From an uncultured bacterium (GTDB taxonomy: Bacteria; Babelota; Babeliae; Babelales; Babelaceae), in assembly GCA_963717435.1 (NCBI GenBank), contig OY970332.1:896001-960000 (forward strand): DNA of 64,000 nucleotides. The letters are read 5' to 3'. Below are positions 1 to 64,000 of this stretch, one piece after another (the first letter of the stretch is position 1; each line of letters begins with the position of its first letter). Made by a program: the position numbers and the translations under genes. The notes under the pieces are model-generated. The model was not told the DNA's origin. It ran no database searches and saw only the letters and a list, made by a program, of their open reading frames with translations.

Positions 1-629
1 GAGTTTTCATTTTCTAATTTTGTTATAATTAATCTGATATTTTTATTAATAGTTTGCTTTTTTAATGAATCCAATAAATCACTTATATTTACTTCGTTAA
101 CAAGAACTCCACGCAGGATATTCTTAGAGTCTGTTACTGGTGTTGCAGCAAACATGTTGGGTTCAGATAAGGTAGGGTAATATTCATAAGTTGATATATC
201 AGGAGTTAATATTGTAATAACTCTGTCAAGAACCTGGCCCAGATTTGTTATCTTGTATGGGCCTGTCGAAAAATCCATATTGTTTGGCACGGATTTATTG
301 TTTGATATTAAAGCTTTTCTTGTATTTGAGAAAAAAATATAATTTTCCGGAATTTTAGGAATTTTATCAGTTTTGGTTGCATCTTTTCCTGTTGTGTTAA
401 GATTTTGTTCGGCAATTTTATTTGCTGTCGTTGTTAGCTCATCAAGATGCTTTTGAAAAAATTTGTAGATGATTTCTCTTTTTTGCTCAACAATTTGCTT
501 TAGTGTTATCTCTGTTTCTTGAATGATATTTTTTTTCTTGCTGAAATAATAAGTTATGGTCAATATGTTAATCAGCAATATTATAATCGATAAAGATATT
601 ATCGATCTTTTTTGGTTAACTTTAAGCAT
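1..629 (-). CDS. Membrane-anchored Cache-like sensor domain protein (N-terminal part; runs off window start)
   Basis: Not in ORF track. ATG at 629, 2 nt after the urtA-like stop, open to the window edge: MLKVNQKRSIISLSIIILLINILTITYYF (TM) ... TPDISTYEYYPTLSEPNMFAATPVTDSKNILRGVLVNEV, a dCache-like pattern. Confidence 0.6.
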   Translation of the reverse strand, partial: MLKVNQKRSIISLSIIILLINILTITYYFSKKKNIIQETEITLKQIVEQKREIIYKFFQKHLDELTTTANKIAEQNLNTTGKDATKTDKIPKIPENYIFFSNTRKALISNNKSVPNNMDFSTGPYKITNLGQVLDRVITILTPDISTYEYYPTLSEPNMFAATPVTDSKNILRGVLVNEVNISDLLDSLKKQTINKNIRLIITKLENEN

Positions 630-631
630 TG

Positions 632-1903
632 CTATTTTCTCCCACTTTCCCATTTATTATTCCAATTTTTGTAAAGTTTTTCTGTAAACTCTTGCCATTC
701 TTTTTGGCTACGTGTCCTTGGAAATGGTTCAGGTCTTACAGGTTTTCTTGATTGCCAAACAATATCAAATTTACCTGCTTTATTTATTTTCCCGATTCTG
801 GAAATTTTCCAAGCGTGTTGATTTTCGGGATCGATAAATACAGCACCTTCAGGCGCATAAATTCCCTCGTTTTTAATTGCCTGAATAACTAAGCTCGGTT
901 TAATGTCTTGGCAGCTATTAACAGCTTTTGCCCATAAATAGACATTAAAATAAGCCGTTTCTATTGGATCGTTAATAACTCTTGATGACCCGAATCTGGC
1001 TTTAAATTTGGCAACAAAATCTTTGTTAACTTTTGTTGCTATAGATTCAAAATAGTTGGTACATGCATAATGCCCCACCATATCATTAAGATTTAATGTG
1101 CTAATAAGATCAGCTTCATTAATAGAATAAGACATAACCGGTATATCTTTAGATTTTATTCCTGCGTTATTTAGTGTGCTAAAAAAAGCACTGTTACTTT
1201 GTCCGCTTATAGTGTTAATTATGAAATCAGGTTTTGTTTTTTTGATATTTTCTACTATGTCCTTAAAATTGGAGCTGTCCAAAACTTGATAAGATTCGCC
1301 CACAACTTCCCCGCCAACCATTTTTAGATAATCTTTTGCTGTCTCGTTGGCGCTTCTTGGGTATATGAAATCTGAGCCCACTAAGTAACATTTTTTTCCT
1401 AAATGTCTTAAGCACCAGGTTATGCTTGGTATGATTTGTTGGTTGGGAGCCGCCCCTGAATATATTATATTTGGAGAGTTTTCAAGTCCCTCATACTGAG
1501 CAGGGTACATTAGTAAATTATTATATTTTTCCACAACTTCTTTGACAGCTTTTCTGCTTGATGATGTCCAGCATCCAAATATTACAGAAACTTTATGCTT
1601 GTTAATAAGCTGCTCGGCAGCTTTGGCAAAAACTTTTTCATCAGATTTTCCATCAACAATTGTTGGTTCAAGTAATTTTCCAAGAAGCCCGCCAGATTCA
1701 TTAATTTCTTGAATCGCAAGTAAAATGCCGTTAACTATCGGCGACTCTGAGATAGCCATATTACCAGTTTGTGAGTGCAATATCCCAATATGTATCACTT
1801 CTTTGTTTACTTCTTTTTTTCTAACAATAAATAAAGTTGCGATAACAATTAAAACTAAACAACTTAAGGCTATAAAAATTTTAGTATTTATTTTTTTTTT
1901 CAT
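632..1903 (-). CDS. urtA: Urea/short-chain amide ABC-type substrate-binding protein (UrtA/FmdD/AmiC family)
   Basis: IGILHSQTGNMAISE, FGCWTSSSRKAV, YPAQYEGLE, GAAPNQQIIP, LVGSDFIYPR motifs; N-terminal TM anchor. Confidence 0.85.
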   Translation of the reverse strand: MKKKINTKIFIALSCLVLIVIATLFIVRKKEVNKEVIHIGILHSQTGNMAISESPIVNGILLAIQEINESGGLLGKLLEPTIVDGKSDEKVFAKAAEQLINKHKVSVIFGCWTSSSRKAVKEVVEKYNNLLMYPAQYEGLENSPNIIYSGAAPNQQIIPSITWCLRHLGKKCYLVGSDFIYPRSANETAKDYLKMVGGEVVGESYQVLDSSNFKDIVENIKKTKPDFIINTISGQSNSAFFSTLNNAGIKSKDIPVMSYSINEADLISTLNLNDMVGHYACTNYFESIATKVNKDFVAKFKARFGSSRVINDPIETAYFNVYLWAKAVNSCQDIKPSLVIQAIKNEGIYAPEGAVFIDPENQHAWKISRIGKINKAGKFDIVWQSRKPVRPEPFPRTRSQKEWQEFTEKLYKNWNNKWESGRK

Positions 1904-2062
1904 AGGGGCACCGCTTTTTGTAAAATCTAGATATAAAAAATTATATTAAGATATATTTAGATTACTGGGTGACTCCTGGTCAATAATTTTGGAAATTAAT
2001 TTTTTCTAGTCTCTGTTGAGTTTTTAAATTTTAACAAATTTCATAAGCAAAATAGTTTTATA

Positions 2063-2138
2063 CCCCGCTCGTCCCGAGTGTTTTTTCGCAGAAAAAATGT
2101 ATCGAGGGATGGTTTCGGTGATCACTCGGGACGAGCGG
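2063..2138. repeat. REP-like palindromic element, locus 1
   Basis: CCGCTCGTCCCGAGTG-ttttttcgcagaaaaaa-TGTATCGAGGGA, followed by a perfect 16-bp inverted copy CACTCGGGACGAGCGG (2123-2138). Confidence 0.9.
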
Positions 2139-2156
2139 CTTTGCTTACCTAAGAAC

Positions 2157-3170
2157 CTAAATTTGATCAAGTTTTTCAAGTTTTGTGCAATCTGCGCATG
2201 AGATAAAAATATCACCCGAGCGGGCCGGTAAGAAATCAACAGTTTGAGAATATTCAGGGAACTGTTTTTTTAGATTTTCAAAAAGATTCAAGATGGTTAC
2301 ACTTTTGCCGCTGGCGACATTAAAAACTTCGCCCGATATTGAGTGGGCCCTAATGGCAGCTTTAAGATTGTATTCGACAATTTTACTAACTGGAACAAAG
2401 TCTCGTTGTTGTAGTCCGGTTCCAAATATAGTTATTTTTTGATTGTTTTTTAAGGCATTTTGGAATTTAACATAAACTGCGGCGTATGGGCCATCAACAA
2501 CTTGTCTTTCACCATACACATTAAAATATCTCAAGCAAACAGTATTAATCCCAAAACTCTTTTGGTATTGATCGCAATATAATTCACCTATCAGTTTGGT
2601 TACGCCATATATAGAAGTGGGCTCACATTTTAGGTCTTCGGTACAAACACCATCTTGATTTCCATATACGGCAGAAGAAGAAGAGAAGACAAAATTTTTA
2701 ACTTTATTAATTCTTGCCGCTTCTAAAATATTTACTGTCCCCTGAATATTTATATTGTAGCAGTTTAATGGTTCTGCTTGGGATCCTGGCACAGATGTGT
2801 ATGCTGCCAGATGAAAAATCGTATCGATATTTTCTGTTACTTTTTTGCAGGTATCAAAATCTGTTATAGTTTTATTTATAAACTCTATTTTGTTAATTAC
2901 TTGCTTTAAATTTTCTAATTTTCCAGTAGACAAATTATCTATTACTCTGACTTTTGCCCCAAGTTCCACCAATTTTTCAACTATATGTGAGCCGATAAAA
3001 CCTGCACCACCGGTTACCAAAACTTGTTTATTTTTATAAAAATTTTGCATTACTAGCTCGCTATTTTTTGTTTCTTTTATTTCATGTGTTTGGTTAATTG
3101 CAGATAAATTTACAATAAAACAGATTAAAAACGAAAATATATTTTTAAATAAAATAAAATTTTTTTTCAT
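2157..3170 (-). CDS. NAD-dependent nucleotide-sugar epimerase/dehydratase (GalE/WbpP-like SDR)
   Basis: VTGGAGFIGSH, SSSAVYG, YGVTK (YxxxK), LRYFNVYG. Confidence 0.9.
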   Translation of the reverse strand: MKKNFILFKNIFSFLICFIVNLSAINQTHEIKETKNSELVMQNFYKNKQVLVTGGAGFIGSHIVEKLVELGAKVRVIDNLSTGKLENLKQVINKIEFINKTITDFDTCKKVTENIDTIFHLAAYTSVPGSQAEPLNCYNINIQGTVNILEAARINKVKNFVFSSSSAVYGNQDGVCTEDLKCEPTSIYGVTKLIGELYCDQYQKSFGINTVCLRYFNVYGERQVVDGPYAAVYVKFQNALKNNQKITIFGTGLQQRDFVPVSKIVEYNLKAAIRAHSISGEVFNVASGKSVTILNLFENLKKQFPEYSQTVDFLPARSGDIFISCADCTKLEKLDQI

Positions 3171-3204
3171 AAAAATCCCAACTATTTAGTAAATTTAGAA
3201 AATT

Positions 3205-4575
3205 TTATTGTGCGGTTTCGATCTGTCTTTTAGGTATATATATTTTTTCAAGTGCCATAATCTCGTCAGTTTTATTTTCATGTAAAACTAAGCTATCAAC
3301 AACATTTTTGCCATCAAGAATAGCCTCTTGCATGCTAGAATATTTCCAGGCACCGTATCTGCCAACTGAATATATATTATTCTCTTCTAGCCGCTTAAAT
3401 ATATTATTTAAATTATTATCTCGCCAGTGGTTATAAATAACATAAGCATTTTTAATATAAATAACTTTTTCTGTTGCAATTTCATCAGGGGAAATTTTAA
3501 ATAATTTTAGTGCTTCTTGTCTTGTGTGCTCAAGCATCTGGGAAACTACTTTTTTTGATTTATTTAAATGTGAAAATTCGCCATATAATGAGCTGTGCCC
3601 AGCAGGGGCCATGTTATTAGAAAAATTGTGCCAGAAGCCGATTCTATAAAACGGATATTTTGTTTCTGGGTAATATATCCAGTGCTTATCTGAAAGATTT
3701 TCTCTTTTTATGCCCAAGTTAAAATTAACAACAGAATTACAAAGTAATTTGCTTTTAATAGTTTTTAAGCTCATGTCACTGGGTTCTATAGAATTTTCGA
3801 TAAAACTATCTAATGGCATAGTGGTTATTAATTGGTCATATTTTTCATGATGCCCGTTTGAGAATATAACAATTTTTTCTTTAATATTTATAGATTTAAC
3901 TTCATAGCCACTATATACGGGGTTAATTAATTGCTCGTAGATTTTGTTGACCCAAAAATTAATCCCCCCAGATTTTGGGTAATAAAATTGTGAGTTATAG
4001 CCAATTTGATCTTCAGAATCTCTTATTGCGCCGCTTATTAAATCTTTTAGCGAAGTATTTGGAACAAATCTGCCGGTCCAACTTGCGCTTAGCTTTTTTG
4101 TGTTATAAGAAAATATTTTTTCTTGATATGGGAAAAAGAAATGTTCCCCAAAGCCCTGGCCAAAACTTTGTAGCACCCAGTCGTGAAAATTTTTCGGAGA
4201 AGTTTTTTTTACTTTTCTAGTTACATATTTTTCAATGCAATCTGCTATCACTTCTGGCGATTGGCCGTACAAATTAACTTGAAATGGATACTTGGTATAA
4301 ATATCTTTGTAATAAATATAAGATCTTCTGTGGATATTATTTAGATTTTCAAGCCCGACTGTATTTTCGATTATAGACTTAAAATAGTTATCGTTAACGT
4401 GCAATAAATGCCCGGTAAAATCGAACGTAAACCCATCTTGAATTACCGACCTACATAATCCCCCAGTAGTTTCTTCTTTTTCAAATATTTTGTAGTTAAA
4501 AAAACCCCTTTTTTCTAGGTGATACGCTGCTGAGAGTCCTGTTGGTCCTGCACCTATGATAACTATTTTTGCCAT
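3205..4575 (-). CDS. FAD-dependent oxidoreductase (UDP-galactopyranose mutase/protoporphyrinogen oxidase-like)
   Basis: IIGAGPTGLSAA, GGLCRS...GFTFDFTGH, GRYGAWKY; co-oriented with the epimerase. Confidence 0.8.
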   Translation of the reverse strand: MAKIVIIGAGPTGLSAAYHLEKRGFFNYKIFEKEETTGGLCRSVIQDGFTFDFTGHLLHVNDNYFKSIIENTVGLENLNNIHRRSYIYYKDIYTKYPFQVNLYGQSPEVIADCIEKYVTRKVKKTSPKNFHDWVLQSFGQGFGEHFFFPYQEKIFSYNTKKLSASWTGRFVPNTSLKDLISGAIRDSEDQIGYNSQFYYPKSGGINFWVNKIYEQLINPVYSGYEVKSINIKEKIVIFSNGHHEKYDQLITTMPLDSFIENSIEPSDMSLKTIKSKLLCNSVVNFNLGIKRENLSDKHWIYYPETKYPFYRIGFWHNFSNNMAPAGHSSLYGEFSHLNKSKKVVSQMLEHTRQEALKLFKISPDEIATEKVIYIKNAYVIYNHWRDNNLNNIFKRLEENNIYSVGRYGAWKYSSMQEAILDGKNVVDSLVLHENKTDEIMALEKIYIPKRQIETAQ

Positions 4576-4655
4576 AACTACTTCTTGTTTTATTTTTATC
4601 GAGCAAATTTATAATATTTTCTGCTGATATTTATAAATCGAAACGGTTCAAAAGT

Positions 4656-6041
4656 CTAGTTTCCGCCATAAGTAACTAGTAGTCTATTGGCTCCAGCAGG
4701 GACGATAAATCTAATAGATAGGGTAATCTTGAACGGGGTGCCCTTGTAGTGTCTCGCGTAATGGTTTATCGGGCTTGAGTTATAAACAAGTTTTACAAAA
4801 TGTTTGTCGACAGATGGGGCGCCGCAGCTTTCTTTTAGTTCAACGTTCAGAACTTTTCCATGTTCGCCAATTGTTAGTTCAAATGGGATAATTTTGTCGA
4901 TATATTTTTCTGATTGAACCATAGATTCATCAAGTCGTGATGCTAGTGCCAGCTCTTTGATTAACATCATACCGTTAACCTCGCCCCGCAATTGGCTCGA
5001 CATGGCGCGGCCAAGTTCGCCTCCAGACTGGCCATTATAATTTCCGGAATTTATGTTGTTAGAGCTATCAGTGCCGATTGAAATTGATCTGTCTTGATAA
5101 TCTTGTGAATATTTTTGTTCTTGCATATAGTTTTTGAACCCCTCAAGAAGCTCTTTGCCAAATATGCTACCAGATTTTTTTGGTAGCACACGTTTTTTGC
5201 CCAATACTTTTGGCTTTTTGGGTTGGTAATTCCCAGAATTTTCAGAACTAGTTTTTTGAGAATTAGTTTCTTGAGTTTTGGTATCTTTTTTAGGAGCAAC
5301 TTGTGATTTAGTTTTTTCTGATTTTATTTTTTGTTCTTGCAGTTTTTTCCACAAACTTATATCTACTTTATCTTGAATATTTGCACGTGCTTGCTCAAGT
5401 TCTTGTTTTTCTGCTTCTAATAAATCGCGAGTGCTTTCTGGGCCAACTTCAGTAACTTGTTCTATTACAGCATCTGCTTTGTCCTGAACTATAGTGGAAA
5501 GATTTTTTTCTTGTTCGATATTTTCTGCTGTATCTTCTTGATCAAGATATTCTTTGAGCATAGCTTTTTCTTTATCAAAATCTTTAATATCAGATTTTTC
5601 AGCTTCTATGTCATCAAAGCCAAATACTGGTTCACTGGGTTTTGCTGCCCCAGATTTATAACTCTGGGCTTGCGCGTTAGCTGTATTGCTCTGTGAATCT
5701 TGGTCCGAAAAACCAACAGATAAGTTTTGAGGGGAAGTTGTAGTTTGCCCCACTGACAGATTTTGAGGTTGTTGCACCTGCTGCGCCGTACCAGAAGGCG
5801 AACCTTGGGGGCTGCCCGGCATGTCAAAATAAACGGGTAGTGAACCTGAACCCCTGTCTTGTTGCGGCGTCGAAAAGAAATTTATTGTGTGATTGCTATC
5901 AAGAGAATAGAAAATTAATAAAAGCAAAATTATAAAATTTAATAATAGGGCAAGTAATAGCGCAAGCTTAAAATAGTTTTTGCTGCTACGATTATTATTA
6001 ATGCTAACTTGTAAACCCAGATCGGCTTCCATTACACTCAC
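4656..6041 (-). CDS. Membrane-anchored TonB/TolA-like protein
   Basis: One N-terminal TM, long S/Q/K-rich linker, C-terminal IGEHGKVLNVELKESCGAPSVD resembling a TonB C-terminal domain. Confidence 0.55.
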   Translation of the reverse strand: MSVMEADLGLQVSINNNRSSKNYFKLALLLALLLNFIILLLLIFYSLDSNHTINFFSTPQQDRGSGSLPVYFDMPGSPQGSPSGTAQQVQQPQNLSVGQTTTSPQNLSVGFSDQDSQSNTANAQAQSYKSGAAKPSEPVFGFDDIEAEKSDIKDFDKEKAMLKEYLDQEDTAENIEQEKNLSTIVQDKADAVIEQVTEVGPESTRDLLEAEKQELEQARANIQDKVDISLWKKLQEQKIKSEKTKSQVAPKKDTKTQETNSQKTSSENSGNYQPKKPKVLGKKRVLPKKSGSIFGKELLEGFKNYMQEQKYSQDYQDRSISIGTDSSNNINSGNYNGQSGGELGRAMSSQLRGEVNGMMLIKELALASRLDESMVQSEKYIDKIIPFELTIGEHGKVLNVELKESCGAPSVDKHFVKLVYNSSPINHYARHYKGTPFKITLSIRFIVPAGANRLLVTYGGN

Positions 6042-6075
6042 TTTCTTTCAAGCTAAGCTCAGTATTTTTCTGGTG

Positions 6076-9467
<3,392 letters not shown>

Positions 9468-9603
9468 ATTGTTCTCCCGGAACATCATATGGAATGATGG
9501 AAATAAAGAAATTATAATTACTTACAAGTATGACGTATTTGAAAATTTTTTCAATTTACAGTATTTTAAATCAAATTACTTTTTCAATTCAACTTTCTTA
9601 ACA

Positions 9604-9654
9604 ATTTTTTAATATTTTTTAATATTTTTTAATATTTTTTAATATTTTTTTAAT
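9604..9654. repeat. AT-only 10-bp tandem repeat (AATATTTTTT)x4 plus partial copies
   Basis: Directly visible at 9611-9650, between divergent gyrB and tadA. Confidence 0.9.
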
Positions 9655-9656
9655 AA

Positions 9657-10139
9657 ATGACAAAATTCTTCGACGCCGACAAACAGATTTTTTACATGAA
9701 TATGGCACTGAAGCAGGCCAAAAAAGCTTTGGCCAAAGATGAGGTACCGATAGGGGCCGTAATAGTTTCACCCGAAGGGGAAATTTTGGCTTCAGCTTAT
9801 AATCGGGTCGAAACCAAAAAGAGTCAAATTGCCCATGCCGAAATTTTGGCAATAACTAAGGCAACTAAAAAAATAGGGGATTGGCGTTTGGATGGCTGCT
9901 CAATTTATGTTACCCTAGAACCCTGCATGATGTGTCTGGGGTCTATAGCCCTGAGCAGAATCGAGAATATATATTATGGGGCCAAGTCACTTCTGTATGG
10001 GTATCATATTGACATTGGGGCTCTGCCCGATTTATATAAAAAGCAGATTAAACTAATTCAGTCAGGTATTTGCCAAGTCGAATCTGCGGAGATTCTGAAG
10101 AGTTTTTTTAATAAAAAAAGGAAAGACAAAATAAAGTAG
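9657..10139 (+). CDS. tadA: tRNA adenosine(34) deaminase
   Basis: EVPIGAVIV, AHAEI, YVTLEPCMMC. Confidence 0.92.
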   Translation: MTKFFDADKQIFYMNMALKQAKKALAKDEVPIGAVIVSPEGEILASAYNRVETKKSQIAHAEILAITKATKKIGDWRLDGCSIYVTLEPCMMCLGSIALSRIENIYYGAKSLLYGYHIDIGALPDLYKKQIKLIQSGICQVESAEILKSFFNKKRKDKIK

Positions 10140-10182
10140 TAAAATTGAAGCCAAAAAAGGGTGAAATAAAAAGGGTGAAATA

Positions 10183-10527
10183 ATGATAGAAAATTTAGAC
10201 AAAATAAAAAAAAGCCTGCTGGAGCGTAAAAAAGAGCTTGAGGTAGAACTTGAGTCTCTATACAAAGAAAAGGTTTCAGATGATCAGGTTCAGGACACAG
10301 GGGATCAGGCCTGGTCCTCTAGCACAGAGGAGCTAAAAATATCTCTGCATAACGCTGAGCTTGAAGAATATAATAGAATCTTGCAGGCTCTTTCTATGAT
10401 AGATAACGGAATGTACGGAAAATGCTCAGAATGCGGGCAAAAAATAGCCGAAAAACGCCTGTTATTATATCCTAATGCAACTAGATGCCTGGTTTGCCAA
10501 GAGGCTTCTGAGCAGGGCAAGTTGTAA
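10183..10527 (+). CDS. dksA: DksA/TraR C4 zinc-finger transcription factor
   Basis: Coiled coil with DTGDQA tip; YGKCSECG...RL...P...CLVCQ. Confidence 0.85.
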   Translation: MIENLDKIKKSLLERKKELEVELESLYKEKVSDDQVQDTGDQAWSSSTEELKISLHNAELEEYNRILQALSMIDNGMYGKCSECGQKIAEKRLLLYPNATRCLVCQEASEQGKL

Positions 10528-10701
10528 TATTCAGGTTCAGGGTATTTCCTAAAGAATTTTTCACAGGTTTAAATACAGGTTTTTTGGCCCGTATTTAAAC
10601 CTTTTTTAATAATATTATTGTGTTTATGGCTTAATTATTGCTATAATTCAAATAGAGTATAATATAAATTTTTTAAAGTTTTAAAAAACAAATGGAGCGT
10701 T

Positions 10702-11604
10702 ATGAAGAACTATTTTTTGTTTGCCATGGGTATAACTATATTTTCGTTTAACTCTACGGCACGGGCATGTGATACATGCAATTCATGTGAGACGCAAGAG
10801 CCAAGCTTTTTTGCAGAATTTTTTAAAAACCCAGTATCGGATGTTGTAAGAGAAGCCACCAGTTCAAATAATCCGTCACTTGTAAAATCTTTTTTTAATA
10901 ATCTAGCGTCTTTAGATCCAAAATTGATTCAAAAATACATAAATAGGCCCGATGCGACTGGTTCAACGCCATTATTGATAGCATTGACCCCTTCAGCCGC
11001 TGAAGTTGATGAAATTTTGGAAATTTTGAAAAATGAAGGTTCATCAAGTAAGAATGCGAAACTTGCAAAAATTGTGGGTAATATTGAGATTATAAAATTC
11101 TTGATAGACAACGGGGCAGATGTGAATCAGGCAAACAATGGCGGTTATACCCCGTTGGAAATGGCTGCTTTGGCGGGAAACCTGGAGGCTGTAAAGCTTT
11201 TAGTGGACAAAGTGTCTGATATAAATCAAGAAGATTTGGTTTTTGGATGGACACCATTGACGGCTGCAATTAATTATGGTCTTAACCTCGAACTGATAAA
11301 ATTATTGATCCAAAAAGGCGCCGACGTTAATTATGCCAATAAAAAGAGTGGAGCAACCCCATTAATTCAAGCAATATTGCAAGCTACATTAAATGGACTG
11401 GAAATAATAAAAGTAGTTCAGCTTTTAATAGAAAATGGTGCAGATCTTAATAAAGCAGATAATGAAGGACACACACCGTTTGCTATCGCCAAACTGGCAG
11501 AAGAAGCTGCTAAAGATAACCCATTTTATAAAAATCATAAGTTTTATACACAAGAAGTGATGGATGTTCTTGAAAAAGCTGCGGCAACAAAAAATAAAAA
11601 ATAA
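10702..11604 (+). CDS. Secreted ankyrin-repeat protein
   Basis: Signal-peptide-like N-terminus; repeated G.TPL..A...G....VKLLI..GADVN units. Confidence 0.9.
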   Translation: MKNYFLFAMGITIFSFNSTARACDTCNSCETQEPSFFAEFFKNPVSDVVREATSSNNPSLVKSFFNNLASLDPKLIQKYINRPDATGSTPLLIALTPSAAEVDEILEILKNEGSSSKNAKLAKIVGNIEIIKFLIDNGADVNQANNGGYTPLEMAALAGNLEAVKLLVDKVSDINQEDLVFGWTPLTAAINYGLNLELIKLLIQKGADVNYANKKSGATPLIQAILQATLNGLEIIKVVQLLIENGADLNKADNEGHTPFAIAKLAEEAAKDNPFYKNHKFYTQEVMDVLEKAAATKNKK

Positions 11605-11668
11605 GATAAGCTCAGATGGGTTTAAATTTGAGATTATCTTAAATATTATTTAATATTATAGAATAAAG

Positions 11669-11696
11669 AGGGCTCATGTTGATATGCGTGAGCCCT
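11669..11696 (+). terminator. Putative terminator hairpin after the ankyrin gene
   Basis: AGGGCTCA...TGAGCCCT inverted repeat. Confidence 0.5.
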
Positions 11697-11741
11697 AATA
11701 ATTTGTGCAATTTGCGTTGTAATGATATAATATTTGCTGGC

Positions 11742-11816
<75 letters not shown>

Positions 11817-11862
11817 GGATAGATTAAAGTATGTATAGTTTTATTTAAAGGTTAAGTTCAGG

Positions 11863-12348
11863 ATGGAAAAAACAAAAACATCTAAAACAGCAACAAAAAA
11901 GGTTGTAGCCACTCCAAAAGCTACAGTATCAAAGGCTCCTAAAGTAGCTAAGGCTGCAAAAGTTGCTCCGGTTCATGGTGTTGGAAGACGTAAGTCTGCA
12001 GTTGCAAGAGTGTGGTTGCGTCCAGGTAAGGGTAAAATTACCGTTAATGGCAAAGTTTACACCGAATATTTTGATACAGAAGTTACACGTAAGTCTGCAG
12101 CATCAGTTCTTGCGGCATGTGCATCAGCTTCAAAATATGATACAGAAGCGACAATCGAAGGTGGCGGATTAGCTGGACAAGCGGACGCACTTAAGCTTGG
12201 TTTTGCACGTGCGTTGGTCTCTATAGATGAATCTTCAAGAGCGGCTTTAAAAGAAGCAGGTCTTTTGACAGTTGATTCAAGACTAAAAGAACGTAAAAAA
12301 TATGGTCGTAAGGCTGCTCGTCGTGGCTTCCAGTTTGTAAAACGTTAA
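11863..12348 (+). CDS. rpsI: 30S ribosomal protein S9 with a Lys/Ala/Thr-rich N-terminal extension
   Basis: GVGRRKSAVARV, GGGLAGQADA, LLTVDSRLKERKKYG...FQFVKR. Confidence 0.97.
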   Translation: MEKTKTSKTATKKVVATPKATVSKAPKVAKAAKVAPVHGVGRRKSAVARVWLRPGKGKITVNGKVYTEYFDTEVTRKSAASVLAACASASKYDTEATIEGGGLAGQADALKLGFARALVSIDESSRAALKEAGLLTVDSRLKERKKYGRKAARRGFQFVKR

Positions 12349-12398
12349 TCTTTAAAAGCACTGCTTTTTTCTGTCTTTTTTCAAACGAGAAAATAATG

Positions 12399-12440
12399 GC
12401 ACTTGCGAAATTATTAATAAACTTCGCAAGTGCTTTTTTT
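12399..12440 (+). terminator. Intrinsic terminator after rpsI
   Basis: GCACTTGCGAA...TTCGCAAGTGC stem followed by T7. Confidence 0.75.
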
Positions 12441-12565
12441 GCGCTATTTTTATCACCGAAATAGCCACTGAAATAACTGCTAAATAATTGATAATATATA
12501 ACTTGCTGTGATATATTATATCTGTCTTAAAGTTCAAAAAGTTCCAGCTTTATGAAAGAAATCTT

Positions 12566-14449
12566 ATGTGTAGCGTAATCGGTTATATAGGTTCCAATCT
12601 TGGAAAATCTTACGTACTTGATGGTCTTGCAAGACTAGAATATAGAGGGTATGACTCAGCCGGGTTTGCTTGTATTAATATAGGTGATGCTGATAGCGAA
12701 GTTAAATATTACAAATCTGTAGGCGGATATTCTAATTTAGTTGCCGGACTTGAAGATTCCAATATAGATGGCCAATGTGCCATGGGTCAGACCCGCTGGT
12801 CGACTCACGGCGCCCCTTCTGTAGAAAACGCTCATCCACATTTTGATTGCTCCAAAACTATATCAGTGATTCATAACGGGATAATAGAGAACCATCATGA
12901 ATTGCGCACAAAATTAAAACTAGCGGGACATGTTTTTAAGTCCCAAACTGATACAGAGATAGTTGCCCATCTTTTTGAACAAGTTTTTGCTGATAACAAA
13001 TCAGATAGTAAATTAGGTATTAAATTAGATATTAAAAAAGCTGCCCAAGAAGTATTTAGCCAGCTTGATGGGGCGTATGCATTTGTCTTTCTTTTTGCGC
13101 AGTATCCAGATCTTATGGTTGTTGCAAGAAAAAGATCGCCGCTATGTATCGGGCTTTCTGATTCTGGAAACTTTGTAGCCTCAGATTTCTTGGCATTTGT
13201 TGATAAAACAAACAAAGTTGTTTTTATGCCAGATAGTAGTTTTGCAATATTAAAAAAAGACAGCGTAGAACTTTATGACTTTTCAGGCAAAACTTTACCT
13301 ATTAATATTTCGCAAGTGGATTTCAGTTGGAACCTTTCATCAAAGGGCAACTTCGAGCATTATATGCTTAAAGAGATCTACGAACAAAACAGAGTTGTTC
13401 GTGACACAGTAAATTTTTTAAAAAATAGTTATTTATCAGGCAACATCTGGGAAAATCTTGGGATCTCTAAAGAACAGGTAAAAAATCTAAAATCTATAAA
13501 TTTTGTAGCATGTGGCACGTCGTGGCACGCTGGCAAAATCTCCCAGTTTTTTTTCGAGTCTATCTCAAAAATACCAACAGAGTCGCATCTTGCATCTGAG
13601 TTAAGATATAAAACTATTTTTGACGCACAAGATGTAATATATATGGCAATTTCGCAATCTGGCGAAACAGCAGACACACTTGAGGCAATAAGACTTATAA
13701 ATTCCCGTAACATGAAAACTATAGCACTAACAAACGTAGGTTCAAGTAGTCTCGTGCGTGAAACTTCTGGCTTTTTGTTAATGCAAGCGGGGCAAGAGAT
13801 TGCGGTTGCTTCAACAAAAGCGTTCACTGCCCAAGTTGCAAATTTATACTGGCTCGCAAATCTTTTTGCGCTTGAAAAGGGGTTAATCACACAACAAGAG
13901 TTTGAACAAGTCGAGACAGATTTAATTATTGCAGCTGAAAGTTTAGAGTCTGGAATAGAAAAATATAAACTAGAGATCATTCAAGAGCTTGCGCAATATT
14001 ATTCTAAATTTAAAAATTTTATTTTCTTAGGGCGCGCAATTGGATATCCATTTGCACTTGAAGCTGCCCTAAAACTCAAAGAGATTACGTATTGCTTTGC
14101 AGAAACTTATCCAGCTGGTGAATTAAAGCATGGCGCGATTGCGCTAATAGAGCCCGGTGTTCCCGTGTTTCTGTTCTCAAGTCTCGATCCAATAATTTAT
14201 ACAAAACTTGTTGCCAACGCTCAAGAAGTAAAGGCACGCAAGGGGCACTTGGTGGTTGTCGCATTTGAGGGTCAAGATGAACTTTGTGAACTTGCTGACA
14301 AAGTTTTTATATTGCCCAAAGTTAAGTTACTCTTAGAGCCGCTTGCTATGACCGGCCTGATGCAATTTTTTGCATATCAAGTTGCCAAAGAACTCGGGCG
14401 TACTATAGACAAGCCGCGCAATCTTGCCAAATCAGTTACTGTAGAGTAG
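12566..14449 (+). CDS. glmS: Glutamine--fructose-6-phosphate aminotransferase
   Basis: N-terminal MC, LEYRGYDSAG, TRWSTHG, HNGIIEN, SQSGETADT, PRNLAKSVTVE. Confidence 0.98.
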   Translation: MCSVIGYIGSNLGKSYVLDGLARLEYRGYDSAGFACINIGDADSEVKYYKSVGGYSNLVAGLEDSNIDGQCAMGQTRWSTHGAPSVENAHPHFDCSKTISVIHNGIIENHHELRTKLKLAGHVFKSQTDTEIVAHLFEQVFADNKSDSKLGIKLDIKKAAQEVFSQLDGAYAFVFLFAQYPDLMVVARKRSPLCIGLSDSGNFVASDFLAFVDKTNKVVFMPDSSFAILKKDSVELYDFSGKTLPINISQVDFSWNLSSKGNFEHYMLKEIYEQNRVVRDTVNFLKNSYLSGNIWENLGISKEQVKNLKSINFVACGTSWHAGKISQFFFESISKIPTESHLASELRYKTIFDAQDVIYMAISQSGETADTLEAIRLINSRNMKTIALTNVGSSSLVRETSGFLLMQAGQEIAVASTKAFTAQVANLYWLANLFALEKGLITQQEFEQVETDLIIAAESLESGIEKYKLEIIQELAQYYSKFKNFIFLGRAIGYPFALEAALKLKEITYCFAETYPAGELKHGAIALIEPGVPVFLFSSLDPIIYTKLVANAQEVKARKGHLVVVAFEGQDELCELADKVFILPKVKLLLEPLAMTGLMQFFAYQVAKELGRTIDKPRNLAKSVTVE

Positions 14450-14522
14450 AAAAAAATCAGTTTACAAATTACATCCCAATTTGCTATTGTGTTTTTGGTT
14501 TTTAACTTCAAGGAGTTTGGCT

Positions 14523-15476
14523 ATGTCACGCAATATCAAATTGGTTTTGTTATTAAGTTTTTTCTCCGGTTTTAATCTGTTATTTTCTGCATTTTACGAG
14601 CAATATAATCTTACTGACTATAATCAAAATATTAGCTGTGTGTTAGAACATCCAACAGCAAAACTATTAATGCGGGATAAAACTCATAAAAGTATAATAA
14701 ATCTAGAAACTGAAGATATTTTTACAACTGAATCTTTTCTTAATCTTATGGCCCAATCTTTTTCGATGAATAAATCACTATTAATTGCAAGAGTTATCAC
14801 TGAAGATTCTCAAAAAAATAATTTAGTTAAATTTTATAACGCCCATTATTTTATAAACTTTTTATTTAAAGATAAGTTCTTAGATTATCTTGCAGGGACC
14901 TATAAAATTAGCGAAGATGCTTTTCGTGACCCATCTTGGGCCAAAATAATTTATCCCGTAGAAATCTATTATATAGACAACTTTGATAGTCCAGGGTTTG
15001 AGTATCTTGGCGAAATTACACATAGTGGAAAAAAGCCAGAAGATATATCTGATTCTGATTACCAAAATTCTAAAAATGTCTTAAAAAGATTTTTCGTTGC
15101 AAACCTGCCCGATGCGCCGGAACTGAAATTTAATATACCTAGACAAACTATATTAGAAAACAAAATAATCTTGGCCGATTTGTATAACTTCGGCTTTCAA
15201 AAACCAAGGGTGTCGCCAGATCAACCAAAGGCTGTGCAGCTCATTTTAGATGTAATTGCTGAGTCTCGGCAAACTAAATTTATGATTAAATTAAGTTATC
15301 GTGCTCTTTTGTCTTTATTTAAAATTTTTATAAATACCCGTGGCGATTTAGAGAGCTATAGCAATATTTTTGAGTCTATTATCATAAATGTTGCAAATAA
15401 AAATAATCCTGAGCTTGAAGCTGCTCTTAGAGGCTATCATAGAAAGTTTCTGTGTTGTTATCACTCAAGTTTATAA
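14523..15476 (+). CDS. Secreted hypothetical protein with a possible DUF5092-like domain and a Sel1-like repeat
   Basis: AGGAG before ATG 14523; signal peptide; FTTESF..L...K.LLIARVIT.D...FYNAH...LF motif; LADLYNFG...DQPKAVQL. Confidence 0.5.
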   Translation: MSRNIKLVLLLSFFSGFNLLFSAFYEQYNLTDYNQNISCVLEHPTAKLLMRDKTHKSIINLETEDIFTTESFLNLMAQSFSMNKSLLIARVITEDSQKNNLVKFYNAHYFINFLFKDKFLDYLAGTYKISEDAFRDPSWAKIIYPVEIYYIDNFDSPGFEYLGEITHSGKKPEDISDSDYQNSKNVLKRFFVANLPDAPELKFNIPRQTILENKIILADLYNFGFQKPRVSPDQPKAVQLILDVIAESRQTKFMIKLSYRALLSLFKIFINTRGDLESYSNIFESIIINVANKNNPELEAALRGYHRKFLCCYHSSL

Positions 15477-15478
15477 AA

Positions 15479-16945
15479 TTAATTTTTTGTATTCTCTACT
15501 TCTTCGAGTTTAATTTTATCATCCAAAACTAAATATTTTTTAATAAATTTTACAGACTTTTCTTTAGATTCAAGTTTTGCCTGTTTTTCAGATTTTAAGA
15601 TATTAAAAATATTTATAATCTGTATCGCAGACTTTATTTGATAATCTTTTGCAAAGTTTTCCGCAAATTTTTCTTTAGGATTTTTTGTTGTTTCAGTCTC
15701 TTCAGGTTCTGCCATCTTAGATTTTTGCTCTTCAGATCGTTGCAATTCTTCAATAAGTTTCATCTCTTTTGTTGGTGGGATTTTTTGTTCGACAACAAAA
15801 TCTGGTGTAACCCCGATTCCCTGTATTTTTGTATTATTATCTAAAAAGTACTCAGCAATCGTACATCTTATTGCGCAATTATTGTTAAGCGGGATAACCT
15901 CTTGCACTGAGCCCTTGCCATAAGTTTGAGTGCCCAAAATAAAAATATTTTTTAAACTTTTTAATGTTCCTGATAAAATTTCAGCGGCCGATGCGGTACC
16001 GTGATTCACCAAGATTATAATTGGTATATCCTGCGGAGCTATAGGAGCCCTTTTAGTCAAATAGCTTTCAAGTATTTTGCCATCTTTGTTTTTTGTCACA
16101 ACAATAGTACTGTTTTTTGGCATAAATAAACTAGAAATATCCACAGCCGATTGCAATATTCCACCGCCATTATCTCGTAGATCTAAAATTATACCTCGTA
16201 CTTTATTGTTTATACTTTTTTTCAATACAGATTCAATAAGATGTGCAGATTGGGTGCTGAACATCGCAAGTGAAATATAATAGATTTTCAGTTCAGGTAA
16301 ATAATAAGAAGATAGATTTTCTTCTTTGACAACGTCACGTTCAACATAAATTTTCAATATATTATCTTTGTCGCTTGAGTTTCCATTTCTTATTATATCC
16401 AGCCTAACTTTTGTTTTTCTGGGCCCACGTATTTTTTCTACTATCTCTTCAAGCTTTAATTTTTTTAGCTTATTACCATCAACAGCTATAATTTTATCAA
16501 GCGGCTTAACCCCTGCTTTTTCTGCGGGTCCCTGTGCAATCACATCAACTACTGTAATAAAATCTTCCCCTGTAACTTTGGGCGCTATTTTTACTCCAAT
16601 GCCGCAAAATTCTCCCCCCATACTGTCACTTAAAGATTTATATTCTTTTTGGGAATGCAGCGCGCCATGTGCATCAAATTGCATAAAAGTGTCTAGAGAT
16701 TTGATCATTAATTCATCAAGATCGGGTGTTTTATAAGCTTTGTTTTTTGTAATTTCTAAAACCTGGGCCAGCGTGCTCAGCCATTTATAGACCTGCTCGT
16801 CATATTTATCTGTTGTAGTTGTCTTAATTGTATCTGTGCTTAAATTAGTTAAATTTTTTGTTTTTTCTTGTTCCGCGCAAATTATATTACTTGCTATAGA
16901 ACTTGATATTAATACTATAAAAAAAACAGCTTTTAAACTTTTCAC
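15479..16945 (-). CDS. ctpA: Carboxyl-terminal processing protease (S41A, PDZ domain)
   Basis: FCGIGV, GPAEKAGVKPLDKII, LDLRDNGGG, TASAAEI, GKGSVQ, GIGVTPD. Confidence 0.93.
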   Translation of the reverse strand: MKSLKAVFFIVLISSSIASNIICAEQEKTKNLTNLSTDTIKTTTTDKYDEQVYKWLSTLAQVLEITKNKAYKTPDLDELMIKSLDTFMQFDAHGALHSQKEYKSLSDSMGGEFCGIGVKIAPKVTGEDFITVVDVIAQGPAEKAGVKPLDKIIAVDGNKLKKLKLEEIVEKIRGPRKTKVRLDIIRNGNSSDKDNILKIYVERDVVKEENLSSYYLPELKIYYISLAMFSTQSAHLIESVLKKSINNKVRGIILDLRDNGGGILQSAVDISSLFMPKNSTIVVTKNKDGKILESYLTKRAPIAPQDIPIIILVNHGTASAAEILSGTLKSLKNIFILGTQTYGKGSVQEVIPLNNNCAIRCTIAEYFLDNNTKIQGIGVTPDFVVEQKIPPTKEMKLIEELQRSEEQKSKMAEPEETETTKNPKEKFAENFAKDYQIKSAIQIINIFNILKSEKQAKLESKEKSVKFIKKYLVLDDKIKLEEVENTKN

Positions 16946-17097
16946 CCGCTCCCTTTCTTTTTTTTAGTTTTACTATTAACCGCTAGTTTAAATCAAGATT
17001 TATAAAATAATTTTAATATTATTAAGTTTTGTTAATAATATGGCTTTTGTTATAATTTTTAGAGCTTAAAAAAAATATAAATATATTGGAGGCGATC

Positions 17098-18216
17098 TTG
17101 AATAATTTTTTTAAAAATATATTTTGCCTATTATTCTCTATAACTATATTTGTTAATATTTTTCCCATGCAATATTTGCAGAACAGTTTAAGACGCAGGA
17201 ATAACTTATCTGGCACAAGTTCAAATAAGCTTGAAGCAGGCGTGTTATATGAAAGCAGTGAAAATAATAACAACTCAGATTTCCCAATTTTAACTGAAAT
17301 TATTATCGGCAACTTTGAGGACCACCAACTTGCCGCACAGGAAACTTTAAAAAATATAGTTCCGGGTAAAATATTTCCAGAAGAAATCTGGCGTGAAATA
17401 ATACAATATCTAGATTTTAATGATCCCGCGCTTATACGCTTTTTTGCCCCAATCATGGGCGTCACCAAAGAGCAGGCAGAAAAAATTGCATTTGCGATCC
17501 ACTATTCTGTTGTCAAAAATGCTTCAAACTTTGAAGATATTGATCTTAAATTAAAGTCTATTTTAAGAACCTATAATAAAAAATCCCAAGAACTTATAAA
17601 AAATTATATAACTCTGCTTGATCTAAATTTTGATCAAGAATACAAAAATTTAAAATACACCGTTGGCCTAATTCCAATAAGATGGCTATTGTCTGGTCCA
17701 AGTAAGGTCAGAGATGATATAAAAAATTTGCAGAAAGAGAATATTGCAAAAATTTTGAGATATCAAGGAGTTATAGCCGACGATGTTGGGCTCAGTGGAG
17801 AGGGCAAGCCGGGCCTAAAAGATATCGCCAATATGAAGAAGTTTTATTCTAAGCTTAAAAAGCGAGAGTTAATGTATAAATATTTTGGAAGTGAGAAATA
17901 TAATAAAATCTTGGAAAGATATAGAGAAAATTTTGTAACATATTTTTTCTGTATCTTTTTTACACATTTAACTTTTTGGGTATTATCCGTGGCGACATTT
18001 GCTGGCGGAAGCCTTGATCTCAGTCTCATTTGGATACCGGCCATTTTAATGTATTATATTGTTTGGCATGCATTTTTTGTTGTGCTTGATAAAGAATCTC
18101 TAAGCGACAATGTTAAACACTTAGAAGGGGCACCGGATTATATACAAAGCTTGATGGAATATTTAAATAAAAAACTTGCTGAAGATAGGTTATTAAATGC
18201 TGCTAAAAAAAATTAA
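17098..18216 (+). CDS. Hypothetical protein with a signal-like N-terminus, an F-box-like motif and two C-terminal TM helices
   Basis: GGAGG then TTG at 17098; IFPEEIWREIIQYLD; hydrophobic hairpin near the C-terminus. Confidence 0.55.
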   Translation: MNNFFKNIFCLLFSITIFVNIFPMQYLQNSLRRRNNLSGTSSNKLEAGVLYESSENNNNSDFPILTEIIIGNFEDHQLAAQETLKNIVPGKIFPEEIWREIIQYLDFNDPALIRFFAPIMGVTKEQAEKIAFAIHYSVVKNASNFEDIDLKLKSILRTYNKKSQELIKNYITLLDLNFDQEYKNLKYTVGLIPIRWLLSGPSKVRDDIKNLQKENIAKILRYQGVIADDVGLSGEGKPGLKDIANMKKFYSKLKKRELMYKYFGSEKYNKILERYRENFVTYFFCIFFTHLTFWVLSVATFAGGSLDLSLIWIPAILMYYIVWHAFFVVLDKESLSDNVKHLEGAPDYIQSLMEYLNKKLAEDRLLNAAKKN

Positions 18217-18230
18217 TTTTGAATCAAACA

Positions 18231-18252
18231 AGGGCGTGCTTTCACACGCCCT
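18231..18252. terminator. Hairpin between convergent genes
   Basis: AGGGCGTG-ctttca-CACGCCCT. Confidence 0.6.
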
Positions 18253-18282
18253 ATGCTAAATTTGGAACTGTATAGCGATTTA

Positions 18283-19836
18283 TTACGATTTTTTGCTTGA
18301 TAGAAATTTATGAGCGGCTTTTACAAATTCTTGGGCTAATATTTCATATTCTCCAATTAAATTATTCATAGCCTTTGCAATAGCCTTTGTTTTTTTGTCC
18401 TTATCTAAAGTATCCTTTTTTTGTTCCATAGCAGTTTTCACTTCTTTTATAGTTTTTTTATTGTTTTCTTCGGCCTGCTTTAATCCAGCTTCATTATTAT
18501 TGCTTGGCATATAGAACTTATTTATTTCACCTAATATTTGGGATAATTTACTGAAATCATCGAATAATTTTTTGTTATAATCGTTTGATGGTAAAACTTT
18601 ATAGAATTTTGATCTGATGTTTCCTAATATAACTTGTGCAATATTTTGTATTTTTAAGAATTTGGCTTCATCAAATTTTTGGTTATCTATAAAATTGATC
18701 TTTCTAATAGTTTCAAAGCCATATTTTATTCCATCATCGACATTGCGATCCAAACTTTTAACTAATAGTTCAATGAAATTTTTGAACTGCATTTCGATAT
18801 CTTCAGGAGTTTGAGAAGGACGGCTTATGTTAATAGCTTTGTTTTCTGATTCAGTTTTAGCAGCCCTCGTTTCATTTTCTTTCAATTCTTTTTCCCATTG
18901 ATCCTTAAAGTTTTTTGCCAATTCTTTGTATTTTACGGCAAGATATAACATCAATTCTTTGGATTGTTTAGGTCCAGTATTGAATACGAATATATCAGGA
19001 GCATCGGTTGCTTTCTTTAGTTCAGAGGCTATTGTGGCGTTGGTAGCTTTCAGTTCTTTGGCAAAACTTTCTAGATATGCTTTGTAGTCTGTTTTGGCTT
19101 GCTTAGAAGCCTCAAGCCATTTTGTGTTATTCTCTTCAATCAATCGAGTAATTTTGTTTAATGCATCTTTATAGGCTGGGAATTTTGTGGGTAGATCTGT
19201 GGAACCAGAATATTTTACAAATAAGTTTAGATTGTCCAATTCTAAATCAATTTTATTCTTTAATTTTTCGATGTTTCTTATATCTAATTGTCCAAATAAA
19301 CGGTCCATGTCTTGCTTAAGAACATCCATTTTGGGTATTAAATTATTTTTTACTTTTTCTACTATATCCTCAAATATCTTTACAAAAACATTAATTAATT
19401 CTTTAGTGTCTTTATCGATTTTTAACTCAGAAAAACTCTTTGATTTTATTTGATTTTTAAGAGTTTCTATTTTCTTTGAAATATCGGTTAAAAAAGCATC
19501 AATATCATTAGGGTTTGTAGGAACTGGATTTTCTAAGCCTTTTTTTAATTTATTTAAACCCTCTATAATTGAATTAGACAGTGTCTGAATATCGGTTATT
19601 GCTTGGTTCGAAACTTCTTTTGAAATTGAAGCCATGGTGCTATTCCAGCTTCTTGCTGCTTTTGAATCTTTAGAGAATTTTCTTAGATCGACGTCTGTGT
19701 TTCCAATTCCAAACAATGCCTCTGCTTTGTTTCTTAACTCTTGGCGAAACTCTTTATCTAGCTCGTAAGTAATAATGCTAGTTATGTTTAAACTTGCGAT
19801 TAAAAATAAAATATTATAGAAAAATATTTTTTTCAT
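18283..19836 (-). CDS. Secreted coiled-coil hypothetical protein
   Basis: 517-aa ORF, signal peptide, K/E-rich helical sequence, GAGG RBS. Confidence 0.75.
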   Translation of the reverse strand: MKKIFFYNILFLIASLNITSIITYELDKEFRQELRNKAEALFGIGNTDVDLRKFSKDSKAARSWNSTMASISKEVSNQAITDIQTLSNSIIEGLNKLKKGLENPVPTNPNDIDAFLTDISKKIETLKNQIKSKSFSELKIDKDTKELINVFVKIFEDIVEKVKNNLIPKMDVLKQDMDRLFGQLDIRNIEKLKNKIDLELDNLNLFVKYSGSTDLPTKFPAYKDALNKITRLIEENNTKWLEASKQAKTDYKAYLESFAKELKATNATIASELKKATDAPDIFVFNTGPKQSKELMLYLAVKYKELAKNFKDQWEKELKENETRAAKTESENKAINISRPSQTPEDIEMQFKNFIELLVKSLDRNVDDGIKYGFETIRKINFIDNQKFDEAKFLKIQNIAQVILGNIRSKFYKVLPSNDYNKKLFDDFSKLSQILGEINKFYMPSNNNEAGLKQAEENNKKTIKEVKTAMEQKKDTLDKDKKTKAIAKAMNNLIGEYEILAQEFVKAAHKFLSSKKS

Positions 19837-19965
19837 AAACTACCTCTTTTTTATAGGGATTTTGTTTAAATTAGATGGGATTTGTTTTTTGCATGCTACT
19901 TCTTAGCACTATAAATAGTCTTTTGGGATTATGCAATAATTTTGAAATGTAAAAACTGGTGGGGG

Positions 19966-20859
19966 TTATTTCTCTTGTTTTTCTTCTTGATAATAAATAT
20001 AAAGCCCTAAGAATACGGTTAAATTCGAGATAAATAAGCTGAGAGTTATTTGTTCGCCTAAAAATATTTTTCCGAAAATTGCTGTAAAAAGCGGGCACAT
20101 TAAACTGGAAATTGCAATAAAGGTGACTGTGTATTTTTTAAGAAGGGCGCCGTAGAAGTTGTAAAATACTATATTGCCCGCAAGAATTATTAAAAATAGA
20201 AGAAATAAAAAATTGCTTAAGTCAGTTATTGGATGCCTGGTTTCAAATAGCCAAGATGTTGGGAATGTTAAGAGCCCGCCCAAGAACATAGTAAGATAAT
20301 TAACTATTATCGGTGACTGGTTTTCGTAGTTAATCATTTTGCGCATTAATATCCAACTATATGCGTAAGTTGCAACAGAGATAATTAATAATATTTCTGG
20401 CCAGGATATAAAAAAACGATCTGATATTAACGGGTCTTGAGAGTGTTCGATCAATATTGGCAGACAGCCAATAAAGCTTATTATAAGTCCCGCCCATTTT
20501 TTTAAGTTTATTTTTTCGTGTAGCATAAAATATGAAAAAATCGCTGAAATAAATGGCGTGAGATTATACAAAAAAGATACTTTTATGCTCGATGTATATT
20601 TAAGTGCTACAAAATCGAAGACATAAGAGATAAAATTTCCAAGAATAATAATTTGCGCGATATCAATTAGATTTTGTTTTGTTAACGCAATTTTTTTAAT
20701 CTTTTCTTTTTTTACTATTAAACTATAAGCAAGCAAAGAAAGACCACCAAGCGTCATACGCAGGCCTGTAATAAAAACTGGGCCGGAATAGTTCAAAAGT
20801 AATTTGCCGATTGTAAATGTGCTTGCGTATAATATATTTAAAATTATTATAAATAACAT
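19966..20859 (-). CDS. DMT/EamA family transporter
   Basis: About 10 TM helices, PVFITGLRM, LYNLTPF, FLGEQIT; start uncertain (ORF open to 20910). Confidence 0.88.
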   Translation of the reverse strand: MLFIIILNILYASTFTIGKLLLNYSGPVFITGLRMTLGGLSLLAYSLIVKKEKIKKIALTKQNLIDIAQIIILGNFISYVFDFVALKYTSSIKVSFLYNLTPFISAIFSYFMLHEKINLKKWAGLIISFIGCLPILIEHSQDPLISDRFFISWPEILLIISVATYAYSWILMRKMINYENQSPIIVNYLTMFLGGLLTFPTSWLFETRHPITDLSNFLFLLFLIILAGNIVFYNFYGALLKKYTVTFIAISSLMCPLFTAIFGKIFLGEQITLSLFISNLTVFLGLYIYYQEEKQEK

Positions 20860-20956
20860 GATTGATATCTCAGATAGATTTGGGAACGCGAAGTAGAGAT
20901 CGAGCTTCAAAAACTACAGTTTAGTGTTATGTAATTATATCATAAGGGGCAATTTT

Positions 20957-21829
20957 GTGAAAGAGGCCGCACAGCTTTTAATCGTTACTGGATATTCAGG
21001 AGCTGGAAAAAGTTCTGTATTAAGAGCATTGGAAGATATAGGTTTTTTCTGTATCGATAATCTGCCAGAGGCACTTTTAGAATCTTTTTTTCAATTTGTT
21101 TCAAATTTAAATACTAACGAACAGCGTGTAGCTTTGGGCGTCGATATCCGTGGTGGCCATGACATGAATCGGCTTGTCGAATATTTAAATATACTTAAAA
21201 ATAAACAAGCATGTGTAACAAAAATAGTTTTTTTGCAATCAACTTCAAATACTATACTAAAAAGATTTCAAGAAACTCGAAGAAAGCACCCACTTGCTGA
21301 CAATTTTGATCTTATAGACGCAATAGAACAAGAAAAAGTTTTACTTAAGCCACTTTCAGAGATAGCAGACCTAACTATAGACACAGATCAGCTTAATATT
21401 CATGATCTTCGAAAACTGGTTCGAAAAGTTTTTGCCTCAGAAGAAAAAATGCCCAAAATGTTAATTACACTAACGTCTTTTGGGTTTAAATATGGCGCAC
21501 CGAGTGAAGCAAATTTTATCTTTGATGTGCGATCGTTGCCCAACCCATACTTTGTTGAAAACTTAAAAAAGCTTGATGGAACGAGCCAAGAAATTAAAGA
21601 ATATCTGTTTGAGCTTAAAGATGTCCAAGATTATTGGGCCAAGCTTAAAGATTTTTTTATTTATGCTGTTGAAAAATCTTATAAAGAGGGCAGATTCTTT
21701 ATGCATTTTTCTGTGGGCTGCACAGGCGGACGGCACAGATCGGTTGCTTTTATTGAAGAGCTTGCTAAAACCAAACTGGATTATGTAGAATTCTTTGTAA
21801 AACATAGAGATGTTTATAGGGAAGGGTAG
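20957..21829 (+). CDS. rapZ: RNase adapter RapZ (YvcJ/YhbJ)
   Basis: TGYSGAGKS, CIDNLP, ETRRKHPL, SFGFKYG, DVRSLPNPY, GCTGGRHRSV. Confidence 0.95.
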   Translation: MKEAAQLLIVTGYSGAGKSSVLRALEDIGFFCIDNLPEALLESFFQFVSNLNTNEQRVALGVDIRGGHDMNRLVEYLNILKNKQACVTKIVFLQSTSNTILKRFQETRRKHPLADNFDLIDAIEQEKVLLKPLSEIADLTIDTDQLNIHDLRKLVRKVFASEEKMPKMLITLTSFGFKYGAPSEANFIFDVRSLPNPYFVENLKKLDGTSQEIKEYLFELKDVQDYWAKLKDFFIYAVEKSYKEGRFFMHFSVGCTGGRHRSVAFIEELAKTKLDYVEFFVKHRDVYREG

Positions 21830-21835
21830 TAAAAA

Positions 21836-22111
21836 GTGAAAGATATAAAAAAACTTTCTTTGAGAGTTGCTTTTGGTTTTGAAATTCTATTTTTTTTATT
21901 TTTCTATATATTCGGTGCTCGAGGATTAAAGGCTATAAGATCGGGCAAGCAAGAAGTTTTAAATTTGCAAAATATATTAGAAACCGCGGAAAAAGAAAAG
22001 AATCTTCTTGCGGGCCAGCTTAATGATTGGGAAAGTTTGCCATTTTACAAAGAGCGTATAGCCAGAAACGAACTTCAAATGGCACACAAAAATGACGAGA
22101 TTTATATATAA
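21836..22111 (+). CDS. ftsB: Septum formation initiator (FtsB/DivIC family)
   Basis: Single TM, G.RG, coiled coil, ERIARNELQM...E..Y. Confidence 0.75.
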   Translation: MKDIKKLSLRVAFGFEILFFLFFYIFGARGLKAIRSGKQEVLNLQNILETAEKEKNLLAGQLNDWESLPFYKERIARNELQMAHKNDEIYI

Positions 22112-22134
22112 ATTAATTTTAAAAAAGGGAATCT

Positions 22135-22740
22135 ATGATTTATAACTTGCCGCCACTGCCATATGCTTACGACGCACTTGAGCCATACATTGACGCGCTT
22201 ACAATGGAAATACATTATACCAAACATCATCAAGCATATGTTGATAATTTAAATGCTGCATTAAAAAAATATCCAGAGTTACATTCAAAAACTCTTGCGC
22301 AATTAATCGAAAATTTAAATTCAGTTCCTGAGCCAATTAGAGAAGCAGTAAGAAATAACGGCGGCGGGCATATGAATCACAGTATGTTTTGGACATTGCT
22401 TAAAAAAGACGGCGGCGATCCGGTTGGAAAAGTTAAAGATGAGATTAACAGTATATTTGGAAGTTATGGTGCATTTAAAGAAGAATTTACAACTGCTGCA
22501 AAATCCCGTTTTGGCAGCGGCTGGGCCTGGTTGTCTTTGGATAAAGGCGGCAAGCTTGTGATTACTTCAACTGCAAATCAGGACAACCCGATCTCTCAGG
22601 GCTTAACGCCAATACTTGGGCTTGATGTCTGGGAACATGCTTATTACTTAAAATACCAAAATAGACGCCCCGACTATATCTCAGCTTGGTGGCACGTAAT
22701 TAATTGGAAACAGGTAGAAGATAACTATAAATTGTTATAG
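22135..22740 (+). CDS. sodA: Mn/Fe superoxide dismutase
   Basis: [40 protein letters not shown]. Confidence 0.95.
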
Positions 22741-22843
22741 TTTGTTTTTGTATAATAAATTCAAGTGAAGTTTTTTAGATTGGCTTTTCAAATTCATGGT
22801 AAAAGCCTATCTATATTTTTTGTATTTAAAAAAATTAAAAAAC

Positions 22844-23674
22844 TTATTTATTTTGTTCTTTATCTGAACCATACCACCAATTTTTAAATCCAGTAAACCA
22901 GCCGGAACTGCCAGTGTTCTGTTGTGTTGGCTGTAAAGTTTGTTTTGTGGGTGATGTTTTAACTTGCTTAGGTTTAAATTGCAAATCTTCGGCCCTATAA
23001 TCTTTTTCAAATGATTCTATTCCCTTATTCAATTTTTCATTAAATTTCTTTTTGAATTCTGGATTTTTTTTAATTTCATTGAGCAGCCATAGATTTGCTT
23101 CTAGGGCTAAAGCTACCTCTATTTTTTTTTGTTCGATATTCATTTGAGGTATGGGCTTTTCATATTTTTCTGGCCCGGAAGCTGAGCGTATAATATCGAT
23201 TTTACCCGTATACGTCTTTGCCTTTTCATTAATGATTTTATTCATAACATCTAGTTTGAATTGCTCATAAGTGTAGTTTTTCCAATCAGGCTTATTTTGG
23301 TTACGAGCATACTCTTGAATCATTTTGCGAATCAACCTAGCTGATTCAGGTCCTTTTTTTATTAAATTATCAGTAAAATAAAAAATTGCTTTTTCGTTTT
23401 CAGCGTCAGGTCTAATTAATATTCCTAAGTTATGTAATTCTTTAGTTAAGGCGTTCAAAACCTCATCTTTAGACGAATACTTACTCATTTGCTTATATTC
23501 TTTTTCACGTGTTTCCGAACGGTTTTCTATTTTGCTCATAAGTTCTCGTTTCTCCTCGCGACTTCTGTCAGACGCGGCTATGTCTAGGTATTTATCTACT
23601 TCTTCCAATGTCATTGTTTCAATACTGCTGATAATTATTGTAGAACTGAAAATAATAAAGTGTTTTAAATTCAT
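22844..23674 (-). CDS. Secreted hypothetical protein
   Basis: 276-aa ORF, signal-like N-terminus, GGAG RBS, Trp-rich C-terminal tail. Confidence 0.7.
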   Translation of the reverse strand: MNLKHFIIFSSTIIISSIETMTLEEVDKYLDIAASDRSREEKRELMSKIENRSETREKEYKQMSKYSSKDEVLNALTKELHNLGILIRPDAENEKAIFYFTDNLIKKGPESARLIRKMIQEYARNQNKPDWKNYTYEQFKLDVMNKIINEKAKTYTGKIDIIRSASGPEKYEKPIPQMNIEQKKIEVALALEANLWLLNEIKKNPEFKKKFNEKLNKGIESFEKDYRAEDLQFKPKQVKTSPTKQTLQPTQQNTGSSGWFTGFKNWWYGSDKEQNK

Positions 23675-23825
23675 TTTAACTCCATAAAATTATGATTATA
23701 TCCAAAAATTAAAATGTACACTTCAATTATATGAGCTTATATTCCTAGTAGTCAACATTAGGGCTATTTCGTTGGATTAATTTAGGCGCTATTGCTGGTA
23801 ATGTTACTGTTTGGAAGACGGCGCA

Positions 23826-23874
23826 GCCTGACGAAGCCTGCCAAGCCTGTAGGCGTAGATAGGCGTAGACGGGG
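23826..23874. repeat. Self-nested small GAAG/GTAG hairpin element
   Basis: CCTGACGAAGCCT-[GCCAAGCCTGTAGGCGTAGAT]-AGGCGTAGACGGG; same core as the CGAAGCC..GGCG(A/T)AG inserts in the larger repeat. Confidence 0.65.
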
Positions 23875-23964
23875 TCTAGTTAAATTTAGATAAAAGTGGT
23901 AAATTATTTGTAACTTCAAGCCAAAATCAAGATATCAAAATGTTTTAACAAAGCGATAAGTTTT

Positions 23965-25512
23965 ATGGACTCAAATAACAAAAATAATAATTCAGGTAAC
24001 GGGATTAATAATACTCATGATGGGCAAAATAATCATGAAAATACGCATCATGCGCACAATTTAGAACATGAAGTGCGTGAGCAAAAAGTTAAAAAATTAA
24101 GGGAACTGGGGATAGACCCGTGGCCGGCGTTCAAAGAGGTTGATGGCACATGCGCCCAGGTTATTTCTGAGTTTAAAGATGGTGAAAGCAAAAAGTATAG
24201 CATCTCGGGCAGAATGATCTCCCGTAGAACTCACGGTAAAGCTGCTTTTGCAACCCTTATGGATAGAACCGGAAAGCTTCAGGTTTATATAAAAACTGAT
24301 AATGTCGGCGCTGATAAGTTTAAAATCTTTGAAGAGCTTTTTGATCTTGGCGATATTATCTGGTGTTCAGGAACTTCTTTTAGAACCAAGATGGGTGAAA
24401 TTACTTTGCTTGTCGAACAGTTTGAGTTGCTAAGTAAATGCTTATACCCGCTGCCTGAAAAGTTTCATGGGCTTGCCGATATTGAAGTAAAATACAGACA
24501 ACGATACCTTGATTTAATTACAAGTGAAGCAACACGGGATAGATTTATAAAACGTACAAAGATTTTAAGATCTATCAGAAACTTCTTTAATTCACACGAT
24601 TTTCTTGAAGTCGAAACCCCAATGTTGCACCCAATTGCCGGCGGTGCGGCTGCAAAACCGTTTAAGACCCATCACAATGCTTTGGACACTGAGTTGTATT
24701 TGAGAATTGCTCCAGAGTTATATTTAAAAAGATTGGTTGTTGGCGGCTTTGAGCGCGTTTATGAGATTAATAGAAATTTCAGAAACGAGGGGATCTCAAC
24801 AAGACATAATCCTGAATTTACTATGTTGGAATTTTATATGGCCAACGAAGATTATCACTTTATTATGAACTTTGTTGAGGAACTATTACGCAATATGGCG
24901 CGCGAGGTTTGCGGCACAGATATAGTTGATTTTGGTGATAAAAAAATAGACTTTGGGTCAAAATTCAAAAAATTGACAGTAAAGCAGTCTGTTGTAGAAA
25001 TCGGTGGCTTAACTGAAGCTGATTTGTTACCTGAAAATATAGATAATACTATCAAAAAATATAAAATCGATTTGCCGAATAAGTCTGCTTCTTTGGGCGC
25101 GAAAATATTTGCACTTTTTGAAGAGCTTGTTGAGAAAAAAATCGTTAATCCGACTTTTATTATAGATTACCCGATCGAGATTTCGCCACTTGCAAAACGG
25201 GACTCTAAGAACCCTAATGTTGCAGCAAGATTTGAGTTATTTGTTGCCGGCATGGAAATCTCTAATGGCTTTAATGAGCTTAACGACCCGTATGACCAGG
25301 CACAAAGATTTCACGAGCAAGTTGCTGCTTATGAAGCGGGAGATCAAGAAGCGCACCAGTATGACGCTGACTATGTTCATGCGCTTGAGTATGGCTTGCC
25401 ACCTACTGTTGGCGTTGGGATTGGGATCGACAGACTTGTTATGTTGATGACAAATACAACTTCAATTAAAGATGTTATCTTGTTCCCGACACTTAAACCC
25501 GCTCATAAATAA
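23965..25512 (+). CDS. lysS: Lysine--tRNA ligase (class II)
   Basis: YRQRYLDL, EVETPML, LRIAPELYLKRL, FRNEG...HNPEFT, GIGIDRL. Confidence 0.98.
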   Translation: MDSNNKNNNSGNGINNTHDGQNNHENTHHAHNLEHEVREQKVKKLRELGIDPWPAFKEVDGTCAQVISEFKDGESKKYSISGRMISRRTHGKAAFATLMDRTGKLQVYIKTDNVGADKFKIFEELFDLGDIIWCSGTSFRTKMGEITLLVEQFELLSKCLYPLPEKFHGLADIEVKYRQRYLDLITSEATRDRFIKRTKILRSIRNFFNSHDFLEVETPMLHPIAGGAAAKPFKTHHNALDTELYLRIAPELYLKRLVVGGFERVYEINRNFRNEGISTRHNPEFTMLEFYMANEDYHFIMNFVEELLRNMAREVCGTDIVDFGDKKIDFGSKFKKLTVKQSVVEIGGLTEADLLPENIDNTIKKYKIDLPNKSASLGAKIFALFEELVEKKIVNPTFIIDYPIEISPLAKRDSKNPNVAARFELFVAGMEISNGFNELNDPYDQAQRFHEQVAAYEAGDQEAHQYDADYVHALEYGLPPTVGVGIGIDRLVMLMTNTTSIKDVILFPTLKPAHK

Positions 25513-25516
25513 CTTA

Positions 25517-25687
25517 CGCCATGGTTCCCGACTTCGCCAAAGGCTTCGACGGGCAGGCGATACGCCTCACCCCTGTCGGCCATAGCCACCGGCGACGGCT
25601 GAACGAGCGTAATTTAAATTTATCGCTCGCCCTGAGTTTTTTTCGTAGCGTAGCGCAGAAAAAAGTATCGAATGGGTTTGAGCGAAC
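25517..25687. repeat. REP-like palindromic element, locus 2 (two units, one carrying two nested ~30-bp inserts)
   Basis: CGCCATGGTTC[insert]CGATAC..CTCACC[insert]ACGAGCG, then CGCTCGCCCTGAG-T-run-CGTAGCGTAGCGCAG-A-run-GTATCGAATGGG. Confidence 0.85.
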
Positions 25688-25709
25688 AGTGAAATCTTGA
25701 AAGTTAATT

Positions 25710-27440
25710 ATGAAGATCTTGCAGGGTGCAAAATATATTTGGCAGATTCCTGATTTTGATCAAGTTCGGGTAGCAGAGTTTTCTGCTACCTATAATTTGT
25801 CATATCCAATAATTCAGACTTTATTGTCTCGTGGCCTAAAAGATAAATCTGAACTTGACCAGTTTTTAACAAGTTCTTATGAAAAAGATGTTGCAAGTTC
25901 TGAGCTGTTAAAAGATGGGCCGGAAGTTGCAAGAAGAATCATAGAAGCCATCGACAAACAAGAAAAAATATTAATCTGCGGAGATTATGACGTTGACGGC
26001 ATAACTTCGTCGGCGATGATGATGGCATGCCTGAAGCCATTAGGTGCGCAGATAAATTTCTTTTTGCCCCACAGAGTTAACGATGGCTACGGCTTATCGG
26101 TAAAAACTGTAAGGCGTGCGGCGCAAAATGGTTATAAAGTTTTAATTACTGTTGATAACGGAATTACTGCATTTGAGCCTGCGCTTGAAGCAAAAAAATT
26201 GGGGATAGATTTAATTATCACGGATCATCATAGGCCACATGATCATCTGCCCGAGGGCTTTGCTGTGGTTGACCCTCATAGGGTTGATTGTGAATACCCA
26301 TATAAAAAATTTGCGGGGGTTGGCGTAGGCTTTAAAATATTGTCTTTAGTTTATAAATATCTTGGTTTGGAACTTCCTGAAAAAGTTTATGAATTATTAT
26401 TGCTCGGCACAGTCGCTGACGTTGTGCCAATAACTGGCGAAAATAGATTTTGGGTCAGGCATTGTCTTAATCTTATAAACGACCCAGATTATAACGCAAA
26501 AAGTTTAGCTTTAAGAGTTTTGAAAGAAAATGCGCGTGTTACAAAGCCAATTTTAAGTTCAACGGATATAGGCTTTTTTTTAGCGCCACAAATTAACGCA
26601 CTTGGTCGACTTGATGATCCGCGCCAGGGCGTAGCTTTTTTAATTAGTGATAACGAAGAAGAAGTTCGACATGTTGGTAGAATATTAAAAGAGTTAAACG
26701 AATCCCGTAAGGGAATCGAAAAGGGAATATTTAATCAGGTTGAAACTTTAATAAAATCTGGCGAAATCGATATTTCGACTGATCATGTTTTGGTTGCAGC
26801 AGGTTCTTGGCCGCCAGGAGTGATAGGGCTGGTTGCATCAAGACTTGTTGGGGCTTACGCTCGTCCTGCAATAGTTTTGCATTTAACGTCTGATGGGCTT
26901 GCAAAAGGCTCATGTAGATCAGTAAAAGATTTTAATATGTTTAATGCGTTATCAAGCTGCAGTGATTTGTTGTTAAGTTTTGGTGGGCACGCAGCTGCTG
27001 CTGGGATGTCTTTAGATGCGAAAAATTTGCCCGAGCTTAAATCAAGATTAAATATTTTAATGCGCGAGCAATTACCTGATTTTGATTTTAAGCACAAATT
27101 ATCGATAGATTCGCAATTAGTTTTGCCTGAAGCAAATAAAAAACTTATGTCAGATTTGCAGTATCTTGAACCGTTTGGTTGTGAAAATCAGCAGCCGGTC
27201 TTTTATGTTAAAGATGTGTCGATTGTCGGCGATCCTGTTTTATTAAAAGAGGCGCATGTTAAATGTTCTATTTTTGCAGACGGGATAATCAAGCCTGTTA
27301 TATTTTTTAATAGACCTGAGATTTTTAAAATATTAGAACAGAATAAAGATAAGTCTTATACTATAGCTGTGCATGTTTCAGAAAATCATTGGAATGACAA
27401 AGTGTCTATAGAATTGCAAGGGGTTGATATATTATTATGA
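25710..27440 (+). CDS. recJ: Single-stranded-DNA exonuclease RecJ
   Basis: GDYDVDG, ITVDNG, TDHH, GTVADVV, GSCRS, FGGHAAAAG. Confidence 0.97.
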   Translation: MKILQGAKYIWQIPDFDQVRVAEFSATYNLSYPIIQTLLSRGLKDKSELDQFLTSSYEKDVASSELLKDGPEVARRIIEAIDKQEKILICGDYDVDGITSSAMMMACLKPLGAQINFFLPHRVNDGYGLSVKTVRRAAQNGYKVLITVDNGITAFEPALEAKKLGIDLIITDHHRPHDHLPEGFAVVDPHRVDCEYPYKKFAGVGVGFKILSLVYKYLGLELPEKVYELLLLGTVADVVPITGENRFWVRHCLNLINDPDYNAKSLALRVLKENARVTKPILSSTDIGFFLAPQINALGRLDDPRQGVAFLISDNEEEVRHVGRILKELNESRKGIEKGIFNQVETLIKSGEIDISTDHVLVAAGSWPPGVIGLVASRLVGAYARPAIVLHLTSDGLAKGSCRSVKDFNMFNALSSCSDLLLSFGGHAAAAGMSLDAKNLPELKSRLNILMREQLPDFDFKHKLSIDSQLVLPEANKKLMSDLQYLEPFGCENQQPVFYVKDVSIVGDPVLLKEAHVKCSIFADGIIKPVIFFNRPEIFKILEQNKDKSYTIAVHVSENHWNDKVSIELQGVDILL

Positions 27441-28108
27441 TTATAACTATTGATGGCCCAACGGCCAGCGGAAAATCTACGGTTGCCCAGATTGTTGCAA
27501 AAGAGCTTTCTATTTATTATTTAAATTCAGGGTATTTATACAGGGCTTTGGCTTATATATTAAAACAAGAGGGGTTTGGAGAGCAGCATGTTCCTGAAAT
27601 TCCAGAATCTGAAATCTCAAAATTTATTTTGCCAGATATTTTTGTATACAAATATAATCATGTAGAAAAAATTTCTGTGTTATACAAAAATTCAGAACTA
27701 ACACACATGCTTAAAACTCCAGAAATGGATAAAGTTAGTTCGGCGATTAGCAAATATCCAAATGTCCGATCTGCGCTCCTTAATTATCAGCGCAGTTTTT
27801 CAAAAACTAATAGTTTGGTAATTGAAGGGCGCGATACTGGAACGGTAGTTTTTCCTGAAGCGAATTTTAAATTTTTTTTGACAGCCCGTCCTGAAGTTAG
27901 AGCACAAAGATGGCAGCTTGATCAACAGAGACTGGGAAATAATCTTGTCTTACAGGACTGTATTGATTTAATTACTCAGCGTGACGAGCGGGATACTAAG
28001 CGTGCAAACTCGCCGCTTGTTTCTGCCCAAGATGCATATTTGATCGATAATTCTGAAATCGATTTAGAAACAACAGCAAAATATATTTTAAAAATATGTA
28101 GGCCGTGA
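27437..28108 (+). CDS. cmk: Cytidylate kinase
   Basis: ITIDGPTASGKST, SGYLYRA, EGRDTGTVVFP, RDERD. Confidence 0.95.
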   Translation: MIITIDGPTASGKSTVAQIVAKELSIYYLNSGYLYRALAYILKQEGFGEQHVPEIPESEISKFILPDIFVYKYNHVEKISVLYKNSELTHMLKTPEMDKVSSAISKYPNVRSALLNYQRSFSKTNSLVIEGRDTGTVVFPEANFKFFLTARPEVRAQRWQLDQQRLGNNLVLQDCIDLITQRDERDTKRANSPLVSAQDAYLIDNSEIDLETTAKYILKICRP

Positions 28109-28162
28109 ATTTAATCACAGCCTACAAAAAATCAAGCTTGGGTTTTACGTAATTAATTTGGA

Positions 28163-28375
28163 CTAGTTGATCTTTGTGTCGTCTTCGTCGTCATTTTCTT
28201 TAACAAAGCTTTTTTTGTGGTGACGAAGTGTTTTTCTTTCTGGCCTTGCATCGACAACTGTTGAAACTTCTGAGCATTCACATTTCGGGCATCTTTGTTG
28301 GCATGCCGCAATAATTGCAAATACGCTTACGGTACAACATAACTTAACGATTTTTTTGATCAACGGAAGTGTCAT
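28163..28375 (-). CDS. Small Cys-containing lipoprotein
   Basis: GGAG then ATG 28375; hydrophobic leader, IAAC lipobox, then CPKCEC. Confidence 0.65.
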   Translation of the reverse strand: MTLPLIKKIVKLCCTVSVFAIIAACQQRCPKCECSEVSTVVDARPERKTLRHHKKSFVKENDDEDDTKIN

Positions 28376-28399
28376 CTTAATTGCTCCCAATTTTCGCGT

Positions 28400-28447
28400 T
28401 TATCTTTTTTTGCAAACGCATTTATCTTTTTTACACATTTTACACAT
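28400..28447 (-). CDS. Putative 15-aa Cys/Lys-rich micro-peptide MCKMCKKDKCVCKKR
   Basis: ATG preceded by AAGAAAGAG; CxxC...CxC pattern matches both neighbouring genes; below the ORF-track cutoff. Confidence 0.35.
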   Translation of the reverse strand: MCKMCKKDKCVCKKR

Positions 28448-28495
28448 GATAATTCTCTTTCTTAATTAATTTCGTAATTAATTTACTTGTTGCGT

Positions 28496-28792
28496 TTATT
28501 TATTGCAGCGGCAGCTTCTCATTGGCATATGACATCGGCTACAATGTCTCTTGCATGTGCCTTCGCTACATTTGTGACATGATCTTACTTTGCAACCTTC
28601 TCCGCACATTCTGCAAGCAGGTCTTGCTTTGCAAGCGCAAGGCATTTCTCCGCATTTTCTGCAAGATTTTTCCATATGCTCATGATGATATTGGTCTGTT
28701 CCTTCAGATGCGCAAGAACCGCAACGTCCGCCACAATTTGCAGACACTACTAATAGAACTGAAGCCATTATAAGCGAAATTAGCTTTTTCAT
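28496..28792 (-). CDS. Small cysteine-rich lipoprotein (17 Cys)
   Basis: AAGGAG RBS; signal peptide ending SANC; five CxxC plus CxC motifs. Confidence 0.8.
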   Translation of the reverse strand: MKKLISLIMASVLLVVSANCGGRCGSCASEGTDQYHHEHMEKSCRKCGEMPCACKARPACRMCGEGCKVRSCHKCSEGTCKRHCSRCHMPMRSCRCNK

Positions 28793-28991
28793 GGACTATC
28801 TCCTTAAATAAAGGTTAAAAAATACTTAGGGACAGTCTATAATAATTTTCTTACAAGTTTCAAGTATGCATGAAAATCGATTTAAAAATATAGAAAATAA
28901 ATTAAATTTTTTTTAAAAAAGTTTTTTAAAAAAAACAACCCGCAGTTTTTTATAACTACGGGTTGATAAATTTAAACCAACTTAAATTTAA

Positions 28992-29648
28992 TTAAGCTTG
29001 TTTTGACTTTTCGTATTTTGCAAATAGAGATCCAACTTTGAATGCAAGCAATGTTGTTATTGTTGCGTCCATAGGGAATCTAGCTCCATTAAATGTTCTT
29101 CTTAATAAATAACGATCCAGCGCCACATATGTTGCTATTGCAGCAATTTTGTTATCCCAACCAAATTTAGCACCATCAACCAAAGTTTTTCCTGGAACGC
29201 CAACAGTTTCTATAAAATTACCGAAACCTTCTATTTTGTTAGCTATTGCAGAGTTGACACTTTTGACTTTATTAGCTATTTCTTCACGGTTGTCATAAAG
29301 TTTTGTTGCGCCATTTTTCGCTGCATTATAAGCTTTTGCTACGCCATTTTTTGCCACATTATAAACTTTTTTTGTCGCGTATATAGTAGCAGCTGTTGCA
29401 CCAACGGCTGCGCCTACGATCAAAAGACCTGCGGCCGCCCTGTTCAAATTTTCTCGTGAAATTCTTCCTAGATTAATTCCACGCTTTGAGCCCTTTTCAC
29501 CAAATGGTACATTTGCTGGTGCATCGCCGCCGTTATAGTCCCGTTTAGAAAAAACATTCTCCCCCCCGTTATTTGGCTTCATACACAAAGCTGTATTTGC
29601 TGTGAATAAAACCAAGCTTAGAATTAGAAACTTTTTTGAATTGAACAT
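28992..29648 (-). CDS. Secreted hypothetical protein with a TM segment and 11-mer amphipathic repeats
   Basis: Signal peptide; AAAGLLIVGAAVGATAATIYA; KKVYNVAKNGV/AKAYNAAKNGA/TKLYDNREEIA. Confidence 0.7.
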   Translation of the reverse strand: MFNSKKFLILSLVLFTANTALCMKPNNGGENVFSKRDYNGGDAPANVPFGEKGSKRGINLGRISRENLNRAAAGLLIVGAAVGATAATIYATKKVYNVAKNGVAKAYNAAKNGATKLYDNREEIANKVKSVNSAIANKIEGFGNFIETVGVPGKTLVDGAKFGWDNKIAAIATYVALDRYLLRRTFNGARFPMDATITTLLAFKVGSLFAKYEKSKQA

Positions 29649-29846
29649 AGCTGTTCCCCATTAATTAAATATTGTTAAAACTGTTTTTTATTGTTTTTAG
29701 TATTAGAGAGACTTTTTGATCCCCATTTTTCTACTAATATTAAGTTTACCAGAGCCTAATATTATAATCAAATACTATAGGCAAAATGGCGCAAAAAGGG
29801 GGAAGAGTTTATCTTCCCCGATAATTTAGTGTTAAAAATCTATAAA

Positions 29847-30023
29847 CTATTTTTCATCTGCCCAAGCAGGATTTTGCATTGCGCCAGAAACTCTTCTTAC
29901 AGGCTCATCAACTTCAACTGCGACAGTGTATTCAGGCTCTGCTTGTTCTGTTCGTTTTCCACCACAACCTGCAAGTGTCAAAACTGCCGGAACTAGTGCT
30001 AGTGCAAATAGAAGATTTTTCAT
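29847..30023 (-). CDS. Small lipoprotein (58 aa; not in ORF track)
   Basis: MKNLLFALALVPAVLTLAGCGGKRTEQAEPEY...AWADEK*, with a canonical LAGC lipobox and a downstream GGGGAAGA/TCTTCCCC hairpin. Confidence 0.8.
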   Translation of the reverse strand: MKNLLFALALVPAVLTLAGCGGKRTEQAEPEYTVAVEVDEPVRRVSGAMQNPAWADEK

Positions 30024-30051
30024 GTTTAACCCTATTAGTTTAATTTGATGT

Positions 30052-32459
30052 TTACTTACTGTTTTTCTTCTTGGTTGTCTTGTTTGACCGAGTTATCTTA
30101 CCAGCTTTTTTTACTTTTTGGAACGGGTTTTTTTCAAGAGCCAATTTTACAACGTCATCCATATGGTCCACAAATATCAAATCGTCTATATTTCCAAGCT
30201 CTTTTATAGCTTCGTCTATATCATCTTTATTCTCTTTAGGAAGTAATATTTGCTTCATGCCATGCTGGCGTCCCGCAAGAATCTTCTCTTTCAAGCCACC
30301 AACTCCGAGGACTCGACCACGTAGGGTAATTTCACCTGTCATTGCCATATTATTTTTGATCGCAATATTTGTCAAAGCTGAAACATGGCAAGACAATAGA
30401 AATACCAGCAGAAGGGCCGTCTTTGGGTGTTGCACCCTCAGGGAAATGCATGTGTACGTCTTTGTTTGCATAGAAGTCTGTTTTTTAATCCAAGATCAAC
30501 CGCCCTAGATCTCATATAACTTAGTGCAGCTTGTGCAGATTCTTGCATAACTTCACCAAGTTGTCCCGTCAAAGTTAAGCCGCCTTTACCAGGCAATAGC
30601 TGACTTCGATTTCTAAAACATCTCCGCCAAGTTCAGTCCAAGCAAGTCCTGTTGCAAGTCCAACAACATCTTTATTTTTCATAAGATTAGTTTTTTTGTA
30701 TTTTTGATGTCCTAGCCATCATTAATTATTTCTGCAGTAACAGTGACCGATTTTAAATTTTCATCGTGTAAAAATTCTTGGATTGATTTTCGCATAATCT
30801 TTGCAATCGCACGCTCAAGCTGCCTAACACCAGCTTCTTTGGTGTATTCATCAATAATTTGATGCAAGATTTCATCTGCTACAATTTAACTTGGCTTGTC
30901 TGTTAAACCGTATTCTTTGAGCATTTTTGGAATCAAAAAGATCTTGTTATGGCTAGCTTTTCAGCTTCGGTGTACCCAGAAAGACTGATAATTTCCATAC
31001 GATCAAATAGCGGATACGGAATCCCGTCTATCATATTAGCCGTTGCGATAAACATAACCTTTGAAAAATCATAATCAACTTCAAAAAAGTGATCCACAAA
31101 TGATTTGTTTTGTTCCGGATCTAATACTTCTAAGCAGAGCTGAAGCAGGATCGCCTGGAAATCACGCGACATTTTATCGATTTCATCGAGTAAAATTACT
31201 GGATTGAAAACTTGGCTTTGCGCATGCCTTGAATTATTTTTCCTGGCAGTGCACCAATATAAGTTCTTCTATGACCACGTATTTCAGCCTCATCTTTAAC
31301 GCCACCAAGTGAAATTCTAACAAATTCTCGACCCAAACTTTCTGCAATAGACTGAGCCAAAGATGTCTTACCAACACCTGGGGGCCCAACTAAGCAAATA
31401 ATAGGCGATCTTTCAAGATTCTTTGAGAATTTTTTGGCCGCCAAAAATTCGATAATTCTTTCTTTTACCTTTTAGTAATCCAGCATGATTTTTATTTAAT
31501 ATTTTTTCTGCGGTTTCTAAGCTGATAGTATCTTTGCTGATTTTTTTCCATGGTAGTGATATTACCCAGTCGATATAGTGCCTGCTAATAACAGCTTCTG
31601 AGGACATAGGCGGCATAAGCTCAAGTCTCTTAAGCTCTTTGTCAACTTTGTCATAGGCTTCTGCGCTTAAACCAAGAGATTTGATTTTTGCTCTAAGCTG
31701 GTTAACTTCTACTTGTTGATCTTCGCGTCCCAACTCTTTTTGGATAGCTTTAATCTGCTCAGTTAGGTAATATTCTTTTTGATTTTTTTCAACCTGATTT
31801 TGAACGCGACCCTTAATGCGTTCTTCAGTTTCTAGAATTTCTATCTCTTTTTGCAGATAAGCAGTCAGTTTAATTAGTCTCTCTTTAAGATCAACAAGCT
31901 CTAATATTTGCTGTCTCTCATCAAAAGACAGATTAATCTGGACTGAAAGAGTATCTGCCAAGTTATCCATATCTTCGACTGTTTTTGCATTTTGAAACAG
32001 ATCAGCAGGAAGTTTGGTATTTATTTTTAAGTAGCTATTATATGTATCTTTTAGGGTTCTCCAGATAGCTTCTAGCTCAACTGTTTTTTCAGTGTCACTT
32101 TTTAAATCTTCACAGTGAACCGCCAAAAAGTTATCTATGCGTTCAGTGGACAAGAATTTTGATCTACAAATACCTTCAACCAAGATTTTTAGCGTGCCCT
32201 TTGGCATACGCATTACTTGGAGAATCGTAGCTTTTGTCCCGTAGTTAAATAGATCTTTTTCTGTTGGATGTTCTATATCGGGGTGTTTTTGTGCTGTAAT
32301 AAAAATGGGTTGATTATTCTTAAGAGCATATTCTACTGCTTCAACTGAAGATGCTCTACCGACTATTACGGGTATAATGCTTTTAGGCAAAATAACGACA
32401 TTTTTTAATGGCAAAAGAGCCAAAAAATTTTGCTGTATATTGTTTTCTGGTGAGTTCAT
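30052..32459 (-). pseudogene. lon: ATP-dependent protease La (Lon), disrupted by about 10 single-base indels (assembly error or recent pseudogene)
   Basis: Lon N-domain, [53 protein letters not shown] and TGEITLRGRVLGVGGLKEK are spread across different frames. Confidence 0.9.
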
Positions 32460-32759
32460 CTGCAGATCTTTCCTGAATTGGTTAAGACTTAAAAGTAATG
32501 GCTTAAAACTTTAATAGCTTATACCTAAGTTATTTTAGCATAATATACTCAAGGAGTAAATCTTATTTTTTTGCCCCTATTAGTCTATAATTTAGCTTAT
32601 ATAAGCTATTTTTTGCAGTTTTTTTAATTATTTTTTTTACAAAAGTTTAATATTTCTGTATGATTTTAAGTGATCTTTGTTTTTGAAGTACTCGTAGCCA
32701 ATAAGCTTGGTTCGAGCTGGGGAAATTACTAAAACTTGCTTTACCTGAAGGTCCACTTA

Positions 32760-34199
32760 ATGAGTCGTATCGGTCATAATATTGCGTCGTTTTTAAGGTC
32801 TATTTTTAGTTTTTTCTTGGATGTCGAAAAAGAGGAAAGAATAAAGGTTATTTTGCTAACTGTGTCATTTTTCTTTGTAATAGGCGCTTACACTGTTGTA
32901 AAAGAGCTTAAAGATTCTATATTTGCTTCAGTAGTGGGTGAAGACTATCAGCCCAAAGCCAAAATGATAGTTATTTTTCTCTTAATTCCAGCCATATTCT
33001 TCTACTCAAAACTTGTTGACGTCTTAAAGCGCCATAATCTGCTATATTTCTACACTATACTATATAGCATTATAGGCTTTGTATTTGTTTATCTAATGGC
33101 CCATCCAACAATAGGCCTTGCAAATACTGTAGCTAGCCCGAACCGATATTTTGGTTGGCTCTTTTACTTTTTCATAGAAAGCTATTCGCCGTTTGTGGTT
33201 AGTGTATTCTGGGCATTTGCAAACTCCGTCACGAGCCCAACTTCTGTGAGGCAAAATTACTCTATAATGATATCCGGCTCAAAGCTGGGCGGTATGCTTA
33301 GCGCTATGTTTGCTTGGTGGATCCTGCGCTCAAAATGTGCTGACGGCTGCATGAGATTTTCAGACGTAACCAACCATCAGATTTTGCTTGGTTATTCGTC
33401 AGTGTTTTTATTGATAGTTCCCGCTTTGGTTTATCTGCTTATAAAGTATGTTCCCCAAAAGAATCTGCATGGGTATGAAGCTGGTCATGAAGCAGAAGTG
33501 GAACTGGATAAGCCCGAAAATAGAGAGTCCACTTTTAGGGGCATGATCTCTGGGTTTATGTTGCTGATAAAAAATCCATACGTGCTTGGTATTTTTAGTA
33601 TCGGCTTCTTTTATGAACTTATAAATCAGGTTTTTAGTTACGAGAGATTGGTAATTGGAAAAAAAATAACAACTAACGCTTCAGAATTTAGTGCCTATTT
33701 ATTTGAGCAAATATTCTGGGTTCATGCCATTGGCTTTGTAATAAGCTTATTTGGAACCAGAGCTATTATATCTTATTTCGGGGAACGCAAGTCGCTTTTG
33801 GTTGTGCCTATACTAATAGGTATTACTCTACTGTATTTTGTGTTTTACCCATCTGACGGCATACTTTATGTATTTGTTTTGAGCAGATCGCTAAATTATG
33901 CATTAACTCAGCCCCTAAGAGAGAGCTTGTATATCCCGACCATACGTGACGTCCAGTTTAAATCTAAATCTTGGATCGATGGATTTGGAACAAAATTTGC
34001 CAAAACCTGCGGCGCAACTTTCAATGATTTTGTAAAAAATCTGTCTTATAGCGCACATACTTTTGCCAATTCGATACTGTTCATGATGACAGCAATGCTT
34101 TGGATTCTGTCTTCTTACTGGTTAGGTTGGAGATTTGAAAAAGCTGTGAAAAATAACGAAGTTATTGGAAAAGAAGAGGTCCTAGGCGAAGATAATTAG
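32760..34199 (+). CDS. Nucleotide transporter, NTT/TLC (ATP/ADP translocase) family
   Basis: About 12 TM; KELKDS, VSVFWAFANSV, YALTQPLRESLYIP...FKSKSWID.FG.KFAK. Confidence 0.88.
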   Translation: MSRIGHNIASFLRSIFSFFLDVEKEERIKVILLTVSFFFVIGAYTVVKELKDSIFASVVGEDYQPKAKMIVIFLLIPAIFFYSKLVDVLKRHNLLYFYTILYSIIGFVFVYLMAHPTIGLANTVASPNRYFGWLFYFFIESYSPFVVSVFWAFANSVTSPTSVRQNYSIMISGSKLGGMLSAMFAWWILRSKCADGCMRFSDVTNHQILLGYSSVFLLIVPALVYLLIKYVPQKNLHGYEAGHEAEVELDKPENRESTFRGMISGFMLLIKNPYVLGIFSIGFFYELINQVFSYERLVIGKKITTNASEFSAYLFEQIFWVHAIGFVISLFGTRAIISYFGERKSLLVVPILIGITLLYFVFYPSDGILYVFVLSRSLNYALTQPLRESLYIPTIRDVQFKSKSWIDGFGTKFAKTCGATFNDFVKNLSYSAHTFANSILFMMTAMLWILSSYWLGWRFEKAVKNNEVIGKEEVLGEDN

Positions 34200-34260
34200 C
34201 TAAGATAATTGATTTTTGCGGTATTTTTGCTAGATTTTAAAGTATAAATTAACATTTCTT

Positions 34261-34335
34261 GTCATTTGTTTTTTCAAAAGGGTGGTTGCCGAATATAAAA
34301 CATATTTGGGCCGGAAAGACAAACAAATAACCCTT
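34261..34335 (+). promoter_or_regulatory. Putative rpsB (S2) autoregulatory leader structure
   Basis: TTTGTTTTT/AAAGACAAA outer stem, inner CCGAATAT/ATATTTGG hairpin and GGGT...ACCC complementarity directly upstream of rpsB. Confidence 0.4.
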
Positions 34336-34349
34336 ATAAAGGTACAATT

Positions 34350-35222
34350 ATGAACGATTTAAAAAAACTCGATTTAGAAAAATTTATAGACAATCATGTC
34401 CAGTTCGGGCACAAAAGCTCAAGCAGACATCCTGGGATGAACCAGTATATCTGGGGTCGCAGGAACGACATCTATCTTATAGATGTTTCCAAAACTGCAC
34501 ACCAACTTCAAAAAGCTGCTGAGTTTTTAAAAGCTACTGCTGCTTCAGGTAAGTCAATTTTGGTTGTTGGTACAAAAAAAGCTGCACAACCAGCTGTTGA
34601 AAAGATTGCAAAAGAGTTGGGAATTCCTCACGTTACACATAGATGGATCGGTGGAACATTAACCAATTACAGACAGATTAAAAAAGCTGTTTCAAACTAC
34701 TTGCACCAAGTTGATGTTCTTGCAAAATCTGACCAATATCCGTATACAAAAAAAGAATTTGGTAAGATTCAAAAGAACGTAGAACGTCTAGAGAAAAATA
34801 TCGGCGGTATAACAAAGCTTGTTTGGCCAGTTGGCGCAGTTATCATAATTGACGTCAAGAAAGAGCATGTTGCTGTTAAAGAAGCTAAATTTGTAGGCGT
34901 GCCTATCGTTGCTTTAGTTGATACAAACTGCGATCCATCAGGCATCGATTACGTAATTCCTGCAAATGACGACTCCCCTCGTTCAATTAATTTCTTAATG
35001 AACTATTTGAGTGGAAGTATTAAACAGGGTCTTGAAAATGCTCAAGCAAAACAACAGGAAGATATGTTGCCTGAAGAGATAACAGCAGAAGAAATATCAG
35101 TTGCTATACCAGAAAATGAAACTGAAGAAGAAGGCAAAAAGCGCATTGCGCGTCTTGCAGCTGCTAAGTCTATCAAAAAGGTTGCACCAAAGGGCGCAAA
35201 GTCTGTTAGAAAACTTGAGTAA
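34350..35222 (+). CDS. rpsB: 30S ribosomal protein S2
   Basis: HVQFGH, VVGTKK, RWIGGTLTN, VDTNCDP, IPANDD. Confidence 0.97.
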   Translation: MNDLKKLDLEKFIDNHVQFGHKSSSRHPGMNQYIWGRRNDIYLIDVSKTAHQLQKAAEFLKATAASGKSILVVGTKKAAQPAVEKIAKELGIPHVTHRWIGGTLTNYRQIKKAVSNYLHQVDVLAKSDQYPYTKKEFGKIQKNVERLEKNIGGITKLVWPVGAVIIIDVKKEHVAVKEAKFVGVPIVALVDTNCDPSGIDYVIPANDDSPRSINFLMNYLSGSIKQGLENAQAKQQEDMLPEEITAEEISVAIPENETEEEGKKRIARLAAAKSIKKVAPKGAKSVRKLE

Positions 35223-35237
35223 TTAGTAATTAATTTT

Positions 35238-35328
35238 GGAGAGGTGTCTGAGAGGCCGAAAGAGCGTGATTGGAAATCGCGTATACTCCAAAAGGGTATC
35301 GAGGGTTCGAATCCCTCTCTCTCCACCA
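35238..35328 (+). tRNA. tRNA-Ser(GGA)
   Basis: GGAGAGG acceptor, CGTGA-TTGGAAA-TCGCG anticodon arm, long variable arm, GGTTCGAATCC, encoded CCA. Confidence 0.96.
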
Positions 35329-35454
35329 TTCATTTCTGAAGGAAATGAATGGCAGGCCAGTTTTTTCAGCTGGGCTAGGTCCAAGCTAGACTAGTTAGAG
35401 ATTGTGAAATATAATTTAACTAACAGACCAATTTGTTAGAGTATTAAAAAATAT

Positions 35455-35541
35455 GGGGAAGCACATAAAAAATCGTTGCTTAATTTGTCAGGTCTGAAAA
35501 GAAGCAGCAAGGGTAACTAAGTTTTTGTATGAGCTTTCCCA
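35455..35541 (+). ncRNA. ffs: Signal recognition particle 4.5S RNA
   Basis: Domain IV motif TCAGGTCT-GAAA-AGAAGCAGC inside a long hairpin closed by GGGGAAGC/GCTTTCCC; tRNA-Ser/ffs/dnaX synteny. Confidence 0.9.
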
Positions 35542-35562
35542 TTTTAATTGAGCGGGTCCCAA

Positions 35563-37263
35563 ATGGATACAGGTTTAAATCTAGCTCGTAAATGGAGATC
35601 AAAAGACTTTTCGCAGATTGTTGGACAAGAACTTTCTGTTAGATTATTGCAAAACAGTCTTTATAAAAATCAATTTTTTCCTGTTTATCTTTTTTCCGGT
35701 CAGCGTGGGTGCGGTAAAACCACAACGGCTCGAGTTTTTTCTGCAGCTCTAAACTGCGAAAATCTAAATAACTTTCAAAAAGATCCACAAAACTATAAAC
35801 TCCCGTGCCTAGAGTGCTACTCTTGTAAGTGCATCAAAGCTGGTAATCACCCCGATTTTATAGAGATAGACGCAGCTTCAAATACTGGAGTTGATAACGT
35901 AAGACAGATTATAGATTCAGCTTCGTTCTTGCCAGTTCTTGGCAGAAAAAAAATATATTTAATAGATGAAGCCCATATGCTATCAAAAGCAGCGTTTAAC
36001 GCCTTGCTTAAAATCTTGGAAGAGCCGCCCGTTAACGTCATTTTTATTTTGGCAACAACTGATCCTCAAAAAATTATAGATACTGTCAGATCACGTTGCT
36101 TCCAGCTCTTTTTTGCTCCAGTAAATTTTGATCAGGTAGCTGCGCATCTTGCTGATATTTGCAAACAAGAAAATATTAAATTTGAAAGTTCAGCTCTTCT
36201 TTTAATCGCTCGTGAAACAGAAGGGTCGCTGCGCGACGCCATAAATTTATTAGAACGTGTCAGGCTTGCAACAGATATTGTCGACGAGAAAACTGTTTGT
36301 AGTATTCTGGGGCATCTTGAAGAAACTAAAATATTAGAACTTCTTGATTTAGTTTTAAACAAAAGCTTGCCCGATATAATAACTTTTTTAGATAGATTAG
36401 ACTTGCAGCGTTACTCTTTAATGCCGCTATGGAAAAAATTTGTTGACCTGCTGCGTGCATCTATATGGCTCAAGAATAATATAGTCTTGGAATCCCATGC
36501 ACATATTAAAGAAAATTTAGATAAAGTTCTTTCTGGGGTTAGCATACAAAAGCTTGTACTATTACTTGAGATTAGCTACGACTACGAACAAGCTTTTTCA
36601 AAGACATCGACTCCCCAAGTTATGCTGCAAATGATGCTGTTAAAGATGTCGGGCTGTGACGCGCAGTTAAGTAACATCCCCACAAATACAGTAGTTAAAA
36701 ATTCAGGCGCACAACAAAACTATTCGGGCGCAGCTAAGCAGGTAAATTCTAGCTCAGCCACGCCGACGGCAATCCCGACGGCAGTCTTGCCGGTTGGCTG
36801 GGATAAAGTTGTCCAGAATTTAAATCAGCTAAATGACCCACTTGTTGCATCTATATTCAAGCAGGGTAAACTATTATCATACGATAAAGAGTCGGGTAAT
36901 TTGCAGGTTAGTTTTCCAGGTGAGTTAAATTTCTTCTCTGAACAATTAGATTCCTCAAAAAAAATATGGCAGCCATTTTTAGCTACTATTTTTGACGATA
37001 ATATAAAATTTAGCCCAGTATTTGATAAACAGCAGGAAAAAAAAAGCCCAGCCAATACAATAAATAATAGTGGGGCCGCTGGCGCAACTATTAGCGCAAA
37101 TAATTTAACTGGCACAGAAAATAAGCCCGTAATTTCAGCTAATTCAGGCGCAACGCAGAAAAAACAACTAAGTAATTTAATAGACGTAATTGATAAACAA
37201 AAATGGCAAAAAACACATAATATATTAAGTGTTTTTCCGGGCAAGATAACACAGATTAATTAG
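35563..37263 (+). CDS. dnaX: DNA polymerase III subunit gamma/tau
   Basis: LARKWR, GQRGCGKTT, EIDAASNTGVD, IDEAHML, LEEPP, SRC, GSLRDA. Confidence 0.96.
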   Translation: MDTGLNLARKWRSKDFSQIVGQELSVRLLQNSLYKNQFFPVYLFSGQRGCGKTTTARVFSAALNCENLNNFQKDPQNYKLPCLECYSCKCIKAGNHPDFIEIDAASNTGVDNVRQIIDSASFLPVLGRKKIYLIDEAHMLSKAAFNALLKILEEPPVNVIFILATTDPQKIIDTVRSRCFQLFFAPVNFDQVAAHLADICKQENIKFESSALLLIARETEGSLRDAINLLERVRLATDIVDEKTVCSILGHLEETKILELLDLVLNKSLPDIITFLDRLDLQRYSLMPLWKKFVDLLRASIWLKNNIVLESHAHIKENLDKVLSGVSIQKLVLLLEISYDYEQAFSKTSTPQVMLQMMLLKMSGCDAQLSNIPTNTVVKNSGAQQNYSGAAKQVNSSSATPTAIPTAVLPVGWDKVVQNLNQLNDPLVASIFKQGKLLSYDKESGNLQVSFPGELNFFSEQLDSSKKIWQPFLATIFDDNIKFSPVFDKQQEKKSPANTINNSGAAGATISANNLTGTENKPVISANSGATQKKQLSNLIDVIDKQKWQKTHNILSVFPGKITQIN

Positions 37264-37312
37264 AAATAATTTTAATAAATATAAATAACTATAAGTAATA
37301 ATAAATAATAAC

Positions 37313-38695
37313 ATGAGCAAATTAAGCAAAGTGGCCCTTGTAGGCCGCATGAATGTCGGAAAATCAACACTATTCAATAAGCTGTCAACGTCTGTCAGAA
37401 GCATGGCGCTAGATTACGAAGGCGTTACGCGCGACTATCTAAAAGATCAAGTTGAATGGGCTGGGGTTTTCTTTCAACTATATGATACTGGCGGGATAGA
37501 AAATTTTAAAAAATCTGATGATATTATCCAGCAAAAAGTGCAACAAAAAGTTATAGCGTTACTAAAAGAAGTTGACGTTATAATCTTTATGGTTGACGGT
37601 ACTGTTGGCCTTGTGCCGCACGATCGTTGGATCGCTCAAGAGCTGCACAAGCTTTCTAAGCCCGTGATTTTGGTTGTTAATAAAATAGATAATAAAGCTA
37701 CAGCAGAAAATTTTCACGAATTTTATGCACTAGGTTTTAAAAATATTATAGGCATCTCTGCAGAGCATAGAACGGGCACCAACGAACTTCTTGATAAAGT
37801 TGTTGAGCTACTTCCAAAAAAATCTCAAGATATAACAATAGAAAAACCTGGCTGCAAAGTTGTCTTTCTTGGCAAGCCAAACGTCGGCAAATCTTCACTT
37901 CTTAATGCAATATTAAACCAGGAACGTGCGATCGTTTCAGAACAAGCTGGAACAACACGCGAAGCGCTTTCTGAGACAATTAAGTTTTACCAAGAAGATA
38001 TCCAAATTACTGACACTCCTGGGATAAGACGCAAAAGATCTGTTGGTGGCGAACTTGAGCCTCTGATGGTAAAAAGCTCTTTTTCTGCGCTAAAAGATTC
38101 AGATATAGTTGTTTTACTTATGGACGGTTCTGAGGGCGAGATTGTTGACCAAGAATTAAAGTTGGCATTTTATGCGTTTACTGAGCAGTATAAAGCTCTA
38201 ATTTTGCTTGTTAACAAAGAAGATTTGATGACAGATAAAAACAGAGCTGATTTAGAATTTAGTTTAGATTATTACAAGCACTTGATTCACAAAAAAGTGC
38301 CATTAATGAACATATCTTGCAAAACTGGCAAAAATATTGGAAAAATATTGCCGTTAATTACTGAAGTTTATAAGCGTTATTCTTACCAGTTTAATAGTGA
38401 AGAATTAAGAATGCTCTTTGCAACTGAATTGCAAAAAAAGCATTTGATTAGAGCTAAGCAGCGCCTAAAAGTTTATGAAGTTGAGCAAGTGCGTACCGCG
38501 CCGATTACAATTGCGATAAAAGTTAACTTGCCTGTATTCTTTGAAGAGTCACAGCTTGCGTTTCTTGAGAATATCATGCGTTCAAATTACGATTTAGTTG
38601 GCGTGCCAATTAAGTTTTTAATTAGATCTACTAAAGACAAGCTTAATAAATCTTCTGCTTCTGACAATTCTGAATCAGAAAATCAAGAAGAATAA
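37313..38695 (+). CDS. der: Ribosome biogenesis GTPase Der (EngA)
   Basis: Two G domains (GRMNVGKS/DTGG/NKID and GKPNVGKS/DTPG/NKED) and a KH-like tail. Confidence 0.96.
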   Translation: MSKLSKVALVGRMNVGKSTLFNKLSTSVRSMALDYEGVTRDYLKDQVEWAGVFFQLYDTGGIENFKKSDDIIQQKVQQKVIALLKEVDVIIFMVDGTVGLVPHDRWIAQELHKLSKPVILVVNKIDNKATAENFHEFYALGFKNIIGISAEHRTGTNELLDKVVELLPKKSQDITIEKPGCKVVFLGKPNVGKSSLLNAILNQERAIVSEQAGTTREALSETIKFYQEDIQITDTPGIRRKRSVGGELEPLMVKSSFSALKDSDIVVLLMDGSEGEIVDQELKLAFYAFTEQYKALILLVNKEDLMTDKNRADLEFSLDYYKHLIHKKVPLMNISCKTGKNIGKILPLITEVYKRYSYQFNSEELRMLFATELQKKHLIRAKQRLKVYEVEQVRTAPITIAIKVNLPVFFEESQLAFLENIMRSNYDLVGVPIKFLIRSTKDKLNKSSASDNSESENQEE

Positions 38696-38738
38696 TTTTT
38701 AAATTATAAGTTTTACAAATTTACATAAAATTTTTTAA

Positions 38739-38794
38739 CCCGCTCGTCCCGAGTGTTCTACGAAGCCTTAGGCGAAGTAGAATGTATCGAGGGA
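38739..38794 (+). repeat. REP-like palindromic element, locus 3
   Basis: CCCGCTCGTCCCGAGTG-ttctaCGAAGccttaggCGAAGtagaa-TGTATCGAGGGA. Confidence 0.9.
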
Positions 38795-38899
38795 TAGCCG
38801 GGTTTTTTCTTGAGTTTTTATATATCACTTGCACGATCAGATCGCTTTTGTGTAAACTTTAAACGTTAGTATTGAAACAATATTATAGGAGTTAAAGTT

Positions 38900-39217
38900 A
38901 TGCACAAAAGAATATCTTTCAGACGTATGGATCCTGAAGCTATAATGGAAAAGTACGTAGATCAACAATTAGATAAAGTTGTTAAGTTTTTAAGCAACGA
39001 GAAATCCCCGGTATATATAGATGTAGTTTTAGAGAATGGAAAAATTCACGCACATAATAGAGTCGAGATTCGCGTAAAATCGCCAAATTACGATCTTGTG
39101 TCACATTATGAAGGACCCAAGATGTATGACGTTATAGACGAAGCTATCGATCGCATGTATTTAGAATTAAGAAGACATAAAGAAAAGCTTGTTGATAAGC
39201 GCAAAGCAGCAGCGTAA
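38900..39217 (+). CDS. hpf: Ribosome hibernation factor (short HPF/RaiA)
   Basis: ISFRRMD...KYV...LDKV, MYDVIDEAIDRM..ELRRHKEK. Confidence 0.85.
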   Translation: MHKRISFRRMDPEAIMEKYVDQQLDKVVKFLSNEKSPVYIDVVLENGKIHAHNRVEIRVKSPNYDLVSHYEGPKMYDVIDEAIDRMYLELRRHKEKLVDKRKAAA

Positions 39218-39226
39218 AATTTAAAG

Positions 39227-39246
39227 GGCCGGGAGAATTCCCGGCC
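39227..39246. terminator. Hairpin between convergent hpf and ABC ATPase
   Basis: GGCCGGGA-gaat-TCCCGGCC. Confidence 0.65.
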
Positions 39247-39284
39247 AAATTATTAATTATTAATAATTTTGATATTATTTTTTG

Positions 39285-39983
39285 TCATGAGATCCAATTT
39301 CTTATTTGAGGACACTGGTTTAGTTGTTCGGGCTTTTCACAAAATTCAATAATTTTACCGGATTCAACATAATAAATTCGATCAAAAAGTTTGCGTACAA
39401 AATTCATATCTTGGCTAGAAAGACCTACGGTTAACCCATCAATTGATAACTTTTTTAAAATATTTATCAAAATATCTGTATTAGCTGGATCAAGCGATGC
39501 CGTGGGTTCATCAAGCAAAATAACACGTGGATTTAAACAAAGTGCTCTTGCAATAGCAACTCGTTGTTGCTGTCCCCCAGAAAGTTGAAAGGGATATTTT
39601 TGAATATAATTATTCATTTCAAGGTCTTGCAATGAATTAAGCGCTATTTCTTCCGCTTGGGCATAAGATTTTCCAAGAACAAGCAGCGGATCGATGCAAT
39701 TTTCAAGTACAGTTAGCTGCGGAAATAGATTGTAATCCTGAAAAACATATCCTATTTCTTCAGATCTTTGTCTTGCACTTAGCTTATTAAGTTGTTTGTT
39801 GTTAATTATGACATCGCCACTTTTTATTGGCTCTAGTCCTATCAATGATTTCAACAATGTCGTTTTTCCTGCGCCACTTTTACCAATAAAACCTGTGATT
39901 CTACCTTTTGTTAAAGAGCAAGAGACATTATCTAATAATTTCTGATTCTTTATTGATATGGTGAGATTATTAACGATAACCAT
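39285..39983 (-). CDS. Polar amino-acid ABC transporter ATP-binding protein
   Basis: GKSGAGKTT, LSGGQQQRVAIARAL, LLDEPT. Confidence 0.92.
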   Translation of the reverse strand: MVIVNNLTISIKNQKLLDNVSCSLTKGRITGFIGKSGAGKTTLLKSLIGLEPIKSGDVIINNKQLNKLSARQRSEEIGYVFQDYNLFPQLTVLENCIDPLLVLGKSYAQAEEIALNSLQDLEMNNYIQKYPFQLSGGQQQRVAIARALCLNPRVILLDEPTASLDPANTDILINILKKLSIDGLTVGLSSQDMNFVRKLFDRIYYVESGKIIEFCEKPEQLNQCPQIRNWIS

Positions 39984-40626
39984 ATGGGCCCCTTCTGTTA
40001 AGGTAGAGAACCAAAATATTTAATAATCCAGAAAATAATAGATAAATCATAGCCACCGAAAGGTATACCGGTAATGGATTTAGTTCGCGTGATATTATAT
40101 TCATGCCAACACGTGTTAATTCAGTAACACCAATTGTTGCAAGCAAAGATGTGCTTTTAAGCAATTGTTCAAGTTCTCCTATTAACGCAGGCAACGCTAC
40201 TCTTATAGCTTGTGGTAATATAATTCGTCTTATAGAAACTGGGATTGAATACCCTAATGCAAAACATGCGGCCCATTGACCTTTGGGAATTGCATTAATT
40301 TGAGAACGAATAATTTCAGTCACGTAACCGCTTGAACATAACGACAATGCAAATGATGCTGCCAGAAATCCGGGAATGTTGATGCCTAACAATTGTGGTA
40401 TGATAAAATACGCTATAAGAATTTGTACATAGGCTGGAATACCTTTAGTAATAAAAGTATATGCCCTTACAATAAATATACCTATATCCGAACCGACCTC
40501 CTGAGAGCTTATAATTCCGAGAAATGTTCCGAGTACTAAACTTATTATTCCGGCAAAAAGCCATGCTCCTAATGTTACAAAACTACCCTTTATAAATAAC
40601 GGAATGTATGTGATTAAGTTAATCAT
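39970..40626 (-). CDS. Polar amino-acid ABC transporter permease (HisM/GlnP-like)
   Basis: KGIPAYVQI, SGYVTEIIRS.INAIPKGQ..A..ALG, ILPQA, LKSTSL. Confidence 0.92.
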   Translation of the reverse strand: MINLITYIPLFIKGSFVTLGAWLFAGIISLVLGTFLGIISSQEVGSDIGIFIVRAYTFITKGIPAYVQILIAYFIIPQLLGINIPGFLAASFALSLCSSGYVTEIIRSQINAIPKGQWAACFALGYSIPVSIRRIILPQAIRVALPALIGELEQLLKSTSLLATIGVTELTRVGMNIISRELNPLPVYLSVAMIYLLFSGLLNILVLYLNRRGPYGYR

Positions 40627-41402
40627 TCTATACCCCATTTTTTTTCATACAGTTTAATGGCGCCGTTATCTTTTAATTGATTAATAGAACTTTGCACTTG
40701 CGTAATCAAAGTTGTATTAATTTGTTTAATGGCAACACCAACACCTTGTACTTGATCTTCTTCATTCAAAGGTACATCTAAGATTTTAATCTCCGAGTAT
40801 TTTGCCTTAAACTTTTTAGCAATTGCTGGATCAATAAGTGCTGCTGTAGCTTTACCATATTGAATATTAAATAGCGCATCATCAACTTTTTCAGTTGGCA
40901 TTATAATAACGTCTTTATATTTACCTAAAACAATACTTTGAGATGAAGTTGGTTCAACACAAACAACCATTCCTTTCATATCAGAAAGAGATTTGATTTT
41001 CTTAGGGATCTCTTTCCAAAAAATAAGAGGGTGTGAAGTTTCTGTTTCACCCTGATAGTGTAGCATTGCGAATTTTTTCAAACGATCTTTAGTTATGGAC
41101 ATACCCCAAATTATTGCATCAATAGAACCTTGTTCAAGTGCAATTATTAACGATGTCATTGAGCCAAGATCCTTGAGTACAAGTTTTTTATTCATATTGC
41201 ATGCAAGCGCATTAGCAAAATCAATATCAAAACCTTCATATTCGCCTTTTTCATTAATGCTAATAAAGGGAGCATATCCTGCTGTCATACCAACAATAAA
41301 TGTATTAGCGGCGCTTTCTGTTTTTGTATTTTTGAAAACTATATATCCACCCCAAAAACCACCGAACAATAGCATAAGAATTAGAATAATTTTAAATTGC
41401 AT
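40623..41402 (-). CDS. Polar amino-acid ABC transporter substrate-binding protein (family 3)
   Basis: VGMTAGYAPF, GFDID, GMSITKDR, C-terminal KKWG. Confidence 0.9.
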   Translation of the reverse strand: MQFKIILILMLLFGGFWGGYIVFKNTKTESAANTFIVGMTAGYAPFISINEKGEYEGFDIDFANALACNMNKKLVLKDLGSMTSLIIALEQGSIDAIIWGMSITKDRLKKFAMLHYQGETETSHPLIFWKEIPKKIKSLSDMKGMVVCVEPTSSQSIVLGKYKDVIIMPTEKVDDALFNIQYGKATAALIDPAIAKKFKAKYSEIKILDVPLNEEDQVQGVGVAIKQINTTLITQVQSSINQLKDNGAIKLYEKKWGIE

Positions 41403-41455
41403 TAAAAACCTCTTTTGGTTTAATATTACCTATATAAACTTTTATTAATTAAATG

Positions 41456-41758
41456 TTATATTTTTTTAATTTTATTAAGAATTGTGGCATAGCCTTGATG
41501 GGATTCGTTTCTTAAAAAGCGTGCAATTCTGGTAATTGTGGCAAGACTGGCACCAGTTTGTTGATGAATTTCGCGATAAGATAATGTATTTTGATCTAAT
41601 AATTTACACACTCGCCAGCGTTCGGCCAATGCTGAAATTTCTTGAGGAGTGCATAAATCTCTCATGAATCGCGCTGCCTGATCTCTATTTTCTAAAAGAA
41701 GTAATGCCTCAAAAAGTTCTTCTGCCGCGCTTATTTTGGATTTATTATCATTTTCCAT
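41456..41758 (-). CDS. TrpR-like (YerC/YecD) transcriptional repressor
   Basis: LFEALL.L, F.RDLCTPQEI.ALAERW.V, SYREI...TGASLATITRIAR.L. Confidence 0.92.
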   Translation of the reverse strand: MENDNKSKISAAEELFEALLLLENRDQAARFMRDLCTPQEISALAERWRVCKLLDQNTLSYREIHQQTGASLATITRIARFLRNESHQGYATILNKIKKI

Positions 41759-41783
41759 AAATTTCCCTTTATAAATCTATTAC

Positions 41784-41821
41784 TGTTCTACCATGATAGC
41801 ACACAAGAACGGCGCCGTCAA
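41784..41821 (-). promoter_or_regulatory. Sigma70 promoter (TTGACG-N17-TATCAT, extended -10) overlapped by a 20-bp palindromic operator
   Basis: -35 at 41821-41816 and -10 at 41798-41793; TGTTCTACCATGATAGCACA (41784-41803) is 16/20 self-complementary. Confidence 0.75.
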
Positions 41822-41909
41822 TAGCGCTAAAATTTAAGTTTTATGGGGTTCATATAGGATATTCTCATCCAAATCAGCAGCGTAAAATTAAAACATAAAA
41901 ATATAAAAA

Positions 41910-41940
41910 CGGGAACTTGTGTAAACTACGCAAGTTCCCG
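41910..41940 (-). terminator. Intrinsic terminator of dsbD
   Basis: CGGGAACTTG...CAAGTTCCCG, followed by a T-run on the minus strand. Confidence 0.7.
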
Positions 41941-41964
41941 CAATAATTTAAAAACTATCTAAGT

Positions 41965-43803
41965 TCAGCAAATTTCAAGTAGCTCTTTTACAATCTGCTC
42001 AGTTGGCATATCGTAAAATTCACCCATATATTTTTTAAGAACTTTTCCAGATTTCGGGTCGACAACAAGCAGCGTCGGGAATCCGGTAATATTATATTCT
42101 TTGTTCAAACTAGCATACGGCTCAGAACCAGAATTAGTGCCGTCAACTTTTAACAAAATAAAATTATCGTTAAGCGCTTGTTTAATTTCAGGTCTTACCA
42201 AGACTGTATTTTCAATAGCTTTACAGATAGAGCACCATTTTGCCCCGAAATCTATAAATAGATTTTTCGCTTCAGTTTCTGCTTTTTGTCTTGCATAACT
42301 ATAATCAGTGATCCATGTAATATCAGCAATATTTTCTTGCATAAAAGTGGTTTTATAACTTTGCATGAATACAATAAAGCTGCTTGCAATTAACAACATT
42401 CCGATTAAACTTTTTACTCGTTTTGTGCTTTTAGACTCATGGGTTTTAATATTATAAATATAATAAACTCCGCTTGCCAAAATAAAGCTTGCAAGAATCC
42501 AGATCAAAACCCACCAAGGGATTATTGCTTGCAAATAATAAAAGCACATGCCGATTAGCAAAAATCCGAATATCTTTTTAACTTCAACCATCCACATCCC
42601 AGCTTGCGGCAGCAAGTTAATCGATGTTGAAAAAGTTGCGATAATTAATAATGGGAAACTTGAGCCAACACCAAATGCAAACAACATCATAAAGCCAAGA
42701 AATTTATTGGCCATTGTTGCAACTATGCTCAAAATTAAAGCTAATCCAGGTGACAAGCAGGGTGATGCGATTGTGCCGCTTGCTGCACCAAAAACAAAAG
42801 CAGATAAATATGAACCATGCTTAAATCTGTGATCTTTGGGTTGCAAAAATCTTGGGATATACATCTCGTAAAACCCGAACATAGAAAATGCTAAATATCC
42901 CAAAAATAAAACAAGCGCGATCACAAATATTGGGTTGCCCAAAATCTGACCAAACGCCATCGAACCAAACGAAGCTAAAAGCCCAAATGCAGCAAACGTT
43001 AAGCCAATACCAAGCGTGTAGCAAACAGCAGCAATAACATTTGACACAAAAGATTTTGTTGCACTTTGTTGTAATATTCCAATAGTAACAGGGATCATAG
43101 GATAGATGCACGGCGTTAAGCTCATCATTAAGCCGAGCATAAATGCCAAGAAGATTTTGAACCATATTGATTCACTGTGTTGTAAATTTCCCCAGACATA
43201 ATCTTTAATTTTTTCAAACTGCTCCGCCAAAAAGTTTATAATTTTCTTTACTGTTAAAGTTATTAATGACCACGGGCCGCTCGGCGCAGGCGTATGCTTG
43301 GTTTTGCATCTTTCTGCCATAATCGCATTTTGAGCTTCGGTTTCACTTGAGCTTAGTTCGTTATCTGAACCAATAATTTCTTGCGGTTTTTCTTTTTCTT
43401 TAAATTTTACGTGAATAATTTTCTCTTGCCAGCTCTTTTTTCCGCTTACAAGATATGTCAAAAATACGTCGGCGTTTTCGGCTTCACTTTCCGGATTTCT
43501 TGTTACTGTCAGTTTTACTTTTGTGTTTTTGTTATAAACAATTTTGCTGTCTTTAAACTGTTGATCATCAAAAGACTTTACTGCAACCTGTTCTGTCTGC
43601 CAATCAGAAATCTTAAAGTCCGGTGAGTCCACAGAAAAGCTTATCGAATCTTTATAAAGCTGATTTTTTTTACTTAATTTGAAATCAACTGTTAAAAGCT
43701 GACTGTTTTCATCAATCTCTTTTAACTGGTAACTGACATGAGAATATAACCCCAAAGTTATATTTAGTAATAAAATAAATATTGACCTAAAAAACGCTGA
43801 CAT
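41965..43803 (-). CDS. dsbD: Thiol:disulfide interchange protein DsbD
   Basis: LTPCIYPMIP and ASPC membrane cysteines, LPQAGMWM, C-terminal thioredoxin WCSIC...GFPT. Confidence 0.92.
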   Translation of the reverse strand: MSAFFRSIFILLLNITLGLYSHVSYQLKEIDENSQLLTVDFKLSKKNQLYKDSISFSVDSPDFKISDWQTEQVAVKSFDDQQFKDSKIVYNKNTKVKLTVTRNPESEAENADVFLTYLVSGKKSWQEKIIHVKFKEKEKPQEIIGSDNELSSSETEAQNAIMAERCKTKHTPAPSGPWSLITLTVKKIINFLAEQFEKIKDYVWGNLQHSESIWFKIFLAFMLGLMMSLTPCIYPMIPVTIGILQQSATKSFVSNVIAAVCYTLGIGLTFAAFGLLASFGSMAFGQILGNPIFVIALVLFLGYLAFSMFGFYEMYIPRFLQPKDHRFKHGSYLSAFVFGAASGTIASPCLSPGLALILSIVATMANKFLGFMMLFAFGVGSSFPLLIIATFSTSINLLPQAGMWMVEVKKIFGFLLIGMCFYYLQAIIPWWVLIWILASFILASGVYYIYNIKTHESKSTKRVKSLIGMLLIASSFIVFMQSYKTTFMQENIADITWITDYSYARQKAETEAKNLFIDFGAKWCSICKAIENTVLVRPEIKQALNDNFILLKVDGTNSGSEPYASLNKEYNITGFPTLLVVDPKSGKVLKKYMGEFYDMPTEQIVKELLEIC

Positions 43804-43853
43804 TTTTTCTCCCAAAAGTTTAAATTTAAAAAATTTATATTTTTAGTATACAC

Positions 43854-43890
43854 GAAATTCTGCCTTCGAATAAATTTGCAAAAAAATAAG
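43854..43890 (+). repeat. Left direct repeat (attL-like)
   Basis: 37 bp; identical to 50209-50243 apart from two single-base indels. Confidence 0.85.
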
Positions 43891-44121
43891 GGCCAGAATT
43901 TTCCGGCCCTTAAAAAACTATTTTTTAATTTTTTATTTCGTATCTAAATTCACATGGCCGTTCTTAAAAGTCCGCCCCCGCATCCTGCCCATGTGCCGGG
44001 TAGCCCCAAAAACAGGTTAAAATACCCACCCCATGCCCCCCCGGGGCGGTTGCAATATATGACAAATTGTATAATATTTAATATATTATAATGCAATATA
44101 ATTCAAATAATGGAGTATTTT

Positions 44122-44706
44122 ATGAAAAAATTGTTACTTTTTGCCCCTTTGATGCTATTAGCAGGCTGTGCCGGCTATAAATCACGCCCTTTAAAGACTT
44201 TGCATCCCGAACCTTTAAAAACGCATAAAGATATCCATTTTGCTGCTAAAGCGTACGATAGAATGGATTCAGAAACTTATCTTGGTAGAGATACTATTAA
44301 GGCAGGGTATAGACCTATACAAATAGCCATCAAAAACAAATCTTATCGAACTCTTAATTTTTCATTAAACACAATTAATATGCCAATAGTTCCTGTAGAT
44401 GTTGTTGCTAGAAGTGTTTATCAATCAGTTGAAGCACGGGCCTTGGGGTATGGAATTCCTGCCTTATTTGTTTTTACTATTCCACTTTTAATTCCTGCTG
44501 TTACCGATTCAATCTGGGCATATCAAGCAAATGAGCAATTATTATCTGACTACACTGATAAATCAATTTTTACTTCAATACTTAAACCTGATTCGTTTAC
44601 GCAGGGACTTATTTTTGTTGCAAATTCCAATTATGAAAATCAGTTAAGTTTTACACTGATCGATAGAGATACTCAGGAAAAAATAGTTTGTAAAACTGAT
44701 TTATAA
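44122..44706 (+). CDS. Lipoprotein of unknown function
   Basis: GGAG RBS, MKKLLLFAPLMLLAGC lipobox, internal hydrophobic segment. Confidence 0.8.
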   Translation: MKKLLLFAPLMLLAGCAGYKSRPLKTLHPEPLKTHKDIHFAAKAYDRMDSETYLGRDTIKAGYRPIQIAIKNKSYRTLNFSLNTINMPIVPVDVVARSVYQSVEARALGYGIPALFVFTIPLLIPAVTDSIWAYQANEQLLSDYTDKSIFTSILKPDSFTQGLIFVANSNYENQLSFTLIDRDTQEKIVCKTDL

Positions 44707-44737
44707 ATATAAAACATAATAAATAATTGGGGTTAAT

Positions 44738-45205
44738 ATGAAAAATAAATACTTTGTTTATATACTTCTTTTTATCTCTTTATTGGGATTGTCTGGATGT
44801 GGGATTCGCCAAAAGAGCTGGCTATCCAATCTTTCTTCTGGAATGAACAAGAAGCAAGTTAAATCCAAAATGGGCCAGCCTGATTTCGTTCATACTCCTA
44901 CCACAAATATTAAAGGCGAAACTATTGATATTTGGGAATATGAACTTGCTACAACTGATGAAAATCAATGGAGTAAGCAGTTTGCCGCCTCTTTTTCTCT
45001 TACCTTAATGTCTTTAACCCTTGGTTTTATTCCAGGATTTCCGCGTGAGCTTTATGCGTTAACTATACCTATATCATATGCCCCACTTATTTTTATGGAT
45101 TCCCCTTATGACTACAATACTTATTTCCTTAAGTTTGTTAACGACTTTCTTTCTAAATGGGGAAGTGCTTCTGATGTTGGATTAGATAAGAAATTTATAT
45201 CTTAA
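44738..45205 (+). CDS. SmpA/OmlA(BamE)-like lipoprotein with a hydrophobic insertion
   Basis: LSGC lipobox; LSSGMNKKQVKSKMGQP...IWEY...LKFVNDFLSKWG. Confidence 0.65.
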   Translation: MKNKYFVYILLFISLLGLSGCGIRQKSWLSNLSSGMNKKQVKSKMGQPDFVHTPTTNIKGETIDIWEYELATTDENQWSKQFAASFSLTLMSLTLGFIPGFPRELYALTIPISYAPLIFMDSPYDYNTYFLKFVNDFLSKWGSASDVGLDKKFIS

Positions 45206-45217
45206 TTTGGGGGTGCT

Positions 45218-46726
45218 ATGTTTTCTAATAAATTTATTTTTAATCATCTAGTAGTTTATTTATGTCTTTTGGTCAGCCCAAGCATCATTGCAGATGGTTC
45301 AACTCGTTCTACGTCTGCGTATATTTCTAAGTGGACGCAACCATCTCATGGAGGGTTTGTTACAATTCGCAAAAAGCAACCCTTATCTATTTACGCAGCT
45401 ATATCATTTAATAACAATCCAGATAATGAATTGATTGAAAAATATCTTTTGTTTTTAAGGCCAAAAATGGCAAATCTTGGAATTAAAATTGATAAAACAC
45501 CACATAACCCATTTAGCTTTGTCATAAAAAATGGCAAAATTTCTAAATCCGACATAATCACAATTATTTATGAAGCTAACCACCACTTTGACCCAAATTT
45601 TAAAACTCCAGCAGAGCTGGCAGCTCAAAATGCTAAAGAAAGAGCTGAAAGAGATGTGCTTCAGGAACAACTTAGGGAAGCTGAGATAAAGCGTAAAGCT
45701 GAAGAGCTAAGATTGAGACTTGAAAATGAGGCGAGATTAAGAAAGTTAGCGATTGAAGCTGAAGAAGCACTAATGAAAAGGATGGCGCAGGAGGAAAGAG
45801 AAAGAGTACAAAAACTTCAAATTGAGTATAAAGAATGGGAAAAAATTAATAACAGCAAAATTGGAAAATATCATGTTAGAGCTCTTCCTATAGATATGTA
45901 TACATCTACAAATAAGCCTTTAAGTGAAAATGGCCAGATATGCGGTGAACTAATTTATCATGATAAGAGCTATAATTATGAAAAGGCAGTAATTTGGGAT
46001 CCTATTCACGGATTAAAAATATTTGCAAAAGAACAAAGTACTGCTGGTGGAATAAATGACTTTGGTTTTGTAGCGGTTAACTTAAAAGCAGATTATCATC
46101 GTAACCAAATAATTCTTTGGGACACAAAGTCAGATAAATTAATATTTGGTCCATTCGGCCAGTCAATTTCATTTAACAATAAAAACCAAATTTTATTTGA
46201 AAATGATAAAATTTGGAATTCCAGCAACAATACCATTAATTCACTTAACACTCGCTCAAAGTATATAGATGATAATGGAAGCGCTCTTTTATCAAGTCAT
46301 TCGATGAATTATATAGATATCAACAAGAAAGGTGCTGCCATAAATTTTTCTTCTATGGGTTTATATATTAATACAGGAAATTATATGGCCCCATTAGTAA
46401 TCCCAGAAGGTGGGGTTGTTTTCGAAGCAAAAATTAATAATAACAACGAAGTTGCAACAATATACAAGAACAGATTGATTATTTGGGATAACAAACAAAA
46501 GATAACAGCCCATGATTCTTTAGAGGATATCATAAAATGGGTCGAAGGCTATGAATTGAGAAATGGGCTTAAGGGATCTGAATATTTTAGTAAGCTTGAA
46601 GATTGGAAGGCTCATAATTTAAATTTTGAAGTTCTAGCTTTCAATTGCGCAAGGCAAATTCTAATTAGGCTCAAAATAACTTCATTTAAAAATAAGCAAT
46701 TCCTATTTTTATTGTCCCCAAAATAA
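45218..46726 (+). CDS. Secreted protein with a coiled coil and HAF-like extracellular beta repeats
   Basis: Signal peptide; E/R/K-rich coil; repeated GINDFGFVA / SFNNKNQIL / DINKKG / KINNNNEVA / AFNCARQIL units. Confidence 0.6.
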   Translation: MFSNKFIFNHLVVYLCLLVSPSIIADGSTRSTSAYISKWTQPSHGGFVTIRKKQPLSIYAAISFNNNPDNELIEKYLLFLRPKMANLGIKIDKTPHNPFSFVIKNGKISKSDIITIIYEANHHFDPNFKTPAELAAQNAKERAERDVLQEQLREAEIKRKAEELRLRLENEARLRKLAIEAEEALMKRMAQEERERVQKLQIEYKEWEKINNSKIGKYHVRALPIDMYTSTNKPLSENGQICGELIYHDKSYNYEKAVIWDPIHGLKIFAKEQSTAGGINDFGFVAVNLKADYHRNQIILWDTKSDKLIFGPFGQSISFNNKNQILFENDKIWNSSNNTINSLNTRSKYIDDNGSALLSSHSMNYIDINKKGAAINFSSMGLYINTGNYMAPLVIPEGGVVFEAKINNNNEVATIYKNRLIIWDNKQKITAHDSLEDIIKWVEGYELRNGLKGSEYFSKLEDWKAHNLNFEVLAFNCARQILIRLKITSFKNKQFLFLLSPK

Positions 46727-46930
46727 TTTTGATTGTGAATGGTTAGAAAAAATCTAACTATTCATCCTCTTTATTTGCTGTTAATACCACCATGTCTGTC
46801 GGTGGTATTTTACTTTTTGTATATTTTCTTAGGGTCAAAAAATAGTTTGTTAAGATGTTATAATTCATGGGAATTTATCTTATAATATATAGGCTCCTAG
46901 TTGAGACTTATATTATATACGAGGTTTTTT

Positions 46931-47827
46931 ATGAATGTTTTTATTGATGAATCAGGCAAGTTTCGCGCGCCAGAAAATATTTCCAGCCAACCTAATTACG
47001 AATGTATTATTGCAATTATATTGAGTAATGATGCCCTAATAAAATTTGAAGAAAAATTTGGAGAAAAAAGTAAGCTTTGTTTGCGTCTTAATGCAAGGGA
47101 CGTTATTAAGTTTATCGAGGAAAACGGTTGTAGAGCATTTGCTGTTATATACGATTCCAATCTATCTTCAAAAAACACTATTGAAGAACATAAAAAAGAC
47201 TATATAAGATCTATATATAAATCATCTGCAAATCATCCATTTTTTTTACAAGAAACTGTTAAACATCATGCTGAAAAATTATCTAAATTTAGCCCAAATG
47301 AATATATTAAAGCTTTATTATCGATTAAATTATTAGAAAATGTGTTGAGAGCTGTCATAGGAAACTCTACAGAGTTTTTGAAATATGATCTAAAGAAATT
47401 CGAATTTGTGTGCGATTCAGGAAATTGCAATATCGAATCAACGATCAAGTATTTCAGTTTGTTTTCTATGTTTTGTAATTCTGCAAATAACCCTATTTGC
47501 TTTGATAATAGGGAAAATATTCAGCATTTGATAGATCCATCAGGCAAGTATCTTGACGCCAGGTTGATTTTTGAAAATATTAATTTTGTTTCATCAGGGG
47601 ATGTCGCAGGTGTTAGGGCAGTAGATGTTGTTTCTAACCAGCTGTTCAGAATTTTGCATGAAGAATCAGTTGATTATGATATAGAAAGATGGAAAAATAT
47701 ATTTTCCAATCCTTATAGTTTTGATTTTTTATCTTTTGATAAAGATCAGGAATTTATAGATAGCGAAATCGGAGAAAAGGCGTTTGTTTTCCCTAAATTA
47801 TTAGGCAAAATTAATAACCTTGTATAA
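46931..47827 (+). CDS. DUF3800-like (RNase H-fold) protein
   Basis: N-terminal VFIDESG, central FVCD, C-terminal F.SS...GVRAVDVVSN (variant of QxADxxA); GAGG before ATG 46931. Confidence 0.65.
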   Translation: MNVFIDESGKFRAPENISSQPNYECIIAIILSNDALIKFEEKFGEKSKLCLRLNARDVIKFIEENGCRAFAVIYDSNLSSKNTIEEHKKDYIRSIYKSSANHPFFLQETVKHHAEKLSKFSPNEYIKALLSIKLLENVLRAVIGNSTEFLKYDLKKFEFVCDSGNCNIESTIKYFSLFSMFCNSANNPICFDNRENIQHLIDPSGKYLDARLIFENINFVSSGDVAGVRAVDVVSNQLFRILHEESVDYDIERWKNIFSNPYSFDFLSFDKDQEFIDSEIGEKAFVFPKLLGKINNLV

Positions 47828-47928
47828 ATTTTATAGACCCATCTTTTGTCCCGTTTCTTCAAATCATATTTAATTTTACATTACTCTTGTTTGTAATATA
47901 ATAACCCAGATTAATTTAGGGATGAATC

Positions 47929-49827
47929 ATGGGAAAATTATTAATTACAACAATTGGCTCGGGCTTGTTTTTTCTTGGTTTATTTGGGCATGATAGCAAT
48001 AATGTAAATGCTAGATTTACCAATGAGTTTGCGCATCCTAAAATTTTAAAGTTTGAAAATAATCACCATCTTTATGATTTCAATAAAGAATTAAAAAAAG
48101 AGGGTTTATATTACCCTAAAAATAATATTACTTATAATAATCCTGCATTAAATGTTTTTTATAATCCTAGTGATTGCTGGAATTGGCAAGAAAATGATTA
48201 TTGGAACGCTTTGCTGATATTATTTGGTAAAGAATATTCAATAGGTCAGAGAGCAAATTTGCCTCAAGAATATAAGATTTTTTGTACAACAGCCACCCAT
48301 AATTATTATATTCATGATAATGATCGACAGTCTTTATTTAACCAACCAGAATTATACAATTTCCCAGCTTTCTGGGATTTTATTAAAAAATTTCCCGATT
48401 ACCCATCTTGCATTTATAAAGTTAAAGAACTAGTTGATTTTAATCCTAAAATCAAAAATAGATTTTCTAATAAAGCTTTAGACGAAATTAACAGAGAATA
48501 TTCGAGAATAAAAGGCTTTGAAGAACAGCACCAACAGTTAATAAATAATGCGAAAAACAGAGAAGTTTTTCAGCGGCGAGTAGATTCCGTTTTTCAGAGT
48601 CAGTTTGATGATTGCGTAAAAAAAGAAGAAGAGTACAAAGAGCTTAATAGTTTGTATCGGGAATATAATCTTGGAGATTGTGCAAGAATCCAAAGACGCA
48701 TAGATGCAATAGATAATATTAAAGAAACTGGATCAAAATATATTGATAAAAGCTATAATCTGGCCCCTAATCTTCTTGGCTATTTAAGCAATAATAATAT
48801 TAATTCTGAAAAATATGGCACATGTTATGGTAATCAACTTCAACACGTTATTCACCAAGAATGTGTTGATATTCTTAATAATAGCTTTTCTTTGAGCCCA
48901 CAATCTTATGCATTTGGTTATAAGAGCCCAATAATTACATTCGCTGATGCTGCTTGTGATTATAACAAAATGGGATTAACCTCTAGGGCCATGGATATAA
49001 CAGATGCCTGTTGGGCTTTTTTTGATTATGGCAAAGCCATTTTTGAGGGCGTTTCTGAGGGTCTAATTAGCGCCGCGAAAGATTTGATTGACCACCCGAT
49101 TCAAGCCGGGTTATGTGTTGTTGCGGGAGAATATGTTTTTGCTTATCAGTTATCAAAATTAATTTATAATGTTGCCGAAATTGGTATTACGTCTTTAGTA
49201 GACAAACGGGCTGGCGCCCAAAAATGGCAAGAATATGTCGCGCCACTTTCGCAACTGATCGATGCGGTGCAAAATAAGCAAATAAGCTTGCGGCATGGAA
49301 TCAAGGGCGTAACGCGTACCGTTGTTGAGTGGAAGACGCAAGACAAGCTTCTTGGTGGATTGAGTGGGTTCCTTAGGACCACAAAAAAGAAGGCGATAGA
49401 TTTCTTCAAAGATAATCCACTTGCAACACCTGAACAGTATGTGACGACCCCTGATGGAATGTTATTTAGGTCGACTGACAAGCTCAATTCTAAAAGGAAC
49501 TCAAGTCTTGATAAAATTACGGAAAAGGTATCTAAGAAAAGTCTTCTTAAGAAGCATCAGCTACCCATTAAGGGAAGAATTCGCTATGTTCCACCTAAAG
49601 ATTTACATGCCAATAAGGGATTGCCATGTAAAAGATTAGACAATAACGGAATTGGCTTCGTTGATCGTTTTGATAATGTTTGGGTAAAGGGTGTTAGTCG
49701 AACCAAGGGTCAGGCTTTCGAGTGGGATGTTCAGCTTTCAAATCAGGGCAGGCAGAAACTTGGATGGATGAGTCGTGATGGCGAACATATTAATGTAAGT
49801 TTAGACGGAAGGATAACTCATAAATGA
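47929..49827 (+). CDS. Polymorphic toxin with a signal peptide and a C-terminal Ntox17-like (predicted RNase) domain
   Basis: C-terminus LPIKGRIRYVPP...GFVDRFDNVWVKG.SRTKGQAFEWDVQLS...DGEHINVSLDGRITHK, with the ExD and His of Ntox17. Confidence 0.8.
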   Translation: MGKLLITTIGSGLFFLGLFGHDSNNVNARFTNEFAHPKILKFENNHHLYDFNKELKKEGLYYPKNNITYNNPALNVFYNPSDCWNWQENDYWNALLILFGKEYSIGQRANLPQEYKIFCTTATHNYYIHDNDRQSLFNQPELYNFPAFWDFIKKFPDYPSCIYKVKELVDFNPKIKNRFSNKALDEINREYSRIKGFEEQHQQLINNAKNREVFQRRVDSVFQSQFDDCVKKEEEYKELNSLYREYNLGDCARIQRRIDAIDNIKETGSKYIDKSYNLAPNLLGYLSNNNINSEKYGTCYGNQLQHVIHQECVDILNNSFSLSPQSYAFGYKSPIITFADAACDYNKMGLTSRAMDITDACWAFFDYGKAIFEGVSEGLISAAKDLIDHPIQAGLCVVAGEYVFAYQLSKLIYNVAEIGITSLVDKRAGAQKWQEYVAPLSQLIDAVQNKQISLRHGIKGVTRTVVEWKTQDKLLGGLSGFLRTTKKKAIDFFKDNPLATPEQYVTTPDGMLFRSTDKLNSKRNSSLDKITEKVSKKSLLKKHQLPIKGRIRYVPPKDLHANKGLPCKRLDNNGIGFVDRFDNVWVKGVSRTKGQAFEWDVQLSNQGRQKLGWMSRDGEHINVSLDGRITHK

Positions 49828-50210
49828 ATCTCCCAGCTTGTTTTTTAATTGAATGCATTATTACAGATGGCAAAAATATTTCTAATGAATTATTTGAACA
49901 ATTAAAAGAACTTATCGAAAAGCGTTTTGACAAATCAGATGTAAAAATAACATCGTTGAATAAGTATTGGAAATATCCCGATACTAAGCAGATTATTTTT
50001 GAGGTAAGAGCAAAAAATTTTATATCTGTAGAAGAGTTTACTAAATTATTTAATATAACGTGGAAGCATTCTAAATTGCCCGTAAGCAATTATGACACAA
50101 AGAAAACAGTGGACCAAGAAAGTGCTGTGTGGAATAGAAATATGTATCCTGAAGAAACATTTTTGAACAGCGATGTAGAATGGGTCCATGTTTATTCATG
50201 GCTAGATTGA
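49824..50210 (+). CDS. Putative cognate immunity protein
   Basis: 128 aa, ATGA overlap with the toxin stop codon, no signal peptide. Confidence 0.7.
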   Translation: MNLPACFLIECIITDGKNISNELFEQLKELIEKRFDKSDVKITSLNKYWKYPDTKQIIFEVRAKNFISVEEFTKLFNITWKHSKLPVSNYDTKKTVDQESAVWNRNMYPEETFLNSDVEWVHVYSWLD

Positions 50211-50243
50211 AATTCTGCCTCGAATAAATTTGAAAAAAATAAG
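50209..50243 (+). repeat. Right direct repeat (attR-like), overlapping the immunity-gene stop codon
   Basis: 35-bp copy of 43854-43890. Confidence 0.85.
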
Positions 50244-50256
50244 TGGGTACAAATTT

Positions 50257-51318
50257 TTATTTACTATCTAAACCCACAACAATAACAGAAATATTATCAC
50301 CGCTTTGGTTGGCAAAAGCGGCGTCGCGCAGGGCAGCTGCTGCGTCCAGGGCATTTTGTGAGTTGCCCGCGTTGTCAGATTTTTCAGAACCGAAATCTGG
50401 TTTGTGTGTTATATTAATTACGTTATCTTTTTTATCAAACTTTTCTGAAACAATTTTGGCCGCTTTTTCGTTATCTATAACATCCCAAACGCCGTCGCAT
50501 GCGATAATTAAATATTTGTGATCGTGAGTAAGTTTAATCGTGTGAATTTCAGGTATTCCTGATACCGCTCCGCCGTCAATTATTTTCCCCGCGCTGTTTG
50601 GTTGCTTAAATAAAAAATCTCCAAACGCACGTGAAACTGCAAGCAATGTGCTTACTCCCGGGATATAAATTCTTGGAACATCTTCTTCTTCACAAACAAC
50701 TTTGCCCCCATTTTTTTCAATACGTTCAGTTTCTTCAAGATTTATGGGCTTATGATCCCGCGATTCCCAATCAATATTATTATTTTTATCAACTAAGATT
50801 GCGCGTGAGTCGCCAAGCCAAGCGACAGTCAAGATTTTGTGGCCAGTTTTGTCTATTTCTATGTGGCCTACAACAGCTGTTGAACCCATGCTATCTGCAT
50901 AAGATTTTGTTTTTAGATCATCTTCTATGCGTGCAAAAGTTTTTAAGAATATTTGATCAGTTCTAGTTAATTTTTTTGTTTCCTGAGATTTTTCTGATTT
51001 TTCTATCTGATGATGATCTGCCTCATGATGTACAACAAATTTGTTGAATTCAAAATGCTCTATAAATTTTTCTTGGGCATATTCGGCAACCTTTTTGCCC
51101 CCGTGTCCATCAAAAATGCCAAACAAAAATTCGTTATTTGTTTTTTCCATAGGATGCGCGACAATATGCGTATCTTCCATAGTTATACGTCTTCCCTGAC
51201 GTGCGCTTAGACCCCAAGCAAATCTGTGTGCAGTTGTTTTATATTCACCAGATAATCCAGGCGCTATAAATACTAAACTTAGAAAAATAGTAAAAAGCCT
51301 AACTGATTGGTTTTTCAT
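50257..51318 (-). CDS. Eukaryote-like PP2C (PPM) Ser/Thr phosphatase with a signal peptide
   Basis: QGRRITMEDTH, FGIFDGHGG, GSTA, LGDSR, DHKP..E..RI...GG, LAVSRAFGD, ACDGVWD, DNISVIVV. Confidence 0.93.
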   Translation of the reverse strand: MKNQSVRLFTIFLSLVFIAPGLSGEYKTTAHRFAWGLSARQGRRITMEDTHIVAHPMEKTNNEFLFGIFDGHGGKKVAEYAQEKFIEHFEFNKFVVHHEADHHQIEKSEKSQETKKLTRTDQIFLKTFARIEDDLKTKSYADSMGSTAVVGHIEIDKTGHKILTVAWLGDSRAILVDKNNNIDWESRDHKPINLEETERIEKNGGKVVCEEEDVPRIYIPGVSTLLAVSRAFGDFLFKQPNSAGKIIDGGAVSGIPEIHTIKLTHDHKYLIIACDGVWDVIDNEKAAKIVSEKFDKKDNVINITHKPDFGSEKSDNAGNSQNALDAAAALRDAAFANQSGDNISVIVVGLDSK

Positions 51319-51518
51319 GAAAAAATCTTAAAGATTAAATTTTAATTTACCGGGATCGATAATATAAAAAAGCTGCGTGTTTATCAAGACTTGTATTTAA
51401 GCGTTTTTTATTTGTGGGCAGTAACTAATTAGTCGGGTTGTTTACAAGCCGAACTTGAATTGGGTAGGGTGTTTATGTTGAGTTGTGTATTATTAAAAAT
51501 AGGGGAGAGCGTGTGTGT

Positions 51519-52223
51519 ATGGATTTTTTAAAAAATCTTATAACTAAGCTGATTTTTGCGTTGAATTTAGTCTCTGTTTCACAAATTGCAGGGGCAGTTT
51601 ATGAATCGGGCAGGAATGGCGGGAACGGGCGTGAGATTACTGAAAAAAATGCCTCGGCGCAGGCTTTGCAGGCCATAAAGAACGAAAATATGTCTCTTCT
51701 TGCAGATTTAGTAAAATATTATAAAAAACAGGGTATCGATATTAACGAGCCAGTTGATGTGTTGGGTAGAAAATATGATCTTTTGGGAGCAGCGATTTCC
51801 TGGGGAAAAGTGAAAGCTGCTAAATTCTTGTTAAGTAATGGGGCGAAATTGAAAGACGAATTTGAAATTAAATCTGTCAAAACAGCGCCGCTTATTTATA
51901 CCAAATCTATGGCTGAACTTTTGATACCTCGAGGGGTTATCGTACCGAAAATTAAAGATGTAATAGATAAGATGCGTGCGGATTCTCTTACAAAAATGCT
52001 TGATGTTAAAGAAACCGGATTAGCTTTGATAAAGTTTTTGGTAGGTCACGGTGCAGAGTTTGATCGTACCGTGATAAATAGTATTAATGCCGCTATTCAA
52101 GATTTGATTGCCGATGAAAATCATGTTTTTGTTAACAACAGTAAACATTTTCAAGAAGATTATAGCGCAGAATTCAAGGCGATAAAAAAATATCTTGATG
52201 AAAAACTAAAAAATCGCAACTAA
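51519..52223 (+). CDS. Secreted degenerate ankyrin-repeat protein
   Basis: LLGAAISWGKVKAAKFLLSNGA; LIKFLVGHGA; signal-like leader. Confidence 0.65.
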   Translation: MDFLKNLITKLIFALNLVSVSQIAGAVYESGRNGGNGREITEKNASAQALQAIKNENMSLLADLVKYYKKQGIDINEPVDVLGRKYDLLGAAISWGKVKAAKFLLSNGAKLKDEFEIKSVKTAPLIYTKSMAELLIPRGVIVPKIKDVIDKMRADSLTKMLDVKETGLALIKFLVGHGAEFDRTVINSINAAIQDLIADENHVFVNNSKHFQEDYSAEFKAIKKYLDEKLKNRN

Positions 52224-52324
52224 TGATATTGGGCTTAAATTGGATTTATTATATCTAGTTTGTGAATAATTTTTTTTGCATGACTATTTTTCTTTAAATT
52301 TTAATATTTTTTGCTTATTAATTA

Positions 52325-53257
52325 TTACGCTATAATACACAGTTCGCGAAGTTTCTTTATTACGTCTTGCTCAAGTTCCTCCCAGATTGCGCCCTTTTTA
52401 ATTAAATATTGTACAACATTAGATTTGATATCGATGTTGCCAAATTGGTCATGTGTTGCATAATATAATGGCTTTAAACCATATGCGTTTAATGCATTTA
52501 TATCAGCTTGATATTGTTTTAATAATTTGCACATATAAAAGTCATTGTTATATGCTGCAATATGCATTAAATATTGAGTGTTGCCGTATTTGTGATTTAC
52601 CATATCTAAATTTGGATTAGCTTGCCTGTTGCATTTTAAAATTTTAAAAGCCTGTCTTTTATTTTTAAATACTACCGCCCAATAAAGTTTGTCGCTTTCT
52701 GAAATTTTTTCACTAAGGTATAAAGCTATTTCAAGTTGCACAATAACTTTCTGGCTTAGAATTTTCCAGTCCGCTCCATTTGCTATCAAAAACAAAGCAA
52801 CTTCGAACTTTATTTTCATATTGTCGAATTTATCATGCGTTGCATAATATAGTGGCGTATGCCCCAAACGGTTTTTTACATTCAAATCTGCGCCATATTG
52901 TTTTAACAATGCGCACATGTTTAAATCACCGTTGTTTGCTGCTATATGAATCAAAGACAGGCCATTGCAATACACGCGATTTACCAAATTAAGCCCGGGT
53001 TTTTCCTGTATAGACGATTCTATTGTTGAACGAGCAGCTTCGACGTTTTTTAGCACAACATGGACATAAATTTTCTCATGATCATACAGATATTGATATG
53101 TGTCGGGGTCTTTCACGACCCTTCTTGCATCATTTTTGGTTGTAATTCCCAGAGTATCTTTTCTAAAGTTAGGGATAAAATTTTGCCCACCTGCTTGTAA
53201 GCTAAGTGCAGTAATTGTGATTGCTATAACTAATTTTGCTAATAATTTTTTCTGCAT
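52325..53257 (-). CDS. Secreted ankyrin-repeat protein (internally duplicated), C-terminal CaaX (CIIA)
   Basis: Two homologous halves: HIAA.N.D..MC.LLKQY.AD.N..N..G..PLYYATHD.F; ends ELCIIA*. Confidence 0.88.
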   Translation of the reverse strand: MQKKLLAKLVIAITITALSLQAGGQNFIPNFRKDTLGITTKNDARRVVKDPDTYQYLYDHEKIYVHVVLKNVEAARSTIESSIQEKPGLNLVNRVYCNGLSLIHIAANNGDLNMCALLKQYGADLNVKNRLGHTPLYYATHDKFDNMKIKFEVALFLIANGADWKILSQKVIVQLEIALYLSEKISESDKLYWAVVFKNKRQAFKILKCNRQANPNLDMVNHKYGNTQYLMHIAAYNNDFYMCKLLKQYQADINALNAYGLKPLYYATHDQFGNIDIKSNVVQYLIKKGAIWEELEQDVIKKLRELCIIA

Positions 53258-53355
53258 GATGATTTTCTCTAAATTTTAAAATTTTTGTTTTTGGTATCTA
53301 AAAAAATATAACTTATTATAACCAGAGTTTGGCCAGTTTGGCTACAAAAAAGCTG

Positions 53356-54183
53356 TTATATTATCAAGCAGTCGTCAGCATCCGGCTCTTCAGGATTGGG
53401 CTGATTTTGCGAGTTTTGGGGATTTTTATTCTTGTCTTGTATTAATAATAATTTTTTTAGATTTTCTAGTTTTTTTATCTCGGGTTCTGTTGATTGGTTC
53501 GATATTGCGCCCTTTTGGATTAGTATTGTTAGAATTTTTAGTTGTTCCTGTGGGATATTAGCTTGTTGATTATTGCTAAAATTAATTGCGCTTAAAAATA
53601 GATCAAGTGGTGTTTGCCTAGAGCTGTTTTGCTGATTTATTTTAACTTCTGGGTTATAAATAAATATTCTTGCAAGATCATACAAAGAGAAACTCAATGC
53701 TATATGCAAAGGGGTATTTTTGTCATGCTCGGTGCTATTTATCTTTGCATTATAGGCAATTAACATATTGATAATATTGTTGTCTCCCGAATAGTTTTCC
53801 ATGGCAGAAAATATTGCAGTCTCGTTGTTATTGTCAGTAATATTTGGATCAGCACCATGTCGCAACAAAATTTCAACAGCTGCAAAATTGTTTCTTAGGC
53901 ATGCAAGATGCAAAGCTGTTTTTCCATCGCGATTTTTTATATTTATATATTTCGGCTGCGAAGCTAATGTTTCAAGCATATGCGCGTTACCATGCATAAC
54001 AGCAAGATGTATCGCCTGATTCCCGTTATAAGATTTTACTAGAGAGATTGAGTCAAGATCGCCATCTGACAAATCTTGAGAGTCCATAGATAAAATTTTA
54101 GTTTGAAAATTTGAGATAAAAATAAAAGTTAAAAGAAATCTTAATTTGTTTTTAAAACAAATTCTACAAATTGTGTCCCCCAT
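53356..54183 (-). CDS. Ankyrin-repeat protein, C-terminal CaaX (CLII)
   Basis: GNQAIHLAV, GKTALHLAC...LLRHGADPN, TPLHIA; disordered tail ending DDCLII*. Confidence 0.88.
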   Translation of the reverse strand: MGDTICRICFKNKLRFLLTFIFISNFQTKILSMDSQDLSDGDLDSISLVKSYNGNQAIHLAVMHGNAHMLETLASQPKYINIKNRDGKTALHLACLRNNFAAVEILLRHGADPNITDNNNETAIFSAMENYSGDNNIINMLIAYNAKINSTEHDKNTPLHIALSFSLYDLARIFIYNPEVKINQQNSSRQTPLDLFLSAINFSNNQQANIPQEQLKILTILIQKGAISNQSTEPEIKKLENLKKLLLIQDKNKNPQNSQNQPNPEEPDADDCLII

Positions 54184-54210
54184 AAAACTACTGCCCCCTT
54201 TTTAAATTAA

Positions 54211-55041
54211 CTAATATTCATAAATCCCTATATTGCCCCTATCAGCATCAAGTGTTATTGGCGCTCCGCCATCCCCCAAAGTTCCGCAGGCTTCTTTTGT
54301 AAACTGCTTCCAACTATTTTTGTTTAATTTTGTTGTTATGGGCCTGGTTGTAACAAATAACTCAGAAGTTACTTTGCCGTAGTTAGTTTTTGCGTTTAAG
54401 TCTGCGTTTGTTTCTTTTGGTAGGTATAGATTTATATCGCCACTTAGTGTTTCAAGAAAGATAGAACAGTTGTCTTGCAGTTGCTTTTGTCGGACAGTTA
54501 TCGAGCCCCTATCCGCTTTTGCATTTACTGAATTGGTTGAATTTTTAATGTCGATATCCCCCTCATGTATTGTTGCCTGTATGCTGCCGTCAATATCTTC
54601 TACTTTTATTACACCTTTGTCTGTGCAGATAGATTTTAAATTGGCAGATTTTGGAAGCAGGATATTTAAATTGGTGTATGCAACGTCTTCTGACTTATAG
54701 CTTACAATAACTCTTAGCGTTTTTTCTTTTTCAAGCTCTTTAAATATCGCTTTTGTTGCCTTTATTTCTTCAGGGGTGCCTCTTTTTTCTAGTTCGATTA
54801 AGAGTTTATTGTTGTTCCATGTTTTAATTGTTATATTCCCTTTAGGGATAATTACTTCAAGATTTGATTCTGCATCAAAAGAAAATTCTTTGGTTAAAAT
54901 CTCTTTTTCTGCGGGAGTAAATATCTTTTTAACTTTAGAAATATATTTAGAAGTTTCTATAGAATATAGATTTGGGCAGATCAAACATGTTAAAGATGTT
55001 ATTAAAAGTGTGTTATAAGTAAAATTCTTGTTAAAAACCAT
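54211..55041 (-). CDS. DUF4097-like beta-strand-repeat (putative adhesin) protein
   Basis: Repeated T..G.I.V / GDI.I units; TLGDGGAPITLDADRGNI. Confidence 0.75.
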   Translation of the reverse strand: MVFNKNFTYNTLLITSLTCLICPNLYSIETSKYISKVKKIFTPAEKEILTKEFSFDAESNLEVIIPKGNITIKTWNNNKLLIELEKRGTPEEIKATKAIFKELEKEKTLRVIVSYKSEDVAYTNLNILLPKSANLKSICTDKGVIKVEDIDGSIQATIHEGDIDIKNSTNSVNAKADRGSITVRQKQLQDNCSIFLETLSGDINLYLPKETNADLNAKTNYGKVTSELFVTTRPITTKLNKNSWKQFTKEACGTLGDGGAPITLDADRGNIGIYEY

Positions 55042-55059
55042 AATTTACTCGCTAAAGTT

Positions 55060-56496
55060 ATGAATATAAAAAATAAAATCAAAGATTTTGTTAAATTTTT
55101 ATTACCTGCTGACGCTATTATATCTAATATAGTATTAAATATTCAAGAGGCAGGTGGCGTCTCTTATCTGGTCGGCGGTTCTGTGCGCGATATTTTAATG
55201 GCCGATTTTTCCCATAATATTAACATAAAAGATCTTGATATCGAGGTTCATGGGCTGGATCTTGAGGCTCTAAAAAAAATATTGTCTAAATATGGCCACG
55301 TGAATTTGGTGGGCAAATCTTTTGGCGTTTTGAGAGTTGCAAACTTGGATGTTGATTGGTCATTGCCAAGAACAGATTCTTCTGGAAGAAAGCCCGAAGT
55401 TAAGATTGACCCAAATATGGATATCACAACTGCGCTTAAAAGAAGAGATTTGACTATCAACTCTATGGCAATAAATTTAAATAATTACGAACTTATCGAC
55501 CCATATGGTGGGATAAACGACATAAAAAACAAAGTTTTACGCGCAACTGACAGTAAATTTTTTGGTGAAGATCCGCTTCGGTTTTTCAGAGTTATGCAGT
55601 TTGTTTCCCGTTTTGAGCTGGTTCCAGATAACGAGCTTAATCAAATATGCGCCAATATGGACGTTAAATCTGTATCAAAAGAACGCATAGAGCTTGAATT
55701 TGAAAAGATGCTTTTAAAATCAAAAAAGCCGTCACTTGGGCTGCGCTGGCTCTTAGAGATTAATAGACTTGAAGATATATTTCCTGAACTTTATAAAACT
55801 GTTGGGGTTAAGCAAGAGTTTAAATGGCACCCGGAAAAAGATGTTTTTGAGCACACTATGCAGGCGCTTGATGCTGAAGCAAAAATCTATTTGCAGTTTT
55901 CAGAGAACCCCGACAAGAAAAAAGAAAAACTAATTTTGCTATATGCGGCAATATGTCACGATTTGGGCAAACCTGATACCACAGAAATAATCGACGGGGT
56001 TATCAAAAGTCATGGGCATGAAGTTGTTGGTGTTGAAATTGCAAATAAGTTCTTAAGAAGAATTACAGATAAAAAAGAGATTATTGACCCGGTTTTAAAG
56101 TTGGTTCGAAATCATATGGCGCCTGGAACGTTTGCTGCACAAAATGCATCGCCGCGGGCGTATAAACGTCTTGCTCTTCATCTTTCTCCCGACGTTAATA
56201 TTAAGATGCTTGCAAATCTGGCATTTGCAGATAGACGCGGCAGAAACCCGGATTCACATGAGCCATTAGATTCCGATTTGCCTGAGATACAAGAATTTTT
56301 AAATCGTGCAGAGCAAGCGCAAGTTTTATTTGAAAAAGAACAGCCCATTTTGCTTGGTAGAGATTTTCTTGATATTTTTTCGGGCCCGCAACTTGGCGAA
56401 GCTGTTAGACTTGCTTATAAGTTGCAAATTGATGACTCTATAAAAGACAAAGAAGAGCTTAGGGCTCTGGTGATAGAAAAGTTGCGAGAAAAATAA
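55060..56496 (+). CDS. cca: CCA tRNA nucleotidyltransferase with HD domain
   Basis: LVGGSVRD, DLDIE, RRDLTIN, EDPLR, SKERI, HPE.DVFEH, HDLGK. Confidence 0.92.
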   Translation: MNIKNKIKDFVKFLLPADAIISNIVLNIQEAGGVSYLVGGSVRDILMADFSHNINIKDLDIEVHGLDLEALKKILSKYGHVNLVGKSFGVLRVANLDVDWSLPRTDSSGRKPEVKIDPNMDITTALKRRDLTINSMAINLNNYELIDPYGGINDIKNKVLRATDSKFFGEDPLRFFRVMQFVSRFELVPDNELNQICANMDVKSVSKERIELEFEKMLLKSKKPSLGLRWLLEINRLEDIFPELYKTVGVKQEFKWHPEKDVFEHTMQALDAEAKIYLQFSENPDKKKEKLILLYAAICHDLGKPDTTEIIDGVIKSHGHEVVGVEIANKFLRRITDKKEIIDPVLKLVRNHMAPGTFAAQNASPRAYKRLALHLSPDVNIKMLANLAFADRRGRNPDSHEPLDSDLPEIQEFLNRAEQAQVLFEKEQPILLGRDFLDIFSGPQLGEAVRLAYKLQIDDSIKDKEELRALVIEKLREK

Positions 56497-56503
56497 TTTA
56501 TTG

Positions 56504-56682
56504 CGCCATGGTTCGATACATTCTTCTACGATAAATCTTCGAAGAACACTCACCACGAGCGCCTACCCGCTCGTCCCGAGTGCCCGAATGGAATGAGGGT
56601 GTATCGAGGGATGGCGGATGTTTCTCGATCCCTCGATACATTCTACTACGCCAAGGCTTCGTAGAACACTCGGGACGAGCGG
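56504..56682. repeat. REP-like palindromic element, locus 4 (three units in -/+/- orientation)
   Basis: Units at about 56504-56561, 56566-56612 and 56628-56682, each with CGCTCGT...GAGTG and TGTATCGA arms and a different central hairpin. Confidence 0.9.
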
Positions 56683-56797
56683 CCTGCTTGCATAAACTAC
56701 AAAAATATAAAAATTCAACAGAACCTAAAATTTATATATAATATTGGCTATAAATATATTTGATAAATTTTTTAACTAAATATAAAAGGGGAATTGC

Positions 56798-57478
56798 GTG
56801 AATCCAATTTCAATGAAAAATGCGTTGGCACAGTTAGTTTTGCAATCTGATGCATTAAGTAAGTTAACTTTAATATTATTGCTTGTAATGTCTATTGTTT
56901 GTTGGACAATAACTTTTTATAAGCTATTTAATTTATATAATCAAAAAAAACAACTTGAATCTGTTGAGCAGTCTATGAGAACCGCAACGGATGTCCAAGA
57001 TCTAATCACAGCAGTGTCGCCATATAGAAACAGTTCTGCAGGTGAGTTAGTCATAAAATATTTAAATTCGATCAAACTTGCTTTAAAAAATAAGCAATCT
57101 ATAAACTCATTAACGGATAGCGATTTTGAATATTTGCAGTTTATGTCTGATCAGAATATAGACCAAATTATTCATGAAAACGAAGTTAATTTGTCGATAT
57201 TATCTGTTAGTGCAGCAGTTGCGCCGCTTATTGGTTTGTTTGGAACAGTTTGGGGACTTATTCACAGTTTTGTTTCTATAAGTGCATTAAAAAATGCCGA
57301 TATTACAACAGTTGCGCCAGGTATTGCCGAAGCACTTATTGTAACATTGGCGGGTCTTATGGTCGCAATTCCAGCGCTTGTGAGTTTTCATTCTATTGCA
57401 ACAAGAATCAGAGATCTTGAACATAGACTGCAAAATTTGTTATCTAAAGTAGAGTTTGTTATTAGAAATTCTAATTAG
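56798..57478 (+). CDS. tolQ: MotA/TolQ/ExbB proton channel protein
   Basis: APLIGLFGTVWG, VAPGIAEAL..T.AGL.VAIPA. Confidence 0.92.
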   Translation: MNPISMKNALAQLVLQSDALSKLTLILLLVMSIVCWTITFYKLFNLYNQKKQLESVEQSMRTATDVQDLITAVSPYRNSSAGELVIKYLNSIKLALKNKQSINSLTDSDFEYLQFMSDQNIDQIIHENEVNLSILSVSAAVAPLIGLFGTVWGLIHSFVSISALKNADITTVAPGIAEALIVTLAGLMVAIPALVSFHSIATRIRDLEHRLQNLLSKVEFVIRNSN

Positions 57479-57489
57479 GGGTTCAAATA

Positions 57490-57906
57490 ATGCGCAGAAG
57501 AAGAAATAGTGATCGGAAATTGGTAATGCCTGAAATTTCGTTAACGCCATTAATCGATACGGCGTTAACGCTTCTTGTTATCTTCATGGTTTCAACGCCC
57601 ATGCTACAAAATGCTATTAACGTCGAATTGCCCAAAACTGGAGCTAGGGAAAATAATCAGCCAAAGCGGGAAGATTTAATAGTTTATATAGACTCAAAAG
57701 AAAATTTTTATTTGGGTGATAAAAAACTTACTGAAAAAGAGATTGCAGAAAATTTAGGCAAACGAACAACTAAAGATGATCCTCAGACTGTTTATGTAAG
57801 AGCCGATAGAGCCGTGAAGCACGGTACCGTTTGTGAATTTGTTGATAGACTTCAGCACTATCCGGGGGTAAAGAATGTCGCATTGGCAACTCAGATTACA
57901 ACGTAA
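57490..57906 (+). CDS. tolR: TolR/ExbD protein
   Basis: EISLTPLID...LLVIFMV.TP, VELP, VRAD. Confidence 0.92.
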   Translation: MRRRRNSDRKLVMPEISLTPLIDTALTLLVIFMVSTPMLQNAINVELPKTGARENNQPKREDLIVYIDSKENFYLGDKKLTEKEIAENLGKRTTKDDPQTVYVRADRAVKHGTVCEFVDRLQHYPGVKNVALATQITT

Positions 57907-58936
57907 ATTATTATCTAGTAAATTTTGGGTTGAGCCCAATAGCTTATCAAAAGCTTTTCTTATATCTTTTGTCGTGCACGTTTTTATTTTTATTGTCCCA
58001 TTTTTATTTATAAGAAACTCTGGAATTATAATTATTGACTCTACTGGGAAATATAATATCCCAGTTTATTACAAACTTGCTGCTAATTCTGGACGCGCAG
58101 GTTCGGGTGCTAATTATAATTTTAATTCTGGAAATAGCTCAGGAAGTTTTAAAAACGCGGGACTTACTGTAAATAGTAAAAACAGTAATAAAACTAATAA
58201 ATCTGGTAAAAATAATATTGCGAGCAAGCTAGTTAGCCCGCAGGCGAATAAAAATTCGCATGCGCGTCAAAGTTTAGCCGCAAGCGCAAGAGCAGAAGAT
58301 ACTGGCGCTTTTGTTAAACTGAAAAAGTTTTCCAGAAAGCAGAATTTTTCAAAATCAACTAGCAAGAAAAATAATAAATTAGATAAAAAAACAAAAAATA
58401 AACTTGATAATAAAAATAATAAAAACTTAAAAAATAGTTCAAAAAAATTAACTCAGCCCGAGATTAAGCCAGAAACAGCACAAGAAGTTGCTCAAGAAAC
58501 TGTTGTCGAAGAGAAAGTAAGCGAAAAAATAAATGCGCCTGAGATCTTAGAAAATAATAATACACAAGAAAGTAATTCTAGTTCTGTGCCCCTGCCGGAA
58601 AATTTGGGTACACTAGATTTTTCAGGTAATAACTCGGGTGACAGCACTGCTGTTGGTACTGGATTTGGAATTGAAGGGTATTTGCATTCAGATGGTGAAC
58701 TTGTCGATGGAATAAGAAATGCTGTCGGTAAAAACTGGTCGCGACCTAAAGGGTTTACGTCAGATGTTTATTGTGAATTTAAAATTTTAGTCGCACAAGA
58801 TGGCAAGAGCGTAAAAATTTTAGAACAGAAAGATAGTAAAGTTCCTGCATTTAATATTCAAGCGCGTGGGGCAATCTTGCGCACAGAGTTTCCGGAAAAA
58901 TGTTGGAACAAAGAGTTAAATTTAATATTGAGATAA
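57875..58936 (+). CDS. tolA: TolA-like energy transducer
   Basis: TM with S...H motif (SFVVH), K/N-rich linker, C-terminal NWSRP...S.VPAFN..AR.AI; lies between tolR and tolB. Confidence 0.75.
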   Translation: MSHWQLRLQRKLLSSKFWVEPNSLSKAFLISFVVHVFIFIVPFLFIRNSGIIIIDSTGKYNIPVYYKLAANSGRAGSGANYNFNSGNSSGSFKNAGLTVNSKNSNKTNKSGKNNIASKLVSPQANKNSHARQSLAASARAEDTGAFVKLKKFSRKQNFSKSTSKKNNKLDKKTKNKLDNKNNKNLKNSSKKLTQPEIKPETAQEVAQETVVEEKVSEKINAPEILENNNTQESNSSSVPLPENLGTLDFSGNNSGDSTAVGTGFGIEGYLHSDGELVDGIRNAVGKNWSRPKGFTSDVYCEFKILVAQDGKSVKILEQKDSKVPAFNIQARGAILRTEFPEKCWNKELNLILR

Positions 58937-58955
58937 ATAAGATAGGTGTAGACGC

Positions 58956-60263
58956 ATGAATAAATTTACAAAAATATTAGTGATACTTATTTTTATTATT
59001 TTTAATAATAATTGTGAGAGCGATTCTGCGGGCAAAATATTTGCACAGATAGATCTTGAATCTTCTGGGAATTTTAAAATCCCTGTGTTAATAGCGCAAA
59101 GCTGGGTAAATGCTGAAACAAATAATATCCCTGATGATAATTTTAAAAATCTTGTAAAAAAAATCGCACAAAATATTTCACTCAGCGGGCAATACGACGT
59201 TCATGTAAAATCTATAGAGATGCCCAAGAAAAAATCTGATATCAAAAACTTTTCTGAGCAGGGCTTTTATTTGGTTATTTTTGTTGAACAAAGTTTTGAT
59301 AAAAATTTTATCGAATTTAGAGTCTATGATTCTGCTCTGGGCGATATGGTGAAGGGCAAAAAAATCGAAGTCTGCCCCGATATTGCTGATATTATATCAA
59401 ATTATGTATGGCTCGAGCTTTCGGGGGAGCAGGGTGTTTTTGGAACAAAAATAGCGTATGTAAAACGAATCTCAAATTCCAGAAATTCACACAAAAGCGC
59501 AGTGTGTCTGTCAGATATTACTGGAAAAAATGAACTTAAAATTGTAAGAAATTCGACAATTAATATTAAGCCGCAGTTTGTTAAAATTAATAATATTTTA
59601 AAATTATTTTATTCAGAGTTTACCGCTGGAAATGTCAGACTCATGTCTGTTATGCTTAATGGAACCGGAAAAAGACCGGTATTTGATTTTGATGGGACAA
59701 TAGTTGGGATCTCCTGTTCTCCCGATGGCAAATCTGCCGCATATTGCAGATCGGGCGATATTTGGCATTACACTTACGAATCAAATACAAAAAAAAGTTT
59801 TCATAAAAAAATAGTTCACGATTTTGGAAACTCTTCTTGCCCGAACTTGTTACCCAACGGCGATATTATTTTTGGATCTGATTATGGCAAAACTTGCAGT
59901 ATATATATTTGCAAAAATAATTTAGCTAATTTGGATCAAAAAATTAATCCTGAAAAATTAAATATTTCTGGTTATTGCGTGGCACCCAACTGGTGCCCAG
60001 TTAATAATAAGATTGTTTATTCAAAACGCGTAGACAATAATATGCAGTTATTTACTTATAATTTAAATAATAATAAAGAAGAACAGATCACTTATAATTC
60101 TGGTAACAAAATAGACGCCTGCTGGTCCCCATGCGGTAATTATTTACTGTTTTGTTACCAAAATAATAAGACAAGCAGAATTGCCCGTATTCACACTGTT
60201 GTTAAAGAAATAGAGTTTGTTACACCTGAATCAGATTTTTGCAGCTACCCAGCTTGGGCGTAA
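58956..60263 (+). CDS. tolB: TolB beta-propeller protein
   Basis: SGEQGVFGTKIAYV, SPDGKSAAY, WSPCG, terminal PAW. Confidence 0.85.
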   Translation: MNKFTKILVILIFIIFNNNCESDSAGKIFAQIDLESSGNFKIPVLIAQSWVNAETNNIPDDNFKNLVKKIAQNISLSGQYDVHVKSIEMPKKKSDIKNFSEQGFYLVIFVEQSFDKNFIEFRVYDSALGDMVKGKKIEVCPDIADIISNYVWLELSGEQGVFGTKIAYVKRISNSRNSHKSAVCLSDITGKNELKIVRNSTINIKPQFVKINNILKLFYSEFTAGNVRLMSVMLNGTGKRPVFDFDGTIVGISCSPDGKSAAYCRSGDIWHYTYESNTKKSFHKKIVHDFGNSSCPNLLPNGDIIFGSDYGKTCSIYICKNNLANLDQKINPEKLNISGYCVAPNWCPVNNKIVYSKRVDNNMQLFTYNLNNNKEEQITYNSGNKIDACWSPCGNYLLFCYQNNKTSRIARIHTVVKEIEFVTPESDFCSYPAWA

Positions 60264-60426
60264 TTGAGTCTGGCAAGCTCAACTTTTGGGCGATATTGTT
60301 CGACAAAATATTGCTTTCTGGTAATATAAACTCTGATTTTCTCTTCCAACTCTGGATTTTAGAAATCATCCAAATATATAATGTTTATAAGTTTGATTTA
60401 ATAACCGACATTTTTAGGTAGGGTTT

Positions 60427-62247
60427 ATGAAAGATATTAATTTCAATAAGTTCAAGGGCGGTCCTCGTAATTTTTTATTGCTACTTATAATTTTAGCAGC
60501 AGGTATTGTTGTTCTTACAAAGTTAACTGACTTTACCAAGCTAAGACGTAGCATAAGTTACTCATCTTTTTTAAAGCATGTAGAAGATAATAAAGTTGAT
60601 ACTGTTCATGTAATAGGCCAAGAGGCTGTTGGAAAACTAAAAGATGGCAGTTATTTTGAAACTGTTATTGCTGATAGACCACAAAACTGGGATCTAATGA
60701 AAGAGCATGGGGTTAACTTTTCAGTTGCACCTGCTTCAACCCAATTTACATTCTGGCATATCTTATTGTTACTAGCTTTTTTGGTTGCACCAATAGCAGT
60801 CTGGTTTTTCTTGCGCCAAACTCGTAACCAAAATGGTGGCGGTGGGAGCGGGAACATTTTTAGTATGTCTAAAAGCAAAGCTAAAATGTTCATGCCATCT
60901 CAAATTAAGACAAATTTTAATTCTGTTGCCGGCGTTGAAGAAGCAAAAGAAGAACTTGCTGACGTTGTAGATTTTCTTAAAAATCCTGATAAATACAAAA
61001 GACTTGGTGCAAAATTAACAAAAGGCGTGCTGCTTATCGGTGAACCAGGTAACGGTAAAACTTTACTTGCTAAAGCTGTAGCCGGTGAAGCAAATTGCCC
61101 ATTTTTTAGTATCAGCGGCTCAGACTTTATAGAAGTTTTTGTTGGTGTTGGTGCTGCAAGAGTAAGAGATCTTTTTGCTCAGGCCCGCAAATATTCCCCA
61201 TGTATTATTTTTATTGATGAAATCGATGCTGTTGGTCGTCATAGAGGTAGTGGTCTAGGTGGTGGTCACGATGAACGTGAACAAACATTAAATCAGTTGC
61301 TTACAGAAATGGACGGCTTTGATACCGGTAATTCTGCAATTGTTGTTATCGCGGCAACAAACAGACCTGACGTTCTTGATAAAGCTTTATTAAGACCTGG
61401 CAGATTTGATCGTCAAGTTCATGTGCCGTATCCTGATTTGAAAAGTCGTGAAGCAATATTAAAGGTTCATGGCAAAGATGTAAAAATGGCACCGAATATA
61501 GATTATCAAAAAATCGCTCGTGGAACCCCAGGGTTTACCGGCGCTGATTTGGCTAACCTAATTAACGAAGCTGCTATAGTTGCATCTAAATTGGATAAAG
61601 CTGAAGTTACTATGGAAGATATTGACGAAGCACGCGATAAACTTATGATCGGTAAAAAGATCAAGTCTAAGATTCTTTCAGATGAAGAACGTAAAGTAAC
61701 AGCTTATCATGAGGCTGGTCACGCACTTGCGATATTGTTGCAACCTGGCGAGGTTGACCCGTTACATAAGATTACAATAGCCCCTAGAGGTGGTGCACTT
61801 GGCGTAACCCACTACTTGCCTGAAAGAGAAAAGTTTATTGTAACCAGAGAAAATATGATGGCGGATATAGTTAGATCTGTTGGCGGTCGTGCTGCTGAAG
61901 AGATAATCTTTAATGTTCTATCAACTGGCGCTTACAGTGATTTCAAAACTGCGACAAGTATCGCTCGTTCTATGATCTGTAACTACGGCATGTCTGAAAA
62001 GCTTGGCCATGTTGTTTATAAACAAGACGAGCATCATCAACTATCTGGGCACACTTTGAGACTTATCGAAGAAGAGATTAAAAACATAGTCGACGAGTGT
62101 TACAAAAAAGCTTTAGATTTGTTAAAAGCAAATCGCGACAAGCTTGATAAGTTGGCAACAACTTTACTTGATAAAGAAACGCTAGAAGCACAAGAGGTTT
62201 ATGAACTTTTGGATATCGCACCAAGAGAACAGCATAAGCTTGTTTAA
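60427..62247 (+). CDS. ftsH: ATP-dependent zinc metalloprotease FtsH
   Basis: Two [39 protein letters not shown]. Confidence 0.98.
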
Positions 62248-62273
62248 ATTAGTATAAAATTGGTAAAACTAAG

Positions 62274-62294
62274 GGGCCGGAATTTATCCGGCCC
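62274..62294 (+). terminator. Terminator hairpin after ftsH
   Basis: GGGCCGGA-attta-TCCGGCCC. Confidence 0.65.
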
Positions 62295-62327
62295 TTATTA
62301 TTAATATTTTTTCTAGAGTGAGTAGTT

Positions 62328-63122
62328 ATGGAGCAAATTAATCTAAATAAATTGGTTCTTGATGTCGAACAAGTTATAACCCAGGCTGGGGACATTTTGC
62401 TCTCCCATTTCAGAAAAGAGACGAAACGGGTCGATAAAGCAAATGGGCAGGGTTTTGTGACTGAAGCAGACACTGTTTCTGAACAGTTTTTGATAGAGAA
62501 TTTAACAAAGCTTTTCCCCCAAGCCAGTATTTACGCAGAAGAATCAGGTAAATCGGGTAAATCTGTGGATGGCTACTGCTGGGTTATTGATCCACTGGAT
62601 GGCACAACCAATTTTGCTTACGGCATCCCATACTTTTCTATCTCAATCGCGCTTACCCATAATAATATCCCCATTTTGGGAGTAGTTTATGACCCCATAA
62701 CAAAAGATTTATTTACGGCTATTTCGGGTAACGGCACATACTTGAATAAGCAAAAAATACAGGTTTCGAAGATCAATAAGCTTGAAAAGGCATGCCTGCT
62801 TTTGTCTGTCCCTTATGTAAAAGATCATGATTATGAAAAATTACTTAAAGTGGCCAACATAATCGATATGAAATCTTTTGTTACCCGCCAACTTGGGTCG
62901 GTAGTCTTAGATGCAGCTTATGTCGCCTGCGGCCGTGTCGATGGGTACTATTTTAATAATTTAGCCTGGTGGGATGTCGCTGCTGGCATGTTACTAATTC
63001 AGGAAGCTGGCGGGCTTGTTACAGACTTTTCAGGCGGCCCAATAATCCCTGGGTATAAAACCTGCGTCGGCGCCAACCCCCAAATTTACGGCCAAATTAA
63101 GTCTATCTTGGCAGGTTATTAG
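62328..63122 (+). CDS. suhB: Inositol monophosphatase family protein
   Basis: VTEAD, AEES, WVIDPLDGTTNF, WDVAAG.L.IQEAGG. Confidence 0.92.
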   Translation: MEQINLNKLVLDVEQVITQAGDILLSHFRKETKRVDKANGQGFVTEADTVSEQFLIENLTKLFPQASIYAEESGKSGKSVDGYCWVIDPLDGTTNFAYGIPYFSISIALTHNNIPILGVVYDPITKDLFTAISGNGTYLNKQKIQVSKINKLEKACLLLSVPYVKDHDYEKLLKVANIIDMKSFVTRQLGSVVLDAAYVACGRVDGYYFNNLAWWDVAAGMLLIQEAGGLVTDFSGGPIIPGYKTCVGANPQIYGQIKSILAGY

Positions 63123-63163
63123 GCCCCATACGTCTTTGATATTTTACAAGATTCACGATTGCG

Positions 63164-63223
63164 GCGCTCGCCCTGAGTGTTTTTCGTAGCTCTTCAGAGC
63201 GCAGAAAAATGTATCGAATGGGT
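63164..63223 (+). repeat. REP-like palindromic element, locus 5
   Basis: GCGCTCGCCCTGAGTG-tttttCGTAGctcttcagagCGCAGaaaaa-TGTATCGAATGGG. Confidence 0.9.
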
Positions 63224-63343
63224 GCGCCGGGAAATATCCAGTATCACATAAATTGCCAATATTAGTTATTTTTGGTAAATTTATTATTCCCAGTTGTAAA
63301 AATTATAAAAATTAAAGATCTTATCTTATTTATCACAGGTTTT

Positions 63344-63691
63344 ATGAATATTAAAAATTATTTTCATGTATTAGTTCTTATCTGTTTTTTATCTAGCTTT
63401 TCAGGCGCATTTTCCCATGGGCCAGAATCCACAGTTGTTAAGCATCAGGCTGAATTGGTTAAAGAAAAACTACAAGCAATGCATAAAAGCGGCAATCACG
63501 GGGCTACCGAGCTTCATGCTGCAGTTATGGTTCATGCTTTTGATTGGATAAAATGCTGGGTACAACTAAATATAAATAAACCTGGATTTTGCTCTCTTAT
63601 TAGACAAAGAGATAGTTATTCGTTAACCCCGTACCATCTGGCTAACTATGTGCTGGCTCCCGATATAGCAGAATACTTGGCTAGATACTAA
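63344..63691 (+). CDS. Small secreted ankyrin-like protein
   Basis: Signal peptide; GATELHAAV...RDSYSLTPYHLA...IAEYL. Confidence 0.6.
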   Translation: MNIKNYFHVLVLICFLSSFSGAFSHGPESTVVKHQAELVKEKLQAMHKSGNHGATELHAAVMVHAFDWIKCWVQLNINKPGFCSLIRQRDSYSLTPYHLANYVLAPDIAEYLARY

Positions 63692-63803
63692 AATATTTGA
63701 GATATTAAGTTTATTGTAATTGAAAAAGTTGCTATTTATAGTATAATTTTAAGTAAATTAGACTTGAAATTATAGATTCGTCGTCCAGAAAGGTTTTAAA
63801 TTT

Positions 63804-64000
63804 ATGTCACGTATATGCTGTGTCTGCGACAAAAGGCCCCAAGTTGCCAACATGGTCAGCCACGCAAAAAATAGAGTAAAAAAGATGGTTTATCCAAACG
63901 TTCATAGAATGCGTTTTGTGATGCCACATTCCGGATCTGAAGTTCACGCTGGAAATGTGTGCACAAAGTGTGTTAAGGCTCGTAAGGTACAAAAAGTAAT
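63804..64000 (+). CDS. rpmB: 50S ribosomal protein L28 (zinc-ribbon form; truncated by window end)
   Basis: MSRICCVCDKRPQVANMVSHAKNRVKKMVYPNV...VCTKCVKA; not in ORF track. Confidence 0.92.
   Translation, partial: MSRICCVCDKRPQVANMVSHAKNRVKKMVYPNVHRMRFVMPHSGSEVHAGNVCTKCVKARKVQKV

Follow-up and report, generated by a model that had tools for sequence, protein, structure and literature searches.

A gene for a 632-aa protein with an Ntox17-like C-terminus, coupled to a gene for a 128-aa partner, raises the question of what such a pair does in an uncultured bacterium of the Babelaceae: does it act on other bacteria, on a host, or inside the cell that makes it? The pair lies in a 64,000-nucleotide stretch of contig OY970332.1 (hereafter the window). 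We consider it quite likely that the two genes encode a secreted polymorphic toxin and its cognate immunity protein, MafB- or bacteriocin-like and carried on a scaffold family of the Dependentiae. The toxin is probably a nuclease that is exported by Sec and used between bacteria. The label of an intracellular protist parasite rests on literature about the phylum and not on this genome.

The locus contains the following features (window coordinates).

47875..47902, + strand: promoter-like TTTACA-16 nt-TATAAT (11/12), ending 27 bp before the toxin ATG
47929..49827, + strand: probable polymorphic toxin gene (P0001), 632 aa; ORF, Pfam, homologues
47929..47988, + strand: signal-peptide-like leader, residues 1-20, MGK and hydrophobic LLITTIGSGLFFLGLFG; hydropathy, cleavage putative
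48136..49473, + strand: family-defining scaffold, residues ~70-515; alignments, AlphaFold2
48979..49272, + strand: most conserved core with Gly/Ala-rich amphipathic helices, residues 351-448; alignments
49414..49458, + strand: pre-toxin junction NPLATPEQYVTTPDG, residues 496-510, recombination boundary; alignments
49546..49821, + strand: Ntox17 tip, residues 540-631; Pfam
49824..50210, + strand: probable cognate immunity gene (P0002), 128 aa, translationally coupled by ATGA, GGAAGGA upstream; co-variation, co-fold

Both reading frames start with ATG and are joined by a 4-base ATGA overlap (...CAT AAA TGA, where the start codon of the second gene lies within AAATGA), and AGGGA stands just 5' of the toxin ATG. 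The gene pair is thus as the preliminary description had it, and every motif quoted there occurs in the translation, including GFVDRFDNVW, EWDVQLS and HINVSLDG of the tip. The promoter-like site scores highest between 46600 and 50600 and is suggestive only, as the 23 sites found in all are not above the 18.9 +/- 5.1 of shuffled sequences. Of the sampled words of the locus, fractions of 0.20 and 0.05 were present in two soil-metagenome DNA runs, and no RNA run was among the sequencing runs listed.

The identity of the tip is clear at the family level. Pfam Ntox17 (PF15524) matches over profile positions 7-98 of 98 with 100.5 bits against a cut-off of 25 (E 6.5e-29), which bears out the earlier assignment. 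The residues E598-W-D600 (ExD), H620, N622, and H631 are conserved, and E598-W-D600, H620, and H631 are invariant in nine Ntox17-bearing members and five loci; an ExD motif and a histidine define Ntox17 in the table of Zhang et al. 2012. The word RNase is a prediction from that table, where the family is listed below the header 'Predicted metal-independent RNase toxins', and no RNase assay is reported in the accessible text of the literature found that mentions Ntox17. Its activity is not settled, because a 2025 review (PMC12288458) places 'NTox_17' among predicted pore-forming T6SS effectors. A fold search of the tip model (pLDDT 67.7) against 48,161 chains ranked E. cloacae CdiA-CT first (4ntq_A, Z 4.0, rmsd 3.0, 58 aligned), a weak match below the confident threshold, and colicin E3 sixth (Z 2.6). 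Foldseek found nothing with the same model, and hhalign of Ntox17 against the Ntox21 members of the scaffold family returned a probability of 0.07%, that is, no relation.

How would such a tip leave the producing cell? Residues 1-22 are the only part of the protein in which 19-aa windows reach a Kyte-Doolittle value of >=1.2, and a modelled helix (2-20) covers the leader. Since it holds no Cys, the leader has no lipobox. By the same crude criterion of hydropathy alone, a comparable N-terminal stretch occurs in 63 of 83 family members; the other 20 fail, some of them with visibly mis-called or truncated starts.

Behind the leader, a conserved and mostly helical scaffold of ~450 aa spans residues about 60-515. 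AlphaFold2 divides it into an alpha/beta subdomain (72-176), a 66-residue helix (181-246), and a helical bundle up to residue 495, with pLDDT of at least 93 for most blocks of residues 70-370. Conservation in the core centers on A370, E373, G374, G378, P390, and Y406; G374 and G378 are invariant in 78 sequences, A370 is nearly so, and E373 is invariant in 29. The Gly/Ala segment AIFEGVSEGL...HPIQAGLCVVAG lies here, at about residues 370-400, and model confidence is low at residues 374-399. Its proposed amphipathic nature is upheld, whereas a classical transmembrane helix is not, because the internal hydropathy maximum of the protein is 1.17 (residue 394).

The absence of a familiar trafficking domain, another point of the preliminary description, was confirmed in sequence and fold searches. 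Pfam at E<=1 gave no RHS, PAAR, VgrG, LXG, WXG, TPS, or MuF match in the toxin, and the scaffold belongs to no Pfam, NCBIfam, PHROG, or PADLOC family. A PHROG match to RNA polymerase beta (E 0.0016) was taken as noise. With the full model, Foldseek found nothing in the PDB at E<=1e-3 (best E 0.055, a designed helical repeat; colicin B only at E 0.18) and BFVD likewise nothing at E<=1e-3 (best 9e-3, tape-measure-like), while the best VIA-align wide score, Z 6.2, is under the noise level for helical proteins. A PDB sequence search with the toxin profile gave noise only (best E 0.19). Language-model look-alikes in the ESM Atlas all scored <0.9, among them a MafB cluster (0.85) and a PT-TG cluster (0.83, 37% of members), and Pfam scans of 78 scaffold members supported neither lead. 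Weak matches to P22_gp7 in 2 of 78 members (E 0.011) and to WXG100 in one of 29 (E 0.0053) were also seen.

The scaffold nevertheless defines a family that is previously undescribed. Its N-terminal part is shared with 28 other proteins in a homologue search and with 388 representatives at E<=1e-3 (107 at <=1e-30), and this sharing is therefore far above chance. It is present in 97 of 261 genomes of the phylum. All taxon-named members are Candidatus Dependentiae/Babeliales, in agreement with a lineage-specific scaffold, and an all-species pattern scan retrieved close relatives only, at 14 loci. One 5-kb MAG contig (L044) carries a Pseudomonadota label and may be mis-binned. The N-terminal extensions of long relatives mostly match no Pfam family.

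If this protein is a polymorphic toxin, its carrier should be kept while its tip is exchanged, and the family alignments point to exactly this. The scaffold ends in a junction motif (ATPEQYVTTPDG at residues 499-510 here) with the family consensus NPLxTPxxYxxTPEG, also written P-[EQ]-x-Y-x-x-T-P-[ED]-G. The 90 tails that follow it fall into 23 unrelated clusters, including Ntox17, Ntox21, EndoU, colicin-E3-type, barnase-type, and Ntox35 tails and many of no known class; the C-terminus of the N-terminal homologues is hence not constant. At least seven Pfam toxin families were found on these tails, with counts among 78 members (E<=1) of nine for DUF4258, seven for Ntox17, five for EndoU, three for Ntox35, two for Cytotoxic, and one each for Ntox21 and Ribonuclease, and 14 of 20 cluster representatives have no recognisable tail domain. 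Scaffold and tail identities are 95% and 27% in one pair (P0044/P0045), 86% and 22% in a second (P0005/P0006), and 68% and 29% between the present toxin and P0003. In six of seven near-identical-scaffold pairs inspected, identity collapses within a few residues past the TPEG motif.

The downstream gene type tracks the tip type across genomes. Among 17 unique pairs of toxin and downstream gene, compared in 136 pairings, 14 match in both tail and downstream gene, 121 in neither, one in the tail only (L003/L004, one tail cluster with unlike downstream genes), and none in the downstream gene only; these counts overstate the number of events because related genomes are not independent. A gene of the 128-aa family stands at a -4 overlap in all five unique Ntox17 loci. 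The family was found in 11 of the 261 genomes, every one of which has an Ntox17 tip, and a divergent member (E 4.6e-13) was found in a twelfth (G106). It has 15 members, and immunity homologues with 24-37% identity occur. The partner itself has no signal peptide, and its conserved positions are YWK, W80, E99, W103, W120, and Y124. By sequence, the family is new and not Imm31: the partner matches no Imm family in Pfam at E<=1 or in NCBIfam and nothing relevant in NCBIfam, PHROGs, or PADLOC, no precomputed Pfam domain occurs in any of the 15 members, the sequence profile finds no PDB relative, and the ESM Atlas offers unnamed clusters only.

Co-folding of the tip with the partner gave an ipSAE of 0.84 (runs 0.83, 0.84, 0.85) against 0.01 for the best of three controls, a pass at a mark that 58 of 80 solved complexes and 2 of 110 mismatched pairs reach. 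Contacts agree by at least 93% and partner pLDDT is at least 88. Recall of a known complex is an unlikely source of this result, because the PDB contains no sequence relative of either chain. The modelled interface includes tip residues 562-569, 587-597, D600, H620, N622, and H631 and immunity residues 48-51, 85-91, 102-104, and 119-124, and the partner is thus predicted to bind over the conserved ExD/His residues of the tip. Together with the co-variation, the co-fold agrees with the toxin-immunity pairing first proposed for this locus.

A small bicistronic layout of toxin and inhibitor would also fit a chromosomal toxin-antitoxin module for addiction or stress, active only inside its producer, and Babela is described as encoding HicAB and MNT-HEPN pairs (PMC4378268). 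However, a conserved N-terminal region of ~520 aa with a leader is foreign to the toxins of such modules, and polymorphic toxins are the class that shows this gene order, exchange of tips at one fixed junction, and orphaned pieces of tips. We regard this explanation as very improbable.

If a secreted polymorphic toxin is accepted, at what is it aimed? It is possible that the protein is an effector against the protist, whose amphipathic helices cross the host vacuole or plasma membrane so that the RNase tip attacks host RNA; the 128-aa protein, like barstar with barnase, would then only guard the producing cell until export. The published genome accounts would accommodate this, since they describe Dependentiae as obligate protist parasites with Sec/T2SS as sole export and many secreted nucleases (PMC6561590, PMC4378268). 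The neighbouring genes are also host-effector-like (a secreted PP2C with a leader and three ankyrin-repeat genes), residues 323-526 weakly resemble the alpha-pore-forming toxins YaxB (Z 5.5) and Hbl-B (Z 5.4) at noise level, and this genome contains one toxin and one immunity gene only, with no orphan tips or immunity genes. Relatives are different. In one genome (G241), four immunity genes lie downstream of one toxin, the first of them separated from the other three by a 34-aa tip fragment; in three others (G199, G256, G249), remnants of a tip stand without scaffold beside an immunity gene, and a solitary immunity gene also occurs in one of these (G199). Immunity genes in excess or without a toxin partner help only against an incoming toxin, and an effector for the host does not account for the exchange of so many tip types together with fitting immunity genes. 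Moreover, two short proteins of 124 and 134 aa (G086, G087) consist of a leader and Ntox17 without scaffold, and no ORF like the 128-aa gene lies near them in the fetched flanks, which suggests that export alone does not demand immunity. Immunity genes adjacent to toxins in amoeba symbionts are, moreover, the criterion that Zhang et al. 2012 apply to inter-bacterial use. As such, a host-directed role appears improbable, and the orphan modules and surplus immunity genes of relatives lean towards bacteria as the target.

A variant of the preferred reading that differs in delivery alone is a weapon that stays on the cell envelope and depends on contact, on the model proposed for MafB with MafA: the N-terminal hydrophobic helix or a partner would anchor the scaffold, and the long helix would hold the tip out to an adjacent cell. 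Section 37 of Zhang et al. 2012 proposes surface anchoring for lineage-specific N-domains, the 66-residue helix of the model would suit it, and the MafB look-alike in the ESM Atlas is a lead only. Contrarily, the toxin has no lipobox and no MafB Pfam match at E<=1, and no conserved upstream partner gene was found across the toxin loci inspected, upstream genes being common to two closely related loci only. We think this variant rather unlikely.

Profile searches of the genome (one contig, estimated completeness 88.8%) found two secretins and a T2SSE ATPase, and neither TssC, VirB4, nor FHIPEP, hence no marker of T6SS, T4SS, or T3SS; ShlB (TpsB) stayed below its cut-off. These results are in line with reports that all TM6 genomes hold two gspD (PMC4776705) and that T2SS is the sole secretion system of Babela (PMC4378268).

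For a toxin used between bacteria, the following sequence of events can be proposed. The pair would be transcribed as a coupled bicistron, and the leaderless immunity protein would neutralise the tip within the producer cytoplasm. Sec would export the toxin, which may exit through the T2SS with its secretins, the only known route in the phylum, or in vesicles. The scaffold would bind the target cell, the Gly/Ala-rich amphipathic helices would help the tip across the target membrane, perhaps accompanied by cleavage near the junction, and the tip would kill as a metal-independent RNase. The likeliest targets would be other bacteria that share the protist host, given the orphan tip fragments of relatives and their excess of immunity genes over toxins. 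It is possible, if on balance doubtful, that the scaffold with its invariant EGxxxG amphipathic helices before TPEG forms a new kind of device that achieves cell entry by itself. If so, a toxin with Sec/T2SS only could enter another bacterium through its envelope, or pass a host membrane, without a contact-dependent machine, and obligate parasites of ~1 Mb would gain a bacteriocin-like arsenal against co-infecting relatives inside protists.

Most knowledge of polymorphic toxins comes from bacteria that are free-living or dwell on host surfaces and that possess dedicated machines for delivery. Intracellular bacteria, according to Zhang et al. 2012, for the most part have no immunity genes and therefore do not appear to attack their own kind. 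In contrast, the present scaffold occurs in more than a third of the genomes of reduced (~1 Mb), Sec/T2SS-only parasites, with dozens of tip types, matched immunity, and orphan modules. A carrier body that is kept while killing tips are swapped suggests that Dependentiae parasites fight each other; if true, the contest between co-infecting parasites in a protist is strong enough to keep an arsenal in minimal genomes, and the scaffold is a candidate new protein-translocation module. About 14 tail classes without a recognisable domain are candidate new toxin folds, and the family of the 128-aa protein supplies a new immunity family for Ntox17. No literature joining Dependentiae with 'polymorphic toxin' was found, the matches listed in broader searches make no mention of Dependentiae, and the searched passages of the three main genome papers (PMC6561590, PMC4776705, PMC4378268) describe no such family, although their supplementary tables might list the genes as hypothetical proteins.

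The general principle is a described one. Section 37 of Zhang et al. 2012 covers toxins with a signal peptide, a lineage-specific N-domain, and a variable tip (MAFB-N, Microscilla-N, and APD1/2), and the Dependentiae system is therefore a new instance of it. APD1/APD2 of Amoebophilus asiaticus and Microscilla-N, from protist-associated bacteria or Bacteroidetes, share with it a signal peptide, a common N-domain, polymorphic C-termini, and export by Sec/T2SS. As described in that section, APD proteins have a lipobox, eukaryote-directed tips of the ubiquitin system, and no immunity genes, whereas the recognisable tips of the present family are nucleases with matched immunity genes.

CdiA and Rhs toxins likewise place a short conserved motif at the boundary of tip exchange (the VENN or PxxxxDPxGL junctions) and have orphaned tip pieces and immunity genes arrayed downstream. 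Unlike them, the scaffold family has no TPS, FHA-repeat, RHS, or PAAR, the present toxin has only 632 aa, and its genome has no TpsB match over the cut-off and no T6SS sheath. Colicin E3 and E. cloacae CdiA-CT (Ntox21; PDB 4ntq, 4v5k) combine a long-helix N-terminal uptake part with a C-terminal RNase and a downstream immunity gene whose product binds the nuclease, a binding that is predicted for the present pair. Other scaffold members bear true Cytotoxic/ColE3 and Ntox21 tips. To our knowledge, colicins have no signal peptide.

A further relative in behaviour is S8-Ntox35 of S. aureus, reported to be an RNase toxin of the polymorphic kind that is secreted and diffusible and is helped into cells by an amphipathic helix before the tip (mBio 2026, PMC13556192). 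Ntox35 tips are also carried by three of 78 Dependentiae scaffold members. S8-Ntox35 differs in its BetaH pre-toxin domain and dedicated S8 peptidase; no conserved peptidase gene was found beside the Dependentiae toxin loci.

A close layout is that of MafB of Neisseria (MAFB-N / DUF1020, PF06255, with MafI as immunity protein), in which a signal peptide, a lineage N-domain, a variable nuclease-type tip, and an immunity gene follow one another, and Zhang et al. 2012 count Ntox17 among MafB-borne tips. The usual Ntox17 immunity protein in their account is Imm31, from which the 128-aa partner differs. PF06255 matches neither the present toxin at E<=1 nor any of 20 representatives at E<=0.05, and is not among the 25 most frequent of 91 families in 78 scaffold members. 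The system also differs from MafB in its phylum, in its junction motif, and in having no conserved MafA-like lipoprotein gene upstream. By analogy, its function would resemble that of a Neisseria MafB or a nuclease bacteriocin, carried out on an unrelated scaffold.

The polymorphic toxin-immunity pair proposed in the preliminary description, with its ATGA coupling, is present as two open reading frames:

47929-49827, forward strand: toxin P0001, 632 aa
49824-50210, forward strand: immunity protein P0002, 128 aa

The toxin stop and the immunity start overlap within AAATGA, and GGAAGGA lies a few bases upstream. A promoter-like TTTACA-16-TATAAT ends 27 bp 5' of the toxin ATG, which is immediately preceded by AGGGA; it is the top promoter-like site of the region, although the total of such sites (23) is not higher than in shuffled sequences (18.9 +/- 5.1). 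Every sequence motif named earlier was found in the P0001 translation, and the Ntox17-like tip is matched by Pfam PF15524 at residues 540-631 (E 6.5e-29, 100.5 bits), with no second Pfam family at E<=1. Kyte-Doolittle hydropathy exceeds 1.2 at residues 1-22 only, in agreement with a signal-peptide-like leader. The Gly/Ala segment reaches just 1.17 (near residue 394) and is therefore amphipathic, not a plain transmembrane helix. For P0002, Pfam returned nothing above noise and NCBIfam nothing.

Residues 1-520 of P0001 retrieved 28 further proteins, two of them bearing the source name Candidatus Babeliales, and the precomputed C-terminal Pfam domains differ. An exhaustive phmmer search of 1.84 billion representatives returned 388 proteins at E<=1e-3, of which 215 reach <=1e-10 and 107 reach <=1e-30. 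In the family alignment, the conserved scaffold core extends from about residue 270 to 515 and ends in the junction motif NPLxTPxxYxxTPEG; G374 and G378 are invariant across 78 aligned sequences. One long relative (P0095, 2093 aa) carries a HINT pre-toxin domain (PF07591, residues 42-169, E 7e-7, above cut-off) and the scaffold core at 1758-2059, and in other long relatives (1,021-1,443 aa) the extensions match no Pfam family.

As had been anticipated for homologues found with residues 1-520 alone, the C-termini differ: 90 tails of 60-260 aa past the junction motif fall into 23 BLAST clusters, with Ntox17 accounting for nine tails. When one representative from each of 20 clusters was compared with Pfam, matches were obtained to Ntox21 (E 1.5e-24), EndoU (E 4.6e-9, plus one further weak match), the Cytotoxic/colicin-E3 type (E 2.1e-6), barnase-type Ribonuclease (E 2.1e-11) and, weakly, DUF4258, while 14 of the 20 had no toxin-type Pfam family. 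Across 78 members at E<=1, the tips comprised DUF4258 (9), Ntox17 (7), EndoU (5), Ntox35 (3), Cytotoxic (2), Ntox21 (1) and Ribonuclease (1). Of the pairs that can be formed from 73 members, 67 show 60% or higher identity across the final 250 residues of the scaffold, and many of these 67 have unrelated tails.

Scaffold and tail identity in pairs of scaffold-family proteins
P0044/P0045: scaffold 95%, tail 27%
P0005/P0006: scaffold 86%, tail 22%
P0015/P0042: scaffold 86%, tail 24%
P0001/P0003 (closest relative of P0001): scaffold 68%, tail 29%

Identity is lost a few residues past TPEGxLxK in six of seven inspected pairs and about 35 residues further on in the seventh. Judged from these sequence comparisons, tips are swapped at the junction. 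At one locus (L046, G231:C1:1009552-1016656), three full-length scaffold genes lie in tandem, with three different tails and a separate downstream gene for each; whole-gene duplication, not orphan cassettes, accounts for the diversification there.

The downstream gene changes with the tail. At loci taken from related genomes, seventeen unique toxin-downstream pairs give 136 pairings, of which 14 share both tail class and downstream class, one the tail class only (L003/L004), none the downstream class only and 121 neither. All five unique Ntox17 loci have a P0002 homologue next (124-136 aa, 24%-37% identity) with the same 4-base overlap. Across 261 phylum genomes, the immunity family occurs in 11 and the Ntox17 tip in 15, and all 11 lie within the 15; because related genomes are not independent, these co-variation and co-occurrence counts exceed the true number of separate events. 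Outside the 11, G106 has a divergent P0002-family member abutting its toxin (E 4.6e-13 against the family profile), and G089 has a divergent weak tip near a contig end. G086 (L065, 1519-1893) and G087 (L066, 1785-2189) encode leader-Ntox17 proteins (124 and 134 aa) that lack the scaffold, and the fetched flanks contain no P0002-like ORF; Ntox17 can apparently be exported without this immunity family in these two genomes. A search of 5.8 billion clusters gives the P0002 family 15 members, of which none has a Pfam domain and one is named Candidatus Babeliales. We also considered Imm31, the usual Ntox17 partner in the consulted part of Zhang et al. 2012, but P0002 is not Imm31. Taken together, the linkage of the 128-aa gene to the tip stands, and P0002 is the predicted cognate partner of Ntox17.

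Modelling the pair as a complex agreed with this assignment. Co-folding of P0001 residues 520-632 with P0002, using a separate alignment for each chain, scored 0.84 (runs 0.83, 0.84 and 0.85) against 0.01 for the best of three controls, with contact agreement of at least 93% and partner pLDDT of at least 88. In calibration, 58 of 80 solved complexes and 2 of 110 mismatched pairs attain the mark, counts that are only rough with user-supplied alignments. A PDB sequence search found no relative of either chain, so recall of a solved complex by the model is unlikely. The predicted interface includes D600, H620, N622 and H631 of the tip, which are invariant in family alignments and constitute the Ntox17 ExD/His signature in the consulted part of Zhang et al. 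2012; on the immunity side it includes the conserved YWK (48-50) and residues 102-104 and 119-124. The model thus supports binding of the tip by P0002.

The AlphaFold2 model of P0001 (83 sequences; mean pLDDT 76.7, pTM 0.63) is mostly at pLDDT >=93 over residues 70-370, where it predicts an alpha/beta subdomain (72-176), a 66-residue helix (181-246) and further helices. Confidence is below 50 at residues 374-399, the invariant EGxxxG stretch, 56-77 at 400-500 and 80-88 in the tip. Fold searches with this model gave no convincing relative. For a tip-only model (pLDDT 67.7), the best of 48,161 chains was Enterobacter cloacae CdiA-CT (4ntq_A; Z 4.0, rmsd 3.0, 58 aligned), a weak match, with colicin E3 nuclease at rank 6 (Z 2.6); Foldseek and hhalign against the family's Ntox21 members returned nothing. 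The consulted part of the Zhang et al. 2012 table contains a 'predicted metal-independent RNase' block, and the structural match fits such a predicted activity weakly. A review (PMC12288458), in the part consulted, places 'NTox_17' with predicted pore-formers; literature mentioning the domain yielded no assay of Ntox17.

Orphan modules occur in several genomes. Downstream of one G241 toxin come an immunity gene, a 34-aa fragment that matches the end of that toxin's tip at 91% identity, and three additional immunity paralogues; a second G241 toxin is accompanied by two immunity genes. Besides one intact toxin, G199 carries a frameshifted tip that lacks a scaffold and is paired with an immunity gene, plus another three immunity genes. 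G256 and G249 have truncated tips and immunity genes with no scaffold nearby. A single toxin and a single immunity gene were found in the window's own genome, without any orphan of either kind. Since surplus immunity genes would be sensible only against an incoming toxin, we favour bacteria as the probable targets.

The scaffold occurs in 97 of the 261 phylum genomes (one per species, E<=1e-5); counted among high-quality genomes the figure is 71 of 189, and by genus it is 64 of 145. A pattern scan that covered 185,579 species by one genome each, and that reaches close relatives only, yielded 14 loci. Wherever the title names a taxon, it is Candidatus Dependentiae or Babeliales, with one Pseudomonadota-labelled contig as the exception. 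The exception, L044, lies on a MAG contig of 4,994 bp and is either mis-binned or a rare case outside Dependentiae. Within the phylum the spread is patchy: the scaffold is present in 6 of the 40 genomes from the window's own family, but in 43 of 80 and 12 of 14 genomes from two other families. Neither the Ntox17 tip nor P0002-type immunity occurs in the other 40 genomes of the window's own family, while scaffold, tip and immunity occur in 43, 7 and 7 of 80 genomes of another, which suggests that the pair arrived by horizontal transfer. At 0.345, the local GC content does not stand out.

The genes around the pair are as follows:

44110-44706 and 44738-45205, forward strand: two small proteins with lipobox-like leaders (LLAGC, LSGC), no Pfam family
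45218-46726, forward strand: 502-aa protein, leader and charged coiled-coil segment, no Pfam family
46901-47827, forward strand: gene directly upstream of the toxin, weak DUF3800 (E 4.8e-6), no PADLOC or PHROG family
50257-51318, reverse strand: convergent PP2C protein phosphatase (PF00481, E 8.6e-50), signal-peptide-like N-terminus MKNQSVRLFTIFLSLVFIAPGLSG
51483-52223, forward strand: ankyrin-repeat gene, weak match
52325-53257 and 53356-54183, reverse strand: ankyrin-repeat genes (Ank_2, E 3.2e-19 and 7.1e-28)

The phosphatase looks like a secreted eukaryote-type enzyme and is likely a host-directed effector. At least two of the three ankyrin-repeat proteins have hydrophobic N-termini, forming an effector-like island adjoining the pair. 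The genes at 44110-46726 were not seen upstream of other family members, the gene at 46901-47827 is not kept beside the toxin in other genomes, and no upstream gene is kept with the toxin across loci.

The window's genome (one contig, 1,198,203 bp) encodes two secretins 5 kb apart and T2SSE-type ATPases, in agreement with the two gspD copies reported for all TM6 genomes in the consulted part of PMC4776705 and with type II secretion as the one secretion system described for Babela in the consulted part of PMC4378268. At an estimated completeness of 88.8%, it gave no match to TssC, VirB4 or FHIPEP and a sub-threshold match only to ShlB. A second T2SSE-type ATPase region (G000:C1:297436-298582) matches in several pieces, the longest with four TGA, one TAG and three TAA in frame, and may be what is left of a secretion or pilus ATPase gene. 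Chromulinavorax is described, in part of PMC6561590, as having a Sec system, vesicles and signal peptides on 44% of coding sequences. Beyond Sec export, the path of the toxin is one that we infer.

Among the papers listed by a literature search, which included the main text of genome papers, there was no description of polymorphic toxins in Dependentiae; 'toxin' is absent from the main text of PMC6561590 and PMC4776705, and in the consulted part of PMC4378268 (Babela) it is used only for HicAB and MNT-HEPN. Our results support the overall interpretation of a polymorphic toxin-immunity pair, which gains significance from how large the family is, from its hosts' lifestyle and genome size, and from the possibility that the scaffold may be an autonomous entry device. 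Section 37 of Zhang et al. 2012 described Sec/T2SS toxins whose leader is followed by a lineage-specific domain (MAFB-N, Microscilla-N, APD1/2) and foresaw the discovery of more such domains, and the scaffold family has the same plan. Membership in MafB was rejected, as there is neither a PF06255 match nor a MafA-like gene, and the junction motif differs from that of MafB, while the immunity family is new. The scaffold family is a further instance of a described plan, new for its scaffold, its junction and its immunity family and, in the literature searched, for its phylum.
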